The translations under genes were made by a program, and so were the position numbers. Shown here piece by piece: positions 1 through 64,000 of a DNA stretch of 64,000 nt. The DNA is from Deltaproteobacteria bacterium (GTDB taxonomy: Bacteria > Desulfobacterota_D > UBA1144 > Nemesobacterales > JAJCZQ01), in NCBI GenBank assembly GCA_029262335.1, contig JAJCZQ010000039.1:2138-66137 (forward strand), given 5' to 3'. Position 1 is the first letter of the stretch, and the number at the start of each line of letters is the position of its first letter. Below the pieces are notes generated by a model. That model saw nothing but the letters and a program-made list of their open reading frames with translations, searched no databases and was not told the origin of the DNA.

Positions 1-1446
1 TGTTTCAGAGTCATTATTTTCGGGGTTTATTTTCTCTGAAATTAACTCTGAAGTTTCAGGCATAAAAGGGTTGATGAGAATGTTTATTACTCTTATGCTT
101 TCTGCAAGCACCCATAAAACAGTTGAAAGCCTTTCTGTTTCCCCGTTTTTGGATAAAGTCCAGGGCTGCATGTCGTCAACATATTTGTTGACATCGCCAA
201 TAAATCCCCAAATCGATGTAAGTGCCTTGCTATATTCAATATTTTCAATCTCTTTTTCCACTTTTTCAGCTGTAAGAAGGGCATTTTTTTCAATTTCTTT
301 ATCAATTTCAAGAAAATCAGATGCTTCCGGGATTTTGCCATCAAAATATTTTTCAATCATACCCAGTGATCGGCTAACAAGATTGCCAAGGCCATTTGCA
401 AGTTCGCCGTTTATCCTGTTTATAAGTGAACCGTTTGAATAATCACCGTCCTGGCCAAATGGAATCTCTCTCATCAGAAAATACCTGAACACATCAACCC
501 CGTACTGCTCGGCTACCTGGTAAGGGTCGACAACGTTTCCAAGGGATTTTGACATTTTCTCACCTTCGACTGTCCACCAGCCGTGGGCAAATACTTTTTT
601 GGGCAGCGGCAGCCCTGCGGCCATTAAAAATGCAGGCCAGTAAACGGTATGAAACCTCAGTATGTCCTTACCCACTAGGTGCAGATCAGCAGGCCAGGTG
701 TTTTCATATTCGGCTATATTCTCCGGATAACCACAGGCTGTCAGGTAGTTTGTCAGTGCATCAAACCAGACATAAAGCACATGTTCCGGGTTATCAGGGA
801 CGGGGATACCCCACGAAAAAGTTGTACGACTTATACTAAGGTCCCTAAGGCCGCCTTCTACAAAACTGACGACTTCATTGAGCCTGTTTTTTGGGCTTAT
901 AAAATCGGGGTTTTCTTTATAAAACTCAAGGAGTTTGTCCTGGTACTCTGAAAGTTTAAAAAAATAGCTCTGCTCTTTTATCTTATCAATTCTTGGCCTT
1001 TTATCTTCAGGGAGTTTGTTTATCTCTTCAAGCTGGGTCTCTGTAATAAAGGATTCTTCCCTGACGTTGTACCAACCTTCATATTCACCGAGATATATAT
1101 CACCCTTATCGAGTATTTGCTTGTAGAGTTCATTGACAGTTGTTTTGTGTCTTGCTTCGGTGGTCCTTATAAAATCAGAGTTTGAAATGTTGAGTACTTT
1201 CCATAGTTCCTGGAACCTTACAACGACCCTGTCAGCAAGTTCTATAGGGGTTTCGCCGTTTTCAGCAGCCGTGTTTTCTATTTTCTGGCCGTGTTCATCA
1301 GTGCCTGTAAGGAAAAATACATCATTTCCTTTAAGCCTCTGGTACCTGGCCATGATATCAGCGGCAATTGTGGTATATGCATGCCCTATATGAGGCACAT
1401 CATTCACATAATATATCGGCGTTGTTATGTAGTATTTTTTGCTCAT
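1..1446 (-). CDS. metG: Methionyl-tRNA synthetase, N-terminal ~480 codons (C-terminus lies beyond the left window edge)
   Basis: My translation of the minus strand from the ATG at 1446 gives MSKKYYITTPIYYVNDVPHIGHAYTTIAADIMARYQRLKGNDVFFLTGTDEHGQKI (HIGH motif). In frame at about 525-572 it gives VEGEKMSKSLGNVVDP (KMSKS). The frame stays open to base 1, so the gene is missing from the ORF track. Plus-strand ORFs 71..1393 are shadows. Confidence 0.85.
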   Translation of the reverse strand, partial: MSKKYYITTPIYYVNDVPHIGHAYTTIAADIMARYQRLKGNDVFFLTGTDEHGQKIENTAAENGETPIELADRVVVRFQELWKVLNISNSDFIRTTEARHKTTVNELYKQILDKGDIYLGEYEGWYNVREESFITETQLEEINKLPEDKRPRIDKIKEQSYFFKLSEYQDKLLEFYKENPDFISPKNRLNEVVSFVEGGLRDLSISRTTFSWGIPVPDNPEHVLYVWFDALTNYLTACGYPENIAEYENTWPADLHLVGKDILRFHTVYWPAFLMAAGLPLPKKVFAHGWWTVEGEKMSKSLGNVVDPYQVAEQYGVDVFRYFLMREIPFGQDGDYSNGSLINRINGELANGLGNLVSRSLGMIEKYFDGKIPEASDFLEIDKEIEKNALLTAEKVEKEIENIEYSKALTSIWGFIGDVNKYVDDMQPWTLSKNGETERLSTVLWVLAESIRVINILINPFMPETSELISEKINPENNDSET

Positions 1447-1582
1447 AGATTAATTGCACTCTGAAAATATCGCTACTAAACTTAACGTAAATATTTACTT
1501 CGATTAATAATCCCGAATAAAACTATTCATCTCAATATTGAACCGAGAAAATTAACTGAAAATAAAAAAGAATACATAATAT

Positions 1583-2584
1583 TTATGCAGAAAGTTTTAT
1601 CATCAGGTCTTCAAAAGCCAGTTTTTTGTTGGCATTTAATACAGATATTCCATACCATGAAGATTCGAGTTGTTCCGGTTTTTTTAAAAGGCTGATAAGT
1701 GATTTTCCCGAAACATATTCGGAAATTTCCGTGTAATTACCTTCATTAATAATCTGGTTTTTATCAGTTTCTATTTTGACTAATATAAGATCACGGACCC
1801 AGTCCGATATTATCCCGAAAATATTATTTAAGTGTTCAGGGCCTTTATCTTTTGAATCCAGTTCAAGCATTTCGTAAAGAGAGAATATCTCTGATGGTCT
1901 GTCAGGCCTTATAGAGATGAGCTTTTCTGTTATTTTGTTTCTGAAATCTATATGGTCTTTGTCTATGTTCAGTGCTTTTCCAATGCTGCCGCGGCTTAAT
2001 TTGACGGCAGTAGCGATATTCTGATCATCTATTGAAGGGTTTTCCAGGAGCATGGATTGGATGTCTTCATTTTTAATGTTTGTAAAATTGATAATCTGGC
2101 ACCTGGACTTAATTGTTGGAATAATAAAATTCAGTGACTGCGTTAAAAGTATAATTATTGAATCTTTAGGTGGTTCTTCAAGGGTCTTTAAAAATGCATT
2201 CTGTGCATTGTTATTCATCCTTTCTGCATCATCTAAGATAAAAATTTTATAACGGCTTTCAAAGGGGCTTAGGAATACTTTTTCTTCGAGGTCCGAACGG
2301 ACCTGGTCAATCTTAATTGTTTTTTCACCCTCGTACTCAAAAAGCATAACATCAGGGTGTATCATTTTTTCGATTTTACTGCACGAACTGCAGCCACAGT
2401 CGTCGGGCCGGTTTTCTAACTCTGCATTGCAGTTTATCAGCTTGGCAAATTCAATTGCAAAGAGCTTTTTTCCTATTCCTGACGGCCCGGAAAATATATA
2501 GGAATGACTGAGCCTTCCTTCTTTTAAGGTGTTTAAAAGGATTTCTTTTGATGTGTCGTTTCCGATTAAGTTGTTAAATCCCAT
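1583..2584 (-). CDS. holB: DNA polymerase III subunit delta-prime
   Basis: 333 aa with clamp-loader motifs GPSGIGKK, CGCSSCSKI, FILDDAERMN, KTLEEPP and SRCQ. The gene order tmk-holB-metG is typical. Confidence 0.85.
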   Translation of the reverse strand: MGFNNLIGNDTSKEILLNTLKEGRLSHSYIFSGPSGIGKKLFAIEFAKLINCNAELENRPDDCGCSSCSKIEKMIHPDVMLFEYEGEKTIKIDQVRSDLEEKVFLSPFESRYKIFILDDAERMNNNAQNAFLKTLEEPPKDSIIILLTQSLNFIIPTIKSRCQIINFTNIKNEDIQSMLLENPSIDDQNIATAVKLSRGSIGKALNIDKDHIDFRNKITEKLISIRPDRPSEIFSLYEMLELDSKDKGPEHLNNIFGIISDWVRDLILVKIETDKNQIINEGNYTEISEYVSGKSLISLLKKPEQLESSWYGISVLNANKKLAFEDLMIKLSA

Positions 2585-2587
2585 GGC

Positions 2588-3199
2588 TTACAGAATGCTA
2601 TCCATTAATGATCTGATCTGTTTTTGTACATCATCTGCTTCATGAGAAGCGTTAATAATTTTGATTCTGTTCGTATTTAATGTAGCTTCGGAAATATACC
2701 CCTGTCTTATCAGTTCATGAAACTCCATGGGTTCTTCGTCCATCCTGTTTGTGGTTTCGTCCCTCAAGTCAAGCCTCCTGAGGCCTTCCCTGACAGGAAG
2801 ATTAAGAAGAAATGTAACATCCGGAACAAGGTCTAGTGTGGAAGCTTCGGCAAGTTTCTTTACTGTATAAAGATCAAGCTGCCTGCCGTAGCCCTGGTAA
2901 ACTATTGTCGAGTCAAAATATCTGTCGCATATCACTACTTCCCCGTTTTCGAGCCTTGGGGTGATAAAATCTTTTACATGCTGGACCCTGTCGGCACAAA
3001 AAAGGTAGAGCTCGGTCAGGGGGTGGATATCAAGTTCTTTTTCTTCAAGGATTATGTGGCGTATAAGTTTCCCCATAGTCCCCCAGCCAGGCTCTCTTGT
3101 TAAAGAGACATTGTGACCCCTGGACTCAAGGTATTCCTTTAGCAGTTTACACTGCGTTGATTTGCCGCTGCCCTCAATACCTTCAAATGTTATAAACAA
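2588..3199 (-). CDS. tmk: Thymidylate kinase
   Basis: 203 aa with P-loop MFITFEGIEGSGKSTQ and a DRY-type motif (CDRYFDST). Confidence 0.9.
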   Translation of the reverse strand: MFITFEGIEGSGKSTQCKLLKEYLESRGHNVSLTREPGWGTMGKLIRHIILEEKELDIHPLTELYLFCADRVQHVKDFITPRLENGEVVICDRYFDSTIVYQGYGRQLDLYTVKKLAEASTLDLVPDVTFLLNLPVREGLRRLDLRDETTNRMDEEPMEFHELIRQGYISEATLNTNRIKIINASHEADDVQKQIRSLMDSIL

Positions 3200-3252
3200 T
3201 CTTATATCCCTTTAAAAATGTCTTTATTAATAATTTAAAATTAATTGTCCAT

Positions 3253-4002
3253 TCAAACAAGCCCTGTTTTCCTTTTTAACTTCGCAAGTTCCTGTACTGT
3301 CAGGTCTCTCCACTTTCCGGGATGAAGATTACCAAGCTGTAAATCTGCAATCATCGTTCTTTTAAGCCTTTCTACAGGGAATCCGTAATAATTCAGATAG
3401 TTTTTTACAAGGTGTTTCTGCCCTTCATGAAAGGTTATTACCACATTTGACTTGCCGCTTTTTAGGACAGAGGTTTTTACACTGTCCGGCCTTATAAACT
3501 CTCCGTCGAGCAATGCGCCGGATTTGATTTTCTTCATGGTTTTTTCATCTATTACGCCATTCACAATGGCGCTGTATGTTTTTTGTATCTCGTATCTCGG
3601 GTGATGTATCCTGTTTGCAAGTTCACCGTCATTAGTTAGAAAAAGAAGTCCCTCCGAGTCGTAATCCAGCCTTCCGACCGGGTAGATACGCTCATCAATA
3701 TCCTGAATAAAATCTGTAATTGTTGGTTTGTTGTCTTCATTATTAACCAGGGTAGTAAGAAAAAGGCGCGGTTTATGCAGAAGGACATACCTGTTGTTTT
3801 GAGCCTCAATAAGCCTGTTGTTTACTATTACCTTGTCGTTTCCCGGGTCTATTACTGTCCCAAGTTCTTTTATTACACGGCCATTTACCCTCACTTTTTT
3901 AGAAGAAATGAGTTCATCTGCTTTTCTCCTTGATGCAATGCCGCACATGGATAAATATTTGTTAAGTCTTACTTTCAAATTGCCCGCCTTTATTGAATCC
4001 AT
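3253..4002 (-). CDS. RsuA/RluB-family rRNA pseudouridine synthase
   Basis: S4 domain (VRLNKYLSMCGIASRRKADELI) plus catalytic GRLDYDSEGLL. I prefer the ATG at 4002 over the TTG at 4050 used by the track, but the start is uncertain. Confidence 0.8.
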   Translation of the reverse strand: MDSIKAGNLKVRLNKYLSMCGIASRRKADELISSKKVRVNGRVIKELGTVIDPGNDKVIVNNRLIEAQNNRYVLLHKPRLFLTTLVNNEDNKPTITDFIQDIDERIYPVGRLDYDSEGLLFLTNDGELANRIHHPRYEIQKTYSAIVNGVIDEKTMKKIKSGALLDGEFIRPDSVKTSVLKSGKSNVVITFHEGQKHLVKNYLNYYGFPVERLKRTMIADLQLGNLHPGKWRDLTVQELAKLKRKTGLV

Positions 4003-4157
4003 AAACTTTAATAATAATCTAATATTATTAAGATAACTATAGCTTGACAACTACCAGTGGTATATGACAAGATAGTTACTGGAAAAAAATATATTATATT
4101 GGTTATAAGGTTAAATTATTTAATAATTACAATTAATTACTTTGAGTTTGGACTATT

Positions 4158-5426
4158 ATGATACAAGATATTTTTAATGAATGGAATTCGGTTTTTGACC
4201 AGTCAAAGACCAATGTAATGTTTGACATGCTTGAGATGAACAGAAGCTCTGCTGTTAACCCATCTTCAAAGCTCTCCAAAATTATAGATAAATCACGTAA
4301 CGGTATACCTATCAGCAGGGAAGAAGCACTGTATCTTGTTACGCTTGATCTCGAAGAACTCCCCTATCTTCTTTTTGCCGCATCCGCAGTAAGGGATGAA
4401 GGTAAAGGCAATGAGCTTTCTTATTCAAAAAATATATTCGTACCACTTACAAGGCTTTGCAGAGACAGGTGTGCATACTGCACTTTTAAAATAGAACCTG
4501 GAGATGCCGAACTTTTTCTCACAGAGGAAGAAGTCCTCGACCTTGCCGAGAAAGGGGCAAACCTTGGCTGTACCGAACTTCTTTTTGTGCTTGGTGATAA
4601 GCCGGAACTCAAATACAAGGAATACAGGGACGCATTAAACGGTATCGGTTATAAAACAACTGCCGACTACCTTATAGATATTTGTAAGGTCAGCCTTAAT
4701 AAAAATATTTTTCCACATTCTAATCTTGGACTATCAACCCCTGAAGAGCTTTCAGCACTTAGGGAATCAAACCCCAGCATGGGGCTTATGCTTGAAAATA
4801 TTAGTGACAGGCTTCTTAAAAAAGGGCAGGCACATCACGGATGCGCTGATAAAGTGCCAAAACTCAGAATGCAGACTATGGAATATGCGGGAGAACTTCG
4901 CATCCCCTGGACGTCTGGGATTCTAGTTGGCATTGGCGAGACTTGGGAAGAAAGAATTGATTCCTTTTATGCTTTAAAAGACCTGAACACCGAATACGGA
5001 CATATCCAGGAAATCATTATTCAGAACTTCAGCCCCAAGGAAGGGATCGTGATGGAAAAATTTCCACCACCCACCTTCGTGGATATGCTGAAAACAGTTG
5101 CAATCTCAAGGCTTATATTCGGTAAAGATATGAACATACAGATCCCGCCTAATCTAAACTACAGCAGTTATTCGCTGTATTTACTGGCAGGTATTAATGA
5201 CCTGGGCGGCGTATCACCACTTACGATAGATTTTGTAAACCCCGAATGCCCATGGCCCCAGGTAAATTCCATGACAGATGAAGTTGAAAATCTCGGGTTT
5301 GAACTCAAAGAAAGACTCCCCGTATATCCCGAGTTTATTAATGATGAGTTTATTGACGGTAAAGTTTTGGATATTATTAGTAATCATGTTGATGAATCCG
5401 GTTTTGTTCCAAAGGAGAACAGTTAA
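4158..5426 (+). CDS. cofG: FO (7,8-didemethyl-8-hydroxy-5-deazariboflavin) synthase subunit CofG, radical SAM
   Basis: 422 aa. YSKNIFVPLTRLCRDRCAYCTF is the CofG / FbiC N-terminal-type CxxxCxxC context and lacks the NINxTN motif of CofH/MqnC/MqnE. The stop overlaps the next start (TAATG). Confidence 0.7.
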   Translation: MIQDIFNEWNSVFDQSKTNVMFDMLEMNRSSAVNPSSKLSKIIDKSRNGIPISREEALYLVTLDLEELPYLLFAASAVRDEGKGNELSYSKNIFVPLTRLCRDRCAYCTFKIEPGDAELFLTEEEVLDLAEKGANLGCTELLFVLGDKPELKYKEYRDALNGIGYKTTADYLIDICKVSLNKNIFPHSNLGLSTPEELSALRESNPSMGLMLENISDRLLKKGQAHHGCADKVPKLRMQTMEYAGELRIPWTSGILVGIGETWEERIDSFYALKDLNTEYGHIQEIIIQNFSPKEGIVMEKFPPPTFVDMLKTVAISRLIFGKDMNIQIPPNLNYSSYSLYLLAGINDLGGVSPLTIDFVNPECPWPQVNSMTDEVENLGFELKERLPVYPEFINDEFIDGKVLDIISNHVDESGFVPKENS

Positions 5427-6649
5427 TGGTAATTGAAGATATTAAAGATCTAATTCCGCTTATTGAGGAAAACCGTGCACTTGGTCTTGACGGTGCATTA
5501 TCAAAAATTAACGGCCAGACCGGAAATATTATTGAAAAATCCTTAACCGGCGGAGAGCTTACCATTAAAGAAGGGGAATACCTTTTTCATATCACTGATC
5601 CCCAGGAAATATCTTCCCTGGCACTTGCTGCCGACCACATCAGGAAAGAAGATGTAGGCGATACTGTAACTTATGTAGTAAACAGAAATATTAACTTTAC
5701 AAATATATGCAACGTCTACTGCGGTTTTTGTAATTTTATGGCCCCCGAAGGTGATGAAAGGGCATATTTTCTTACAATGGAAGAGATTGCAGAGCGCACC
5801 AAAGAAGCATGGGAAATAGGTGCTACAGAAGTTTGTATGCAGGGCGGAATGCACCCTGAAATTGACGGCAATTTTTATATAGACCTGATTAAAACTGTTA
5901 AAGAAGCAGTTCCCGAAATGCACACACATTCGTTCTCACCATATGAAGTCTGGTATGGAGCGGACACCCTTGGAATATCAGAAGAAGAATTTATTGAGAA
6001 ACTAAAAGACGTTGGGCACAACACATTTCCAGGTACAGCCGCTGAAGTGTTAGTTGAAGATGTAAGAAAAATTATTGCTCCGCGTAAAATTGCTACACAT
6101 ATCTGGATAAGAGTTGTAAAAAAAGCCCACCTTGCGGGTATCAGGACAACCTCTACAATTATGTACGGCCATCTTGATAAACCTCATCACTGGGCAATCC
6201 ACCTTGGGATATTAAGAGATATTCAGAAAGAGACAGGCGGTTTTACCGAGTTTGTCCCATTAAGGTTTATCCCGTGGAACACAAGGCTGTTTACTCATTC
6301 AAAAGGTAAAGTGCAAAAAGGGCCAACAGATATTGACCAGCTTAAGATGTACGCAGTATCAAGGATGATGCTGAGAGGCTGGATAAATAACATACAGGTA
6401 TCATGGGTAAAACAGGGGCCGGAATTTGCCCAGTTTTCACTTACTGCCGGGGCTAATGATTTTGGCGGAACACTTATGGAAGAGCAGATCTCAAGATTTG
6501 CAGGCGCAAGTTACGGGCAGTATTTCCCGCCTGAAGAGTTCAGAAGGCTTACACGTGAAATTGGTAGGATACCTGCTGAAAGAAGCACAACTTACAAGAT
6601 CCTCAGAGAGTTTGACGACAACGACGACGAGATCTCAAAAGCTTCCTGA
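5426..6649 (+). CDS. cofH: FO synthase subunit CofH, radical SAM
   Basis: 407 aa with VVNRNINFTNICNVYCGFCNF, which places it in the CofH/MqnC/MqnE clade. I call it CofH because it is translationally coupled to the CofG-type gene. Confidence 0.65.
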   Translation: MVIEDIKDLIPLIEENRALGLDGALSKINGQTGNIIEKSLTGGELTIKEGEYLFHITDPQEISSLALAADHIRKEDVGDTVTYVVNRNINFTNICNVYCGFCNFMAPEGDERAYFLTMEEIAERTKEAWEIGATEVCMQGGMHPEIDGNFYIDLIKTVKEAVPEMHTHSFSPYEVWYGADTLGISEEEFIEKLKDVGHNTFPGTAAEVLVEDVRKIIAPRKIATHIWIRVVKKAHLAGIRTTSTIMYGHLDKPHHWAIHLGILRDIQKETGGFTEFVPLRFIPWNTRLFTHSKGKVQKGPTDIDQLKMYAVSRMMLRGWINNIQVSWVKQGPEFAQFSLTAGANDFGGTLMEEQISRFAGASYGQYFPPEEFRRLTREIGRIPAERSTTYKILREFDDNDDEISKAS

Positions 6650-6687
6650 TTATTAAAGACCTTTTCAATTATATAAACTAATTTTGT

Positions 6688-8067
6688 ATGGCTTCTAAAA
6701 AATACAGGAATTCTTTGTTTATTTTCCGAAGGGATTTAAGGCTTGAAGACAATACGGCTTTGATTGAGGCCTGCAAACTGTCTGACAAAGTAATCCTATC
6801 ATTTTTTTTCTACAATGACCTTCTTGATCCCGGTTCTGATAAATTCCGTCCAAACCTCATTCAGTTTATGTATGAAAGCCTTATGGATCTTTCCGGTCAG
6901 TTGGAGAAAAACGGATCCAGGCTAAATGTCTTTTATGGAAAGTCCTTATTAAAAGAGTTTGAGGAAATAGTTAAAGAAAATGAGATAGATGCTGTATTTG
7001 TAAATGAGGACTATACACCTTACGGTAAAAGAAGAGACGCAGCGCTTAAAAATATCTGCCTTGAAAATAATATTGATTTTCATTCATGTTTTGATTACCT
7101 GCTTACAAGGCCGGGTGATGTATTAACCAAAGAAGATAAACCCTACAAAGTATTTACTCCTTTTTTTAAAGCTGCTTCTTTATTCAATATTTATAAACCT
7201 GCTAAAAACAACTATAAGAATTATAAATATTTAAAATCTTGCAATAAAGACCTGACCCCGTTAACCAGGTTGTTTGTGAATAATGAGTTTATAGCTCAAA
7301 AAGGGGGCAGGAAAGAAGCACATAAACGATTTAACGTTATAAAAAAACTCAATGATTATAAAGATATAAGAAACTTTCCTTATAAAGAAGGCACAACAGG
7401 CCTTTCTGCGCATATAAAGTTCGGGACAGTTTCGATAAGAGAGGTTTACTGGTCTGTACGAAAACAGCTTGGTAATGATAGTCAGCTAATAACTGAGCTG
7501 TTCTGGAGAGATTTTTATGCACATTTAGCTTATTTCTTTCCATATGTATTTGGGCATTCATTTAACCCAAAGTACGAGAAGATTGAATGGAGTCATAATA
7601 GACAAGAATATGATGCATGGTGCTCTGGAAACACGGGGTTCCCAATTGTGGATGCGGGTATGAGGCAGTTAAATACAACCGGGTGGATGCACAACAGGGT
7701 CAGGATGATAGTAGCTTCTTTCCTCACCAAAGACCTTCATATTGACTGGAGATGGGGAGAGCAGTATTTTGCATCAAAACTTGTTGATTATGATCCATGT
7801 TCGAATAACGGCGGATGGCAGTGGGCAGCTTCAACAGGGGCCGATGCTCAGCCATATTTCAGGATATTTAACCCCTGGAGACAGCAGGAGAGGTTTGATA
7901 AAGATGCGGAATATATAAAAAAATGGGTGCCGGAACTTAGCGGGTTATCTGCCTTAGAAATACATAACCCGGAAAAAGGTAGTTTATTTACATCAAATTA
8001 TCCTCTTCCGATAATTAATCATAAAATTGAAGCAGCAAAAGCAAAAGAGATATATAAAAAAATTTAA
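6688..8067 (+). CDS. phr: Deoxyribodipyrimidine photolyase (class I CPD photolyase/cryptochrome family)
   Basis: 459 aa with motifs FIFRRDLRLEDNTAL, TGLSAHIKFG, WRDFY, TGFPIVDAGMRQL, GWMHNRVRMIVASFL and NNGGWQW. Confidence 0.85.
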   Translation: MASKKYRNSLFIFRRDLRLEDNTALIEACKLSDKVILSFFFYNDLLDPGSDKFRPNLIQFMYESLMDLSGQLEKNGSRLNVFYGKSLLKEFEEIVKENEIDAVFVNEDYTPYGKRRDAALKNICLENNIDFHSCFDYLLTRPGDVLTKEDKPYKVFTPFFKAASLFNIYKPAKNNYKNYKYLKSCNKDLTPLTRLFVNNEFIAQKGGRKEAHKRFNVIKKLNDYKDIRNFPYKEGTTGLSAHIKFGTVSIREVYWSVRKQLGNDSQLITELFWRDFYAHLAYFFPYVFGHSFNPKYEKIEWSHNRQEYDAWCSGNTGFPIVDAGMRQLNTTGWMHNRVRMIVASFLTKDLHIDWRWGEQYFASKLVDYDPCSNNGGWQWAASTGADAQPYFRIFNPWRQQERFDKDAEYIKKWVPELSGLSALEIHNPEKGSLFTSNYPLPIINHKIEAAKAKEIYKKI

Positions 8068-8233
8068 AACTTATACATATTTTCTGAATCAAAATAATGG
8101 ATTAATCATCATTATGTATTAATCATAAATTAATATATAGTATTTAAGATAATCAGAAGTTTCATGATAATATTTATTTATATTTTAAATATAATATAAT
8201 ATCAAACAATTTAACTTTGATCGGAGGCAATAA

Positions 8234-9079
8234 ATGGCAGAATATTCAAATCCGGAAGTGCTTGTAAGTACTGACTGGGTAGCGGAACATATTGATGATC
8301 CAGGCATAGTAATAGTAGAATCGAACGAGGATATATTACTTTATGAAACCGGACATATACAGAATGCTGTAAAAGTGGACTGGCAGAATGAACTTCAGGA
8401 CCAGCTTGTAAGGGACTATGTAAATAAAGATGATTTTGAGAGATTAATGTCTGAAAAAGGCATATCAAATGACCATACGGTTGTATTTTACGGCGACAGG
8501 AGCAACTGGTGGGCATGTTATGCAATGTGGACATTTAATGTCCTCGGCCATGAAAAATGCCTTATTATGAACGGCGGAAGGCAGAAATGGGTTGACGAGG
8601 AAAGGCCTCTTACAAAAGATGTGGCAGAAAGGGCCAAAACTGAATATAAAGTTCCAGGTATAAATGAATCAATAAGGGCTTTCAGGGATGATGTTATAAC
8701 TCACCTTGAAGGTAATAACCCGTTAATTGATGTAAGGTCACCAAAAGAGTTCACAGGAGAACTTACTCATATGGAAGCTTATCCCCAGGAAGGATGCCTT
8801 CGTGGAGGCCACGTACCTACAGCTAAAAACGTACCGTGGGCAAGAGCAGCGAATGAAGACGGAACATTTAAATCCGCAGATGAGCTTGCTGCAATATACA
8901 AGGAAGAAGTAGGACTTAAAGACGGTGATGATGTGATTGCATACTGCAGAATAGGGGAAAGGTCTTCACATACATGGTTTGTCCTTTCATATCTTCTCGG
9001 ATTTCAGAATGTCAGGAACTATGATGGCTCATGGACCGAGTGGGGCAACCTTGTAAGAGCGCCAATAGAAAAACCATAA
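8234..9079 (+). CDS. Thiosulfate sulfurtransferase (tandem rhodanese domains)
   Basis: 281 aa with active-site loop [11 protein letters not shown] (CRxGxR type). Confidence 0.8.
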
Positions 9080-9105
9080 TATCTGATTATAAACTTAAAC
9101 AACTA

Positions 9106-9139
9106 AAGGATGTACAGCACTGCTGTGCATCCTTTTTTT
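9106..9139 (+). terminator. Intrinsic terminator after the sulfurtransferase gene
   Basis: Hairpin aaggatgtacagca-ctg-ctgtgcatcctt followed by a T7 run. Confidence 0.6.
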
Positions 9140-9177
9140 ATTTCTAACAACAAACTAAACAGTTAAAATTAAAAATT

Positions 9178-9603
9178 ATGAATAAGCTGGAAGAAATAAT
9201 TGATCAGTTCAAAGATGCGGATTTCCAGGAGACACTCGAACTACTGCTGGATTATGCAGAAGACCTACCGGGGATACCCGACCATTTTGAAGGCGAGCTA
9301 GAAAATGAAGCCAACAGGGTCCCTGAGTGTGAAACGCCCGTGTACCTGTTTGTAGACATCAATAACAATATAGTAAATATATTTGCAGATGTCCCTCCTG
9401 AATCACCTACGGTTAAGGGGCTGGTATCAATTCTTGTTACCGCTTTTGATGGTGTCAGCCCTGAAGAGGTTGATTCTGCTCCAATGGACCTGCTTTCTAA
9501 GCTGGGACTTGCCCAGAAACTTGGTACCAGGAGAATGTACGGACTGGGTGCGGTTTACAATCGAATAAGAAAAGAGGTTAAGAACAAAGCCATTTTACAG
9601 TAA
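9178..9603 (+). CDS. sufE: SufE-family sulfur acceptor protein
   Basis: 141 aa with the SufE-like layout and candidate persulfide cysteine in VPECETPVYLF. Confidence 0.7.
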   Translation: MNKLEEIIDQFKDADFQETLELLLDYAEDLPGIPDHFEGELENEANRVPECETPVYLFVDINNNIVNIFADVPPESPTVKGLVSILVTAFDGVSPEEVDSAPMDLLSKLGLAQKLGTRRMYGLGAVYNRIRKEVKNKAILQ

Positions 9604-9621
9604 ATATGGTTTTGTTGCTTA

Positions 9622-10029
9622 GTGAAAAATATGCTGCATGAAGAACTAATGGATATCATAATGGACCATTATGAAAACCCCAGAAATTCCGGGGAGATTA
9701 AAGATCCCGATGTAGAGTTTCACGGCGGTAATCCTGGCTGCGGGGATACAATTACACTTCAGATGAAGATAAGCAATGAGGGTATTGTCGAGGACATAAA
9801 GTTTGAAATAGAAGGCTGCATTGTGAGTAACGCTGGTACATCAATGATCTCTGAAAAAGTCATTAACAAACATATTGATGAAATAAAAAAGATTGGCCGT
9901 GATGAAATGAGAGAACTGCTGGGCAAAGATATTATTATAAGAAGGCCGCAGTGTTCACACCTTGGCATCGATACAATAAAATCTGCTATCAGGAAATACG
10001 AAAAAGAAAAATTAGCCTCAGAGATTTAA
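9622..10029 (+). CDS. IscU/SufU-type Fe-S cluster scaffold (NifU N-terminal domain)
   Basis: 135 aa with three ligand cysteines in the contexts GNPGCGDTITL, IEGCIVSNAGTS and RRPQCSHLG. GTG start. Confidence 0.7.
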   Translation: MKNMLHEELMDIIMDHYENPRNSGEIKDPDVEFHGGNPGCGDTITLQMKISNEGIVEDIKFEIEGCIVSNAGTSMISEKVINKHIDEIKKIGRDEMRELLGKDIIIRRPQCSHLGIDTIKSAIRKYEKEKLASEI

Positions 10030-10034
10030 TAAAA

Positions 10035-10056
10035 GGCCGAAAGTTTCCCTCCGGCC
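10035..10056 (-). terminator. Weak hairpin plus U-run downstream of comEA (minus-strand sense)
   Basis: ggccg-12 nt-cggcc, followed on the minus strand by TTTTATTA. The stem is only 5 bp. Confidence 0.35.
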
Positions 10057-10073
10057 GAATCCCGTAATAAGCT

Positions 10074-10418
10074 TTACATTGTTAACATATCTTTCATTTT
10101 CTCATACTTCTTATCGCCAATGCCGGGTATTGATTTAAGCTGGTCAAGTGTTTTAAACTGGCCATTGCTGTTCCTGTAATCAATAATTTTCTTAGCGGTC
10201 CCTTCACCAATACCGGGAAGCTGCATCAGCTGTTCCATATCGGCGGTATTGATATTTACCTTTTCCATCATCATCTCTTTCTTATCCATCATCTCTGCGT
10301 CCATCATCTCTTCTTTTCCCTGAGAAGAAACAATTGTCGCACCCAGAAACAATGTAAGGCAGATAACAAACAAAGAACTTAAAATAAATCTATACATAAT
10401 TACTACCTCCTTAGACAT
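10074..10418 (-). CDS. comEA: ComEA-like helix-hairpin-helix DNA-binding protein with N-terminal membrane anchor
   Basis: 114 aa with [29 protein letters not shown] ... [17 protein letters not shown] (tandem HhH). Confidence 0.75.
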
Positions 10419-10486
10419 ATAATGAAATATTTAATAAAGAAGGATATTCTCATAGGCGGGAATTGTCAATATAAATAATACATTAA

Positions 10487-11965
10487 CTATTTATATTGCA
10501 GCTGTTTTGGCTGGTATATAAAAAAATGGTGTGTAAAAATAAAGAAAAGATTAAAAGCAAAACCAATAAGACCGGCATGAATGCCGTATGGCCTGTCTGA
10601 AAAGTTAAATCCAAGTTCATTGTTAAACATAATAAAAATTGTTACAACTGTGCCTGCAATAATCCCGTATAACATTGACCTTGACCCGAGGGATTTAAAA
10701 TGAATCCCGAGAAATACTGCAGGGGCAACCTGACAGAGTATTTCAAGTTTGATAACCATTAATTTCCAGATTGTCTGCGGGAGAATTATTGCAAGGTAGC
10801 ACATAACTGCAATTATTATCCATGAAATGAGTTTGCCCATAAAAGTAAGGTGAGCATTTGAGCTTCCGGGCCTTAGCAGCCTGTAAATATCCTGCGTGAA
10901 CAGAGAGGATATAGCCAGGAGGGCAGAATCTATGGTCGACATTATCGCAGCCATAACAGCGGCCATAAAAAGGACCAGTAAAATACCTACAATTGGTATT
11001 TTACTGCTTAAGTCTTCAAGAATTAAAAGTACTACTTTTTCACTTCCAAGCCTGTCCAGGTCCGGAAACATGGAAATCCCTATGACTCCAGCCATAACAA
11101 TTACAAAAGTCGTAACAAGGGGCATAAATGCCATTATTTTGAATGAGTTTTTTAATGTTTTTTCACTTTTTGCAGCATAAATCCTTTGAATGGCCTGGGG
11201 ATAGATAGGGATTCCAAGAAAAACAATAAGCAATACGCTTAACCATTTAATCTTTTGTTCACCGTCCGGAGGGGCCCAGAATTCGGGTTTGCTGCTGATT
11301 AAATACTCAGATGTTGAGGAAACCCCGCCGTATTGGTATTCAATTGCTATAAAAAGAAGGATTACTCCAGCAAGAAGTATTAGTCCCTGGACTACATCGG
11401 TCCATGCTACGCTCCTCAGGCCGCCGAGCGTTTCATAAATCACCATAATTACAGACAGCCCAATTATGCCGGTTGCAAAACTGATCCTTGAATCGGTAAC
11501 TATCTCTGTTACGTACCCGATTGCTTTCAGGTTGGTCAGTATATAGTTGCTGAGTGCTATCATACAGAGGATCACGGCAAATGTAGTAAAAATTCTGCAG
11601 TTAAACCTGTGCTGAATATAGTCACCAATTGTGATAAAATTAAATTCACGGGATAGCCTGTATAGCTTTGGAGCAAAGATCAGATATGCCCCGATTACGG
11701 ATATCATAAAAGTAACGGAGACAAGAGCTGTAAACCCCTGCCTGTAGGCCTGACCGGCAAAACCTATAAGAGTATTTCCGCTGTACTGTGTGGCATAAAG
11801 TGTAAGAAACAGGACAAATACGCCCATATTTCTCCCCGCAAGATAAAAATCGTTTAGTGACTGTTCTTTGCTGGCCTTTTTCCCGAGATAACCGATTAAA
11901 AGGAGGGAAAGCAGGTAAACACTGATAAAAATTAAACCTTTGTCGGAAATTAATGACTGATTCAT
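10487..11965 (-). CDS. Sodium:solute symporter (SSF) family transporter
   Basis: 492 aa and about 13 TM segments, with SSF-like blocks (GRNMGVF, TQYSGNT, GGLRSVAWTDVVQG). Confidence 0.8.
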   Translation of the reverse strand: MNQSLISDKGLIFISVYLLSLLLIGYLGKKASKEQSLNDFYLAGRNMGVFVLFLTLYATQYSGNTLIGFAGQAYRQGFTALVSVTFMISVIGAYLIFAPKLYRLSREFNFITIGDYIQHRFNCRIFTTFAVILCMIALSNYILTNLKAIGYVTEIVTDSRISFATGIIGLSVIMVIYETLGGLRSVAWTDVVQGLILLAGVILLFIAIEYQYGGVSSTSEYLISSKPEFWAPPDGEQKIKWLSVLLIVFLGIPIYPQAIQRIYAAKSEKTLKNSFKIMAFMPLVTTFVIVMAGVIGISMFPDLDRLGSEKVVLLILEDLSSKIPIVGILLVLFMAAVMAAIMSTIDSALLAISSLFTQDIYRLLRPGSSNAHLTFMGKLISWIIIAVMCYLAIILPQTIWKLMVIKLEILCQVAPAVFLGIHFKSLGSRSMLYGIIAGTVVTIFIMFNNELGFNFSDRPYGIHAGLIGFAFNLFFIFTHHFFIYQPKQLQYK

Positions 11966-11972
11966 TTTTTCC

Positions 11973-12113
11973 CTACCAGTATTTCCTTATGTATATAAAG
12001 ATTGATACAGAATATAGAAAGGAGACAACTATTGAATAGAAAGCCCAGTCCGGAAAACCGATATAAGTTTTTGTGCCAGGACTGAAGAAAAACCAGGGGA
12101 CCGATAAAAGCAT
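11973..12113 (-). CDS. Small two-TM membrane protein (DUF3311-like SSF partner), below the ORF-track size cutoff
   Basis: My translation gives MLLSVPWFFFSPGTKTYIGFPDWAFYSIVVSFLYSVSIFIYIRKYW. Its stop lies 7 nt upstream of the symporter start. The frame is open further upstream (KGKYFYIIIFIL) without an ATG. Confidence 0.4.
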   Translation of the reverse strand: MLLSVPWFFFSPGTKTYIGFPDWAFYSIVVSFLYSVSIFIYIRKYW

Positions 12114-12297
12114 TAAAATGAAAATAATAATATAAAAATATTTGCCTTTAATGCCGGTTCCTCCATAAATTATTTTATTAAAATTATTGAACAGTTTTTT
12201 GAAGAATTAAACCTAAATATAATAAAGGGATTCAAATTGTCTAAATTTTTTGTTATTGTATTGCAGACAAAATATTAAGAATGGAGAGATAATAAAG

Positions 12298-13647
12298 ATG
12301 GCAGAAAATAGTAAAGCTAAAAATAGTATGGAAGAACTTTTAAGTGACAGAATGCAGAGGGCACTCGAGTATCCGCTCTTTGATTCAATTTTTAACAGGC
12401 GCTCGAGACGTTTTGGTCTGGGCATGGAACTTAAGGACAGCACACTCGAATTTAAATCAAAGTATGACCCAATACCACTTAGCGAAGTTGAAGAAGCACT
12501 GCTTGTATGGTCAGGTACAGGGCTTACAGGGCTTTGCCTTGCCGACCTTCCTCCTGAAAATGGTATTGACCTTCTTTGCCAGTGGACAGGCCGCACGTGG
12601 CCGTCAGCATGCAACAATCACGGTACTGAACTTTTCTTTACAAACGATGAAGGCCTTTATCATATAGACGTAAAGAATATGCTTCCAAAGAATGAAGAGC
12701 TTGATATGTTCTTTAATCTGCCAAGGGAAAAGAAGATGGAAAGGGTGCTTGAACTTTACCGCGACAGTTTAAATAAACTTGAAGACGGAAGAGCTGACAT
12801 GCCCGACAAGATGCCGGGGCTATTTGAGTTTAACCAGTGGAATACAAACAAACCCGGAACATCATTATTTGTACCTGTAACAGATGTTACCGAAGAATAT
12901 TTAAATCTATTAACACTATACTGCGCAAACAGCTACGGGTTTACCATAATTGATGACCTTACCGGGAAACCAACGGGTACTGAGGAATGGATAAAGAAAG
13001 GAAGATTAAAAGACGCTGTTAAGATGTCTCTTTTTGATCTCGAGGTCAGAATCCTGACCGGATTAAATGTAGAGCAGGCTTTTATTACTCAGAACATGGC
13101 CCTTGCGCTCCAGCCTCTTGGACTTGCCGGCTGGGCATTTACAGGGTTTATCCCAAGGTTTGCAATGGGTGCGGCACCTGACCTGTTTAAAGGGCTTGGC
13201 TTTAGGTTTATTCAGCCTAAGAAAGGGGTTATAGAGCCTCCTACGACAGTCCCTGTAGGAAGAGACGGCGTGTTCCAGGGATACTGCCCGCCTTACTATA
13301 AAAACATGGATGAAGCGATTGACGCTTTTTTTGAGCATAAATGGGCAGCATGGGGTAAAGACAAGCCATTCCCTTATACCACACCGGATAAGCATCTGAT
13401 GATGGCTCCAAAGCCTACTGAGACAACAATCCAGATTGTTAAAGACGTTGCCAACTATATATATGACACTTACGGCAGGTTCCCTGCATTTGTTGACCCA
13501 ATGTATATGAGGCTTGTATTCCAGTCCATGCATATCGACCCTGATTTTTATGATGAGTACTATCCGAAGGGGTCATATTCAGACAGGCATATTGAAACTT
13601 TTCTTGCTCATCATCCGGAAGAAGCAGAAAGGTTTAAGAAAAAATAA
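12298..13647 (+). CDS. Uncharacterized 450-aa protein with nitroreductase-superfamily-like motifs
   Basis: N-terminal FNRRSRRFGLG (RRSxRxF type) and later ITQNMALALQPLGLAGWAF. The ATG at 12298 follows GGAGAG, and the track start at 12250 is probably too early. Confidence 0.45.
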   Translation: MAENSKAKNSMEELLSDRMQRALEYPLFDSIFNRRSRRFGLGMELKDSTLEFKSKYDPIPLSEVEEALLVWSGTGLTGLCLADLPPENGIDLLCQWTGRTWPSACNNHGTELFFTNDEGLYHIDVKNMLPKNEELDMFFNLPREKKMERVLELYRDSLNKLEDGRADMPDKMPGLFEFNQWNTNKPGTSLFVPVTDVTEEYLNLLTLYCANSYGFTIIDDLTGKPTGTEEWIKKGRLKDAVKMSLFDLEVRILTGLNVEQAFITQNMALALQPLGLAGWAFTGFIPRFAMGAAPDLFKGLGFRFIQPKKGVIEPPTTVPVGRDGVFQGYCPPYYKNMDEAIDAFFEHKWAAWGKDKPFPYTTPDKHLMMAPKPTETTIQIVKDVANYIYDTYGRFPAFVDPMYMRLVFQSMHIDPDFYDEYYPKGSYSDRHIETFLAHHPEEAERFKKK

Positions 13648-13681
13648 AAAATATCTAATCTGAATTTTCAAACATATACAC

Positions 13682-13710
13682 AAAACCCGGTAATTCGCCG
13701 GGTTTTGTTT
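13682..13710 (+). terminator. Intrinsic terminator
   Basis: aaaacccgg-taattcg-ccgggtttt followed by gtttt. Confidence 0.65.
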
Positions 13711-14000
13711 TCCTGAATAAATTAATTTTCCGTTTTTAAATTAGTTCTTGAAGTTCTTTTTATGCTTGTATATATTTAATTAATATATAAATTCCAAATA
13801 TGGCAAATAGTTATTTTCCCGGGCGAGGTCCTTGAGTCCTCCCTTAACTCTAAATAATTCCCCGTCCGGGAAACTTTATTTCAAACAATATCCATCCGGC
13901 TTACGTATATATTTTAAAATATGAAAAAATAGAATTGTATTATTTTCATCATTTTGAAACGTTATTTACAATTCAACATCATATTATTAAGGTTATATTC

Positions 14001-15275
14001 ATGCACATAGCAATTATTGGAAATGGGGCAACAGGGGTAGCAGCAGCAAAAAGGATTCGTCAGCTTCAGCCGGACTGGAAAATAACATTAATATCCGGTG
14101 AGTCCGACTACCATTATTCACGTCCGGCACTGATGTATATCTTTATGGGCCATATGAGCTTCAAAGATACAAAACCCTACCAGGACCATTTCTGGAAAAT
14201 TAATAATATTGACCTGCTCCGTGCATGGGTCACTGAAATAGACCATAATAATAAAAAACTCACACTTCACCAAAAAGGCCAGCTCACATACGACAAACTG
14301 CTTATTGCAACCGGATCAAAGTCCAATAAATTCGGATGGCCGGGCCAGGACCTTAAAGGAGTACAGGGGCTTTGGGACCTGATGGACCTGAGGTCTCTCT
14401 ATGAAAATGTAAAGAATGCAAAACGTGCCGTAATTGTTGGCGGCGGACTTATAGGGATTGAGCTTGCAGAGATGATTCATTCGAGAAACATGGAAGTAAC
14501 TTTCCTCGTAAGAGAAAATTCCTACTGGAACAATGTACTTCCAAAAGAAGAGTCCATGATGATAAACAGGATTATCCGTCATGAAGGCCTTGACCTTAAA
14601 CTTGAAACTGAGTTAAAGGAAATTGAAGGTGAACAAAACGGCAGGGTCAGTGGTGTTGTAACAAATAAAGGTGAAAGAATTGATTGCGAGATTGTGGGCC
14701 TTACGGCAGGGGTTAGTCCAAACACAGACCTTGTAAAGGAAACAGGTATAGATACAGGACGGGGAATACTTGTGGACTGGAGTTTCAGGACAAATGCCCC
14801 AGATGTGTTTGCAGCGGGCGACTGTGCTGAACTTGTAACAGAAGGTGACCTGAGAAATGTAATCCAGCAGGTGTGGTATACCGGCAAAATGCAGGGAAAA
14901 GTTGCGGGTGAAGTAATTGCAGGGCAGGACAGCACCTATGATCCCGGTATCTGGTATAACTCGGCAAAGTTCTTTGACCTTGAATACCAGACATACGGCA
15001 ATGTAAGCAATGTGCCGGTGCAGGGTGAGCACAACCTATACTGGGAACACCAAAATCATCAGCATTCAATGAGAATAATAACCCGAAACAGTATCGTAAT
15101 CGGAATTAATGTTATGGGCCTGAGATACAGGCATAAGGTCTGCGAAAGATGGATAAGGGAAGAAAAGACTCTTGATTATGTGCTCGATAATCTAAAAGAG
15201 GCAAATTTTGACCCTGAATTTTACGATAAATTTGAACAGGAAATAAGGCATACCTTTAAGGAGATGGCCGCGTGA
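14001..15275 (+). CDS. FAD-dependent pyridine nucleotide-disulfide oxidoreductase family protein
   Basis: MHIAIIGNGATGVAAA (FAD fold), VIVGGGLIGIELAE (NAD(P) fold) and FAAGDCAE. The ATG at 14001 follows AAGG, and the track start at 13935 is probably spurious. Confidence 0.75.
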   Translation: MHIAIIGNGATGVAAAKRIRQLQPDWKITLISGESDYHYSRPALMYIFMGHMSFKDTKPYQDHFWKINNIDLLRAWVTEIDHNNKKLTLHQKGQLTYDKLLIATGSKSNKFGWPGQDLKGVQGLWDLMDLRSLYENVKNAKRAVIVGGGLIGIELAEMIHSRNMEVTFLVRENSYWNNVLPKEESMMINRIIRHEGLDLKLETELKEIEGEQNGRVSGVVTNKGERIDCEIVGLTAGVSPNTDLVKETGIDTGRGILVDWSFRTNAPDVFAAGDCAELVTEGDLRNVIQQVWYTGKMQGKVAGEVIAGQDSTYDPGIWYNSAKFFDLEYQTYGNVSNVPVQGEHNLYWEHQNHQHSMRIITRNSIVIGINVMGLRYRHKVCERWIREEKTLDYVLDNLKEANFDPEFYDKFEQEIRHTFKEMAA

Positions 15276-16669
15276 TTGATGCAAAAACGCTGGAATACGA
15301 TTTTAAAGAAGAAGAGCTTGGATTTGAAGAGCCGTTTAAACAGGAAGACGTCCCCCTGACAACCGGAGAGAAGATATCTCTCGGGCTTGTTGCCCTCGGA
15401 ATTCTTGCTTTTGTTGTCCAGCTGCTGGGTTCTCCGCTCCAGGGTACATGGGCAGGTTTTTTGCTGGCCTTTATTCTTCCTTCTATAGGAGCTTCGCTCT
15501 ATTTTTGGCTGAGCTATAAAGACACTGTTCCCGGGATTAAGCACAACAATAACTATTACAGAAGCCTTCTTGCAAGGGGAAGCCTCGGCTGGATAGCCGG
15601 GATAGTTATGACCGGATTTTATATCCTTCTTTACTGGTGGCCAAAGTATCTTGAGGGCGGGATTAGGATGACCGACCCATTATCCGGCTTACTTACCGGC
15701 GGGCCTGCAAACCAGTGGTTCCTTTACGGACTGCTTTACACTATTGCAGTCACAGTGTTTGGAATCAGGATGTTTATGAAATACAGACACAACCGTTATC
15801 AGAAAATAAGGACTGCTTCGGTGATGTTCTTTCAGCTTGGCCTTGCGTTTATTATTCCTAATGTTTTAAAAGCATTTAACCAGCCGGAATACTATTTTAG
15901 CTATTTCTGGCCCCTCAAATATGATTACCTCTTTCCAAGTTCATTCAGCTATTTTATGCAGAGCGGCTCGGGAGTGGGCATGTTCTTTATATTCTGGGGA
16001 TTAATGATGACTTTTCTTGCTACCCCCGTACTGACTTACTTTTACGGCAAAAGGTGGTACTGCTCATGGGTGTGCGGCTGCGGTGGTCTTGCAGAGACAA
16101 TGGGAGACCCCTGGAGGCAGCTCTCCGACAAATCCACGAAGGCGTGGCGCATAGAGAGGGTACTCATTCATGCCGTACTTGTCTTTATAGTTATAACAAC
16201 AGTACTTTTGTGGATTAATTCAAGCACAAGCGGATCTGTTTTCGGCAGCTATTCTTTTACACTTAAAAAATGGTACGGGTTTTATATCGGGGCCATATTC
16301 TCCGGTGTAATCGGAGTTGGTTTTTACCCGCTTATGGGAAGCAGGGTCTGGTGCAGGTTCGGATGCCCGATGGCAGCGATACTGGGTATTTTCCAAAAGT
16401 TTTTCTCACGTTTCAGGATTACAACAAACGGCGGCCAGTGCATGTCCTGCGGCAACTGTTCAACTTATTGTGAGATGGGAATTGATGTAAGGGCCTATGC
16501 GCAGAAAGGTGAAAATATTATAAGGTCTTCATGTGTGGGATGCGGCGTTTGTGCTGCTGTTTGCCCGCGGGGGGTCCTTAAACTCGAAAACGGCGGGACG
16601 TACAAGGACCGTTATGAACATTCTGATAAACCGGTAACTGCATTCCTGGATTCAATCAGGCATATATAA
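15272..16669 (+). CDS. Polytopic membrane polyferredoxin, CcoG/NapH-like (4Fe-4S binding)
   Basis: 465 aa with multiple TM segments. Cysteine motifs are YCSWVCGCGGLAE, WCRFGCPMAA and CMSCGNCSTYCEMGIDVR...CVGCGVCAAVCPRG. The GTG start overlaps the upstream stop (GTGA). Confidence 0.6.
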   Translation: MIDAKTLEYDFKEEELGFEEPFKQEDVPLTTGEKISLGLVALGILAFVVQLLGSPLQGTWAGFLLAFILPSIGASLYFWLSYKDTVPGIKHNNNYYRSLLARGSLGWIAGIVMTGFYILLYWWPKYLEGGIRMTDPLSGLLTGGPANQWFLYGLLYTIAVTVFGIRMFMKYRHNRYQKIRTASVMFFQLGLAFIIPNVLKAFNQPEYYFSYFWPLKYDYLFPSSFSYFMQSGSGVGMFFIFWGLMMTFLATPVLTYFYGKRWYCSWVCGCGGLAETMGDPWRQLSDKSTKAWRIERVLIHAVLVFIVITTVLLWINSSTSGSVFGSYSFTLKKWYGFYIGAIFSGVIGVGFYPLMGSRVWCRFGCPMAAILGIFQKFFSRFRITTNGGQCMSCGNCSTYCEMGIDVRAYAQKGENIIRSSCVGCGVCAAVCPRGVLKLENGGTYKDRYEHSDKPVTAFLDSIRHI

Positions 16670-16717
16670 ATCCAAATGCTTGAACACCAATATAAAACTG
16701 TATAGACTCTGACTCAA

Positions 16718-19129
16718 ATGAGTGATGCAGTTGAAATAGCTATTCCCCTTCCCGGAAATCAGACTTACTACTATTCCTTTCCCCGTTCATATAAAAATTC
16801 GGTATTGCCAGGCTCAAGAGTACAGGTGCCTTTTCGAAACCGGGTGGTAATTGGTTATATAATCGGATTCGGCAAACCCCCTGAAGACATTAAGTTAAAA
16901 GAGATTATTGATGTTGTTGACGATGCTCCCCTGTTTGACGAAGGGCGGCTGGATTTTTATAAATGGCTTGCAGACTATTACAACTCGTCTATCGGAATGA
17001 TACTAAAGATTGCCCACCCGGGCGGCCTTGGAACAACACTCAGGCGATATATTGTACTTACAGAGAAAGGTGTAAAAAAGCAAAATGCCGATGCAGTCGA
17101 TAAGGAATCATCTCTTATCAGTACAATAGCCCAGTCAGAAAGAATTACAGTTGAAAAGCTCTTTCAGCTTGTTGAAGATACCGGTTTTAATGATTTAAAC
17201 AGGCTCCTTAAAAAAGGTTTAATTGAATACAGGTATGAATTAAAAGAGTTTAGCCCGAAATACCGAAATATTGTGAATTCCGTTAAGACTGATGATGAAA
17301 AACTCAATGCATTAAAAAAGAAAATGCCCGCCAAGGGGTTAATTGCCGAATATGTATCGAATCACAAGAACATATCTGAAGAGGACCTCAGGGAAATATT
17401 CCCAAATGTAAAAAATCACCTTGCCTGGTTAAATGATAACGGCTTTATAGAACTAGTCAGGGAAGAGGTGTTCAGAGACCCTTTCAAAAATGTAATTCCG
17501 GGCAAGCCGGATATCCCGGAACTTACAATAGAGCAGGCAAATGCACTTAAGAAAATTGATGAATCAATAAACCAGGAAGAGTATTCAACTGTTTTGCTCC
17601 ACGGTGTAACCGGAAGCGGTAAAACAGAGGTATACCTAAGGGCAATCTCCAATGTAATAAAGAAGGGGAAAGAAGCAATTGTACTTGTGCCTGAGATATC
17701 ACTCACTCCGCTTCTTGTTAAAAGATTCAGAAACAGGTTTGGGGATAAAGTTGCAGTAATACACAGCATGCTGAGTGAAGGGGAGAGGTTTGATGCTTGG
17801 AGAAGGGCGAGGGACGGCAGGGTCAGTATTGTTATCGGCGCAAGGTCAGCAGTTTTTGCCCCTTTCAGGAACATTGGAATAATTATTCTTGATGAAGAGC
17901 ATGAAACTACCTATAAACAGGATGACAGCCCGTTTTACAATGCCCGTGACGCTGCAATAATGCTTGGCAGGATGTCAGATGCAGTTGTCATACTGGGTTC
18001 CGCTACTCCTTCCGTGGAATCATATTCAAACAGCCTGAAACATAAGTACACATACCTCAGTCTGCCGCTTCGTGTCACAAACCAGTCACTACCGGACGTA
18101 CATATTGTAGATATGAAAAAGAGCAAAGGTTCGATTTTCTCAAAACAGCTTGAAAGAGAGATAAAAAGTAATTTTGAGAATAAAAACCAGTCTATTATTT
18201 TTTTAAACAGAAGGGGTTTTTCATCCATGTTGATTTTTGAAGACAGCGGTGAGATTTTTACATGCCCTAACTGCAGTATCCCGTTTACTTACCACAAAGA
18301 TGACAACACGATAAAATGCCATTACTGCGGCTCTGCTGAAGATTTTGATGTTATTAAGAAAAACAGTGAATCAAGACTAAAAGGTATCGGTATAGGAACC
18401 CAGCTTGTGGAACATGAGCTAAAGAAGCTTTTACCGAGGGCAAGGATCCAGAGAATGGACAGGGACACGACCGGTACAAAATCAAAACTCATGAATCTTT
18501 ATTCTGACCTTGAAGGAAATAAAGTCGATATATTGATCGGCACGCAGATGGTGACCAAGGGACATGACTTGCCCGGAGTCACGCTTGTCGGGGTAGTTTC
18601 CGCAGACAATCTTCTAGGTATACCGGATTTTCGGTCAGGAGAGAGGACATTCCAGATGATAACTCAGGTAGCCGGCCGGGCCGGGCGGGGTGAACTTCCG
18701 GGCCGGGTCATAGTGCAGACCTATAACCCCTCACATCCAAGCATTAACTATGCAGTGAAACAGGACAGTATTTCATTCCTTAAGAATGAGATAAAGATGA
18801 GGGAGTATATCGGTTATCCTCCGTTTACAAGAATAGTAAACTTCCGGTTTAGCGGTACAGATGAAAGTGAAATTAAAAGTTTTATTAAAAAGTGTGAAAA
18901 ACTTACCAAGAAAGCTGTTTCCAATCTAAGTCCTAACTCCATAGAGCTTCTCGGGCCCTCGGAATGCCCTATATATAAAATAAAAAACCGTTTCAGATTT
19001 CAGATGCTGATGAAGTCCGGAAATATTAAGCTTCTGCATGGCCTTTCCAAAGGACTTTATGGTGAATTTGCAAAGCAAAAAAGTAATATTAGAATTCAAC
19101 TGGATATAGACCCCTACAACTTTAGTTAA
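16718..19129 (+). CDS. priA: Primosomal replication-restart helicase PriA
   Basis: 803 aa with GVTGSGKTEVY (Walker A), ILDEEHE (DEAH-type box) and a Cys-rich Zn region CPNCSIPFTYH...CHYCG. Confidence 0.9.
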   Translation: MSDAVEIAIPLPGNQTYYYSFPRSYKNSVLPGSRVQVPFRNRVVIGYIIGFGKPPEDIKLKEIIDVVDDAPLFDEGRLDFYKWLADYYNSSIGMILKIAHPGGLGTTLRRYIVLTEKGVKKQNADAVDKESSLISTIAQSERITVEKLFQLVEDTGFNDLNRLLKKGLIEYRYELKEFSPKYRNIVNSVKTDDEKLNALKKKMPAKGLIAEYVSNHKNISEEDLREIFPNVKNHLAWLNDNGFIELVREEVFRDPFKNVIPGKPDIPELTIEQANALKKIDESINQEEYSTVLLHGVTGSGKTEVYLRAISNVIKKGKEAIVLVPEISLTPLLVKRFRNRFGDKVAVIHSMLSEGERFDAWRRARDGRVSIVIGARSAVFAPFRNIGIIILDEEHETTYKQDDSPFYNARDAAIMLGRMSDAVVILGSATPSVESYSNSLKHKYTYLSLPLRVTNQSLPDVHIVDMKKSKGSIFSKQLEREIKSNFENKNQSIIFLNRRGFSSMLIFEDSGEIFTCPNCSIPFTYHKDDNTIKCHYCGSAEDFDVIKKNSESRLKGIGIGTQLVEHELKKLLPRARIQRMDRDTTGTKSKLMNLYSDLEGNKVDILIGTQMVTKGHDLPGVTLVGVVSADNLLGIPDFRSGERTFQMITQVAGRAGRGELPGRVIVQTYNPSHPSINYAVKQDSISFLKNEIKMREYIGYPPFTRIVNFRFSGTDESEIKSFIKKCEKLTKKAVSNLSPNSIELLGPSECPIYKIKNRFRFQMLMKSGNIKLLHGLSKGLYGEFAKQKSNIRIQLDIDPYNFS

Positions 19130-19142
19130 AAAAGGCGATAAA

Positions 19143-21935
19143 TTGTCAAAAAAAAATAATATTTTCCCGGATACTGTAAATGCCGACCTAGCTCTCGAGA
19201 GATACAGTGAGATAAACGGAAGGACAGGCAAAAAAGAAAAGGAAATTTTATACCTCCTTTCTTCCCACAGCAGATTTGCCGGAAGAGCTGCTTTAAGCGA
19301 TCCGGGTATGATCGCCTCAATTACTTCCGTCAATTTTCTGAAAAAGAAAAAAGAGTTGAATGATTATAATCAGGATCTAATTGATATTATCAACAATTCC
19401 GAAGGTGAAGAAGATTTTGGAAGCAGACTGCGAATCTATAAGTACAGGGAGTTTGCCCGGATCCTTTATAAGGATATTTCATTAAAAACAGATTTTATTT
19501 CCATTCTTGAAGAGCTTTCTGACCTTGCTGAATCAATTATTAATGCTGTATGCGTTTATTTTGAAAAGAGCCTTGATACAAAAAAACACGGCAGTTTTTT
19601 TATACTTGCCATGGGTAAACTGGGAGGCCGCCTGCTTAACCTAAGCTCGGATGTTGACCTGATCTATGTATTTAGCCAAAAGAAAGAGACGGACTGCTTT
19701 TTTAAGCTTGCCGAAAAAATAACCAGGTCAATAAGTTCAGTTACAGACCAGGGATTTCTTTACAGAGTGGACCTTGGCCTAAGGCCGGGCGGTAATAAAA
19801 GCACCATAGCTGTTCCTTATGAAGGTGCAGTAGAGCACTACTATTACTGGGGAGATACCTGGGAACGTGCCGCACTGATACAGGCAAGGGCTATTAGCGG
19901 GGACATAGAACTTGGAAATAAATTTATTAAGGATTTGGACCAGTTTGTTTATAAAAAGTCTCTTGATTATGAGTCTATCGAAGACCTGAAGGACATGAAA
20001 GTTAAACTTGATCAGCTAAAAAAACTGGATGATGTAAAACTTGGTAAAGGCGGAATCAGGGAGATTGAATTTTTTGTGCAGGCAAACCAGCTGGTTAATG
20101 CAGGGCAGTTTGAAGAGCTTAAGGGGCTAAATCCGATGGATTGCCTGGACCCCCTTATGAAAAGAAAAATAATTACTCCTGAAGAAGTAAAAGAGTTAAG
20201 AAGTGACTATATATTCCTCAGGCGTGTAGAACACAATCTTCAGATTGTTGATGAGCTTCAAACACAAAAAATACCCTCTGATAAAGATGAACTGCTTAAG
20301 CTGGCAAAAAGACTCGGCTTAGAATCTGTTAAAACTTTTCAGAAAGAATATCTTAAGACAACAGATAATGTTTCTTCGATCTATAATAAACTGTTCCTGG
20401 AATCAACACAGAAAATTGAAGAATATGGCAATGAGTTCTGGCATTTAGCCGATTTCCTTACTGAGGGGAATATCAGTGAAGAAGAAGCTGTTGATGCGCT
20501 TAAAAAACTTGGGTTTGAAAATCCCAATCTTGCAGTTGACCTTATTTCCACATTAATAGATACAAAGAGGGGGGCACTTACACAGAAGGGAAGAATGTTT
20601 TCAAGAAGGGTAATTCCGGCTTTTCTAGGAGCGGTACTTAAATCATACAACCCGGATGTTGCCCTTCTGAACCTGGAGAGGTTTATTACTTCCATAGGCT
20701 GGAAAAGCTCCATTTACGCCGTTTTGCTTGAAAATCCGGATCTTCTGAACCTTATTTCCAGGTTCTTTTCCACAAGCGGTGTACTTTCAAATTTCCTTAT
20801 ACGGCACCCCGAATACCTTGATGTCCTGACCCAGCGTTATGCTCAGTCAGAATACTCGGGTATTGATGAGATGACAGATATATTGAGGGGGCTTGTTGAT
20901 AGTGAGGAAGATTATGAAGGTAAGTTAAATGCACTCAGGCATTTTAAGCATGTTGAAACACTCAAGCTGTGCCTTAGGGACCTAAACCGGGAAGTAGATT
21001 CGGTCTTCGTAGCTAAATACCTCACTCTGATTGCTAACTCTGTACTTAGAGTCGCGCTGGAACTTGCTATTAGCGAGACAAAACACAAATACAAAAAAAG
21101 GAGCGGGCTCAATAAAATTTGTATTCTCGCGATGGGAAAGTTTGGGTCCTCTGAGATGAGCTACAACTCTGACCTTGATATTATTTTTATCTATGAAGGC
21201 AGTGACCATGAGTCCTATTCACGTGTGGGACAAAGGCTTATATCAATACTTTCCGTACCTACAATTGAAGGGGCCTGCTATGAGGTGGACCTTGACCTAA
21301 GGCCGTCCGGAAGGTCCGGCACTTTGGTAACTTCGTATGAATCATTTAAAAATTACCACGAAGACAGCGCACAGCTGTGGGAGAGACAGTCCCTTATAAG
21401 GGCAGTTCCCTGTGCTGGTGATAAAAAACTGTCGGATAAGGTTGCAGGGACTGTGACTGATTTTGTCTATAACAGACCACTTGATAAAGATTTTTATCTG
21501 GAAATTAACAGGCTAAGAGGAAGGATGGAGAAAGAACTTGCAAAGGAAAGTTTGAGTAAGGTTAATATAAAGACAGGAAAGGGCGGAGTAGTTGATATCG
21601 AATTTATTGTACAGATGCTTCAGCTCCGATACGGAAAAAAATACCCGTCAATCAGGCATGGAAACACACTGGATGCAATAAATGCACTTGGTGATAAGAA
21701 CATTCTTGAAAAGAATGAAGTAACAGAGCTTGAAGAAGGTTACAGATTTCTAAGGAGGATGGAAAACCTGATGAGACTGCTAAACGACAAATCAATTAGT
21801 GATATTAAAGACAGCGATTTTGACAGGCTCTCAATTGAATCGAAGACCTGTAAAACAGGAAAAGAATTAAAAAACAGGTATAAAGATATGACCCATCAAA
21901 TAAGGGACATCTACGGGAAATATTTTAATTTATGA
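19143..21935 (+). CDS. glnE: Bifunctional glutamine synthetase adenylyltransferase/adenylyl-removing enzyme
   Basis: 930 aa with two nucleotidyltransferase halves (SDVDLIYVF...YRVDLGLRPGG and SDLDIIFIY...YEVDLDLRPSG). TTG start. Confidence 0.85.
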   Translation: MSKKNNIFPDTVNADLALERYSEINGRTGKKEKEILYLLSSHSRFAGRAALSDPGMIASITSVNFLKKKKELNDYNQDLIDIINNSEGEEDFGSRLRIYKYREFARILYKDISLKTDFISILEELSDLAESIINAVCVYFEKSLDTKKHGSFFILAMGKLGGRLLNLSSDVDLIYVFSQKKETDCFFKLAEKITRSISSVTDQGFLYRVDLGLRPGGNKSTIAVPYEGAVEHYYYWGDTWERAALIQARAISGDIELGNKFIKDLDQFVYKKSLDYESIEDLKDMKVKLDQLKKLDDVKLGKGGIREIEFFVQANQLVNAGQFEELKGLNPMDCLDPLMKRKIITPEEVKELRSDYIFLRRVEHNLQIVDELQTQKIPSDKDELLKLAKRLGLESVKTFQKEYLKTTDNVSSIYNKLFLESTQKIEEYGNEFWHLADFLTEGNISEEEAVDALKKLGFENPNLAVDLISTLIDTKRGALTQKGRMFSRRVIPAFLGAVLKSYNPDVALLNLERFITSIGWKSSIYAVLLENPDLLNLISRFFSTSGVLSNFLIRHPEYLDVLTQRYAQSEYSGIDEMTDILRGLVDSEEDYEGKLNALRHFKHVETLKLCLRDLNREVDSVFVAKYLTLIANSVLRVALELAISETKHKYKKRSGLNKICILAMGKFGSSEMSYNSDLDIIFIYEGSDHESYSRVGQRLISILSVPTIEGACYEVDLDLRPSGRSGTLVTSYESFKNYHEDSAQLWERQSLIRAVPCAGDKKLSDKVAGTVTDFVYNRPLDKDFYLEINRLRGRMEKELAKESLSKVNIKTGKGGVVDIEFIVQMLQLRYGKKYPSIRHGNTLDAINALGDKNILEKNEVTELEEGYRFLRRMENLMRLLNDKSISDIKDSDFDRLSIESKTCKTGKELKNRYKDMTHQIRDIYGKYFNL

Positions 21936-23338
21936 GTGATAAGAGCTGTATCTTTATACTTGCAGACGGTGCAAGAGCGGACCTTTTTGAATATCTTCTG
22001 GATAAAGGCCAACTGCCCAATATCTCTGAATATATAGTAGACAGGGGCAGCTACACAAGCGGCGTCACGGTATTTCCATCCACAACAGGGCCGGCTTATA
22101 CCCCGTACCTTCTCGGCAAATTCCCGGGGAGATGCAACCTGCCAGGCATAAGGTGGTTTGACCGTTACCAGTTTGCAAAGAGCAGGTTCTCGCTAAAAGG
22201 TGTCAGAAGTTACATCGGCCCTGAGACATACCTTATTAACAGCGACCTTGATACAAACGGCACACCGACCCTCTTTGAGCATATACCCAGGAGCGTAAGT
22301 ATCCTCAATGAAATTACTCGCGGCATAAGTTCTAGTGGTGATAAAACAAAGCTTATTAAACTGTATCTGAAGATCAAAAGCCATTTTACCGACAGCAGCA
22401 ATGAAGTAGACGAAGCCGGAGGAAGGCTTCTTATGAATTCATTGGAGGAAAACCCCAATTTCTTATTTTGTGTATTTATGGGAATTGATACATATTCTCA
22501 CCAGACACACCCGTTTCATAAAAAAGTAGTTAACTCTTATAAATATATAGATAGTTATGTCGGAGAAATTGCCAGGTACCTGAAAAAGGAAAACAGCTTT
22601 GATAATACACTTATTGCCATTGGCAGTGACCACGGGCTTACACCGACACATTCACATTTTGATTCACCGCTGTTTATGGATAAATTGGGTTATAAGACAC
22701 TCCATCATACAAATATCTTCAACCATATTGTTGATGCTGATGCTTCCGTAATGGTCTCCGGAAACTCTATGGCACATCTCTATATTAAGAGCAAAGACGG
22801 TTGGCAAAGAAATGCTTACATGGATGAAACGGAAAAAGTTGTAAATGAACTTCTTGGCAGAAACGAAATTGATATAGTGGCGGGTATTAGATCAGATTTA
22901 AAACTGGGGATTAAAAGCTCCAGGGGTGAAGCTCTGGCCTGGAATGAAAATGGAAACATAATGTACCAGGTTGTTGGCAGTGATCCTTTTGGATATAAAA
23001 AAGTCCCAAAAAAAATGACACAGGACTCAGCATTAAAGCATAGCCTTCAGACAAACTACCCGGACGCTGTTGTACAGCTTCTCCAGCTATTTGAATCCCG
23101 AAGGACAGGGGACTTAATAATTAGTGCAAAACCCGGAATAGACCTGAGAGCAAGGCACGAACATCCAGAACACTGTGGTTCACACGGGTCCCTTATAAAA
23201 GAACATATGATGGTGCCTATAGTATTAAGTTCGAAGATTAAGAGCCCTTACGTGAGGAGTTCAGATATATATCCCACAATACTAAATTATCTTGATATTG
23301 AAATTCCACCAGGGATTGACGGTAAATCCCTAATTTAA
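21932..23338 (+). CDS. Alkaline-phosphatase-superfamily protein (type I phosphodiesterase/nucleotide pyrophosphatase-like)
   Basis: 468 aa with ILADGARAD, FPSTTGPAYTP and GSDHG. The start overlaps the glnE stop (ATGA). Confidence 0.65.
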   Translation: MSDKSCIFILADGARADLFEYLLDKGQLPNISEYIVDRGSYTSGVTVFPSTTGPAYTPYLLGKFPGRCNLPGIRWFDRYQFAKSRFSLKGVRSYIGPETYLINSDLDTNGTPTLFEHIPRSVSILNEITRGISSSGDKTKLIKLYLKIKSHFTDSSNEVDEAGGRLLMNSLEENPNFLFCVFMGIDTYSHQTHPFHKKVVNSYKYIDSYVGEIARYLKKENSFDNTLIAIGSDHGLTPTHSHFDSPLFMDKLGYKTLHHTNIFNHIVDADASVMVSGNSMAHLYIKSKDGWQRNAYMDETEKVVNELLGRNEIDIVAGIRSDLKLGIKSSRGEALAWNENGNIMYQVVGSDPFGYKKVPKKMTQDSALKHSLQTNYPDAVVQLLQLFESRRTGDLIISAKPGIDLRARHEHPEHCGSHGSLIKEHMMVPIVLSSKIKSPYVRSSDIYPTILNYLDIEIPPGIDGKSLI

Positions 23339-23836
23339 TTTAAGAAGGTTTTCTATCTCAGTGGTGATAGATTCTTCATTCTTCTTGGTGGATATAGAGA
23401 TTTCTTTTACAAGAAGGCTAAAGGCATTATCCATTATTCTTTTTTCCCCAAAAGATAATTCCTTGTCTTTCCTTAGCTTGTGAATGTCCTTAAGAACTTC
23501 GGCAACTTCGAAAATATCCCCGCTTTTAAGCTTGTCAGCATATTCCCTGTACCTCTTGTTCCAGCTTAAACTTCCATTGCCTGCGGCACTGGGAGATTTT
23601 TTGCCATTTCCAAGTATCTTAAGAATTTTTGGTACTTCTTTTTTTGGCACTACGTGTCTTAATCCAACGGTTTCTGCGTTTGCAGTAGGGACCATTAAAG
23701 TTACATCATTTTCAATAACTTTTAGAATATAGAAAGAAGCTTTGTTCCCGCCAATCTCTTTATCTTCTATCCCCTGAACTTCAACCACTCCGTAATTCGG
23801 ATAAACACCAGTCTGCCCAACCTTAAACATTTTCAT
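23330..23836 (-). CDS. carD: CarD/CdnL-family RNA-polymerase-binding transcription factor
   Basis: 168 aa. The N-terminal FKVGQTGVYPNYGVVEVQGIEDKEIGG...FYILK matches the CarD_CdnL_TRCF domain. Confidence 0.8.
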   Translation of the reverse strand: MKMFKVGQTGVYPNYGVVEVQGIEDKEIGGNKASFYILKVIENDVTLMVPTANAETVGLRHVVPKKEVPKILKILGNGKKSPSAAGNGSLSWNKRYREYADKLKSGDIFEVAEVLKDIHKLRKDKELSFGEKRIMDNAFSLLVKEISISTKKNEESITTEIENLLKLN

Positions 23837-23899
23837 TTAGGGAGGTAAGGGTATCATAAAATAAAGGGCTGGTCAATTTTGCCTGGCCGGACATGCTAA

Positions 23900-25090
23900 A
23901 TGAATAAATGTAAATACCTGATAATTGGCGCCGGAATCACGGGTCTCACTATCGCACATGAGCTCCTTTTAAGGGGCTGTAATAATATTATTCTGATTGA
24001 TAAAGAAATGAATACCGGCGTCCATGCGAGCGGAAGAAACAGCGGTGTGCTGCATGCCGGGATTTATTACACACCCGATTCTCTTAAGGCAAAGTTCTGC
24101 GTTGAGGGCAACACAATGCTCACCCGTTACTGCGATAACAATGATCTGACACTTAACAAATGCGGCAAGGTTATTGTAGCCACCGGAAAGGATAAACTCC
24201 CTTCTCTTTATAAACTCCAGGAAAGGGCAGTTAAAAACGGCGTTTCTTCAAGAATAATAAACTCAGAAGAGTTACGAAAACTTGAACCCGGTGCCTATAC
24301 CTTTCAGGAAGCAATCTTTTCACCGGATACATCTGTATTTAATCCAAGGGAAATATTAGATTCTCTTTATAGTAAAATTGCCGAATCCGGAAAAGTAAAA
24401 ATATTGTTTAATACCGGTTTTATAAGGCCAACAGATTTCGGTGAAGTTTTAACTACTGCCGGAAAAATTAAATATGAAAAACTTATAAATGCATCAGGTG
24501 CTTTCTCGGACCGGATTGCGCACAGCTTTGGGACTGCTGAGAACTATAAAATCCTTCCTTTTCTTGGAACATATACAGAAATAAAAAAAGAATATTCTTA
24601 TTTGGTAAAAGGTAATGTCTATCCCGTCCCGGATGACAGGACCCCTTTTTTAGGAGTTCATTTCACAAGGGGGCATAACGGTACGGTTTATATCGGGCCA
24701 ACTGCTATTCCTGCAATTGGCAGGGAGAGTTATGATTTCACCTCGAACTACTCAATTGAAACACTTGAAATTTTATACAGGGATTTCGTGATGTTTCTTT
24801 CCAGTAATGCTTTCAGGGACAATGCCCTGTCAGAAGTCAGAAAGTATTTTAGTTCCTATCTGTTTGATGAAGCTAAAAAGATGGTCCCGTCACTTGAAAA
24901 GGGCCATGTTATACAGTCCAATAAAGCCGGTATCAGGCCGCAGCTTGTGGACTGGAATAATAAAGAACTGGTAATGGATTTTCTCGTAGTTGAAAAGGAT
25001 AACACCGTACATATCCTGAATGCGATATCCCCTGCATTCAGTTCGTCTATGGCATTTGCAAAATACATAGCGGATGAATATCTGAATTAG
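23900..25090 (+). CDS. lhgO: L-2-hydroxyglutarate oxidase-like FAD-dependent oxidoreductase
   Basis: 396 aa with YLIIGAGITGL, SGRNSGVLHAGIYYTPDSLKAKFC and an LhgO-like overall layout. Confidence 0.65.
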   Translation: MNKCKYLIIGAGITGLTIAHELLLRGCNNIILIDKEMNTGVHASGRNSGVLHAGIYYTPDSLKAKFCVEGNTMLTRYCDNNDLTLNKCGKVIVATGKDKLPSLYKLQERAVKNGVSSRIINSEELRKLEPGAYTFQEAIFSPDTSVFNPREILDSLYSKIAESGKVKILFNTGFIRPTDFGEVLTTAGKIKYEKLINASGAFSDRIAHSFGTAENYKILPFLGTYTEIKKEYSYLVKGNVYPVPDDRTPFLGVHFTRGHNGTVYIGPTAIPAIGRESYDFTSNYSIETLEILYRDFVMFLSSNAFRDNALSEVRKYFSSYLFDEAKKMVPSLEKGHVIQSNKAGIRPQLVDWNNKELVMDFLVVEKDNTVHILNAISPAFSSSMAFAKYIADEYLN

Positions 25091-25095
25091 TTTTT

Positions 25096-26286
25096 TTATG
25101 ATGAAAATGCAAATTTGGTCCCCTGCCTTATGAGTCCTTTAATCAGGATCTTTCTTAGGTTGGGGCTTTTGAGGATGTTTATAACAGCTTCTTTGTGCCA
25201 GTCGAATTTGCCGTTTTGAGATATGTATGAAAGCAGGTCGTCTTTTTTGGCAGCGTCAAAAAGCTGGTTTATTTCATTGTCATTTAAATCTGAATAAAAA
25301 CTATGAAAAAATTCTCCGAATTTCAATTCTTTGGAAAACTCATTTTTAAGCAGTTTCTCATAAACCCGGAGCATGTCAGGATGAAATGATTTATCAGATA
25401 AAGCATCGTTAACTACTCCTGATGCAATTTCTGCGCTTATAAGTCCATAGTATATGCCGCCGCCGGTAGTCGTTTTTACAAGTCCTGCAGCTTCGCCTAC
25501 TGCAAGTATCCTGCTTGAGACCGGGTTTTTAATCCTTCCAAAAGATATACCCCTTCTTTGAATTTTATACTTGCCGGCATACAGATTGTTTTCAAGTCCC
25601 AAATGCCCGAGTATGTTTTCCAACCCCTCCATTGGGTTTTTCTCTGTCATAACGCCGATCTTAGCCCTGCTGTCTTCAAGGGGTATGACCCATCCAAAAA
25701 AACCTCTTGAATACTGGTTGCCCCAGAACATTTTGAGTTTTTCAATATCCTCAACTTCTATTTCTACCTGAATACCTTTAAGGATTTTCTTAGGTCGGCC
25801 CATACCGAGAGATTCCTGTAAATTGAAACTCACTCCCGTGGCAATTACAGCTGTTTTTGCCCTGTAAGTCCTGTTGGTATTTCCCCTTCTGATTTCACAT
25901 TCGACAAAGTTGTCATGGTTTGAAATTGATACGACTTTAGAATCCAGAAAAACTTCTGTCCCGCTTTTTTGGGCCCTTTCTGCAAGTGCATTATCAAACT
26001 GGTGCCTGTCAACTACTACTACCGATTCTTCAGGGTGAGAGTAGTGGATATTGTTGTTAGACGGGGAATAAAGTTCTGCTTCTTTTAACCGTCCTTTTAT
26101 GGCAGATGTCGGCAGGTCAAAACGCCCGAATGCTTCTTTGCTTATTACACCCGAGCAGACCACATCCATACCAATTGAGGGGTCTTTTTCAAAGAGTGCT
26201 ACCTTAAGATTATTGGCGGAAAGGAAATGTGCTGTTTGAAGCCCGCTTGGGCCGCCGCCTATTATTATTGTGTCGAAATCATGCAT
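25096..26286 (-). CDS. Geranylgeranyl reductase-family FAD-dependent oxidoreductase
   Basis: 396 aa with DTIIIGGGPSGL, LAVGEAAGLVKTTTGGGIYY and a length typical of the family. Confidence 0.7.
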   Translation of the reverse strand: MHDFDTIIIGGGPSGLQTAHFLSANNLKVALFEKDPSIGMDVVCSGVISKEAFGRFDLPTSAIKGRLKEAELYSPSNNNIHYSHPEESVVVVDRHQFDNALAERAQKSGTEVFLDSKVVSISNHDNFVECEIRRGNTNRTYRAKTAVIATGVSFNLQESLGMGRPKKILKGIQVEIEVEDIEKLKMFWGNQYSRGFFGWVIPLEDSRAKIGVMTEKNPMEGLENILGHLGLENNLYAGKYKIQRRGISFGRIKNPVSSRILAVGEAAGLVKTTTGGGIYYGLISAEIASGVVNDALSDKSFHPDMLRVYEKLLKNEFSKELKFGEFFHSFYSDLNDNEINQLFDAAKKDDLLSYISQNGKFDWHKEAVINILKSPNLRKILIKGLIRQGTKFAFSS

Positions 26287-26454
26287 AGTATTGATAATAA
26301 AATAATGTGTTAATATTATTCAGCATTAAATGGATAATTCAAAAGTATAGTATTTGTAAATTATTAATTAATTTACCATATGCTGGCCTTGCAAACAATA
26401 CTGTTTCCCATTTAAAATAAAATGATTTTTACATAAAAATAAAAGGAATTATAA

Positions 26455-27744
26455 ATGCCGGAAGTCAGAATTATTAGGAATTATGTAGGATTTGAAAATT
26501 CACATACTCTCGATTCATATCTTGAAAGGGGAGGGTATGCAGCCTTTAAAACGAGCCTTGCAAAAGACCCGGATGAAGTAACTGAAATTGTTAAGAAGTC
26601 CGGCCTGCGCGGAAGAGGCGGAGCGGGTTTCCCTACGGGTATGAAATGGAGTTTTATTCCCAAAGATGTTGATAAACCCGTATATCTTTGCTGCAATGCT
26701 GATGAAAGTGAACCGGGTAGTTTTAAGGACAGGGAAATCCTTGAGAAAGACCCGCACCAGATGCTGGAAGGTATAGCAATTGCGTGTTATGCGATAGGTT
26801 CTCACAAAAGTTATATATATATTCGCGGCGAGATGCCTTATGGAGCTAAGATTATCCAGGGCGCGATAGATGAAGCATACGAAAAAGGATATCTGGGCAA
26901 AAATATATTTAATACAGGATTTGACCTTGATATTTCACTCTACAGGGGCGCAGGCGCTTATATCTGCGGTGAAGAGACAGGCCTTCTCGAATCCATTGAA
27001 GGTAAGAACGGCGAACCAAGGCCAAAACCGCCATTCCCTGCACAGGTTGGACTGTTTGGTTGCCCAACCATTGTAAATAATGTCGAGACTCTGGCCTTTG
27101 TACCTCATATAATAAATAATGGCCCTGATTGGTTTGCAGCAATCGGGACCCCAAAAAATACCGGGACAAAAATCTATGGACTCAGCGGCTGTATAAATAA
27201 ACCGGGTTTGTATGAACTACCACTTGGAATAACTATCAGGGAGCTTATAGACGAATACGGCGGAGGAGTAGTTAATGGAAATAAAGTAAAAGCCATATCC
27301 CCGGGTGGTTCATCTTCAGCGCTTTTAACTGCAGATGACCTTGATATGCCGCTTGACTTTGATACCATGGCAAAAGCCGGTTCCATGCTGGGTACTGCCG
27401 GAGTTACGGTAATGGATGAAACAGTATGTATGGTAAGGGTTGCTCAGAACCTTGCTCATTTTTACCGTGATGAATCCTGCGGGCAGTGTGTTCAGTGCCG
27501 GGAAGGTACGTGGTGGCTTGAAAAGATACTCAGGGGCATTGAAGAAGGCAGGGGTACAATGGAGCAAATAGATATTCTGCTTGATGCGTGTTCCCAGATG
27601 AGGGGTACTACCATCTGCGCTCTTGCTGATGGATGTGCAATGCCTGTGGATTCTATTGTCAGGAAATTCAGGCATGAATTTGAAGAACATATAAATCTTG
27701 GCAAATGTCCTCATGATAATCCGTGTATGGGCGACTGGAATTAA
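26455..27744 (+). CDS. nuoF: NADH:quinone oxidoreductase subunit F-type flavoprotein (stand-alone)
   Basis: 429 aa with GLRGRGGAGFPTGMKWSF (FMN site), NADESEPG and ESCGQCVQCREG (N3 cluster). No nuoE or nuoG is adjacent. Confidence 0.85.
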   Translation: MPEVRIIRNYVGFENSHTLDSYLERGGYAAFKTSLAKDPDEVTEIVKKSGLRGRGGAGFPTGMKWSFIPKDVDKPVYLCCNADESEPGSFKDREILEKDPHQMLEGIAIACYAIGSHKSYIYIRGEMPYGAKIIQGAIDEAYEKGYLGKNIFNTGFDLDISLYRGAGAYICGEETGLLESIEGKNGEPRPKPPFPAQVGLFGCPTIVNNVETLAFVPHIINNGPDWFAAIGTPKNTGTKIYGLSGCINKPGLYELPLGITIRELIDEYGGGVVNGNKVKAISPGGSSSALLTADDLDMPLDFDTMAKAGSMLGTAGVTVMDETVCMVRVAQNLAHFYRDESCGQCVQCREGTWWLEKILRGIEEGRGTMEQIDILLDACSQMRGTTICALADGCAMPVDSIVRKFRHEFEEHINLGKCPHDNPCMGDWN

Positions 27745-27756
27745 CTAAATTCCATA

Positions 27757-28272
27757 ATGAGTAACAGGTTAAAATTTCTAAAAATATATTACCTTCCTAT
27801 ATTAATTGCTTTAATCATATCCATAACTCAGTTTGTATTAAGCACCAATTTTACACTTACCAGATGGGAAGGTGGCGGTTTTGGAATGTACTCCGAACCA
27901 AATCCCAATAATGCGAGGATTGTTGGCATATCGATCAAAAATCCTGAAGGAGAAATAAACCTTCGTCTAAGTCCACCTGATGAAATGATCTTACTTTATT
28001 TTAAGAAAATGAAAGGTAAGGAAAGGGATGAATGGGATAAATTGATTAAAGATTCAGACAGGATCAGACGTTTCCCAAAGTATGCTCTTACCGATGAATA
28101 TATAAGAAAAATTTCGAATGAATTATTAGATATAAATTATAGTTTAAAAACGAAGATGAGATCAAATAATAATCCAATAACTGCTAATGTTTATGTAATG
28201 CAGTTAAATATGAATAATAAAGATAATAATATTCAAACCAACGTGCTGTATTCAAAAATTTTGGATATTTAA
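27757..28272 (+). CDS. Hypothetical membrane-anchored protein
   Basis: 171 aa with one N-terminal TM segment and no motif I recognise. It starts 12 nt after nuoF and is visibly AT-rich. Confidence 0.5.
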   Translation: MSNRLKFLKIYYLPILIALIISITQFVLSTNFTLTRWEGGGFGMYSEPNPNNARIVGISIKNPEGEINLRLSPPDEMILLYFKKMKGKERDEWDKLIKDSDRIRRFPKYALTDEYIRKISNELLDINYSLKTKMRSNNNPITANVYVMQLNMNNKDNNIQTNVLYSKILDI

Positions 28273-28281
28273 AATATAATA

Positions 28282-29157
28282 ATGTTTTTTTCAAATCTCC
28301 TAAAAAGATATAAGACGCAGGAATTAATTTTATTATTATTTTTTATATTCTTAATTGTTTCAACTCTAAACCCTTACAGACTTGAGTATTTTGTTAAGTT
28401 TTTAATATTGCCGATCTCAATTGTTGTACTTGTTTTTCCAACTTTATTAAAAGAATGGATTGTTTGGTTGTTAACTTCTGTCTTTCTTGTTTTGAATCTA
28501 TATTTTAACTATCTTCATACTTCAAATCATCTGTTTATTGCAACATATTTTTCCTGGATTGTAACATTAATATTAATTTCCAAAGATGATTTCCACGATG
28601 CAATAAGGATTTCCTCAAAGTATCTTTTAGTGTTGGTTTTGGGGATGGCAACAATTCATAAAATTACTTCCCAGGAATTTTACAGTGGGAGTTTTATGTC
28701 CTTTGAATTTTTATTAGGATTGAGAAGTTTTTTCCCCATCATAATATTATGGCCGAATTTTAGTAGCTATATATTGGAAAACCGTTCAATTTTCTCAGGA
28801 ATATTAAATAATAATTTTGATGAGGAAAATATTTATAATGTTGTCTCTCCGGGGGAAGAATTTTTTATTTTTGCAAAGATACTCTCCTTCATTACTATTT
28901 TTTATGAAGCAGTAGTAGTCTTATTTCTTCTAATTTACCCAAGATACAGAAGACTTACTCATATTCTGCTAATATCTTTTATCTGGTTTACTTATATTTA
29001 TACAAATGAAAATGCTTTTTTTTCGATGCTTTGCATATTGGGTTATGCAATCTGTTATAACGATCAGAAAAGATTCAGGACACTTTATGTAATTACAATA
29101 ATATTAATTCTATCAATGGATGTACTCAGCTTTAGGCCGGGATTTTTGGGATATTAA
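28282..29157 (+). CDS. Hypothetical polytopic membrane protein (about 9-10 TM)
   Basis: 291 aa, strongly hydrophobic and periodic, very AT-rich, with no recognisable motif. Confidence 0.5.
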   Translation: MFFSNLLKRYKTQELILLLFFIFLIVSTLNPYRLEYFVKFLILPISIVVLVFPTLLKEWIVWLLTSVFLVLNLYFNYLHTSNHLFIATYFSWIVTLILISKDDFHDAIRISSKYLLVLVLGMATIHKITSQEFYSGSFMSFEFLLGLRSFFPIIILWPNFSSYILENRSIFSGILNNNFDEENIYNVVSPGEEFFIFAKILSFITIFYEAVVVLFLLIYPRYRRLTHILLISFIWFTYIYTNENAFFSMLCILGYAICYNDQKRFRTLYVITIILILSMDVLSFRPGFLGY

Positions 29158-29204
29158 AATATTAAAAAACGCAACCTCTTTTCTTTTTTTTCATCATAAA
29201 TTTA

Positions 29205-30059
29205 ATGTATAAATTATTAATAATATTTCCGATTGTAACTTTATTGTTTTTTATGATATTAAATAATTCAAATTCTATGCAGCAGCCGGCTCCATTTGAC
29301 CAGAATCACACAATATTCACAAAGTTACTGAATCAAAACGTAAAAGATTCTAAAGTAAATTACCAGGGATTTATTGATTCTCCCGAATTTGATAAGTATC
29401 TGGAATCATTAGATAATATAGAACCTGAAATTTTTAATTACTGGAATGAGCAGCAAAAAATTGCCTTCTGGATCAATGCATACAACGCCTTTACAATTAA
29501 AGCAATAATTGACCACTACCCTATAGAAAGGAGTTTTACATTGATAGGGATATTTTATGCACCAAAAAACAGTATTCTCCAGATTCCAGGTGTATGGAAA
29601 AAACTGCAGTTTCGTGCAGTGGGGCAAAAAGTAACCCTTGATCATATTGAGCACGGAATTCTTAGAAAAGAGTTTAACGAACCGCGTATACATGTTGCCA
29701 TAAACTGTGCATCTATAAGCTGTCCCGATCTTAGAGACGAAGCATATGTGTCCGATAATCTGGAATATCAGCTGAATGATGCCTCACAAAAATTTGTAAG
29801 AAATACATCAAAAGGTGTGGAAATAGATAAAGAGAATAATAGAGTTAAAGTGTCTAAAATATTCAAATGGTTTGGTGAAGATTTTTACAGGAATTATAAC
29901 AGGCCGGGTTTTATGCTACGGTCAGGTAAACAAAACGGTACACTGGGTTTTATTTATGATTATATAGATGACAGTAAAAAAGATTATATACTTAACAGTA
30001 AATATATATTAAAATATTTAAAATATGACTGGGGACTTAACGAAGCAAACATCCAATAG
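29205..30059 (+). CDS. DUF547-domain protein with N-terminal signal/anchor
   Basis: 284 aa. WINAYNAFTIKAIIDHYP and RIHVAINCASISCPDL are typical DUF547 blocks. Confidence 0.6.
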   Translation: MYKLLIIFPIVTLLFFMILNNSNSMQQPAPFDQNHTIFTKLLNQNVKDSKVNYQGFIDSPEFDKYLESLDNIEPEIFNYWNEQQKIAFWINAYNAFTIKAIIDHYPIERSFTLIGIFYAPKNSILQIPGVWKKLQFRAVGQKVTLDHIEHGILRKEFNEPRIHVAINCASISCPDLRDEAYVSDNLEYQLNDASQKFVRNTSKGVEIDKENNRVKVSKIFKWFGEDFYRNYNRPGFMLRSGKQNGTLGFIYDYIDDSKKDYILNSKYILKYLKYDWGLNEANIQ

Positions 30060-30539
30060 ATTAATCCGGGCTGGATTAATTTTCTTTTTATTTCTTTTAA
30101 TCATTATTCCATCATCAGGGTTTGCCAACTGGGGAGGCGGGGATGACAGCGAACCTAAACAGACCAATTTTGAAAAAGGTATTACGGAAATTGAAGCCAA
30201 AAATTACAAAAAGGCAGTTAAGTATCAAAAAAAGCAGCTAAAAAAGACAAGAACAATGCCGATATATATAACCTGCTTGGATACAGCTACAGGAAGATGG
30301 GAAAGTACGACGATTCACTCAAGTACTATACAAAGGCACTGGAACTTGAGCCCACGCACCTGGATGCAAATGAGTATATTGGGGAGCTATATCTCGAAAC
30401 AGACAGGCCCGCAAAAGCAGATGAACACCTGCAAATACTGGCAGATACTTGTAACTCTTCATGCGAACAGTACGAACAACTGAAAAATGCTATCGAATTA
30501 TACAGTAGTAATAACCCTGTCCCACAAAAGGAGATGTAG
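30025..30539 (+). pseudogene. Secreted TPR-repeat protein interrupted by a -1 frame change in an A-run (or recoded; see findings)
   Basis: Frame 1 gives a signal peptide plus FEKGITEIEAKNYKKAVKY up to about 30233. Frame 3 (open from 30222) continues KKAAKKDKNNADIYNLLGYSYRKMGKYDDSLKYYTKALELEPTHLDANEYIGELYL to 30539. The frame-1 continuation to 30483 looks like nonsense. Confidence 0.55.
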
Positions 30540-30541
30540 AG

Positions 30542-31270
30542 ATGAACACACGCAGAAACTTCATTAAAACGGCAGCGGCAGCCGGCATTGCAGTAGCTGC
30601 AACAGGATATGGTGCTACAAAAACGGCCAAAGCAACAGGGGCAGCAACTATTATGACTCCTGAAAAACAGCAGGCACTTACACCGGACCAGTCACTCCAG
30701 ATTTTAAAGGACGGTAACGAGAGATTTGTAAATGGTAAAGGGCTAAATACCGATCTCCTTGGCCAGGTAAAACAGACTAAGAAGGGGCAGTTCCCATTTG
30801 CAGCAATTGTTACGTGCCTTGATTCAAGGACGCAGCCTGAATATGTATTCGACATAGGTATTGGTGATGTTTTTTGTGGAAGGATCGCAGGAAACTTTGT
30901 TAACACGGACATGATGGGAAGCCTGGAGTTTGCAACAGCTGTTTCAGGAGCAAACCTCGTAGTAGTAATGGGCCATAATCACTGCGGTGCAATAGTCGGG
31001 GCCATTAGTAATGTAAAGCTCGGCAATCTCACACAGACACTTAGCAACCTTAAACCAGCTGTATATGAAGTAAAGGGATTTAAGAGCAAGAAAAAAAATG
31101 CAGAAAATGAAAAGTTTGTACAGGCAGTTGCCGTGGAGAATGTAAAACTAAATGTACAGGCAGTTACAGAAAGAAGTTCGATTATGAATGACCTTGTGGC
31201 AAAAGGTGAACTAAAAGTAGTAGGTGCAATGTATGATATTTCAACAGGAAAAGTTGTTTTTTATGAATAG
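30542..31270 (+). CDS. Beta-class carbonic anhydrase with twin-arginine signal peptide
   Basis: 242 aa with MNTRRNFIKTAAAAGIAVAA (Tat signal) and zinc ligands in CLDSR and GHNHCGA. Confidence 0.85.
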   Translation: MNTRRNFIKTAAAAGIAVAATGYGATKTAKATGAATIMTPEKQQALTPDQSLQILKDGNERFVNGKGLNTDLLGQVKQTKKGQFPFAAIVTCLDSRTQPEYVFDIGIGDVFCGRIAGNFVNTDMMGSLEFATAVSGANLVVVMGHNHCGAIVGAISNVKLGNLTQTLSNLKPAVYEVKGFKSKKKNAENEKFVQAVAVENVKLNVQAVTERSSIMNDLVAKGELKVVGAMYDISTGKVVFYE

Positions 31271-31278
31271 ACGGTATT

Positions 31279-32001
31279 ATGGCTAAATTTTTATTTATTC
31301 ATGGGGCTATGCACGGATCATGGTGCTGGGCAAAAGTGACCGATATCCTTGAAGGTGATGGAAACCGTTGCCTTGAGGTTGACCTGCCGGGTGCGGGCCT
31401 TGACCGCACTCCCCGAAAGGATATTACTTTTAATGATTATATTGAAAGGATTGACCATTTTATCGATATGAATAATTTAAAAGATATAAACCTGGTGGGG
31501 CATTCTATGGCTGGAATGCTTCTTCCAAAGGTTGCCCTTGATAAAGCAAATTGTGTTGTAAATATTATCTTTGTAGCGGCATATGTTTTAAATAAAGGCG
31601 AAAGCCTTATGGATCTTATGCCCGAGGAAAGGGCAAAGATAGTTTATGATAAAGTTGAGAAATCTGAAGATAATACTTACCTTCCCGATTATGAAATGGC
31701 CTTGAAAAGCTATTTTATGGATATTTTGGAAATGGATGAAGATGCGAGGAAAAATTACTATAATTTAATGACACCTCAGCCTTTGGCTCCTCTCACCCAT
31801 AAATCGGACATTGATTTAAGACTGGTTAAACAGCCTATGAACTATGTTAAATGTACAAAGGATGTTGCTGTAACCAATGAACTTGCAGACAGTTTTATAA
31901 AAAAGATCAGCTGTGAAGTCCATGAACTGGAGGCACATCACGACGTGATGCTTTCTCACCCACACGAGCTTGCCAGGCTCCTTGAAAAAATTGCAAGGTA
32001 G
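31279..32001 (+). CDS. Alpha/beta hydrolase (methylesterase/SABP2-like)
   Basis: 240 aa with FLFIHGAMHGSWCW and nucleophile elbow GHSMAG. Confidence 0.65.
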   Translation: MAKFLFIHGAMHGSWCWAKVTDILEGDGNRCLEVDLPGAGLDRTPRKDITFNDYIERIDHFIDMNNLKDINLVGHSMAGMLLPKVALDKANCVVNIIFVAAYVLNKGESLMDLMPEERAKIVYDKVEKSEDNTYLPDYEMALKSYFMDILEMDEDARKNYYNLMTPQPLAPLTHKSDIDLRLVKQPMNYVKCTKDVAVTNELADSFIKKISCEVHELEAHHDVMLSHPHELARLLEKIAR

Positions 32002-32077
32002 TATTGCTTTCTGTAGTTAGTTATTATATTAAATACCACATAACAATAAAACATTAATATAAATATTGTATTAACAC

Positions 32078-32734
32078 GTGAAACTAAAAATAATAAAAAA
32101 AGTTGTACGCTGGTATGGAATATCACAGATCAAAAAAAACGGGTTCTGGTTTGTTGATATTCCGAGAACTTCTTCCACCAGTATTAAGGTACAGCTTGCC
32201 AGAAAATATGGCAGAACATATGGAAAAAGAAATTTATATAATCTAACAAATCATACTAAAGGTATTTTTGGTGACCATTTAACTTCAAAACAAATGGTAA
32301 ATATTTTGGGTCAGGAGGTATGGGACAATTTATTTACTTTTACAATAGTCAGAAATCCATGGGACAGGGCAGTATCGATGTATAATTATTGGTTAAAGAA
32401 TGTTTACCCAAAAGAGACTTCTATTTCATTTAAGGATCACATATTACTTTTAAAAACAAAATATAAAAACGATAAATTACTGATAAATGAGTGCTATGAG
32501 TACATTTCTAATAATAACAAAATTATAGTGGATAAGGTTATACGTTTTGAAAACAGGGAAGAAGAACTCCAAAAAATATCAGAAAAATTGGGTTGTGGTG
32601 ATTTAACTAAAGAACATTATGAAAAAACACTGGGACAGGAAACATACAGGGAATTTTATGACAATGAGACAAGGAGAATTATTGAAGAGGTTTGTGCAAA
32701 AGATATTGAGGAGTTTGGATATAGTTTTGAGTAA
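32078..32734 (+). CDS. Sulfotransferase-family protein
   Basis: 218 aa with FVDIPRTSSTSIK (PAPS 5-prime-phosphosulfate-binding-loop-like) and FTIVRNPWDRAVS. GTG start, AT-rich. Confidence 0.5.
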   Translation: MKLKIIKKVVRWYGISQIKKNGFWFVDIPRTSSTSIKVQLARKYGRTYGKRNLYNLTNHTKGIFGDHLTSKQMVNILGQEVWDNLFTFTIVRNPWDRAVSMYNYWLKNVYPKETSISFKDHILLLKTKYKNDKLLINECYEYISNNNKIIVDKVIRFENREEELQKISEKLGCGDLTKEHYEKTLGQETYREFYDNETRRIIEEVCAKDIEEFGYSFE

Positions 32735-32771
32735 TTCCTATCAAAAGGACTAAGTTCTTTAATGTTACTTT

Positions 32772-33000
32772 GTCATCCTGAACTGGATTCAGGATCTCTC
32801 TTTCATTTCGAACATCGAGAGAAATCTAATTCTTTAATTTGTCATTCCCAATTTGTCAGTGTTCCATAATAAAGAACTTTTACTAAAAATAATTTTTAAA
32901 TACCTTTTGTAATTGTTGTTTCTGATAGGCGTAGTTATATCCGGGAATGACAAAGTTCACCCCCATCTTAATCTTCCCCCCATCAAGGGGGAAGAGATTA
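32772..33000. repeat. Cluster of REP/MITE-like palindromic modules (left of the hydrolase gene)
   Basis: Module A is gtcATCCTGAActggaTTCAGGATc (32775-32795). Module C arms are tttgtcattccc (32838-32849) and gggaatgacaaa (32943-32954). Module D is cccccatcttaatCTTCCCCCcatcaaGGGGGAAGagatta (32958-33000). Confidence 0.7.
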
Positions 33001-33012
33001 GGACTTAAAGTA

Positions 33013-33762
33013 TTAGTAGTTTTTTTGTAGAAAGGCAGTTACCGCTTTCCAGTATCCGGGGCTGTCGAAGAACTTTGCCCAGAGTGCACGTGAGCCGTGA
33101 TTGCCCTTTGTATCAGGCAGATAATAAGTTTTAGTATCGGTATTTATCACCCCGTATATCCCAGCCCAGTTGTTATATTCACTCTTAGCAGAAGTAATAA
33201 AGACAGGGACAGTAATATTCTTTGCCGAGTCCTGTACCCATGTGGGGCTTTTACAAAGTCTTTTAAAATACTCTCCCGGTGCAAATGATACTACTCCATC
33301 GACAAGAGTTGGATGATCTCCCGCAACTTTTAATACAAGTGCGGCCGAATAGGAGCTTCCCCAGGCAATAAGCTTGCCTTCTGCGAAGTTATTCCTCGCA
33401 TATTCAAGTGATGCGATAATGTCCTGCTCTGCATCTGTGTAGTTAATGGGTTTACCTTTTTTTTGGGCAAGTGTTGAAGTTTCATTCTTTACGCCGTTAA
33501 CTGTATTTCCCGACCTCTGGTCAACAGCCATACAGTTGAAGCCGAGCTTGTTTAGCTTTGGAGCGATCTCGTTGTATTCACCCCTGCTCCAACCTGCCTG
33601 GTGAAAAAGGACTATAAAAGGGGTCTTCTTATCGGGGTTTGATATATATGTATCAGCAGTAATTGTGAGTCCGTCTTTTGACGGGAATGTTATTGTTTCA
33701 GCTTGGCAATATTGTGAAGATAGAACAAAAAATAGTAAACATAAAAAAATCTGGATTCCCAA
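33013..33762 (-). CDS. Secreted alpha/beta hydrolase (dienelactone-hydrolase-like fold)
   Basis: Signal peptide GIQIFLCLLFFVLSSQYCQA, then FIVLFHQAGWSRGEY and WGSSYSAAL. I place the start at the TTG at 33762. The track's 48 extra N-terminal codons translate the repeat modules (VILNSFQDL). Confidence 0.6.
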   Translation of the reverse strand: MGIQIFLCLLFFVLSSQYCQAETITFPSKDGLTITADTYISNPDKKTPFIVLFHQAGWSRGEYNEIAPKLNKLGFNCMAVDQRSGNTVNGVKNETSTLAQKKGKPINYTDAEQDIIASLEYARNNFAEGKLIAWGSSYSAALVLKVAGDHPTLVDGVVSFAPGEYFKRLCKSPTWVQDSAKNITVPVFITSAKSEYNNWAGIYGVINTDTKTYYLPDTKGNHGSRALWAKFFDSPGYWKAVTAFLQKNY

Positions 33763-33882
33763 TCCTTTCGACACGCTCAAGACTCCGCGAGTTGGGAATG
33801 ACAAGAGATCCTGAAACGAGTTCAGGATGACAGATCTATCCCCCATCTCAGTCTTCCCCCTTAAAAGGGGAAGAGGATTAAT
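33755..33882. repeat. Cluster of REP/MITE-like palindromic modules (right of the hydrolase gene)
   Basis: Module C' is attcccaa-29 nt-ttgggaatgacaag (33755-33805). Module A' is agATCCTGAAacgagTTCAGGATgac (33808-33831) and is inverted relative to the left copy. Module D' is cccccatctcagtCTTCCCCCttaaaaGGGGAAGaggatta (33838-33880). Confidence 0.7.
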
Positions 33883-33910
33883 AAGGTAAAAATTTATTTT
33901 ATACATATTA

Positions 33911-34138
33911 TTATTTCTCCATTGATCCGTAAGCTTTTGCGGATGAAAAGGCAGATACGCAGTAAGGTACCATAAAGGTCAGTACTAGTTTATAAAAAAA
34001 TTTAAAATCAAAATCACCTTCTAGTATCACATCATGCTGGTTAATGATCGTAAGTATTGGCCCTATGACCAGAGCAACCTTTATTGCTCTTACAGTTGTT
34101 TCCCTTCGGAACCAGTTTTTTACAAATTTAGATTTCAT
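33911..34138 (-). CDS. Small two-TM protein resembling the NrtS nitrate/nitrite transporter family
   Basis: 75 aa. AIKVALVIGPILTIINQHD ... LTFMVPYCVSAFSS matches my memory of the NrtS pattern, and this was not verified. Confidence 0.45.
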   Translation of the reverse strand: MKSKFVKNWFRRETTVRAIKVALVIGPILTIINQHDVILEGDFDFKFFYKLVLTFMVPYCVSAFSSAKAYGSMEK

Positions 34139-34239
34139 AGTTGAATGTATTAGATAAACTTAATGCAAAATTTGATTCAATATAACAGTAATTATAAAAT
34201 ATTGGGGAAATATGGTTATGAAATTTAAAGGAGTATAAA

Positions 34240-36030
34240 ATGGCTGGAAATGTAATGGACTGGGACTTAAGTACTTATTTCCCTGAATTTAAAGGGAAAG
34301 AAATGAATGAATTCAGATCTGAATTAGAAAAAAAGATTGGGACTACTTATGAAAAATCACTGAAATTAAAAGACAGTAACGTCGATACAGGTCCCTGGGA
34401 AGATATTCTTAATGATATTGAAGACCTGTCGAGGAAATATTCACATATTCGTTCATACATTGGATGCCTCGCATCAGCAGATGCCAATAACCAGGACTAT
34501 CTTAAGGAAGAAGCTGATTTTTCACTCATCGGTTCAGAGTTTCAGAAGATAGAGGTAGTTGTATTAAGCACTCTCGAGAACATGTCTGATGATATGGTTA
34601 ATAATATAACTGCCCTTAAGAGTATGGATGGGGCTTCCTATTACATAACAAGGCTTTATGAAGAATCCAAAAAACGCATGTCCAATGAAAAAGAGATCCT
34701 TGCCACTGAACTTGGCGTAGATGGTTTATCTTCGTGGGGAAGGTTGTATAACACCGTGTCGGGAAAACTGACATTTGAAATGAAATACCCCGATGGCTCA
34801 GTAAAAGAAACACCAATGTCCCAGAGAAGGTCACTTCTTGAAAATCCGGACAGGGAGATAAGGAAAGCGGCTTTTCACGGAGGAAACCGTGCATGGGAAG
34901 GGATCGAGGACGTAGCAGCAGCAAGCCTTAATGCCATTTCCGGCACAAGGATTACGTTAAATAAACACAGGGGGATTGACCATTTCCTTGATGTAGCAAT
35001 GTTTCAGTCAGCTGTCTCCCGGGAAACACTTGACGCTATGTTTGGGGCCATCTATGACCAGATAGAAATACCAAAGAGTATTTTAAGGCACAAGGCAGAA
35101 ACTATGGAGATTGATAAAGTATCGTGGTATGACCTTGGAGCGCCCATAGAGCTAGAAAGCAGTGAAGTAATAGACTGGGAAAAAGCCAAGTCAATGGTTT
35201 ACGACTCTTTTAACGGCTCTTATCCTTCACTCGGCAGTTTTGTAAAAGGGGTTTATGATAAAAACTGGATCGACTGGAGCCCGAGGTCAGGGAAACGTCC
35301 GGGCGGGTTCTGTACAGGGTCTATGCTGACAAATGAATCAAGAATATTTATGACCTATAATGACAGCCTTGGGGATGTACTCACACTTGCACATGAAGCG
35401 GGGCATGCATTTCACAGCTACGTTATGAAAGATATAAGGCCTTTCGGTCATTACTATCCGATGACACTTGCCGAGACAGCATCTACCTTCGGTGAGATGA
35501 TCCTCGCACAGGGTATTCTCAATAATGAAACTATTTCTGACGACGAAAAAGCACTTATCCTCGATACCGAGGTAAATCACGCCGCAATCTATCTTATGGA
35601 TATTCCCGTAAGGTATGAGTTTGAAAAATCCCTTTACGAGGAACGGGACAGCGGAGTTCTTAATCCGACAAGGTTAAAAGAGCTTATGGTGGAAACGCAG
35701 GAAAAAGTGTTTGGAGATACGCTTGATGAAAAGGACCCTTATTTTTGGGCTTCCAAACTGCATTTTTATATTACAGGAGTTACTTTCTATAATTTTCCAT
35801 ACACATTTGGTTTTCTGCTTAGCAGGGCAATATTTAAAAAGTTTGCCGAACAGGGGAGTGATTTCCTGGAGCAGTATGAATATTTCCTCAAAATAAGCGG
35901 TTCATATGACTGCGAGGAAGTGGTTTCAAAATCACTTGGTGAGGATATTACATCAAAAGAGTTCTGGGCAGATTCTATAAAGACTCTTGAAGAGCCCCTG
36001 GTAAAATTAAAAGAGATACTGTCTAAATAA
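34240..36030 (+). CDS. pepF: M3B-family oligoendopeptidase F
   Basis: 596 aa with zinc motif HEAGHAFH and a downstream glutamate in AETASTFGE. Confidence 0.8.
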   Translation: MAGNVMDWDLSTYFPEFKGKEMNEFRSELEKKIGTTYEKSLKLKDSNVDTGPWEDILNDIEDLSRKYSHIRSYIGCLASADANNQDYLKEEADFSLIGSEFQKIEVVVLSTLENMSDDMVNNITALKSMDGASYYITRLYEESKKRMSNEKEILATELGVDGLSSWGRLYNTVSGKLTFEMKYPDGSVKETPMSQRRSLLENPDREIRKAAFHGGNRAWEGIEDVAAASLNAISGTRITLNKHRGIDHFLDVAMFQSAVSRETLDAMFGAIYDQIEIPKSILRHKAETMEIDKVSWYDLGAPIELESSEVIDWEKAKSMVYDSFNGSYPSLGSFVKGVYDKNWIDWSPRSGKRPGGFCTGSMLTNESRIFMTYNDSLGDVLTLAHEAGHAFHSYVMKDIRPFGHYYPMTLAETASTFGEMILAQGILNNETISDDEKALILDTEVNHAAIYLMDIPVRYEFEKSLYEERDSGVLNPTRLKELMVETQEKVFGDTLDEKDPYFWASKLHFYITGVTFYNFPYTFGFLLSRAIFKKFAEQGSDFLEQYEYFLKISGSYDCEEVVSKSLGEDITSKEFWADSIKTLEEPLVKLKEILSK

Positions 36031-36067
36031 TTACTAATAATGCCAGAATTTATATATATTAATTGCC

Positions 36068-37231
36068 ATGCAAAAAAAGATACTCCTACTTGGATCCGGT
36101 GAACTTGGAAAAGAATTTGTAATAGCTGCACAAAGAATAGGCCAGACAGTAATTGCTGTCGATAGTTATCCCAATGCACCTGCCATGCAGGTGGCCGACG
36201 GTTATGAAGTCATTAATATGCTGGACGGAGATGCTTTGGATACGGTTGTAGCAAAGCACAAACCCGACTTTATTGTCCCTGAGGTTGAGGCCATTCGTAC
36301 CGAGCGTTTTTATGATTATGAAAAGCAAGGCTATACAGTAGTACCTTCAGCAAGGGCCGCTAATTATACAATGAACAGGAAATCTATTCGCGATTTAGCA
36401 GCTAAAGAGCTGGGTATAAAGACTGCTCCATATGACTATGCTGATTCTGCAAAGTCGCTTCATGAAGCTGCTACTTCAATCGGTCTTCCCTGCGTTGTAA
36501 AGCCCCTGATGTCTTCAAGCGGGAAAGGACAGAGCGTAATTAAAACAGAAGCTGATATTCAAAAAGCATGGGACTATGCCCAGGAAGGTTCCAGGGGAGA
36601 TGTAGCAGAGGTTATTGTAGAAGGGTTTATTGATTTTAATTATGAAATTACACTACTCACTGTAACCCAGAATAACGGGCCAACTCTCTTTTGCATGCCT
36701 ATTGGCCACAGGCAGGAACGTGGTGATTACCAGGAAAGCTGGCAGCCCGCAATCATGCTGGATGAACATTTAAATACCGCACAAATAATGGCAGAACAGG
36801 TTACAAGTGCATTAAGCGGGGCTGGGATTTGGGGTGTGGAATTCTTCATTGCAGATGACGGTGTTTACTTCTCGGAACTGTCACCCCGCCCACATGATAC
36901 CGGTATGGTTACTCTTGGGAATACGCAGAACTTTAATGAATTTGAGCTGCATATCAGGGCAGTCTTAAGTCTCCCAATTCCCGAAATTACACAGGACCGC
37001 ATTGGAGCAAGCGCAGTAATCCTTGCTTCTGATCACTCGGAAAATCCTTCTTTTGAAGGTATCGACAATGTAGCATCAGCACCGCAGTCGGATTTCAGGA
37101 TCTTTGGCAAACCTACTTCCAGGCCATACAGAAGAATGGGTGTTGTTGTTACATATGATGTTCTTGACGGGGATGTGGAAAAAGTTACCCAAAGAGCAAA
37201 AGAAATTGCGGGAAAAGTAAAAGTCCTGTAG
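36068..37231 (+). CDS. purT: Formate-dependent phosphoribosylglycinamide formyltransferase
   Basis: 387 aa with [13 protein letters not shown], an ATP-grasp core ([14 protein letters not shown]) and [13 protein letters not shown]. Confidence 0.9.
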
Positions 37232-37264
37232 TAATCATATAGTAAGACACTAATTTAATTCAAA

Positions 37265-38176
37265 CTATAAAAGAGAAAATATGTTTTCCACAGGCAGGGT
37301 AGGGTGGAGAATTATATCTATTACAAGGGCAATCATAATAGCCAGCATATATATGATAGAAGTGGCAAAAGCCATGCCGTAGCTCTTATTGTCATATACA
37401 CTTTTTACTATTGTGTATTCAAAATAAATCCCGACAATCAGTGAAAAGATCGCAAAATAAGCCGATGTGATTCCGATCATCCATAGTAAAAGCATAAGAG
37501 GTATCAGGGAAATCGAATAAAGCAGGATTAAAATGTTCGTATACTTGGTTCCGAATGCTACAGGCATTACCGGAATACCGGCTTCCTTATACTGGTCCTT
37601 GTATTTTTGTGCAAGCGCCCAGAAATGAGGGGGCTGCCAAAGCATCATAAATGTAAAAAGAATGAGCCCATCAAGCCCTATGTGCGGCTGTACTGCACTG
37701 TATCCAATAAGTACGGGCAGTGCGCCCGGAATACCACCAAGAATTGTTCCAAACGGGGAGTTTCTCTTTAAAAAGAGTGTATAAAGGATTGTATAGCTAA
37801 AAAATGCTGCCAGTATGAGAAGAGTATTAATGTAGTTTAGAAATATTAAGGAAAGTATTACTGCAACCGCTATCATTACTATTGATAAGCCTGCTGCGTT
37901 TTTGTCTCCAAGTGTTTCAAGTGCTTCAACCCTCTTGGTAAGCCTCTGCATCTGTTTGTCTATTTTTTTATCAAGGACGTTATTAAGAATTGCAGAACCT
38001 GCTGCGCTTAATAGCAGGGTTAGAATACCAAAAAAAGTTACTGACAGGCCCGGCAGGCTTCCTGCACCTAAAACCATCCCTGCAAAGCCGGTAAAGGCAA
38101 CGCTCAGGATAATGCCCGGTTTAGACAAGAGTATGGCTGATACTACTATTTTGCCGGCTGTTGGTTTGGTGCTCAT
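37265..38176 (-). CDS. ctaB: Protoheme IX farnesyltransferase (heme O synthase)
   Basis: 303 aa UbiA-family protein with NNVLDKKIDKQMQRLTKR, located at the end of the oxidase operon. Confidence 0.85.
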   Translation of the reverse strand: MSTKPTAGKIVVSAILLSKPGIILSVAFTGFAGMVLGAGSLPGLSVTFFGILTLLLSAAGSAILNNVLDKKIDKQMQRLTKRVEALETLGDKNAAGLSIVMIAVAVILSLIFLNYINTLLILAAFFSYTILYTLFLKRNSPFGTILGGIPGALPVLIGYSAVQPHIGLDGLILFTFMMLWQPPHFWALAQKYKDQYKEAGIPVMPVAFGTKYTNILILLYSISLIPLMLLLWMIGITSAYFAIFSLIVGIYFEYTIVKSVYDNKSYGMAFATSIIYMLAIMIALVIDIILHPTLPVENIFSLL

Positions 38177-38181
38177 AAGAG

Positions 38182-39042
38182 TCAGTTTTGATATGAATTA
38201 TTATTTGTGTACCTGAACCAGAGTAACAGGGTTATTGTTAGTATAGCAAGCCCTACAGTTAAATGCAGTGCAGTTACATAAAAGGTCAGCTGTGTAAGTA
38301 CCACAAGCATGCCCAGCATTACCTGAAACACAATCAGCAGGCACGCCGTAAGAAGATAGCTGTTAGCATCTTTGAGGTTTTCCTTATAGATTGAAACTAT
38401 ATACAGAGTTATAAAAACAATAAAAATAAAGTAGGCAAGAACCCTGTGTGCATAATGGTTTAGTACTATCCCCGCTAGTGAAGGCGGTATCCAGAAACCA
38501 AGGCATGTTGGAAAGTCCGGGCATGCAAGCCCTGATCCGGAATGCCTTACGTATGCACCAAGAACGGCCTGTACAAAAATTAATACTGAAAGTAAAAAGA
38601 AAAGGCCGGCCTTTCCTGAAAAGGACATTTTTGGGACAAGTTTTTCACCGTCAAAATAAGCAGTGTATAAAACCAGTGCGAATATTATTATTGCATTTGC
38701 AAAGTGTATTGTAGTAAGGTCCACCGGTAGTTTGAGCAGGACTACAATACCGCCGAGGAATATCTGAATGACAAGTAGTATTACTGCAACAATCGGGATT
38801 GCCTTGAAAGCACCTTTGTATTTCTTTAATCTCCTGTAACAGAGCGTAATAATCAATACAGAGGTGATAGCACCAATTACACGGTGAATAAACTCGATAT
38901 ATATATCAAGTCTAAGGGGAGGGATGGCCTGGCCATGACAAAGGGGCCAGTCGGGGCAGGCAAGTCCTGCTTTAAGTCCCGCAACCATATTACCCCAGAC
39001 GAGAAGGATAAATAGTGCTACCAGGGTAGCTTTTGCAAGCAT
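38182..39042 (-). CDS. ctaA: Heme A synthase (COX15/CtaA)
   Basis: 286 aa with 8 TM segments, paired CPDWPLC / CPDFPTC motifs and conserved histidines (HR). Confidence 0.8.
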   Translation of the reverse strand: MLAKATLVALFILLVWGNMVAGLKAGLACPDWPLCHGQAIPPLRLDIYIEFIHRVIGAITSVLIITLCYRRLKKYKGAFKAIPIVAVILLVIQIFLGGIVVLLKLPVDLTTIHFANAIIIFALVLYTAYFDGEKLVPKMSFSGKAGLFFLLSVLIFVQAVLGAYVRHSGSGLACPDFPTCLGFWIPPSLAGIVLNHYAHRVLAYFIFIVFITLYIVSIYKENLKDANSYLLTACLLIVFQVMLGMLVVLTQLTFYVTALHLTVGLAILTITLLLWFRYTNNNSYQN

Positions 39043-39043
39043 A

Positions 39044-39367
39044 TTAGTAGAGTGCCGGGTTCCTCGTGAAGGTTTCCATAATAGTTGTAGCTATTAAAAG
39101 GAAAAGTAAAAACATAGGGTATAAAGCGTAAACCCATGTCAGTTTATCTTCAAATTTTAAATGCATAAAATAGTATGCCACGATAGATGCTTTTATCGAA
39201 GCTATTGTCATCGCCCCGATGATGTTAAGTGCCCTTCCAAAATCATAAAGGGCAATATATATGGTAACAACAGTAAGTACGGTAAGGGCAAGCCATACCA
39301 TTATTAACGTTTTTGGCCCTATCTCGTGATGTTCATCATGTCCGTGTGTTTGTGTATGTGTGCTCAT
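39044..39367 (-). CDS. Cytochrome c oxidase subunit IV (bacterial small subunit)
   Basis: 107 aa with 3 TM segments, positioned directly after subunit III. Confidence 0.6.
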   Translation of the reverse strand: MSTHTQTHGHDEHHEIGPKTLIMVWLALTVLTVVTIYIALYDFGRALNIIGAMTIASIKASIVAYYFMHLKFEDKLTWVYALYPMFLLFLLIATTIMETFTRNPALY

Positions 39368-39380
39368 ATTATTGACCTCG

Positions 39381-39980
39381 CTAACCGACTAAATAAAGTA
39401 AAGGAAATAAATATATCCAGATTAAGTCAACCAAATGCCAGTAAAGCCCGCCGACTTCAACAGGCGTATAATAATCTTTTGTAAATTTACCTATATGTGC
39501 AAGATATGCTATAACACCAAGTATACAAAGGCCAACAAATACGTGAATCATGTGGAGTCCTGTCATCAGGTAATAAAGCCCGAAGAATATACTTGTGCTT
39601 GGGTAGATATGATGGTCAAGCTTTGCACTATATTCAAAATACTTTACAACACCAAATATTAAGCCGCAGATGATGGTTATAACCATAAAGATAACTACTT
39701 TTTTCTTGTCACCTTTCTGCGCTGCCCATACAGCGATAGCCATTGTCAGACTGCTGAAAATAAGCACCACGGTGTTTAATCCACCTTTAAATATGTCTAA
39801 TTCTTTGTGCTGTTCACTGAACATCTCGGGGAATTTTGCCCTGAAAATTGCGTATGCGGCAAACAGGCCACCGAAAAGCAGAATCTCGGTACCCAGAAAT
39901 AACCACATGCCCAGCTTTGATGAGGAATACTCTAATGCCGGGTCTAATTCATGTTCTGCATGATGTGCAGCTTGTTCCAT
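39381..39980 (-). CDS. ctaE: Cytochrome c oxidase subunit III
   Basis: 199 aa with GMWLFLGTEILLFGGLF and YWHLVDLIW. Confidence 0.85.
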   Translation of the reverse strand: MEQAAHHAEHELDPALEYSSSKLGMWLFLGTEILLFGGLFAAYAIFRAKFPEMFSEQHKELDIFKGGLNTVVLIFSSLTMAIAVWAAQKGDKKKVVIFMVITIICGLIFGVVKYFEYSAKLDHHIYPSTSIFFGLYYLMTGLHMIHVFVGLCILGVIAYLAHIGKFTKDYYTPVEVGGLYWHLVDLIWIYLFPLLYLVG

Positions 39981-40000
39981 TTTAACATTGCCTCCAATTA

Positions 40001-41602
40001 CTATTTCTTACCATATCCATAGGTCCAGTCTGTTACAGTTGGTATATCTTTAAAATTTTCGTGCGGTGGTGGTGATGGTACAGTGAATTCAAGTGAAAGA
40101 GAGCCGTACTGGTTAACAGGGGCTTTCTCTTTACTGAACAGGCCTGCAATCAGATTTACAAACATAATTACCACACCTACTGCAAGAATCCATGAACCAT
40201 AAGTTGATATTTCATGATAGGTCTGAAACTCTGCAGGGTAGGTTGCGTATCTTCTTGGCATTCCCTGTACACCCATAAAAAACTGCGGGAAGAAAGTAAC
40301 ATTGAACCCAACGAAGAAGAAAAACCATGCGATCTTCGCAACTAATTCATTAAACATTCTTCCAAACCATTTTGAATACCAGAAATGTATGGCACCAAAA
40401 AATCCAAATACCGTACCGCCGATCATAACGTAGTGCATATGAGCCACTACGAAGTAAGTGTCATGTAAATGAACGTCAACTGCAAGGGCACCGAGATAAA
40501 CCCCGGTAAGACCGCCAATTGTAAATAAGAATAAAAATGAAAGTGCATAGAGCATCGGTGATTCAAGTGAAATAGACCCTCTATACATTGTTGCTGTCCA
40601 GTTAAATACTTTTATTGCCGTCGGTATTGCCACAAGCATTGTTAAGAATGAGAAGATTGCAGCTGCAGTTTCTGAAATACCACTTACAAACATATGGTGA
40701 AGCCACACAAAGAAACTGATAATAGCGATTGCAAAACTCGAATACGCGATAGCTTTGTATCCGAATATTGGTTTTTTTGCGAATACCGGAATAATTTCAG
40801 AGATAATACCAAATGCCGGTATTACCATAATGTATACAGCAGGGTGGGAATAGAACCAGAAGAAGTTCTGAAAGAGGATAGGGTCTCCGCCCTTTGCAGG
40901 GTCAAAGAATCCGATACCAAGTGTTCTTTCCGCTATAAGTAAAAGTAGTGTTATACCAACAACCGGTGTTGCAAGAAGCTGAAGAATTGCTGTTGCGTAT
41001 GATGCCCATATAAACAGAGGCAGCCTGCTCCAGGTCATACCAGGACATCTTAGTTTATGTATCGTTACAATAAAGTTCATTCCCGTCAGGATCGATGAAA
41101 AGCCGAGGACAAATACCCCGAGCGTTATCAGGACCACATCGGTTTGTGATTGTACGCTGTATGGTGTGTAGTAGGTCCAGCCTGTGTCTGCCGGCTGAAG
41201 AAGTGCTCCAAACAAGATAGCAGTACCTGCCAGGTAAACCCAGTAACTTCCAAGGTTTAGCTTGGGAAACGCTACGTCTCGTGCGCCGATCATCAGCGGG
41301 ATAAGGAAGTTCCCGAGACTTGCTGCCACCCCGGGCACAATAAAGAAAAAGACCATTAACGAACCATGCATGGTGAAAAATACGTTGTAAGTATGTGGGC
41401 TGAGAAAATCTGCTTCTGGTGTGAGAAGCTCATATCTCATAAGAAGTGCAAAAACACCGCCAACAAGAAAGAAAAATGAGATTGTCACAAGATACATTAT
41501 CCCAATACGTTTATGATCTGTTGTTAACAACCATGACATAAAGCCCTTAGGTTCATAAAATGAAGGTTCGGCCATTGTATCATGTGCAGTACCGTTTGCC
41601 AT
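40001..41602 (-). CDS. ctaD: Cytochrome c oxidase subunit I (heme-copper oxidase, A-type)
   Basis: 533 aa with DHKRIGIMY, WFYSHPAVYIMVIP, HHMF and the VAHMHYV ligand blocks. Confidence 0.95.
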   Translation of the reverse strand: MANGTAHDTMAEPSFYEPKGFMSWLLTTDHKRIGIMYLVTISFFFLVGGVFALLMRYELLTPEADFLSPHTYNVFFTMHGSLMVFFFIVPGVAASLGNFLIPLMIGARDVAFPKLNLGSYWVYLAGTAILFGALLQPADTGWTYYTPYSVQSQTDVVLITLGVFVLGFSSILTGMNFIVTIHKLRCPGMTWSRLPLFIWASYATAILQLLATPVVGITLLLLIAERTLGIGFFDPAKGGDPILFQNFFWFYSHPAVYIMVIPAFGIISEIIPVFAKKPIFGYKAIAYSSFAIAIISFFVWLHHMFVSGISETAAAIFSFLTMLVAIPTAIKVFNWTATMYRGSISLESPMLYALSFLFLFTIGGLTGVYLGALAVDVHLHDTYFVVAHMHYVMIGGTVFGFFGAIHFWYSKWFGRMFNELVAKIAWFFFFVGFNVTFFPQFFMGVQGMPRRYATYPAEFQTYHEISTYGSWILAVGVVIMFVNLIAGLFSKEKAPVNQYGSLSLEFTVPSPPPHENFKDIPTVTDWTYGYGKK

Positions 41603-41621
41603 GCTATGTTTCTCCTTTAAA

Positions 41622-42566
41622 TTATTTAAGAGTTTTTATGTATTCAATTAATGCTGTTACTTCTTCGTCACTTAAAATCCCTTCAAATGCAGGCATTACA
41701 GGCTGATAGCCTTCTACAATAAGTGCCTGTGGCTGAAGGATAGATTCTCTTAAATAGTTTTCATCTACTGTTATTGTTTTACCGTTTGTCATCTTTTCGG
41801 TTATGCCAAAAAGACCTTTAAAAGTAGGACCAATAAGTGCTGTGCCGTCTATACTGTGGCATGCATTACAGCCCCTGTTTGTATAAAGCTCTGCACCCTG
41901 TTCGGCAGGCGGGAGAGTGGAAGCAACAGATGTGCCTTCGTCAATCCCAATGCCTTTTTCCCATATCGCATAAGCCTCTGGCCCGAGTACATGGACCTTT
42001 GCCAGCATCTGTGAATGACTGGTCCCGCAGTACTCTGCGCAGAAAAGTTCAAAAGTACCGGCTTTAGTTGGTGTAAACCAAAGCTGGGTGTAGTTGCCGG
42101 GAAGTATGTCCTGCTTTACCCTGAAGTCAGGTACAAAGAAGCTGTGAAGTACATCTTCAGATCTCATTACCATTCTTACAGGCCTTCCCTGCTGAACATA
42201 AAGTTCGTTTATTGTTTTTTTACCGTTGTAATAATCAAATTGCCAGAGCCACTGTCTTGCAACTACATTTACTTCGACAGCGTTATCAGGGGGAGTTCTC
42301 ATTTCCCTGTATTCAATATAACCCCAGGCAAAAATAAATATTAATAATACGGAGGGGATTACGGTCCAGATAACTTCTATAAGTTCGTTACCTGTGATGT
42401 ATGGTGTCTCATCATGTTCGGTTTTTCTTCTGTATTTTATGGCAAATCCAATTAAGAAAGCGGAAATAAGCAGGAAGAAAAATACTGATAGTACTGTTAC
42501 AAAGAGAAGTACATTGTCTACCCCACTTGCTAAATTAGATGCATTTTCAGGAAGCCAGCTTAACAT
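41622..42566 (-). CDS. ctaC: Cytochrome c oxidase subunit II with fused C-terminal cytochrome c domain (caa3 type)
   Basis: 314 aa with CuA site DVLHSF ... CAEYCGTSHSQM and heme c site CNACHSIDG. Confidence 0.9.
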   Translation of the reverse strand: MLSWLPENASNLASGVDNVLLFVTVLSVFFFLLISAFLIGFAIKYRRKTEHDETPYITGNELIEVIWTVIPSVLLIFIFAWGYIEYREMRTPPDNAVEVNVVARQWLWQFDYYNGKKTINELYVQQGRPVRMVMRSEDVLHSFFVPDFRVKQDILPGNYTQLWFTPTKAGTFELFCAEYCGTSHSQMLAKVHVLGPEAYAIWEKGIGIDEGTSVASTLPPAEQGAELYTNRGCNACHSIDGTALIGPTFKGLFGITEKMTNGKTITVDENYLRESILQPQALIVEGYQPVMPAFEGILSDEEVTALIEYIKTLK

Positions 42567-42568
42567 TT

Positions 42569-43423
42569 TTAATTTTTGAAACCTCCATCACGTTTGTTAA
42601 TATGACCCTTTTCTCGTACCCAAAATATGGCTAGAAATCCGGATAAAGCTAACAGAGTAACTACTCCTCCAGCTTTTACAATATTTAAAGCTTTAAGTGC
42701 GTATCTTTTACCAATCGGGTCAAATTGATAGCAAAACAGCAGCACTTTATTAGCAAGACTTGATTTGCCAATCTTGCCGTCTGATGACTCTATTAAGGCC
42801 AGTTTGAAATCTTTTGGGTTATGCTGAAGCCCGTAAAGATAGCGTGAAACCTTGCCTTCGGGGGTAAGTACCACAAGTGCAGAAGGGTGGGCATATTCCT
42901 CCCCGTCTTTCTTAAAATTGTATCCGATGGCCTGGGTAAGTTTATTTATATTCTCAGAATCAGAAGTTAAAAAGCTCCATCCATTTTCAGGATTGATACT
43001 TTTATCTTTAAAACCGCTGTAATATTTTTTTGATTTTTCTGCGGAGATGAGATCAGTTTCTTCAGGGTTGAAACTGATTGAAAGAAATTCATAATCAGTC
43101 CCGATCTTTAAATCATTAGTCTCGTTTATTACTTCAAGTGAGCCGTCAAGAGCAAATGTGCAGATCCTTGGGCATGAAAGATAAAGCATGTTGATTACAA
43201 CGGGTTTCTCATTGAAAAAACGGCTGAGTTTTACCTGCTCACCATCCTGATTTATAAAATCTACATCAAGGTCAATTGTCTCACCAAGTTTTTCATCAAT
43301 TCCTATCTCTTTTAAGTCAGCAGTGTTGGAAATTGCGTATGCAGGGGCATGATAATATGAAATTACTATTATCAGTAATAATATATAAGATCTAATTGAT
43401 ATTAATGAGTAAATATTAAACAT
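42569..43423 (-). CDS. SCO1/SenC copper chaperone
   Basis: 284 aa with a thioredoxin-fold CxxxC motif (YLSCPRICTF) and conserved H in YAHPSAL. It is the first gene of the oxidase operon. Confidence 0.8.
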   Translation of the reverse strand: MFNIYSLISIRSYILLLIIVISYYHAPAYAISNTADLKEIGIDEKLGETIDLDVDFINQDGEQVKLSRFFNEKPVVINMLYLSCPRICTFALDGSLEVINETNDLKIGTDYEFLSISFNPEETDLISAEKSKKYYSGFKDKSINPENGWSFLTSDSENINKLTQAIGYNFKKDGEEYAHPSALVVLTPEGKVSRYLYGLQHNPKDFKLALIESSDGKIGKSSLANKVLLFCYQFDPIGKRYALKALNIVKAGGVVTLLALSGFLAIFWVREKGHINKRDGGFKN

Positions 43424-43640
43424 CGATTTTTAAAATACAATTTGCAGACAGAATCCTGCTTTTTTTGTAAACTGTTGCTAACTTATTGAAATTGTTGAAT
43501 ATATTTACGGAATTTTTTGTTAACAATTGTCACCTGACAAAAGCAGTTTAGATTGTATCTGATTGGATAATGCTGTCAAGTAGTGTAAAACATTCAATAA
43601 TATTGCTTTTTTGGATTGATTTGGCTGTAATTAAAATAAA

Positions 43641-44597
43641 ATGAAATGTATTACTGATATAGATGGTATAAGTGTCGGGCACAGTTCCGATTTTACTGCC
43701 GGTACGGGCTGCACTGTAGTCCTTTTTGACAGTCCGGTATTTGGTGCAGTCGAGTTAAACGGCGGAGGTACCAGTACGCGCCAGATTGATTCAATGCTTC
43801 CTCATGGGACCTACGGAAGGATCAATGCAATACTGCTTACCGGGGGAAGTACTTTTGGCCTTAATGCAACTGACGGAGTGCTTCAATATCTTGAGGAAAA
43901 ATCCATAGGCCTCCAAACAAAGGCCGGAATGGTAATACCTTCTGTCCCTTCAGCCGTAATATACGATCTTGGGATTGGCAATGGAAAAATTCGCCCGGAT
44001 AAGAAAATGGGTTACCAGGCCTGCCTTAATGCCGGGACCGGAATTATAGAGGAAGGATGTATAGGAGTCGGCACCGGGGCTACAATAGGAAAAATAAACG
44101 GTGTAGATAATTCAACCAAAGGTGGTGTTGCTTCATCGAGTTTCATTTTTCCAAACGGCGTCATTGTAGGTGTGCTTGTTGTTGTAAATGCATTTGGCGA
44201 CATATATTCGCTTGAAAGAAATGAAATTATAGCTGGTGCCAGGAATAAGAAAGAAAAAGGTTTTCTTAATACAACCGAGTATATAAAAAAGGGTTATGTT
44301 AAACCCTACGAACCTTACTCGAGTACCACGCTATGCGTAGTCGCAACTAATGCCGGTCTAAACAAACATGAGCTGATAAGAATCTCCAAGATTGCCCACA
44401 CTGGTATAAGCAGGGTAATAAGCCCGGTAAATACAATCTCCGACGGCGATATAGTCTTCGCAGTATCAGCCGGGGAAATGGATGGAGATGCTAACTCTAT
44501 AGGTGTTGCAGCTTCCGATCTTATCTCACGCACGATTGAGGATGCTGTTCTTAAAGCAAGGGGTATGTTGGGAATACCTTCAGGCTCGGAACTCTAG
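43641..44597 (+). CDS. P1/S58-family peptidase (DmpA/BapA-like aminopeptidase)
   Basis: 318 aa with ITDIDGISVGH ... GTGCTVVLF ... LLTGGSTFGL. Confidence 0.7.
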   Translation: MKCITDIDGISVGHSSDFTAGTGCTVVLFDSPVFGAVELNGGGTSTRQIDSMLPHGTYGRINAILLTGGSTFGLNATDGVLQYLEEKSIGLQTKAGMVIPSVPSAVIYDLGIGNGKIRPDKKMGYQACLNAGTGIIEEGCIGVGTGATIGKINGVDNSTKGGVASSSFIFPNGVIVGVLVVVNAFGDIYSLERNEIIAGARNKKEKGFLNTTEYIKKGYVKPYEPYSSTTLCVVATNAGLNKHELIRISKIAHTGISRVISPVNTISDGDIVFAVSAGEMDGDANSIGVAASDLISRTIEDAVLKARGMLGIPSGSEL

Positions 44598-45724
44598 TTG
44601 TTCTTTTCAAGTGAGATATCTTCTTTTGGTACAAGTGACTGCCTCATCTTTATACCGAGGACTATCCCGATAGCTATAAATGCGGTCAGGACAGAAGAAC
44701 CACCATAACTAAAAAGATAAAGAGGCACACCGATTACAGGCAAAAGGCCAAGTACCATCCCGACATTTATCAAAGTATGCCAGAAAAAGAGCGCAGCTAT
44801 CCCCAGTGCAACCAGCATTGAGAATTTATCTTTAGAAGAGCTTGCGGTATCAAGTATTGTCAGAATCAACAGGAAATATATAAGAAGCATTATAGCCGAG
44901 CCAAGAAATCCCCATTCCTCGGCAAGTACGGAAAAGGCAAAGTCTGTCTGCTGGGCCGGTATAAACCTGAGCTGTGACTGCGTCCCTGCAAGATAACCCT
45001 TTCCTATTAGTTTCCCCGAACCTACCGCAATCTGTGACTGAATGGAGTTGTAACCCATACCAAGTGGGTCAACCGATGGGTTGGCAAAAGTAAGAATCCT
45101 CTCCTTCTGATAATCCTTTAAAAAAAAGCTCCAGGCCGGAATTGATACAAGAACCAGGATGCTGAGAATAATAAGAAGAGATTTTCTTTTTATACCCATA
45201 AATAAAAGCATTGTCCCGGAAAGAAGAATTATGACTAACGCTGTTCCAAGGTCGGGCTGTAGAAGGATAAGGGAAAATATCATGATTGTGAAAATAATCG
45301 GTTTTATTATATCTTTCAGTCCAAAAGGGCCGTCTTCAAAGTCGTTGCTGTAAAACCTGGCGATGATAAGTATTAGCGAGATTTTTACAAACTCAGAGGG
45401 CTGTATTGAAATCGGGCCAAATACTATCCAGCTGCGGGACCCCGAAACTTCCCTCCCGAAGATAAAAACAAATATGAGTGTCAGCAGGGAAATGACAAAG
45501 ATATGCATCGTGTATCTTTTTAATAAGTTGGAATTCATAAATGTGATAATGAGCATTGTTATGAAACCAATGCATACCCATATCAGCTGTTTTTTAAATG
45601 TACCAAGTCCGGTGTGGTATGATGCGCTGTATAAATTTATAAGTCCAAATGCAGAGAATAGCAGTGCGAGGAAAAGTATAAGCCAGCCAAAGTTTTTGAT
45701 TATCCTTCTGTCAAACATTATCAT
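44594..45724 (-). CDS. rodA: Rod shape-determining SEDS glycosyltransferase RodA
   Basis: 376 aa FtsW/RodA/SpoVE-type protein with about 10 TM segments, QPSEFVK and TDFAFSVLAEEWGF. It is the last gene of the mre-mrd operon. Confidence 0.85.
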   Translation of the reverse strand: MIMFDRRIIKNFGWLILFLALLFSAFGLINLYSASYHTGLGTFKKQLIWVCIGFITMLIITFMNSNLLKRYTMHIFVISLLTLIFVFIFGREVSGSRSWIVFGPISIQPSEFVKISLILIIARFYSNDFEDGPFGLKDIIKPIIFTIMIFSLILLQPDLGTALVIILLSGTMLLFMGIKRKSLLIILSILVLVSIPAWSFFLKDYQKERILTFANPSVDPLGMGYNSIQSQIAVGSGKLIGKGYLAGTQSQLRFIPAQQTDFAFSVLAEEWGFLGSAIMLLIYFLLILTILDTASSSKDKFSMLVALGIAALFFWHTLINVGMVLGLLPVIGVPLYLFSYGGSSVLTAFIAIGIVLGIKMRQSLVPKEDISLEKNN

Positions 45725-47522
45725 TTTGAATCACACCGTTCTTTAGATCAAAATAGAGATCAATTATCTCTTTAGCCAATGGAGCTGCAACGCCGCCGCC
45801 ACTGCCTCCGTTTTCGACTAATACCGTAATTGCTATCTCGGGATTTTCAGCCGGGTAGTAAGCTGTAAACCATGCATGGTCTTTATGTTTATCTTTGCTG
45901 GATTTAGTTTTAGTAGAGATAACCTGCGCTGTGCCTGTTTTCCCGGCAACTGTGCCGTGTTTAACTTTTGCCTTTTTTCCCGTGCCTGATTTTTCATTAA
46001 CGGCACTTACCAGCGATTCCTGTATCATTTTTATCTGCATATCGTCAAAAGGCAGAATACTCAGTACCTCTGAACTACTGACCATTGTATTTTTCCCATC
46101 AAGGTCGGATATTCTTTTTATAAGAATAGGTTTTAGTACAGACCCTCCGTTGGCAACGGAAGCTGTCATCATTGTTATCTGGAGCGGAGTTACATTTAAG
46201 TATCCCTGGCCTATGGACGTAACCACTGTTTCTCCCTTATACCAGGGTTCCTTGAACTGCTTGTATTTCCATGACCTGCTTGGGACAAGCCCCTCCTTTT
46301 CGCTCAGCTCAATTCCCGTGTCGGAGCCAAACCCAAAGATCTTTGCATATTTAGAAATTCTGTCTATGCCGAGTTTTTCTGCGGTGTTATAAAAAAATAC
46401 ATCACAGGATTGTGCCATTGCACTATTTAAATTGACCCATCCGTGCCCGGAGTGTTTCCAGCATTTAAATTTCTTTTTACCTACTTTGTAGTGGCCCGGA
46501 CAAAAAACAGTAGTTTCCTCGTCGATTACATTTTCTTTTAAAGCACCAAGAGCAGTGACTATTTTGAAAGTTGATCCGGGTGCGTAAGTCCCGCGGGTCG
46601 AACGGTTGAGCATAGGGTGAAGTACATTTTTAGTCAGGTCATTCCAGTCTGACTGATCAATCCCATTTACGAAAAGTACAGGGTCAAAGGACGGACTGCT
46701 AGCCATTGCAAGGATCTCGCCTGAGTTTACATTTACAACGGAAATTGACCCGGCTTTATTCTTTAGAAGCTGTTCCGATTTTTTTTGCAGTTCTATATCG
46801 ATAGTCAGGTGAATGTTGTTGCCCGGCAATGTTTCCTTGTCTTCAATGTCTTTTTGAAAAAGTTTGGATTTTACCTGGCGGCCAAGAGCATCTATCACCT
46901 TGTAATTAATGCCGTTTGCCCCCCGAAGGTCGTTTTCATATGTTTCTTCAATCCCTGTTTTTCCAACAGTAATATTAAGATTTGTTAAGGGGAATTTTTT
47001 TAAATCATCTTTGTTTGGTTTCCCGAGGTACCCTACAAACAGTGATCCCAGCTTGCCCTCCGGATAATCGCGAAGATAGTTTACCTCGATTGTGATACCG
47101 CCCAGATCAGGTTTGTTGGCCTCAATTGCAGCAAGAGTGTCTCTGTCTATATCTTTAATTAAAATGAAAGGGAGATAGGCACTTTTCTTTTTGGCTTTTG
47201 TAATAGACTGCCGGATTTCTGCTTTGTCCATTTCGAGAATGCCACCCAGCATTTCAGAGACCTTTTCTATGTCTTTAAGTTCATTGGGGAACACCTTTAA
47301 ATCAAATGAAGGCCTGTTTACAACTATCTTCTTATTGTTCCTGTCGAGAATTTTCCCGCGGGGAGCAGGAGAGTTAATAAGCCTGATACGGTTCTCAATA
47401 GAGAAAAGTTCAAATTCGTCGCCCTTTAATATTTGTAAATAAAACAGTCTTAACACCAGAATTAAAAACAAACTTCCAATGATTAAGGAACATATAAATA
47501 GTTTATTCTTGTACTGTGGCAT
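45711..47522 (-). CDS. mrdA: Penicillin-binding protein 2 (elongasome transpeptidase)
   Basis: 603 aa with STFK (active-site Ser), SCD (SxN-type variant) and KTGTAQ. Confidence 0.85.
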   Translation of the reverse strand: MPQYKNKLFICSLIIGSLFLILVLRLFYLQILKGDEFELFSIENRIRLINSPAPRGKILDRNNKKIVVNRPSFDLKVFPNELKDIEKVSEMLGGILEMDKAEIRQSITKAKKKSAYLPFILIKDIDRDTLAAIEANKPDLGGITIEVNYLRDYPEGKLGSLFVGYLGKPNKDDLKKFPLTNLNITVGKTGIEETYENDLRGANGINYKVIDALGRQVKSKLFQKDIEDKETLPGNNIHLTIDIELQKKSEQLLKNKAGSISVVNVNSGEILAMASSPSFDPVLFVNGIDQSDWNDLTKNVLHPMLNRSTRGTYAPGSTFKIVTALGALKENVIDEETTVFCPGHYKVGKKKFKCWKHSGHGWVNLNSAMAQSCDVFFYNTAEKLGIDRISKYAKIFGFGSDTGIELSEKEGLVPSRSWKYKQFKEPWYKGETVVTSIGQGYLNVTPLQITMMTASVANGGSVLKPILIKRISDLDGKNTMVSSSEVLSILPFDDMQIKMIQESLVSAVNEKSGTGKKAKVKHGTVAGKTGTAQVISTKTKSSKDKHKDHAWFTAYYPAENPEIAITVLVENGGSGGGVAAPLAKEIIDLYFDLKNGVIQNDNV

Positions 47523-47997
47523 AAATTTTATTTTTTATATGAAAAATTAATATTCCTACTGCAGAATTTATTATAGCCTGATAAACAATAACATTTTTAA
47601 TTAATTTCAGGTCGTTTACCGATTTAAGTATAAGGATGAACCAGATAAAAAACCAGACGTATAATGTCCCGAGGAAAAGGGAAAAAAATACCGGTGTATA
47701 ACTTTCGTAATCCAGGTGGTTTGAACTGCGCCTTAGTATTATATAGAGGCTAAGCCTCGAAAAAGTATTTATTCCGATCATATAACCGGACATGACATCC
47801 AGCAGGAAACCGTTTAGCAGCACAAGGGCAAGTCCAAATCTCACATCTTTGGATATTGCAATGAATATGATGAGTATCAGGTTAAGGTCGGGAAAAAAAT
47901 ATTCTCCTGCCGAGGGGGAAAAGATCGAAGCCTGCAGGATGTTTATTAATATGGATACAAATATTAAAATAATAAAAGTTACATATTTATTCATCAA
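47503..47997 (-). CDS. mreD: Rod shape-determining protein MreD
   Basis: 164 aa with 5 TM segments, positioned between mreC and mrdA. Confidence 0.7.
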   Translation of the reverse strand: MMNKYVTFIILIFVSILINILQASIFSPSAGEYFFPDLNLILIIFIAISKDVRFGLALVLLNGFLLDVMSGYMIGINTFSRLSLYIILRRSSNHLDYESYTPVFFSLFLGTLYVWFFIWFILILKSVNDLKLIKNVIVYQAIINSAVGILIFHIKNKIYATVQE

Positions 47998-47999
47998 TA

Positions 48000-48812
48000 T
48001 TATTTGTTCTTGAGCCTGGTAATAACAACCACTTCTTCAATAGAATTTATTGATACTTCAGGAATTACAACAGCCTTGAACAAACCTCCTGAAGACATAA
48101 CTTTTTTTACAGTCCCTATTTTTATGCCCTTGGGATAATATCCGTCTTTACCGGAGGAAATAATTGTGTCACCATTTTCAATTTCAAAACTGTTTTCAAG
48201 GTATTCCATTAAACAGTCATTAATATTACCCTTTATAATTCCCCTTGCCCTTGTGCGCTGTACGATTGCATCTACTGCACTTATAGGGTCTGTGATAAGC
48301 ATTATCTGTGAGCTGTTTTTTGAAGCAATATATACTCTGCCGACAATGCCGTTCTGGGTAGTAACGGGCATTCCTTCTTTAATCCCGTCACTTTTACCTT
48401 TGTCTATTACAAGGAATTCTGTCCGCAGTAATGACGGGCTTCCTGCAATAACATTTGCTGAAATTGTATTGTAAGGGCCTTCTTCGGCAAAATTCAGCAG
48501 TTCCCTGAATCTTTCATTCTGAAGTTTTAATTCACGAAACTCAAAATCATTTCTCTTGAGAATACTGTTTTCATTTCTGAGTTTTTCGTTTTGCTCTTTG
48601 AGTGACTTAAGGGATTTGTAGTCCTTCCAAGTATTATTAAAACCGGATTTGATACTGTTAATTGCAAGAAAAGGATAGTAGTTTATCCGCATTACTATTT
48701 TTGATACAGGATCTACATCTCTTTCGGATTCATATATGAAGGGAAAAAGCTGTATGGCAAAAAATAGAAGGATTATAGAAATTATTATGGGATGTTTTTT
48801 TATAAACCCCAT
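48000..48812 (-). CDS. mreC: Rod shape-determining protein MreC
   Basis: 270 aa with an N-terminal TM segment, a coiled coil (LKEQNEKLRNENSILK) and beta-barrel repeats (GIVGRVY, ISSGKDGYYPKGIKIG). Confidence 0.85.
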   Translation of the reverse strand: MGFIKKHPIIISIILLFFAIQLFPFIYESERDVDPVSKIVMRINYYPFLAINSIKSGFNNTWKDYKSLKSLKEQNEKLRNENSILKRNDFEFRELKLQNERFRELLNFAEEGPYNTISANVIAGSPSLLRTEFLVIDKGKSDGIKEGMPVTTQNGIVGRVYIASKNSSQIMLITDPISAVDAIVQRTRARGIIKGNINDCLMEYLENSFEIENGDTIISSGKDGYYPKGIKIGTVKKVMSSGGLFKAVVIPEVSINSIEEVVVITRLKNK

Positions 48813-48836
48813 CTTACTCTGTCATTATAAAAGATT

Positions 48837-49874
48837 TTAACTAACACTAATTTCCTTTAATATATCTAACTGGCTTAATGCGGCACCCGATCCGAGTACA
48901 ACACATGTAAGGGGATCATCTGCAATTTTTACCGGCAGTCCGGTTTCTTCCTTAATAAGATTATCAAGTCCGCCGAGTAAAGCCCCGCCGCCTGCAAGCA
49001 TAATGCCTGTGTCCACAATATCAGCTGAAAGCTCAGGAGGAGTCCTCTCGAGTGTCTGTTTAATTGCTTCAATTATTACACTTATGGGTTCGGACATTGC
49101 ATCCTTAACTTCTTCGGAAGTGATCTCAATTGTCATTGGAATACCCGACCTTAAATCTCTTCCTTTTACCTGCATTACCGCTATATCTTTATTTGCTATT
49201 GCGTTTCCAAGCTTCTTTTTGACCTGCTCTGCTGTTCTCTCACCAACAAGCATGTTGTAATTTCTTTTAACATACTGGAGTATGGATTCATCGAGTTTGT
49301 CGCCGCCTACTTTAACGGATTTGCTTACCACAATTCCGGCAAGTGAAATTACAGCTACACCCGTTGTCCCGCCACCGATATCAACAACCATATTCCCCGC
49401 GGGTTCTGTTACCGGCATTCCGGCACCAAGTGCTGCGGACATGGTTTCTTCAATAAGGAACACTTCCCTTGCACCAGCGGCTTCTGCCGATTCCTTTACG
49501 GCTCTTTTCTCAACTTCTGTAATACCAATCGGTACGGAAACTATAATCCTGGGCCTGACAAGGCTCTTCCTGTTGTTATGAGTTTTTCTGATAAAATATT
49601 CGAGCATTTTCTGGGCAACATCAAAATCTGCAATTACACCGTCACGAAGCGGCCTGATGGCTTTGATGGAACCCGGGGTTCTGCCTACCATTTCATAGGC
49701 TTCCTTGCCTACGGCAAGTATTTTTTTCTGTCCCCTCGAATCTTCCTGGACAGCTACAACGGAAGGTTCGTTTGCAACAATCCCCTTGCTCTTAACATAA
49801 ACCAAAGTATTTGCAGTGCCAAGATCTACTGCAAGATCATTTGAAAAAAGTCCTAAAATAGAATTTATTATCAA
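48837..49874 (-). CDS. mreB: Rod shape-determining actin homologue MreB
   Basis: 345 aa with DLGTANTLVY, VVDIGGGTTGVAVISL and MLAGGGALL. Confidence 0.95.
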   Translation of the reverse strand: MIINSILGLFSNDLAVDLGTANTLVYVKSKGIVANEPSVVAVQEDSRGQKKILAVGKEAYEMVGRTPGSIKAIRPLRDGVIADFDVAQKMLEYFIRKTHNNRKSLVRPRIIVSVPIGITEVEKRAVKESAEAAGAREVFLIEETMSAALGAGMPVTEPAGNMVVDIGGGTTGVAVISLAGIVVSKSVKVGGDKLDESILQYVKRNYNMLVGERTAEQVKKKLGNAIANKDIAVMQVKGRDLRSGIPMTIEITSEEVKDAMSEPISVIIEAIKQTLERTPPELSADIVDTGIMLAGGGALLGGLDNLIKEETGLPVKIADDPLTCVVLGSGAALSQLDILKEISVS

Positions 49875-49999
49875 TTTATATATTTATCCCTCTGAAATTA
49901 AAGTAATTATAAACCACCCAAGGCATATTATTAACTTAAGAATAATATTAGTAGGAGTCTATAAAATCAAGGCTATTTGTAATATAATGGAAAAAAAGT

Positions 50000-51091
50000 C
50001 TAGTTAAAGTTGTTTATGAATGGTAATTCGCAAACAGTTGCATTCAAATACGAGTTTTCCCCGGAATTTATTAATACCGACTGCCCCTGTTCCCTGAATT
50101 CACGCCTTATATAGCCAAGAGCCACTGTTTTACCAAGTGTTTTGGAGAAAGTTGTTGAAGTAATCCTTCCGATCTCTTTGTTATCATTGAATATTTTACT
50201 TCCGACAGTGATTAGAGGATTTTCAGCTATTTCTAATCCTACAAGGTGCCAGTTTACCCTGCCTCTCCATTTTATTCTTGCAATTACTTCCTGGCCTATA
50301 TAACAGCCTTTTTCAAAATCAAGCGCGTCCCACAGACCGGCTTCAATTGGGATTGTGTTTTCATCCATATCTATTCCATGTACGGGAATGCCTGCCTCAA
50401 TTCTCATTGAGTTAAAAGCAGTCCTGCCAAAGGGCTTGAGCTCCGCGGCTTCACCTTTGTTAAGTAATTCCCTGAAAACAGCACTTCCGAGTTCCGGTTC
50501 AGCGATCAGGTCAAACCCGGTTTCGCCTGTACGGTTTATTTTTAATATGAATAGTTCGGTGTTATTAAATTCAGCTGTTTTTGAGTCGTATTCTTTAAGT
50601 TTCTTTGTATCAAGACCGAATACCTCATTCAGTAATTCCCCGGAACCAGGGCCGCAGATATGAAAATGATTATAGTCCTGGGTAGAGTCTTTTATCTCAG
50701 CCCTATATGAAAGTTTAAATTTGTTTAAATGTTCGGCAAGAGCGGATTGTAAATCCGGCTCAGTATCAAAAAGCATAAAGTCCTTAAATTTGAATGCCCT
50801 GATATCGGCAAGCATTCTGCCTTTTACATTTAGCGCAATTGCATGATTACCGCTACCGGCTTCAAGTTTTACCATGTCATTTGTAAGCATGCCCTGGAGA
50901 AGCTTAAGATGGTCTTTTCCCGAAATTGTTAACTTTCCCCTTCCGGACAGATCTGTAATCCCGGAACTTTGCCTTGTATGTATAATTTCATTATCAGGCT
51001 GAGAGTAGTAATCCGGAGTTTGAGAGTCGTTGCCTTCCAGGAAAACTCCTCCGAGCTCTTTGTGGATTTCTGTTAAATTGGATTTTTTCAT
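50000..51091 (-). CDS. YgfZ/GcvT-like folate-binding aminomethyltransferase-family protein
   Basis: 363 aa with ITDLSGRGKLTISGKD, KGCYIGQEVIARI (YgfZ-like KGCYxGQE motif). Confidence 0.7.
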   Translation of the reverse strand: MKKSNLTEIHKELGGVFLEGNDSQTPDYYSQPDNEIIHTRQSSGITDLSGRGKLTISGKDHLKLLQGMLTNDMVKLEAGSGNHAIALNVKGRMLADIRAFKFKDFMLFDTEPDLQSALAEHLNKFKLSYRAEIKDSTQDYNHFHICGPGSGELLNEVFGLDTKKLKEYDSKTAEFNNTELFILKINRTGETGFDLIAEPELGSAVFRELLNKGEAAELKPFGRTAFNSMRIEAGIPVHGIDMDENTIPIEAGLWDALDFEKGCYIGQEVIARIKWRGRVNWHLVGLEIAENPLITVGSKIFNDNKEIGRITSTTFSKTLGKTVALGYIRREFREQGQSVLINSGENSYLNATVCELPFINNFN

Positions 51092-51218
51092 CTTATAATT
51101 TATTATAAAAATTAATGAATCTTTTTGATTATAATATCATTTAATGTATTAAATATGATAAATCAAAAAAGAATAAGTTTCATTCCGGATAATTTTCAAA
51201 TTACATTGAGGTAAAGAA

Positions 51219-52169
51219 ATGTCAAAGAATACAGAATTAAAAGACCATTATAAAGTTGTGATTATGGGTTCAGGGCCCGCAGGCCTGACAGCTGCATTAT
51301 ACACCGCAAGGGCTGATCTTGAACCGGTAGTATTTGAAGGGCTCGAAGCAGGAGGCCAGCTTACGCTTACGACGGATGTCGAAAATTTCCCTGGTTTTCC
51401 AAACGGTGTACTTGGCCCGGAGCTGATGGATTCCATGAAACAGCAGGCCGAGAGATTTGGTGCACATTGCCTTTTCGGGGAAATTACAAAAGTGGATTTT
51501 TCAAAAAGGCCTTTTGTTATAACATCAAACGAAAAAGAGATACTTGCAGAAACCTTTATCATCTCTTCCGGGGCATCGGCAAAAATGCTCGGGCTGGAGT
51601 CCGAAAGAGATCTTCTCGGTTACGGAGTTTCCACATGTGCAACCTGTGATGGGTTCTTTTATAAGGATAAGGAAATTGTTGTAATTGGCGGAGGTGACAC
51701 TGCAGTCGAAGAAGCAATATTTCTGACAAAGTTTGGAAGTAAAGTCACACTTGTACACAGACGTGATGAACTGCGGGCTTCAAAAATTATGCAGGACCGT
51801 GCATTTGCAAATGAAAAAATAGAGTTAGTCTGGGACACTGAGGTTGAAGAGGTCCTTGGTTCAAAAGAAACAGGGGTCAGCGGTGTAAGGGTAAAGAACG
51901 TTAAAACCGGAGAAGTCTCCGAGATAAGCTGCGAAGGATTTTTTGTTGCAATCGGGCATACACCTAATACCGGTTTGTTCAAAGGCCAGCTCGATATGGA
52001 TGAAAATGGATACCTGGTTACGCAAAACGGAACAACCGAGACAAATATCCCGGGAGTTTTTGCTGCAGGTGATGTCCAGGACCATCAGTACAGGCAGGCA
52101 ATTACAGCTGCAGGTACAGGATGTATGGCAGCAATTGACGCTGAGAGATTCCTGAATGAAAATGAGTAG
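51219..52169 (+). CDS. trxB: Thioredoxin-disulfide reductase
   Basis: 316 aa with GSGPAGLTAALY, redox-active CATCDG, GGGDTAVEEA and AAGDVQD. Confidence 0.9.
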   Translation: MSKNTELKDHYKVVIMGSGPAGLTAALYTARADLEPVVFEGLEAGGQLTLTTDVENFPGFPNGVLGPELMDSMKQQAERFGAHCLFGEITKVDFSKRPFVITSNEKEILAETFIISSGASAKMLGLESERDLLGYGVSTCATCDGFFYKDKEIVVIGGGDTAVEEAIFLTKFGSKVTLVHRRDELRASKIMQDRAFANEKIELVWDTEVEEVLGSKETGVSGVRVKNVKTGEVSEISCEGFFVAIGHTPNTGLFKGQLDMDENGYLVTQNGTTETNIPGVFAAGDVQDHQYRQAITAAGTGCMAAIDAERFLNENE

Positions 52170-52257
52170 CTTCTCGACATAAGTTTAATGATTCTAATAA
52201 TTTACACTTGCGAACAAAAAAAAATCCATTAACTTTATAATATAGGTTGGGTGGATT

Positions 52258-52632
52258 ATGGAAGAGTTTTCAGTCAAAAAAGAATCAGGAAAATTTAAGC
52301 TTAACAGAAGAACTACAAAGAGAATAAAGTTTCTGAAAAAAGTGAAATTTGGGATAGGTGAAGCTGTATTCCCAGGTAGTTCCTACAATATCTCGCAAAA
52401 AGGGATTCTGATACATTCATTTAAGGCATTCTTACCCAATACAACACTAAGTATTAAAATTTACAATGATTCAGAAGTAATTGATGTAAATGCTGAAGTA
52501 AAATGGGTCACCAAAACAATTGACCATACCGGCTCTTTTATGGGACTTTATTTTACAGGGAAAAACTTTGAACTCAGCAAACTTTATCATAAAGAGCTCA
52601 AAATCTCCCAGATTCAAAATTTGAGCCATTAG
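52258..52632 (+). CDS. Single-domain PilZ protein (c-di-GMP receptor)
   Basis: 124 aa with RRTTKR (RxxxR) and YNISQKG (D/NxSxxG). Confidence 0.7.
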   Translation: MEEFSVKKESGKFKLNRRTTKRIKFLKKVKFGIGEAVFPGSSYNISQKGILIHSFKAFLPNTTLSIKIYNDSEVIDVNAEVKWVTKTIDHTGSFMGLYFTGKNFELSKLYHKELKISQIQNLSH

Positions 52633-52691
52633 TCTTTATTAAGTTCTTTTTGAATTGACATTCCAACACCCTATCGTTAATCTAATAGCCT

Positions 52692-52937
52692 ATGTTTGGA
52701 TCATTCGGAGCAACAGAATTAATAATTATACTGATTATTCTTTTACTGATTTTCGGGCCAAGCAGGCTTGGTGATCTTGGGTCTGCACTCGGGAAGAGTA
52801 TCAAAGGTTTCAGAAAGTCCATAAAGGATGATGAGATTGATGTGACACCTCCAAAAGAGGATGCCGGGAAAGTGTCCGGCAGCGAACATGAAGGTTTCTC
52901 AGCCCCAAACAGTTCAAAAAAAGAAAATAATAACTAA
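52692..52937 (+). CDS. tatA: Twin-arginine translocase subunit TatA/E
   Basis: 81 aa with MFGSFGATELIIILIILLLIFGPSRLGDLG and an amphipathic helix. Confidence 0.85.
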   Translation: MFGSFGATELIIILIILLLIFGPSRLGDLGSALGKSIKGFRKSIKDDEIDVTPPKEDAGKVSGSEHEGFSAPNSSKKENNN

Positions 52938-53368
52938 TCCGTTTCTTTGCTCACTTCCGCAAGCTCTACAAGCACACCATTCATTGCCTTTGGATGGATA
53001 AATGCAACTTTTGAGTTGTAAGCACCAATTCTGGGCTTTTCATCTATGAGTTTTACACCCTTATCTTTTAGTTCGTTTAAAGATTTTTCAATATCATCAA
53101 CATAAAAACAGATATGGTGTATGCCTTCGCCTTTTTTCTCAATAAATTTTGCGATCGGCGAACTTTCGTCTATTGCTTCAAGAAGTTCTATCGCTGTGCC
53201 TGTCTTTCCGGCCGGCTGCAGCATTGTGGCCCTGACGCCCTGTTCGGGAATTTCTTCTCTGTGGGTTATTTTAAGGCCGACTACATCTTCGTAAAGCTTT
53301 TCAGCATCACTTAGATTGTTTACCGCAATGGCTATGTGGTAGAGACTTCCGTTTTCGTTTTTCTCCAT
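52934..53368 (-). CDS. mce: Methylmalonyl-CoA epimerase (VOC superfamily)
   Basis: 144 aa with HIAIAV..., ELLE and GIHHICFYVDDI. Confidence 0.75.
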   Translation of the reverse strand: MEKNENGSLYHIAIAVNNLSDAEKLYEDVVGLKITHREEIPEQGVRATMLQPAGKTGTAIELLEAIDESSPIAKFIEKKGEGIHHICFYVDDIEKSLNELKDKGVKLIDEKPRIGAYNSKVAFIHPKAMNGVLVELAEVSKETD

Positions 53369-53380
53369 TTTATAGTTTCC

Positions 53381-54127
53381 TTAATTTACAGTGACTGTCA
53401 GTTCCTGAAAGATCTGCCCGCCATCTCCGTCTGAGACCTCGATGCCAATTTTATATTCACCTGCGTCATCAATCCCGTATTCCCAGTTTACTTCACCTGT
53501 TTCAGAATTAATGGTCATTCCCTCCGGAGCATTGCTGAGAGTATAGGTCAGGATGTCACCATCGAGATCACTCGCATCAACAGTGTAATTAAAACTTGAA
53601 CCGTTTATTGTTGCGGCTGGTGTGGATTCAATTACAGGTGGTGAATTTGGAATTGTAAAGCTTCCTTCAGATTTCCAGATGCCTTCGGTCAGATTATCAT
53701 AGGGAATTATTTCAAGAGTTATTACATCACCTTTACTAAACCCTTCATTCCATTCGAGTTTCTGCTCGGTAGCACCAATAATATCAGCCCCGTTGTGTTT
53801 CCACTGGTATATGAAATTTACATCTTCATTCTCTTCATCATGCGTAGTTACAACAGCCTTGAAACCGTCTTTAAGGCTGCTTGAAACAGCCTCTACTTTT
53901 ATCTGTTTGACTTTAGGAGGCCTTTCGGAGAGGCCGGAATCGCCGGAATTGTAGTTGTAATCAGTTTCATCAGATTCTACGGTTTCAGTATCTCTGTCAC
54001 CGTCTGTTTCCCGGGCTGTTTCTTCTGCGGTGTTAACTTCTTCGCTATTATCTTCTATTGTTATATCGTTGCTGCAGGCAGTAAATGTGATAAACAAAAC
54101 TATAAGAAACAAATTTATGTAATTCAT
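53381..54127 (-). CDS. Lipoprotein with cadherin/Ig-like (putative Ig, He_PIG-type) repeats
   Basis: 248 aa with lipobox FTAC, an acidic linker and SNAPEGMTINSETGEVNWEY. Confidence 0.5.
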   Translation of the reverse strand: MNYINLFLIVLFITFTACSNDITIEDNSEEVNTAEETARETDGDRDTETVESDETDYNYNSGDSGLSERPPKVKQIKVEAVSSSLKDGFKAVVTTHDEENEDVNFIYQWKHNGADIIGATEQKLEWNEGFSKGDVITLEIIPYDNLTEGIWKSEGSFTIPNSPPVIESTPAATINGSSFNYTVDASDLDGDILTYTLSNAPEGMTINSETGEVNWEYGIDDAGEYKIGIEVSDGDGGQIFQELTVTVN

Positions 54128-54194
54128 AAATTCCTCCGATACAAAAACTATAGGTATAAGATAATTTTAATTCAAAAATAAATCTTTGTTATAT

Positions 54195-55673
54195 TCAGTT
54201 GTTTTTAAGGCTAAATTTTTCAATGTTGTCACTTTTATTAATAAATTTAATTATTAGCCCCTTACTTTCCTGTAAAAAATTAATACTTTCTTCTTCTTTT
54301 TTAAGCAAATTGTCAATTATATCCGAGTGTGCTTCAAGAGTAATAATTTTGATTTTAGGTTTGTTGGCCAGATGCTTGATTTTTCGAAGTATCTCATAAC
54401 TTACTGTATCCATGGATTTAACTCTTCCAATACCCATACATGTCTGGCAGGGGTCTGCCAGCGTGTTAAGTATACTTTCCCTTGTTCTCTGGCGCGTCAG
54501 CTGAAGGACGGAAAATTGAGAGATGTCCTGAATAACAGTCCTTGCTTTATCCTTTTGAGAGCCTACTTTAAAAGTATTAAAAAGCTTTTTTCTTAATTTA
54601 GGGTCTTTTTGATCTATAAAATCAATGACTATAATGCCCACAAGGTTTCTCAGCCTGATCTGGCGGACTATTTCTTCGGCTGCCTCAAGGTTGATATTGA
54701 GAAGTGTTTTAGTCTGGTCGGATTTTCCGATATACCTGCCGGTATTTACATCTATTACCGTAAGCCCTTCGGTCTCTTCAATAATTAAAAAACCTCCGGA
54801 CTTAAGCCATACCTTTTTCTTGTAAATTTCGTTGACTTCCTTATCAATTTTATATTTTTCAAATAAAGGCTGATCGCTGTTATAGTTTGTTATCTTGATT
54901 TTTTTGTGAATGTATGTTTTTGTAAGATATTTTTTTATCTCGGAAAACAGTTTCTCATCATCAATAATTATTTCATCTATATTGTAGGTGACCAGGTCCC
55001 GAACGGCACGGATTGTCAGGCTTGGGGTCTCATATATTAGGTTGGCTCTTTTTCTTTTTTCATAAGACTTCCTGATTCTTGTCCAGATCTTTATAAGGCT
55101 CTTTATTTCTTTTGATAGTTCTTTTTCACTGACATCCTCTGAAAATGTCCTTGCAATAAATCCGAGATTCTCCGGTTTAAGGCGGGAAATAATTTCTATC
55201 AGCCTCTCCCTTTCTTTTTCATCTTCAATTTTATGTGATATACCCACAATGTTTGCGGCAGCTATAAGTACAAGGTGTTTTCCGGGTATTGAAACATTGG
55301 ATGTAAGTTTTGGCCCTTTCCCATGTACGGGTTCCTTGATAACCTGTACAAGAATGTCCTGGCCCTGGATAAGTTTGTCCTGTATGGACTGTTTACTGTT
55401 TTTTAAATTCTTACGGTCTTCGTCATCCATGAAGTCCGCAAAAGAATCTTCATATACATCTTCAACAGATATAAAACCTGACTTGCCCGAACCTATATCA
55501 ACAAATGCTGCCTGCATGCCGGGTACAATTTTCTCAATTTTCCCTTTGTAAATATTCCCGACCATCTGCGGGGAAAGATTGCGTTCGACATATATTTCTG
55601 CAAGATTGTTTTCTTCAATCAGGGCTACCCTTGTCTCATTGAATGTAGAATTTATTAAAATCTGGTTTCTCAT
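54195..55673 (-). CDS. rng: Ribonuclease G (RNase E/G family)
   Basis: 492 aa with an S1 domain (GNIYKGKIEKIVPGMQAAFVDIG), DVNTGR and a CxxC Zn-link (CQTCMGIG). Confidence 0.85.
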   Translation of the reverse strand: MRNQILINSTFNETRVALIEENNLAEIYVERNLSPQMVGNIYKGKIEKIVPGMQAAFVDIGSGKSGFISVEDVYEDSFADFMDDEDRKNLKNSKQSIQDKLIQGQDILVQVIKEPVHGKGPKLTSNVSIPGKHLVLIAAANIVGISHKIEDEKERERLIEIISRLKPENLGFIARTFSEDVSEKELSKEIKSLIKIWTRIRKSYEKRKRANLIYETPSLTIRAVRDLVTYNIDEIIIDDEKLFSEIKKYLTKTYIHKKIKITNYNSDQPLFEKYKIDKEVNEIYKKKVWLKSGGFLIIEETEGLTVIDVNTGRYIGKSDQTKTLLNINLEAAEEIVRQIRLRNLVGIIVIDFIDQKDPKLRKKLFNTFKVGSQKDKARTVIQDISQFSVLQLTRQRTRESILNTLADPCQTCMGIGRVKSMDTVSYEILRKIKHLANKPKIKIITLEAHSDIIDNLLKKEEESINFLQESKGLIIKFINKSDNIEKFSLKNN

Positions 55674-55839
55674 TATTATTAAATGGCATTAATATTAAGT
55701 TAATTGATATATTATATTTAATGGATTTAGCATATAAAAGTTTTTCTTTACAGAAAAACCTCTTTTAAAATAAAGGTTTTAGGGTTAAAATTTGAGAAAG
55801 AGGTTGATATTTAGCATATTTTGAAGGAGGCAGGGTGGA

Positions 55840-56832
55840 ATGATAAGAATTAGAACCTTCTTAATTCTTTTATTCTTAACAACATTTGTAATAGCACAGG
55901 GGTATCTTCCTTTCCCTAAGGGAGGGACTACCATTTATGTTGTTAAGCCTGGCGATACGCTGTCAGGAATAACTGAGAAATTTTTTGATAATTCACTTTT
56001 ATGGCCAAGACTTTGGGAAATTAACCCCTATATAGATAATCCGCATCTTATCTACCCCGGGGAATCAATTAAATTAACAGATCTTCCCGTAGTCAAGTTT
56101 GACCCAAAAACAAATATCGAAGAACTAAAAAATATTGTCCCGCCCCCACCGGTTTTTTATTATTCCTGGGCACAGGCCGAAGGTTTTGTAACTTCGGGAG
56201 AGTGGGAGCATATGGGTTCGATAATATCATCTGAACCATCAAAGATTCTTCTTGGAACAGGCGACCATGTATATCTTAACGTTGGGTCTAATTTCGGGGT
56301 ACAGCCGGGTGACAAGTTCACAGTATTCAGGGACACATCACCGGTAATGCATCCGATCACAGGAAAACTTGCAGGTTATAAAGTAGCAGTGGCAGGCATT
56401 ATCGAAGTACAGAGAATCCTAGGAAACAACCAGTCTTACGGGATTATTACCGAATCTTACAGGGAAATAACAAGAGGTGCACAGGTAAGGCCTGTAGAAC
56501 CCTTTGTAAAAGAAGTTGTAATGAGAAGAGGTAAAAAACAGACCCAGGGTTTTATCCTTGAGTCCAAAAACAAGACTGCTCTAAGTGGTAACGGGGACGT
56601 AGTTTATATAGATGTAGGAAGGGATGATCACATTGTTCCTGGAAATTCCTTTTCTATTTTTCAGTATACAAGGCATGCCTATGACCCTGACAGGAACCAG
56701 TCCGTAAAAATACCGGGAGTAAATATTGGTAAACTCGTGGTATTAAGAGTTGAAGAAAATACAGCTACCGGTGTAGTTGTAAAAAGTTCACGTCAGATTG
56801 AACCAGGTAATATAGTTGTACTAGATATTTAA
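55840..56832 (+). CDS. LysM-domain peptidoglycan-binding protein
   Basis: 330 aa with a signal peptide and LysM motif YVVKPGDTLSGITEKFF...LWEINPYIDNPHLIYPGESIKL. Confidence 0.7.
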   Translation: MIRIRTFLILLFLTTFVIAQGYLPFPKGGTTIYVVKPGDTLSGITEKFFDNSLLWPRLWEINPYIDNPHLIYPGESIKLTDLPVVKFDPKTNIEELKNIVPPPPVFYYSWAQAEGFVTSGEWEHMGSIISSEPSKILLGTGDHVYLNVGSNFGVQPGDKFTVFRDTSPVMHPITGKLAGYKVAVAGIIEVQRILGNNQSYGIITESYREITRGAQVRPVEPFVKEVVMRRGKKQTQGFILESKNKTALSGNGDVVYIDVGRDDHIVPGNSFSIFQYTRHAYDPDRNQSVKIPGVNIGKLVVLRVEENTATGVVVKSSRQIEPGNIVVLDI

Positions 56833-56855
56833 AATTAAAAACAAAAATTAGAAAG

Positions 56856-56878
56856 GCTGGGTAAATCCCGGCTTTTTT
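56856..56878 (+). terminator. Intrinsic terminator between convergent LysM and EVE genes
   Basis: gctggg-taaat-cccggc followed by T6. Confidence 0.55.
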
Positions 56879-57290
56879 ATTTATTGGATTTGGACAAAGA
56901 AAGTATTATATCGTATTCCTTCTTTCTTATAGGCATTACAGACAACCTGCTTTGTCGAATTAAAGCGATATCTTTTAGTCTTGGTTCTTCTTTTATTGTC
57001 TTTAAAGTTACAGGATTCTCAAGTGTCTTTAGCGGTTTGAGATCGACAACTACCCACCTTTCATCATCAGTTGTAGGGTCCTGGTAGTATTCTTTAATTA
57101 CTTCTGATACTCCTACAATTTCTTTTCCTTCATTGCTGTGATAATACAAAACCAGGTCTTTGCATCTCATCTCTTTCAGATTGTTGCGTGCCTGGTAATT
57201 CCTTACTCCGTCCCAGTAGGTTGATTTGTCATCCAGAAAATTCTGCCAGGAGTATTTAAATGGTTCTGATTTTACAAGCCAGTATTTCAT
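56877..57290 (-). CDS. EVE (PUA-like) domain protein
   Basis: MKYWLVKSEPFKYSWQNF...WDGVRNYQARNNLKEM is a typical EVE N-terminus. The ATG at 57290 is preferred over the TTG at 57305. Confidence 0.75.
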   Translation of the reverse strand: MKYWLVKSEPFKYSWQNFLDDKSTYWDGVRNYQARNNLKEMRCKDLVLYYHSNEGKEIVGVSEVIKEYYQDPTTDDERWVVVDLKPLKTLENPVTLKTIKEEPRLKDIALIRQSRLSVMPIRKKEYDIILSLSKSNK

Positions 57291-57465
57291 TGATCTATGG
57301 CACAAAAAATATAATGCAGCATAACTAACCGCAAATATCTATTTAGATGTCGTTCCCCAAATTTTAACTTTAAACATTACTGATCTATGGCACAAAAGAT
57401 ATAATGCAGCATTACTAACCGCAAATATCTATTTAGGTGCCGTATCCCATATTTCAAATTTTTCA
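57288..57465. repeat. Two tandem copies of a ~90-bp unit covering the EVE gene start and upstream region
   Basis: tgatctatggcacaaaa[a/g]atataatgcagcat[a/t]actaaccgcaaatatctatttag occurs at 57291 and again at 57381. Period is 90 bp, with roughly 8 mismatches over a 75-bp core by eye. Confidence 0.8.
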
Positions 57466-57618
57466 CCAGTAATTATTATATAAATTCTTAGGTTATTTCA
57501 AATAGTCCTTTTCATAGAATGGGATTTCTGTATATTAATTCAGCTTTGAGGCAGTTTGTGTAGAATAACTCCGGTACCGGAGAAAGGATGTTGTTGAATA
57601 AACAAACAGCGAGAAAAT

Positions 57619-58341
57619 ATGATAATAATACCAGCCATTGATTTAAAAGACGGAAAGTGTGTAAGGCTCTTAAAGGGTGAAGAAGGGACAGAGACCGTGT
57701 TTTCAACCAACCCGGTTGAGACAGCCCAAAAATGGGAAAGCTGCGGCGCAAGCTGGATTCATGTTGTTGACCTTGACGGTGCGTTTGAAGGCAGTGCGGT
57801 AAATCAGGAAATAATTGTTAATATTGCAAAGAATGTAAAATGTAATGTTCAGCTCGGCGGAGGTATAAGGGATATGGAGACAGCCTACCTTTATATTTCT
57901 GCAGGAATTGATCGGCTGATTATAGGCACAAAGGCATTTAGTGACCCGGAATTTATAAGTGAATTGTGTTCAAAATACCCTGGAAAAATTTCTGTTGGCC
58001 TTGATACAAAGAACAACAAAATTGCGGTAAAGGGGTGGAAAGAGGTCATTGACCTGGAGATGGATGAGGCAATAAAGGGCCTGGAAAAAAGCGGTGCAGC
58101 AATGTTTGTTCATACCAACGTGGACAAAGACGGTACAATGGAAGGAATTAATACCGAACCTATTGAAAAATTTATCAATTACTGTTCCGTACCTGTAATA
58201 GCTTCAGGCGGTATTGCTACTATGGAAGACCTTGCAAAACTGTCGGTACTTAAAGACAAGGGCCTTTACGGTGTTATACTTGGGAAATCTATATATTCCG
58301 GTTCCATCGATCTTAAAGAAGCAGTTGAAAGGTATAAATAA
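57619..58341 (+). CDS. hisA: ProFAR isomerase
   Basis: 240 aa with [25 protein letters not shown] and ASGGI. Confidence 0.9.
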
Positions 58342-59099
58342 TGATATCAAAAAGAATCATACCATGCCTGGATGTTAAAGACGGAAGAGTAGTAAAAGGA
58401 GTGCAGTTCCTTAATCTGAAAGATGCAGGGGACCCTGTTGAAATTGCCAAAAAATACAGCAAAGACGGAGCTGACGAGATAACTTTCCTCGATATCACGG
58501 CTTCACATGAAAACAGAAATACAATGATTGATGTGGTAAAACGTACTGCAAGTGAAGTGTTTGTCCCATTAACAGTTGGGGGAGGGGTTCGGGTGCTGGA
58601 AGATGTCAGGAACCTTTTGCTTGCCGGGGCAGATAAAGTCGCCATTAATACCGCTGCGGTAAAAAATCCTGGTTTTGTAAAAGATGCAGCTGAGAAATTC
58701 GGAAGTCAGTGCATTGTTGTAGCAATTGATGCCAGGTCAAATGGTGAAGGCGGGTGGGAAGTCTATACACACGGCGGAAGAGAGCCTACAGGTATTGATG
58801 CAGTTGAATGGGCCGGTAAGATGGAAGGGCTCGGGGCCGGTGAAATTTTACTTACAAGTATGGATAAAGACGGCACAAAGGACGGGTATGATTTACTATT
58901 AACCAAAGCTGTATCAAGGAAGGTTAAAATCCCCGTTATAGCATCAGGCGGGGCCGGAAATATTGAACACCTTTTCGATGGAATTAAAGAAGGAGAAGCA
59001 GATGCAGTACTTGTGGCTTCGATATTTCATTACGGTGAATATACTATAGAAGAAACAAAGGACTACTTAATTAACAAGGGAATAATAATTAGAAAATAG
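58341..59099 (+). CDS. hisF: Imidazole glycerol phosphate synthase cyclase subunit
   Basis: 252 aa with [24 protein letters not shown] and IASGGAG. Confidence 0.95.
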
Positions 59100-59108
59100 G
59101 CTGCATAA

Positions 59109-60146
59109 TTGAATATCAGGGAAAAATACCAGGAAATTGAAAAAAAGAGTCTTTCCTCTTTTGCCAAGTTGAGTTCAGAATCAAAGGGAAGGCAGATAAG
59201 TGAAGATGAATGTGCAATTAGGACACCTTTTCAGCGCGACAGGGACAGGATAATACACTGCAAATCATTCAGAAGAATGAAACACAAAACCCAGGTCTTT
59301 TTATCTCCCGCCAACGACCATTACAGGACAAGGCTTACCCATGTCATTGAAGTCTCCCAGATTGCCCGCACCATCGCCAGGGCCCTTAGCCTGAACGAAG
59401 ATCTTGCCGAGGCAATTGCCCTTGGCCATGACCTCGGACATACGCCGTTTGGCCACGCAGGTGAGAATGCATTAAATGATATTTATCCCGAAGGATTTAA
59501 GCATGTTATACACAGTCTGAGAGTGGTAGACGTACTTGAGAATAACGGCAGGGGCCTTAACCTTACCTACGAGGTAAGGGACGGTATTGCAAAACATTCC
59601 AAAGGTATGGGGCCGGTTGATAATCCAAAATACAGGCCTGAAACAATGGAAGGGCAGGTGGTAAGGGTCTCGGACCTTGTTGCCTATGCTAACCACGACC
59701 TTGATGATGCAATCAGGTCCGGAATAATAACACTCAGTGATGTTCCGAAAGAGTATATAGATATTCTCGGCGAAAATAGTTCATCAAGAGTTAACAAAAT
59801 GGTTACGGATATTGTTTTTAAAACACTTGATGATAATAGTGGAAAGGTTGTTATAGGCACGGAAGTCGAAGAAGCAATTTTAGGACTCAGGAAGTACTTA
59901 TTTAATACGGTTTACATGAATGAAAAAATTAAAAACACTTTTGATAAGGCAAAAAAAGTAATAAAGGAACTTTATTCTTACATGTGCGAAAATGAAGAAG
60001 AGTTCTGGGAATTATATCAAAAAGAACCCTTAAAAGATGAAACTGTTGAGAGACAGATCTGTGATTTTATTGCCGGTATGACGGATTCGTATGCACTAAA
60101 TCTGTATTATAAACTATTTCTTCCTGACAAATGGAAGGTTGGCTGA
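59109..60146 (+). CDS. dGTP triphosphohydrolase-like HD-domain protein
   Basis: 345 aa with FQRDRDRIIHCKSFRRMKHKTQVF, RLTHVIEVSQI and GHDLGHTPFGH. TTG start. Confidence 0.8.
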   Translation: MNIREKYQEIEKKSLSSFAKLSSESKGRQISEDECAIRTPFQRDRDRIIHCKSFRRMKHKTQVFLSPANDHYRTRLTHVIEVSQIARTIARALSLNEDLAEAIALGHDLGHTPFGHAGENALNDIYPEGFKHVIHSLRVVDVLENNGRGLNLTYEVRDGIAKHSKGMGPVDNPKYRPETMEGQVVRVSDLVAYANHDLDDAIRSGIITLSDVPKEYIDILGENSSSRVNKMVTDIVFKTLDDNSGKVVIGTEVEEAILGLRKYLFNTVYMNEKIKNTFDKAKKVIKELYSYMCENEEEFWELYQKEPLKDETVERQICDFIAGMTDSYALNLYYKLFLPDKWKVG

Positions 60147-60164
60147 GGTTAGGGAGTACATATA

Positions 60165-60956
60165 TTGTTAAAACTCGGAGATGTACCTTTTATAAATTCA
60201 AAGCCGCTGTTCTATGCCCTTGAGCTGGGCCTTGTCCCGCACCAGTTCTCTATAGAAAACCATCCACCTTATATTTTGTCCAAACTATTATCAGAAAAGA
60301 AAATAGACCTCGGGCTTATCCCTGTTGCGGAACTTGTTAAAAAAGGCGGATATAAAGTAATTCCTGATATATCCATATCCTCATTTGGTAAAGTGGACAG
60401 TGTACTTCTGATATCAAAAAAAGAGATCAGGGATATAAAAACAGTAGCCCTGGATATGAGGTCTCAAAGTTCATCAAGCCTGATCAGGGTAATTTTCAAC
60501 AGTTTCTACGGTATGAAGCCTGAATATGTTATCAAGGACCATAAACAGAATTTTTTTGATGGAGTTGATGCAGGGATGATTATAGGTGATGCAGGGCTTC
60601 AGTACCTTTTTAAAAATAAAGATGGATTTATTGTTTATGACCTCGGGGAAATCTGGACAGAAAAAACAGGTCTTCCTTTTGTTTACGCGGTTCTGGCTGT
60701 TAACAGGGATGTGGATTTGAAGGAAAATGCCGGAGTATTTGCAGAATCAAAAGAAATCGGCAAACAAAAAATAGATGAAATATGTGAAAATGAGCATAAA
60801 AAAATCGGAATTGATTTTGAAATGTGTAAAAAGTATATTACCAGCCGGATAAGGTATGATCTTGGAGGCCCGGAGCAGGAGGGTATAAGAAAATTTGCAT
60901 GTTACCTTAATGATGTTGGTATAACTACCGGTTTTGAAAAATTAGAATTTTACTAA
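60165..60956 (+). CDS. mqnA: Chorismate dehydratase (futalosine pathway)
   Basis: 263 aa with a periplasmic-binding-protein-like fold pattern: LKLGDVPFINSKPLFYALE ... PFVYAVLAV. TTG start behind AGGGAG. Confidence 0.7.
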   Translation: MLKLGDVPFINSKPLFYALELGLVPHQFSIENHPPYILSKLLSEKKIDLGLIPVAELVKKGGYKVIPDISISSFGKVDSVLLISKKEIRDIKTVALDMRSQSSSSLIRVIFNSFYGMKPEYVIKDHKQNFFDGVDAGMIIGDAGLQYLFKNKDGFIVYDLGEIWTEKTGLPFVYAVLAVNRDVDLKENAGVFAESKEIGKQKIDEICENEHKKIGIDFEMCKKYITSRIRYDLGGPEQEGIRKFACYLNDVGITTGFEKLEFY

Positions 60957-60979
60957 AGTGAGAAAGAAAGGAGATTAAA

Positions 60980-61813
60980 TTGAGCAAACTTAAGATGCGA
61001 TTAGGCCACAGTCCTGACCCGGATGATGCCTTTATGTTTTATGCAATTGCAAAGGAAAAAATTACATCAGAACTCGTTGATTTTGAACATGTTGTTGAAG
61101 ACATTCAGTCACTTAACAAAAGGGCATTAAACAAAGAGCTTGAGACAACAGCCATATCAGCTCATGGCTACCTCAAGGTGCAGGACGATTACAGGATTAT
61201 GACGTGCGGCGCCAGTATGGGTGACGGATACGGTCCAATTGTTGTAGCCAATGAAAATATAGATAGTCTGAAGGGGAAAAAGATTGCTGTTCCCGGCAAG
61301 CTGACTACTGCTTACCTGCTTTTAATGCTGTATGTTGATGATTTTATACCGGTAGAAGCTGCTTTTGACGACATTATTGGCGAGGTTAAAAGCGGAAATG
61401 TAGATGCCGGCCTGTTGATTCATGAAGGCCAGCTTACCTACAAAGAGCACGATCTTGTTTTGCTTCACGACCTCGGTGTTCTATGGGCTGAGGAGACTTC
61501 ACTTCCGCTACCGCTTGGATTAAATGTTATAAGAAGAGACATAAGTGAAGATCTGCAAAATGAGATACTAAGAGTCCACCAGGAAAGCATTGAATACTCC
61601 CTCGCAAATAAGGAAGAAGCACTGGAATATGCACTTGATTTCGGAAGGGGTATTGATACCGAAGTAAATGAAAAATTTGTATTAATGTATGTAAACGACC
61701 TTACTGTAGGCCTGGGTGAAAACGGAGTTGCAGCACTTAAATATCTGTTTGACAGGTCGTATGAAAAAGGCCTGATTGATAATGAGCCAAGACTTGATAT
61801 TCTTGGCGGTTAA
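60980..61813 (+). CDS. mqnD: 1,4-dihydroxy-6-naphthoate synthase (futalosine pathway)
   Basis: 277 aa with LRLGHSPDPDDAFMFYAI ... LLIHEGQLTY. TTG start behind AAGGAG. Confidence 0.75.
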   Translation: MSKLKMRLGHSPDPDDAFMFYAIAKEKITSELVDFEHVVEDIQSLNKRALNKELETTAISAHGYLKVQDDYRIMTCGASMGDGYGPIVVANENIDSLKGKKIAVPGKLTTAYLLLMLYVDDFIPVEAAFDDIIGEVKSGNVDAGLLIHEGQLTYKEHDLVLLHDLGVLWAEETSLPLPLGLNVIRRDISEDLQNEILRVHQESIEYSLANKEEALEYALDFGRGIDTEVNEKFVLMYVNDLTVGLGENGVAALKYLFDRSYEKGLIDNEPRLDILGG

Positions 61814-61833
61814 AAAATAAAATTAAATAACTC

Positions 61834-61862
61834 TTGCAATTTACACTCTGAAGTTATAGAAT
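61834..61862 (+). promoter_or_regulatory. Sigma-70-type promoter driving the riboswitch RNA
   Basis: TTGCAA (61834-61839), a 17-nt spacer, then TAGAAT (61857-61862). This predicts a start near 61869, a few nt before the aptamer. Confidence 0.5.
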
Positions 61863-61871
61863 TAGTTTAGA

Positions 61872-61962
61872 GCTTAACCGTAAGGGCAAACCATTTGAAA
61901 GGATGGGACGCAAAGCCAACGACCTAACCCCTTCGGGGTATGGTGGCCGGGTTGCCGATTTA
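61872..61962 (+). promoter_or_regulatory. c-di-GMP-I (GEMM-I) riboswitch aptamer
   Basis: GGGCAAACCAUUUGAAAGGAUGGGACGCAAAGCCAACGACCUAACCCCUUCGGGGUAUGGUGGCCGGGUUGCCGAU aligns almost base for base with the V. cholerae Vc2 aptamer. Shared elements are the GAAA tetraloop hairpin, ACGCAAAGCC, the CCUAA/UAUGG tetraloop receptor and GGGUUnCCGAU. Confidence 0.9.
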
Positions 61963-62058
61963 TTGAAGGTTTACTCTCCGTACCCTCCCTTGACCCGGGG
62001 CTGGCTTTCTCATCCTTAGTTTGCCTGTTGAATTAATAGATTTATTTGACTCAGGATG

Positions 62059-62099
62059 GGGAATGAATATTTCAAATGATTTATTCATTCCTTTTTTTT
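62059..62099 (+). terminator. Hairpin plus T8, plus-strand sense, about 100 nt after the aptamer
   Basis: ggaatgaata (62060-62069), a 12-nt loop, tattcattcc (82-91), then TTTTTTTT (92-99). The stem is AT-rich. The right arm overlaps the stop codon (62081-62083) of the convergent gene. Confidence 0.5.
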
Positions 62100-63118
62100 A
62101 TCATTTCCAGAAAATCCCTTAAAAATTCAATCAATATCAAAAACCTTTCAGGATCTTTATCAGGCAGTCTGTATCTTTTATTTATTTCAATTTGCATTGA
62201 GGGGATTCCAAGTTGGGTTGCAGCATATTTAGTTACTGTCTGCTGTTTGGATGCCGGAAACTTATCAAGACTTCCGCAGCTGATTCCGTATTTCTCAGCG
62301 GTATTATAAAAATCATCAAGGATATTTGTTTGCCCGAGTAAGAATTCCTTATCTCTTCCAATGCCGGGGTATATATCAAACTCCCTTTCCTCACCTGTGC
62401 CGTGAATGTCCAGCAAAAAATTGTGAGGTGTATCTTTACACATTATTCCGAGCCTTGTTTTATAATCACAGTTGTCATAGTAGTTGGGGTCAGAAATTGA
62501 TACTGAATTTGTATATACGGCAGTTGAACAGGTAAGGGAATGCATCAACGCGGAAAGAGCGGCCGTATAACGTTCAAATATTTTATACTTATTCAGTCTT
62601 ATATGGTTTGTTGCATGAGGTGCTGATAAAATAATGCCGCTATCACCCCTGAGTAATAATGTTTTTTCTTCGGAAAGGTGGCGATAGTAAAATTTATGTG
62701 ATTTCTCAAAATTTGTTATAAACGATAACGGGTTTTCCTTTATTTTCCTGCTGAAAGTGAGCCAGCTCCCGGAGGTTATTATCAGGTTCTGATTAAAAAT
62801 TTCCGGCTCTTTCAGAACATAAATAAAACTTTCAGTCCCGTTAATTGTAATACTAATTCTTTTAAAAATGCCATTTGAAGTATCTTCATAACTGTCGAGT
62901 GTTTTAAGCAGTGTGATTTTGTCCACGGGCAGTCTGTAAAGTTCGCCCCATATTACTGATGTTCCGTTTATTTCAGTGCTGGCAGCAGGAAAACCATACC
63001 CAGTGTCAAATAGTGTTCCCGGGATAGAAGTGTATTCAGTGAGGATGCAGTTTTTTAGCAGATAATTAGCAAACTCGCCTTTAAGTAAGGTGCCGTATAC
63101 AAACAGATACTCAGCCAT
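62081..63118 (-). CDS. Fusion protein: N-terminal gamma-glutamylcyclotransferase (AIG2/GGCT-like) domain plus C-terminal N-formylglutamate-amidohydrolase-like domain
   Basis: 345 aa. The N-terminus YLFVYGTLLKGE...GFPA...IWGELY is GGCT-like. The C-terminus ILSAPHATNH ... LLDIHGTG ... QIEINK resembles FGase / poly-gamma-glutamate-hydrolase-type zinc hydrolases. The start overlaps the upstream stop (ATGGCTGA). Confidence 0.55.
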   Translation of the reverse strand: MAEYLFVYGTLLKGEFANYLLKNCILTEYTSIPGTLFDTGYGFPAASTEINGTSVIWGELYRLPVDKITLLKTLDSYEDTSNGIFKRISITINGTESFIYVLKEPEIFNQNLIITSGSWLTFSRKIKENPLSFITNFEKSHKFYYRHLSEEKTLLLRGDSGIILSAPHATNHIRLNKYKIFERYTAALSALMHSLTCSTAVYTNSVSISDPNYYDNCDYKTRLGIMCKDTPHNFLLDIHGTGEEREFDIYPGIGRDKEFLLGQTNILDDFYNTAEKYGISCGSLDKFPASKQQTVTKYAATQLGIPSMQIEINKRYRLPDKDPERFLILIEFLRDFLEMIKKRNE

Positions 63119-64000
63119 TTAAATTTTTGTATTTATCATTTCTGGACCAGATTATATTTCCCCCGACCATGTTCATTTGAAGCTGGTCTTTTGTTGATAA
63201 CAGGACCTGAAGGTAAGGGTCGGCAGGTTTGGTTTTATATGAAAGAAAAATAAGGTCTGCTGCTTTCCCGGCTTCTATGCTGCCGGTCTCCTTATCGATA
63301 AACAAAGACCTTGCTCCACCAAGCGTGGCGCAGTAAACAGTCTGAAAAGAAGCTTCCTTTCCCATAAATCCGGAAAGTAAAAGATGAAGGGCCTTCATTT
63401 CTTCAAAATAATCCAGGTTGTAATTGCTGGATAACCCGTCTGTCCCCAGGCCGAGTCTTTCGAGTTTTACAAGATTCTTTAAAGGCGGGACACCTACTTT
63501 CAGAAAAAGGTTACTTCTCGGGCAAAGTATGATTCCAACAGGTTTTTTTCTTATCCTGTTTATATCTGATTTACTCAGCTGTACTCCGTGGATAATAGTT
63601 GATCTTGTGTTCAGGTCCTTGTTAAAGTTTGAAAAATATTCCACCGGGCTTTTTGCAGCAGGTCTTTTGAAATTGCTTTTTTCTATCAGGGGAAAGATTT
63701 TATTTTCAAAATTATTTTTCTTTTGCTTAATAAAGTCAGTTTCTTCAGGGCTTTCACCCAAGTGAATGCCTGTTGGGATGTCTTTTTTACGTGAATGTTT
63801 GTAAATCTCTTTTAAGAGCTTTGGCGAACAGGAATAAGGGGCATGGGGAAAGGGCCTTTTTTCGATTAATCCATCTTTGCCAAAGGGTTTTGTTTCTATA
63901 AGGCCGGTATCCTTATCAAACAGCTCCTCAAATATTATTGCTCTTAACCCTGACTTTTTAAGAAGAGGTATATCAGCTCCGCCAAATGAGGATATCTCTC
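63111..64000 (-). CDS. Metal-dependent amidohydrolase (deaminase/chlorohydrolase-type), C-terminal part; N-terminus beyond the right window edge
   Basis: The frame is open to base 64000. My translation upstream of the track ORF gives ...RPFPHAPYSCSPKLLKEIYKHSRKKDIPTGIHLGESPEE, then ILCPRSN, LGTDGLSSN and IEAGKAADLI. The M in the track is a TTG inside the gene. Confidence 0.75.
   Translation of the reverse strand, partial: EISSFGGADIPLLKKSGLRAIIFEELFDKDTGLIETKPFGKDGLIEKRPFPHAPYSCSPKLLKEIYKHSRKKDIPTGIHLGESPEETDFIKQKKNNFENKIFPLIEKSNFKRPAAKSPVEYFSNFNKDLNTRSTIIHGVQLSKSDINRIRKKPVGIILCPRSNLFLKVGVPPLKNLVKLERLGLGTDGLSSNYNLDYFEEMKALHLLLSGFMGKEASFQTVYCATLGGARSLFIDKETGSIEAGKAADLIFLSYKTKPADPYLQVLLSTKDQLQMNMVGGNIIWSRNDKYKNLNG

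Follow-up and report, generated by a model that had tools for sequence, protein, structure and literature searches.

At the locus studied here, in an uncultured marine bacterium (Candidatus Dadabacteria), we found a small RNA gene that carries a c-di-GMP sensor and has no protein-coding gene behind it. The predicted RNA unit is about 230 nt long (approximately 61869-62099 on the plus strand of the window, by which we mean the whole 64-kb stretch of DNA that was analysed) and consists of a promoter-like site, an aptamer, a 100-nt 3' domain, and a terminator hairpin followed by U8. The genes and elements of the locus are as follows.

60980-61813, plus strand: mqnD-like gene (VitK2_biosynth), which ends the his-HD-mqnA-mqnD cluster upstream on the same strand
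61834-61862, plus strand: promoter-like site, TTGCAA (-35), 17-nt spacer, and TAGAAT (-10), with 9/12 matches in a consensus scan
61875-61959, plus strand: c-di-GMP-I (GEMM-I) aptamer, RF01051
61884-61891, plus strand: core segment GGGCAAAC, read in the sequence; also E1a, an alternative partner of E2
61891-61906, plus strand: P2 hairpin with a GAAA tetraloop, read in the sequence
61899-61908, plus strand: E1b, AAGGAUGGGA, the other alternative partner of E2 (E1a and E1b from the minimum free energy fold of the window sequence and the RNAalifold consensus of 14 sequences)
61908-61917, plus strand: core ACGCAAAGCC, read in the sequence
61923-61927 and 61939-61943, plus strand: P3 receptor halves CCUAA and UAUGG, read in the sequence
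61966-61989, plus strand: conserved C/U-rich stretch AAGGUUUACUCUCCGUACCCUCCC, from alignments of 14 sequences
61991-61998, plus strand: anti-P3 strand UGACCCGG
62006-62027, plus strand: switch strand E2, UUUCUCAUCCUUAGUUUGCCUG
62028-62049, plus strand: A/U-rich linker, which differs among relatives in both sequence and length in the alignments
62050-62063, plus strand: E3, CUCAGGAUGGGGAA, partner of E2
62060-62069 with 62082-62091, and U8 at 62092-62099, plus strand: intrinsic terminator with a 10-bp stem and a 12-nt loop, from the sequence and folds
62081-63118, minus strand: convergent gene of 345 aa, a GGACT domain (PF06094) fused to a PghP-like hydrolase domain, from the ORF list, Pfam, and a predicted structure

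An amidohydrolase operon ends with the convergent gene, whose synteny is kept in the related loci. The original prediction, made from the sequence alone, had described it as GGCT/FGase-like. The GGCT-type domain was borne out, as GGACT is gamma-glutamyl cyclotransferase-like, but the FGase assignment was dropped: the C-terminal domain had no match in Pfam or among PDB sequences, and the fold search led to PghP and YndL instead. The structure predicted for the protein (pLDDT 92.7) matched PDB entries 3a9l and 5onj, which suggests that the C-terminal domain most resembles poly-gamma-glutamate hydrolases (PghP, YndL). A genome search with this single GGACT protein as the query returned only distant GGACT domains, and the exact protein was absent from the records. 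Elsewhere in the window, the PilZ gene that had been read at 52258 was recovered as PF07238 (E 6.5e-8).

Downstream of the RNA, no candidate for a regulated gene was found on its strand. Only minus-strand genes occupy positions 62081-64000, and in the related loci the nearest gene on the RNA's strand encodes a periplasmic-binding protein about 4 kb downstream. The ORF at 62076-62309 had been described as the only one on the plus strand, but two others exist (61903-62019 and 62021-62122), and none of them is conserved. Neither 62021-62122 nor 62076-62309 had a Pfam match. We also translated small ORFs from AUG 61903 and AUG 62063 in 16 sequences; these ranged from 3 aa to open-ended, with frameshifts, and were rejected as genes.

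The aptamer is the sole Rfam match within the window. It aligns to the full RF01051 model (positions 1-87 of 87) at 70 bits, twice the gathering score of 35 bits, with an E-value of 1.1e-11 as computed for the 64-kb window, and this strong match agrees with the earlier placement of a GEMM-I aptamer at 61872-61962. The fold that had been described, with a GAAA hairpin, a core, and a CCUAA/UAUGG receptor, can be read in the sequence in full: the GAAA loop lies at 61897-61900 on a 6-bp stem, and both docking arms, the GNRA tetraloop and the 11-nt receptor, are present. Relatives carry U/C changes in the stem of the GAAA hairpin that keep its pairing. Aligning GGGCAAAC, ACGCAAAG, and GCCGAU to the Rfam consensus gave G61885, A61912, and C61956 as the equivalents of the ligand contacts, which we take to be the Vc2 contact nucleotides G20, A47, and C92. 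Aptamers of the cGAMP-specific type have A20 (Vc2 numbering). By this alignment the contact nucleotides appear to be those of the c-di-GMP-specific type, as had been proposed, rather than the cGAMP type. Three relatives (L020, L103, and L106) have GCAUAA instead of GCCGAU.

The consensus match to the promoter is not above chance when taken alone, as 6 such sites were found in the scan against 7.4 expected. Its support comes from the related loci, in which both hexamers persist while the spacer changes, and in one of them (L030) TTGACT-17-TATAAT occupies the equivalent place. The TTGCAA-17-TAGAAT element that had been pointed out is thus strongly supported as a conserved sigma-70-type promoter, with a predicted transcription start near 61869 and an A/T-rich region upstream. 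At the other end of the unit, the terminator hairpin has a predicted energy of -13.2 kcal/mol. It was missed by the scan tool because its loop is 12 nt long, but it corresponds to the 10-bp hairpin and T8 that had been placed at 62059-62099. Its stem is invariant in 13/14 sequences, while its loop is variable. The overlap with the convergent gene that had been reported was seen as well: the stop codon (62081-83) lies inside the 3' arm, and the final five codons (KKRNE) of the gene are the complement of the 3' arm and U tract, so that the last five codons and stop (62081-62099) overlap the RNA terminator over 19 nt of coding sequence.

This arrangement is not confined to one genome. We found the same geometry in 11 further distinct Candidatus Dadabacteria sequences with an RF01051 match at the same position (69-73 bits; 13 loci matched, re-fetched copies among them), and also in a relative (L016) with a decayed aptamer. 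The L030 sequence keeps the RNA unit at the same position next to a neighbouring protein that is only 45% identical. Identity along the RNA is 75-95% among relatives, compared with 39-56% at the third codon positions of mqnD, which indicates that the RNA is more constrained than synonymous sites. In more distant relatives the convergent stop codons are 9-23 nt apart and the RNA is absent; because the gene ends abut there, the RNA gene appears to have been gained within one clade and not to be a rearrangement scar. A comparison of orthologous loci had been suggested with the original prediction, and it came out in favour of the orphan arrangement: the geometry is kept, and in related genomes the aptamer never stands before an ordinary gene at this locus. 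The kept geometry, together with constraint stronger than that on synonymous sites, led us to reject a rearrangement scar or decaying remnant. A generic aptamer pattern scan of genomes gave, among the matches listed, mostly unrelated GEMM-I copies, with three useful ones (L176, L110, and L168); in L176, a relative, an RF01051-class aptamer belongs to an ordinary leader and precedes a nucleotide-sugar dehydrogenase gene by about 410 nt. Taken together, the promoter, the aptamer, the 3' domain, the terminator over the convergent stop, the lack of a conserved ORF, and purifying selection along the whole RNA are strongly supported. Since the RNA is almost unchanged in related genomes, the RNA itself is probably the regulator.

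Within the conserved 3' domain, E2 has two alternative sets of partners. Positions 62008-17 and 62021-26 of E2 can pair with E1, while 62006-19 can pair with E3 in a 14-bp helix that is paired in 88.8% of cells. The anti-P3 strand is complementary to the 3' strand of P3, CCGGGUUG (61947-54), with 96.4% of cells paired; in L030 it differs, and GCAAUCC pairs with GGGUUGC in another register. The pairs that would oppose the aptamer number 28, with 96.7% of cells paired, compared with 34-62% when the partners were slid. There is little covariation, given how similar the sequences are, with one compensatory pair in this anti-aptamer and two in E2:E3, the latter both only in L016. The anti-aptamer is the minimum free energy fold in the window and in four other sequences, as well as the RNAalifold consensus of the 14 sequences. 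Since E1 pairs with both the 5' arm of P2 and E2, and E2 with both E1 and E3, this double use accounts for the near-invariance of these segments. The original prediction had speculated that CAUCCUU (62011-17), with complementarity to 61899-61905 and 62053-58, could be a switching element. Both pairings are present and longer than described, and a conserved complementarity of three partners centres on CAUCCUU.

Within the C/U-rich stretch, UUACUCUC is invariant in the 14 sequences. A second segment, GGUUUACUCU, could pair with the 5' leader (61869-79) to form a candidate closing helix of the aptamer; 61869-79 and 61968-77 pair in 13-14 of the 14 sequences, and as they are invariant there is no covariation. 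No predicted partner was found for CCGUACCCUCCC. The whole stretch 61966-61989 is deleted in L016, which has lost the aptamer and has a weakened terminator but retains E2:E3 through its two compensatory changes. L030 has its own kind of 3' domain, which lacks a U-tract terminator, and the mechanism may therefore differ across the clade. A local helix of CUCCG (61976-80) with CGGGG (61996-62000) appeared in one single-sequence fold and was discarded, as it is lost in L015, L017, and L107. No second known RNA family was recognised in the 3' domain: a permissive Rfam search of 61780-62200 produced nothing but noise below threshold, located over the terminator.

The energetics of these folds, which are nearest-neighbour values that leave out tertiary contacts, ligand, and folding kinetics, suggest two conformers. 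The anti-aptamer is favoured only once E2 has been synthesized, and E3 then returns about 12 kcal/mol to the aptamer state. Both conformers are predicted to form the terminator, at a probability of no less than 0.875; when the aptamer was enforced, the values were 0.875-0.995 for the terminator base and 0.999 for the E2:E3 core. As the terminator is predicted in both states, these folds argue that termination is not the switched step. The last 4 nt of E3 (62060-63) are also the base of the 5' arm of the terminator, an overlap found in 14/14 sequences, and E2:E3 may affect the terminator kinetically. Before the 3' arm of the terminator is made, the predicted fold is the full 11-bp E2:E3 hairpin (-17.7 kcal/mol); at equilibrium, the terminator with a shortened E2:E3 is better than the full E2:E3 by 4.8 kcal/mol.

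We propose that the locus is a complete gene in itself, specific to a clade of Candidatus Dadabacteria, for a non-coding RNA about 230 nt long, and that this small RNA senses c-di-GMP, ends at its own terminator, and adopts two conformers; we give this reading a probability of roughly 40%. When c-di-GMP is absent, E2 (62006-27) and the anti-P3 strand (61991-98) would pair with 61884-91, 61899-908, and 61947-54 and so open up the aptamer, leaving E3 (62050-59) single-stranded. When c-di-GMP is bound, the aptamer would be locked and E2 would pair with E3 in a hairpin that stacks on the terminator. With the terminator present in both states, the main product would always be the short RNA, so the output would be carried by the RNA itself. 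What c-di-GMP would change is the exposure of conserved segments, namely E3, the C/U-rich 61978-89, and the A/U-rich linker, through which the RNA would pair with another molecule or bind it. From the sequence, a single such partner can be named, the mRNA 3' end of the convergent operon, which is perfectly complementary; a target in trans or a protein is equally possible. The C/U-rich stretch paired with translation start regions in the window no better than shuffled seeds did, and the start region of the PilZ gene, which gave the best duplex in the window at -18.9 kcal/mol, was not significant against the average of -19.4 for shuffled seeds. A more specific version of the proposal is tentative: c-di-GMP may flip the three-partner switch of aptamer, E2, and E3 in this self-terminated RNA and thereby gate its pairing with the hydrolase-operon mRNA, through cis-antisense or kinetic read-through, or with unlinked mRNAs through the C/U-rich stretch, which would make it a so far undemonstrated type of c-di-GMP-gated riboregulator.

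The main rival is a transcriptional ON riboswitch that produces antisense RNA, which we consider somewhat doubtful. In such a switch, E2 would be held by the aptamer sequence without ligand and termination would be efficient. A ligand-locked aptamer would free E2, and E2:E3 would then hold GGAA (62060-63) and delay formation of the G-C base of the terminator, so that some polymerases enter the GGACT-fusion/amidohydrolase/DapF operon and lower its expression by antisense RNA or head-on interference. The 4-nt overlap of E3 with the terminator 5' arm in 14/14 sequences fits this, as does the prediction that E2:E3 forms before the 3' arm exists and, at -17.7 kcal/mol, is stronger than the terminator alone at -13.2 kcal/mol; without those four pairs the remaining stem is A/U-rich and lies 4 nt from the U tract. 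The L016 sequence would be a constitutive read-through version, and a target with a PghP-like domain would fit the repression of matrix-degrading enzymes that is a recurrent theme of c-di-GMP signalling. There are also precedents in the AspocR RNA of Listeria (cited in 10.1101/617340) and in RCd11/RCd12 of Clostridioides difficile (PMC11477304). Against this, the equilibrium favours the terminator with the shortened E2:E3, the terminator base stays probable with the aptamer enforced, and U8 after a 10-15 bp stem is a strong terminator in all clade members but L016. On the E2 side, moreover, the four competing pairs (a G-U among them) are weaker than GGAA:UUCC, and displacement of the strand should therefore be fast. 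Between a stand-alone RNA and the gated read-through antisense, the two outcomes that had been envisaged originally, equilibrium folding favours a stand-alone RNA that is always terminated.

Two other explanations appear unlikely. An abundant RNA could act as a sponge or store that buffers or releases c-di-GMP without any base-pairing target, as proposed for the merRNA of Bdellovibrio. The locus resembles merRNA in being a stand-alone, ORF-free aptamer RNA (PMC3627812), and the A/T-rich region upstream of the promoter would suit such a role, but a sponge would need neither a conserved 28-bp anti-aptamer that competes with the ligand nor a conserved 100-nt 3' domain, and there is just one aptamer in 230 nt. 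The RNA could instead be the 3' UTR tail and shared terminator of the his-HD-mqnA-mqnD operon, with a c-di-GMP-dependent fold that sets mRNA stability, much as the Vc2 riboswitch shields the RNA upstream of it against 3' decay. No terminator-like hairpin was found by sequence or scan between the end of the mqnD-like gene (61813) and the RNA promoter/aptamer, so transcripts of the same-strand operon probably run through the RNA to 62099, and a precedent exists in a 3'-located c-di-GMP riboswitch that stabilizes the upstream RNA (10.1101/617340). This explanation is nonetheless hard to reconcile with a conserved promoter directly upstream of the aptamer, the spacer of which is free to vary, or with an aptamer that is followed by 140 nt and a normal terminator rather than being 3'-terminal, and the RNA-free relatives do well with gene ends 9-23 nt apart. 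The least probable reading is that of a translational riboswitch acting on a tiny ORF, with E3 (AGGAUGGGG) serving as the ribosome-binding site for AUG 62063 and E2 as an anti-Shine-Dalgarno strand, set free by c-di-GMP, that blocks translation: this AUG, present in all sequences, has AGGA 6 nt upstream, and E2 does look like an anti-Shine-Dalgarno sequence, but the frame has 4 codons in L015, L018, and L021, 14 in L012, and is open-ended or in another frame elsewhere, its amino acids track the hairpin and U tract rather than a conserved protein, it has no Pfam match, and the usual Shine-Dalgarno sequence in this genome is AAGGAG or GGAGG.

To our knowledge, almost all known c-di-GMP riboswitches precede genes. 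Only a handful of non-coding RNAs that bear riboswitches are known. A stand-alone riboswitch RNA is a rare arrangement, although one that is already known. The original prediction of a c-di-GMP-I aptamer with its own promoter, no ORF, and a convergent overlap with the end of a hydrolase operon holds here, with the promoter conserved and no conserved ORF, and the locus provides a compact and well-delimited case of about 230 nt with a clear two-state model, for which in vitro work is feasible despite the uncultured host. Natural variants are available in the decayed aptamer of L016, the altered C92 position of L020 and L103, and the different 3' domain of L030. The locus is also an example of aptamer recruitment, in which a new gene arose where two convergent operons abut, and it marks the GGACT/PghP-like hydrolase operon as a possible target linked to c-di-GMP. 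If the proposed small RNA does gate pairing, Dadabacteria would have a way for c-di-GMP to exert post-transcriptional control without a protein.

Among known systems, the aptamer itself is like that of Vc2 and other c-di-GMP-I riboswitches of 5' leaders, with a full RF01051 match, a GNRA tetraloop and receptor, and the GGGCAAAC and ACGCAAAGCC cores. In contrast to these leaders, and to classical cis-acting riboswitches generally, there is no same-strand ORF downstream for a platform to gate; the next 2 kb at least belong to the convergent operon, the RNA has its own terminator, and its platform, instead of competing for the P1 strand, is a long-range anti-aptamer that lies 50-70 nt downstream. 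Nor does the aptamer form the 3' terminus of the transcript as in the Vc2 sRNA, as the 140 nt that follow it include the hairpin and U8. A further likeness is to the merRNA of Bdellovibrio bacteriovorus, a 445-nt RNA defined by its massive expression (PMC3627812). Both are independent non-coding RNAs, here by prediction of an own promoter and an own 3' end, with a c-di-GMP-I riboswitch, no conserved ORF downstream, and a distribution within one lineage; this likeness is drawn from the two descriptions, and the RNA described here has a conserved anti-aptamer switch and a convergent-gene overlap, neither of which has been described for merRNA. The orphan aptamer CD2517/CD2517.1 of C. difficile likewise has a c-di-GMP-I aptamer and lacks both an assigned gene downstream and a known function (PMC11477304), but in another organism and context, whereas the present locus has clade conservation and a predicted, defined unit from promoter to terminator.

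The convergent geometry has its counterparts in Listeria, where a B12 riboswitch controls the antisense RNA AspocR (discussed in 10.1101/617340), and in C. difficile, where c-di-GMP-I riboswitches precede the antitoxin RNAs RCd11 and RCd12 (PMC11477304). As in those systems, the aptamer faces a gene from its 3' side, in convergent orientation, with a terminator between them, where read-through would give antisense RNA, and here this geometry is kept in relatives. The ligand class differs from that of AspocR and the type of target from that of RCd11/RCd12; moreover, equilibrium folding gives no support here to a regulated read-through, and the terminated RNA already overlaps its putative target over 19 nt of coding sequence. 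Finally, the Bc1 riboswitch of Bacillus thuringiensis (PMC11218506) differs in standing before genes and having two terminators, compared with one terminator and no downstream gene at our locus. It shares with the RNA described here a long platform and a downstream terminator that is folded with or without c-di-GMP, and there the binding of the ligand alters the structure while termination is unchanged.

The gap between the two convergent operons holds a c-di-GMP-I aptamer, to which the Rfam model RF01051 aligns over its full, untruncated length at 61875-61959 (+), scoring 70 bits (gathering score 35, E 1.1e-11), and an Rfam scan gave this as the sole hit of the whole window. The original prediction had read such an aptamer directly from the DNA, and each feature that it listed is legible in its place, as set out here with the surrounding elements:

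ending at 61813, +, upstream: hisA, hisF, an HD/HD_assoc phosphohydrolase gene and two VitK2_biosynth genes (mqnA and mqnD-like)
61884-91, +: aptamer segment GGGCAAAC, from the sequence
61891-61906, +: GAAA tetraloop hairpin, from the sequence
61908-17, +: aptamer core ACGCAAAGCC, from the sequence
61923-27 and 61939-43, +: receptor halves CCUAA and UAUGG, from the sequence
62060-69 with 62082-91, +: terminator, a 10-bp stem with a 12-nt loop, then U8 at 62092-99; predicted -13.2 kcal/mol
62081-63118, -: GGACT-fusion gene of 345 aa, a convergent ORF
downstream of the RNA gene, -: Amidohydro_1 gene and the GGACT-domain gene, from a domain search

We take G61885, A61912 and C61956 to be the equivalents of G20, A47 and C92 in Vc2 numbering. 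The cGAMP type of GEMM-I aptamer has A20, and the G at this position points to the proposed specificity for c-di-GMP rather than cGAMP. The predicted promoter, TTGCAA-17-TAGAAT, is present at 61834-61862 in a consensus scan; such bare matches are no more frequent than chance predicts (6 sites in 3 kb, 7.4 expected), and an alignment of relatives has both hexamers kept and the spacer variable. The suggested terminator-like hairpin with its U8 was likewise found, and 13 of the 14 aligned sequences have the same stem, with a loop that varies. A terminator scan tool missed this hairpin because of the loop length; the tool's own candidate at 61941-57 was rejected, being a portion of the aptamer. 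The hairpin overlaps the end of the convergent gene, as had been claimed: the stop codon (TAA, 62081-83) falls within the terminator 3' arm, and the last codons of the ORF (KKRNE) are the complement of this arm and the U tract. No intrinsic terminator is visible after mqnD (61813-61833, +) or after the GGACT gene (62081-61800, -), and transcription of each operon probably continues into the RNA gene, in sense from the mqnD side and in antisense from the GGACT side. Neither the ORF starting at AUG 61903 in the aptamer nor that at AUG 62063 in the terminator is conserved among relatives, in keeping with the claim that the RNA has no ORF.

For comparison, we used loci encoding relatives of the GGACT protein, from 94% down to 53% identity. 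All of them keep the amidohydrolase-GGACT operon converging on mqnD-mqnA-HD-hisF-hisA across a gap of 274-304 nt from one stop-codon end to the other, and RF01051 matches of 69-73 bits lie in this gap on the mqnD strand in L009-12, L014, L015, L017, L018/L023, L019, L020 and L021, which count as 10 distinct sequences since several are one sequence fetched twice. The same gap in L030, where the GGACT protein is just 45% identical, also has a match and brings the count to 11, while a profile search located the whole RNA in L103-L107 as well. A DNA pattern of the 3' domain recovered only this locus from the genomes and metagenomes searched. Identity to the window copy is 75-95% for the RNA in genomes whose mqnD third codon positions are just 39-56% identical (the exception is L016, with an RNA 61% identical), and an A/U-rich linker at 62028-49 varies in length and sequence. 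These alignments show a conserved, ORF-less putative transcription unit with a canonical c-di-GMP-I aptamer, and purifying selection along the RNA's full length. In more distant, Dadabacteria-like genomes (L028, L032, L042, L045 and L049) the aptamer is absent and the GGACT and mqnD genes end 9-23 nt apart, so the RNA gene looks like a gain within a single clade; other gap sizes were 329 nt (L046), 820 nt (L043) and 76 nt (L044). A rearrangement scar, which the original prediction had raised against itself, was rejected: relatives keep the orphan geometry, and in the distant genomes the converging genes abut without an aptamer, so the RNA gene is not the remnant of a rearranged leader.

When 61866-62105 is folded, the energy minimum is not the aptamer but a long-range structure (-72.8 kcal/mol, z -2.4) of four anti-aptamer helices, all on the + strand:

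62021-26 with GGGCAA (61884-89)
62008-17 with AAGGAUGGGA (61899-908)
62001-04 with 61916-19
UGACCCGG (61991-98) with the P3 strand CCGGGUUG (61947-54)

This structure is also the RNAalifold consensus of 14 sequences and the lowest-energy fold of L015, L017, L103 and L107, each folded singly; over its 28 pairs, 96.7% of cells are paired, and sliding the partners lowers this to 34-62%. Because it is an inverted repeat, the RNA profile matches its own reverse strand. The switch strand, E2, has an alternative partner: 62006-19 pairs with E3 (62050-63) over 14 bp with one U-C mismatch (88.8% of cells paired), and the mismatch becomes U-A or U-G in L107, L017 and L016. Along the transcript, predicted energies favour the anti-aptamer by up to 17.5 kcal/mol after E2 synthesis, E3 synthesis gives about 12 kcal/mol back to the aptamer state, and the remaining gap, about 6 kcal/mol above the constrained aptamer's baseline penalty, is by this calculation within reach of a nanomolar ligand, binding of c-di-GMP being of nanomolar affinity (PMC3627812). 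The sequences differ so little that covariation is weak throughout, with two compensatory changes in E2:E3 (C-G to U-A and A-U to U-A, L016 having both), and the case for a switch rests on conserved complementarity and energy, not compensatory change. The aptamer segments E1 (61884-91 and 61899-908) pair with the other arm of their own hairpin and with E2, E2 pairs with E1 and E3, and the terminator 3' arm doubles as coding sequence for the protein end; together, these demands explain most of the invariance of the segments. Pairing of GGUUUACUCU (61968-77) with the 5' leader may close the aptamer, in a candidate helix that never varies among the sequences, and no partner was predicted for CCGUACCCUCCC (61978-89).

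Several natural variants depart from this pattern. The best independent support for the alternative pairing comes from L030 (4006-4299, -), which keeps the aptamer and a promoter (TTGACT-17-TATAAT) and has a different 3' domain with its own anti-P3 strand, GCAAUCC pairing with GGGUUGC, in other sequence and register. This domain has a short A/U-rich hairpin, a C-rich strand with the 5' leader or GAUGGGUGGGG as alternative partners, and no U-tract terminator. The L030 GGACT gene is 14 codons longer and thus overlaps more of the RNA, and a perfect 12-bp inverted repeat (AUGGAUUUCUGA with UCAGAAAUCCAU) lies inside its extended coding end; the overall switching logic may differ from that of the window clade. 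In L016 the homologue (7018-7260, -) has a degenerate aptamer (GGGCAAAC to UGAGCAAC, ACGCAAAGC to ACAUGAAGC) with no RF01051 match in the Rfam scan, lacks the CCCUCCC stretch, and has a terminator that has lost its two basal G-C pairs and its unbroken U tract. It nonetheless retains E2:E3 through its two compensatory changes, and may be a ligand-independent derivative. Three copies, L020 (1069-1317, -), L103 (3510-3763, -) and L106 (1711-1964, -), have GCAUAA in place of GCCGAU just after P3, which alters the C92 equivalent and may alter ligand affinity or specificity; the remaining RNA is intact, and L020, the one scored, still reaches 70.3 bits for RF01051.

Our preferred reading, to which we give a probability of roughly 0.4, is a self-terminated riboregulator in which ligand state alters the segments exposed: as a two-state small RNA, it would have E2 shifted by c-di-GMP from the aptamer onto E3. 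Its one partner known from sequence would be the convergent operon mRNA, whose 3' end covers 19 nt or more of the RNA; with no minus-strand terminator visible, the mRNA may read on and cover all of it. Kinetically gated read-through, producing antisense RNA against the hydrolase operon, is unlikely but is the alternative that survives best. E3 has GGAA (62060-63) in common with the terminator base, and until the terminator 3' arm exists the predicted fold is the full E2:E3 hairpin, which, at -17.7 kcal/mol, is stabler than the terminator alone (-13.2). However, both helices can coexist: with the aptamer enforced, the optimum combines a shortened E2:E3 with the full terminator (-61.3 kcal/mol), full E2:E3 is worse by 4.8 (-56.5), and the terminator basal pairs form with ensemble probabilities of 0.875 and 0.995. 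These values suggest that the RNA would terminate in both conformers at equilibrium, kinetic effects lying outside such predictions, and that ligand would set only whether E2 sits on the aptamer, leaving E3 exposed, or on E3. A c-di-GMP sponge is improbable, and equally so is the idea that the RNA serves the mqn operon as its c-di-GMP-responsive tail and terminator, for all the probable sense transcription from mqnD, while a leader of a tiny ORF is very improbable, neither start codon's ORF being kept.

In the product of the neighbouring convergent gene, the GGACT/AIG2-like domain occupies the N-terminal residues 5-120, and the remaining ~220 C-terminal residues have no Pfam match and no PDB sequence match. 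The earlier label "FGase-like" did not hold up, having no sequence match; the predicted structure (pLDDT 92.7) resembles the zinc poly-gamma-glutamate hydrolases PghP (3a9l) and YndL (5onj) in a fold search (TM-scores to target 0.62-0.63), and the domain should be called PghP-like. The family has invariant His, Asp and Glu residues and appears uncharacterised. In related loci DapF and amidohydrolase genes share its operon, and together with the predicted fold this suggests breakdown of gamma-glutamyl peptides, which would be, purely as conjecture, a plausible c-di-GMP-linked function. A PilZ gene does lie at 52258, as first reported. Relatives of the GGACT protein number >200, and those with names come from Thermodesulfobacteriota and Dadabacteria MAGs (NCBI taxonomy places Dadabacteria as a class within Thermodesulfobacteriota); among named genomes, "Candidatus Dadabacteria bacterium CSMAG_3085" is nearest (mqnD identity 90%). 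The locus is well delimited and testable in vitro, with informative natural variants.

Among the papers searched, none linked Dadabacteria with the c-di-GMP-I riboswitch. L176, a relative without this RNA, has a conventional c-di-GMP-I riboswitch ~410 nt upstream of a nucleotide-sugar dehydrogenase gene. Among the matches listed, several c-di-GMP-I riboswitches lie close together in related Thermodesulfobacteriota genomes: two within 3.3 kb in L176 (Desulfobacterota AH_259_B03_O07; 3031-3119, the dehydrogenase one, and 6241-6331, +) and two ~190 nt apart, possibly tandem, in L110 (MAG Mix_mud21.2022.07.37; 94-198 and 386-472, -). The aptamer of the window is itself an ordinary RF01051 member, but the arrangement is unlike a classical riboswitch, yet precedented. 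In C. difficile, c-di-GMP-I riboswitches precede the antisense RNAs RCd11 and RCd12, with one further orphan copy (PMC11477304). Other precedents are AspocR and Rli55 under B12-riboswitch control, a SAM riboswitch acting in trans and Vc2-terminated sRNAs stabilised by c-di-GMP (10.1101/617340, the first two as reviewed there), as well as a second terminator in Bc1 that is folded irrespective of ligand (PMC11218506). The merRNA of Bdellovibrio, for which a store function has been proposed (PMC3627812), is, like the window RNA, a stand-alone c-di-GMP riboswitch RNA.
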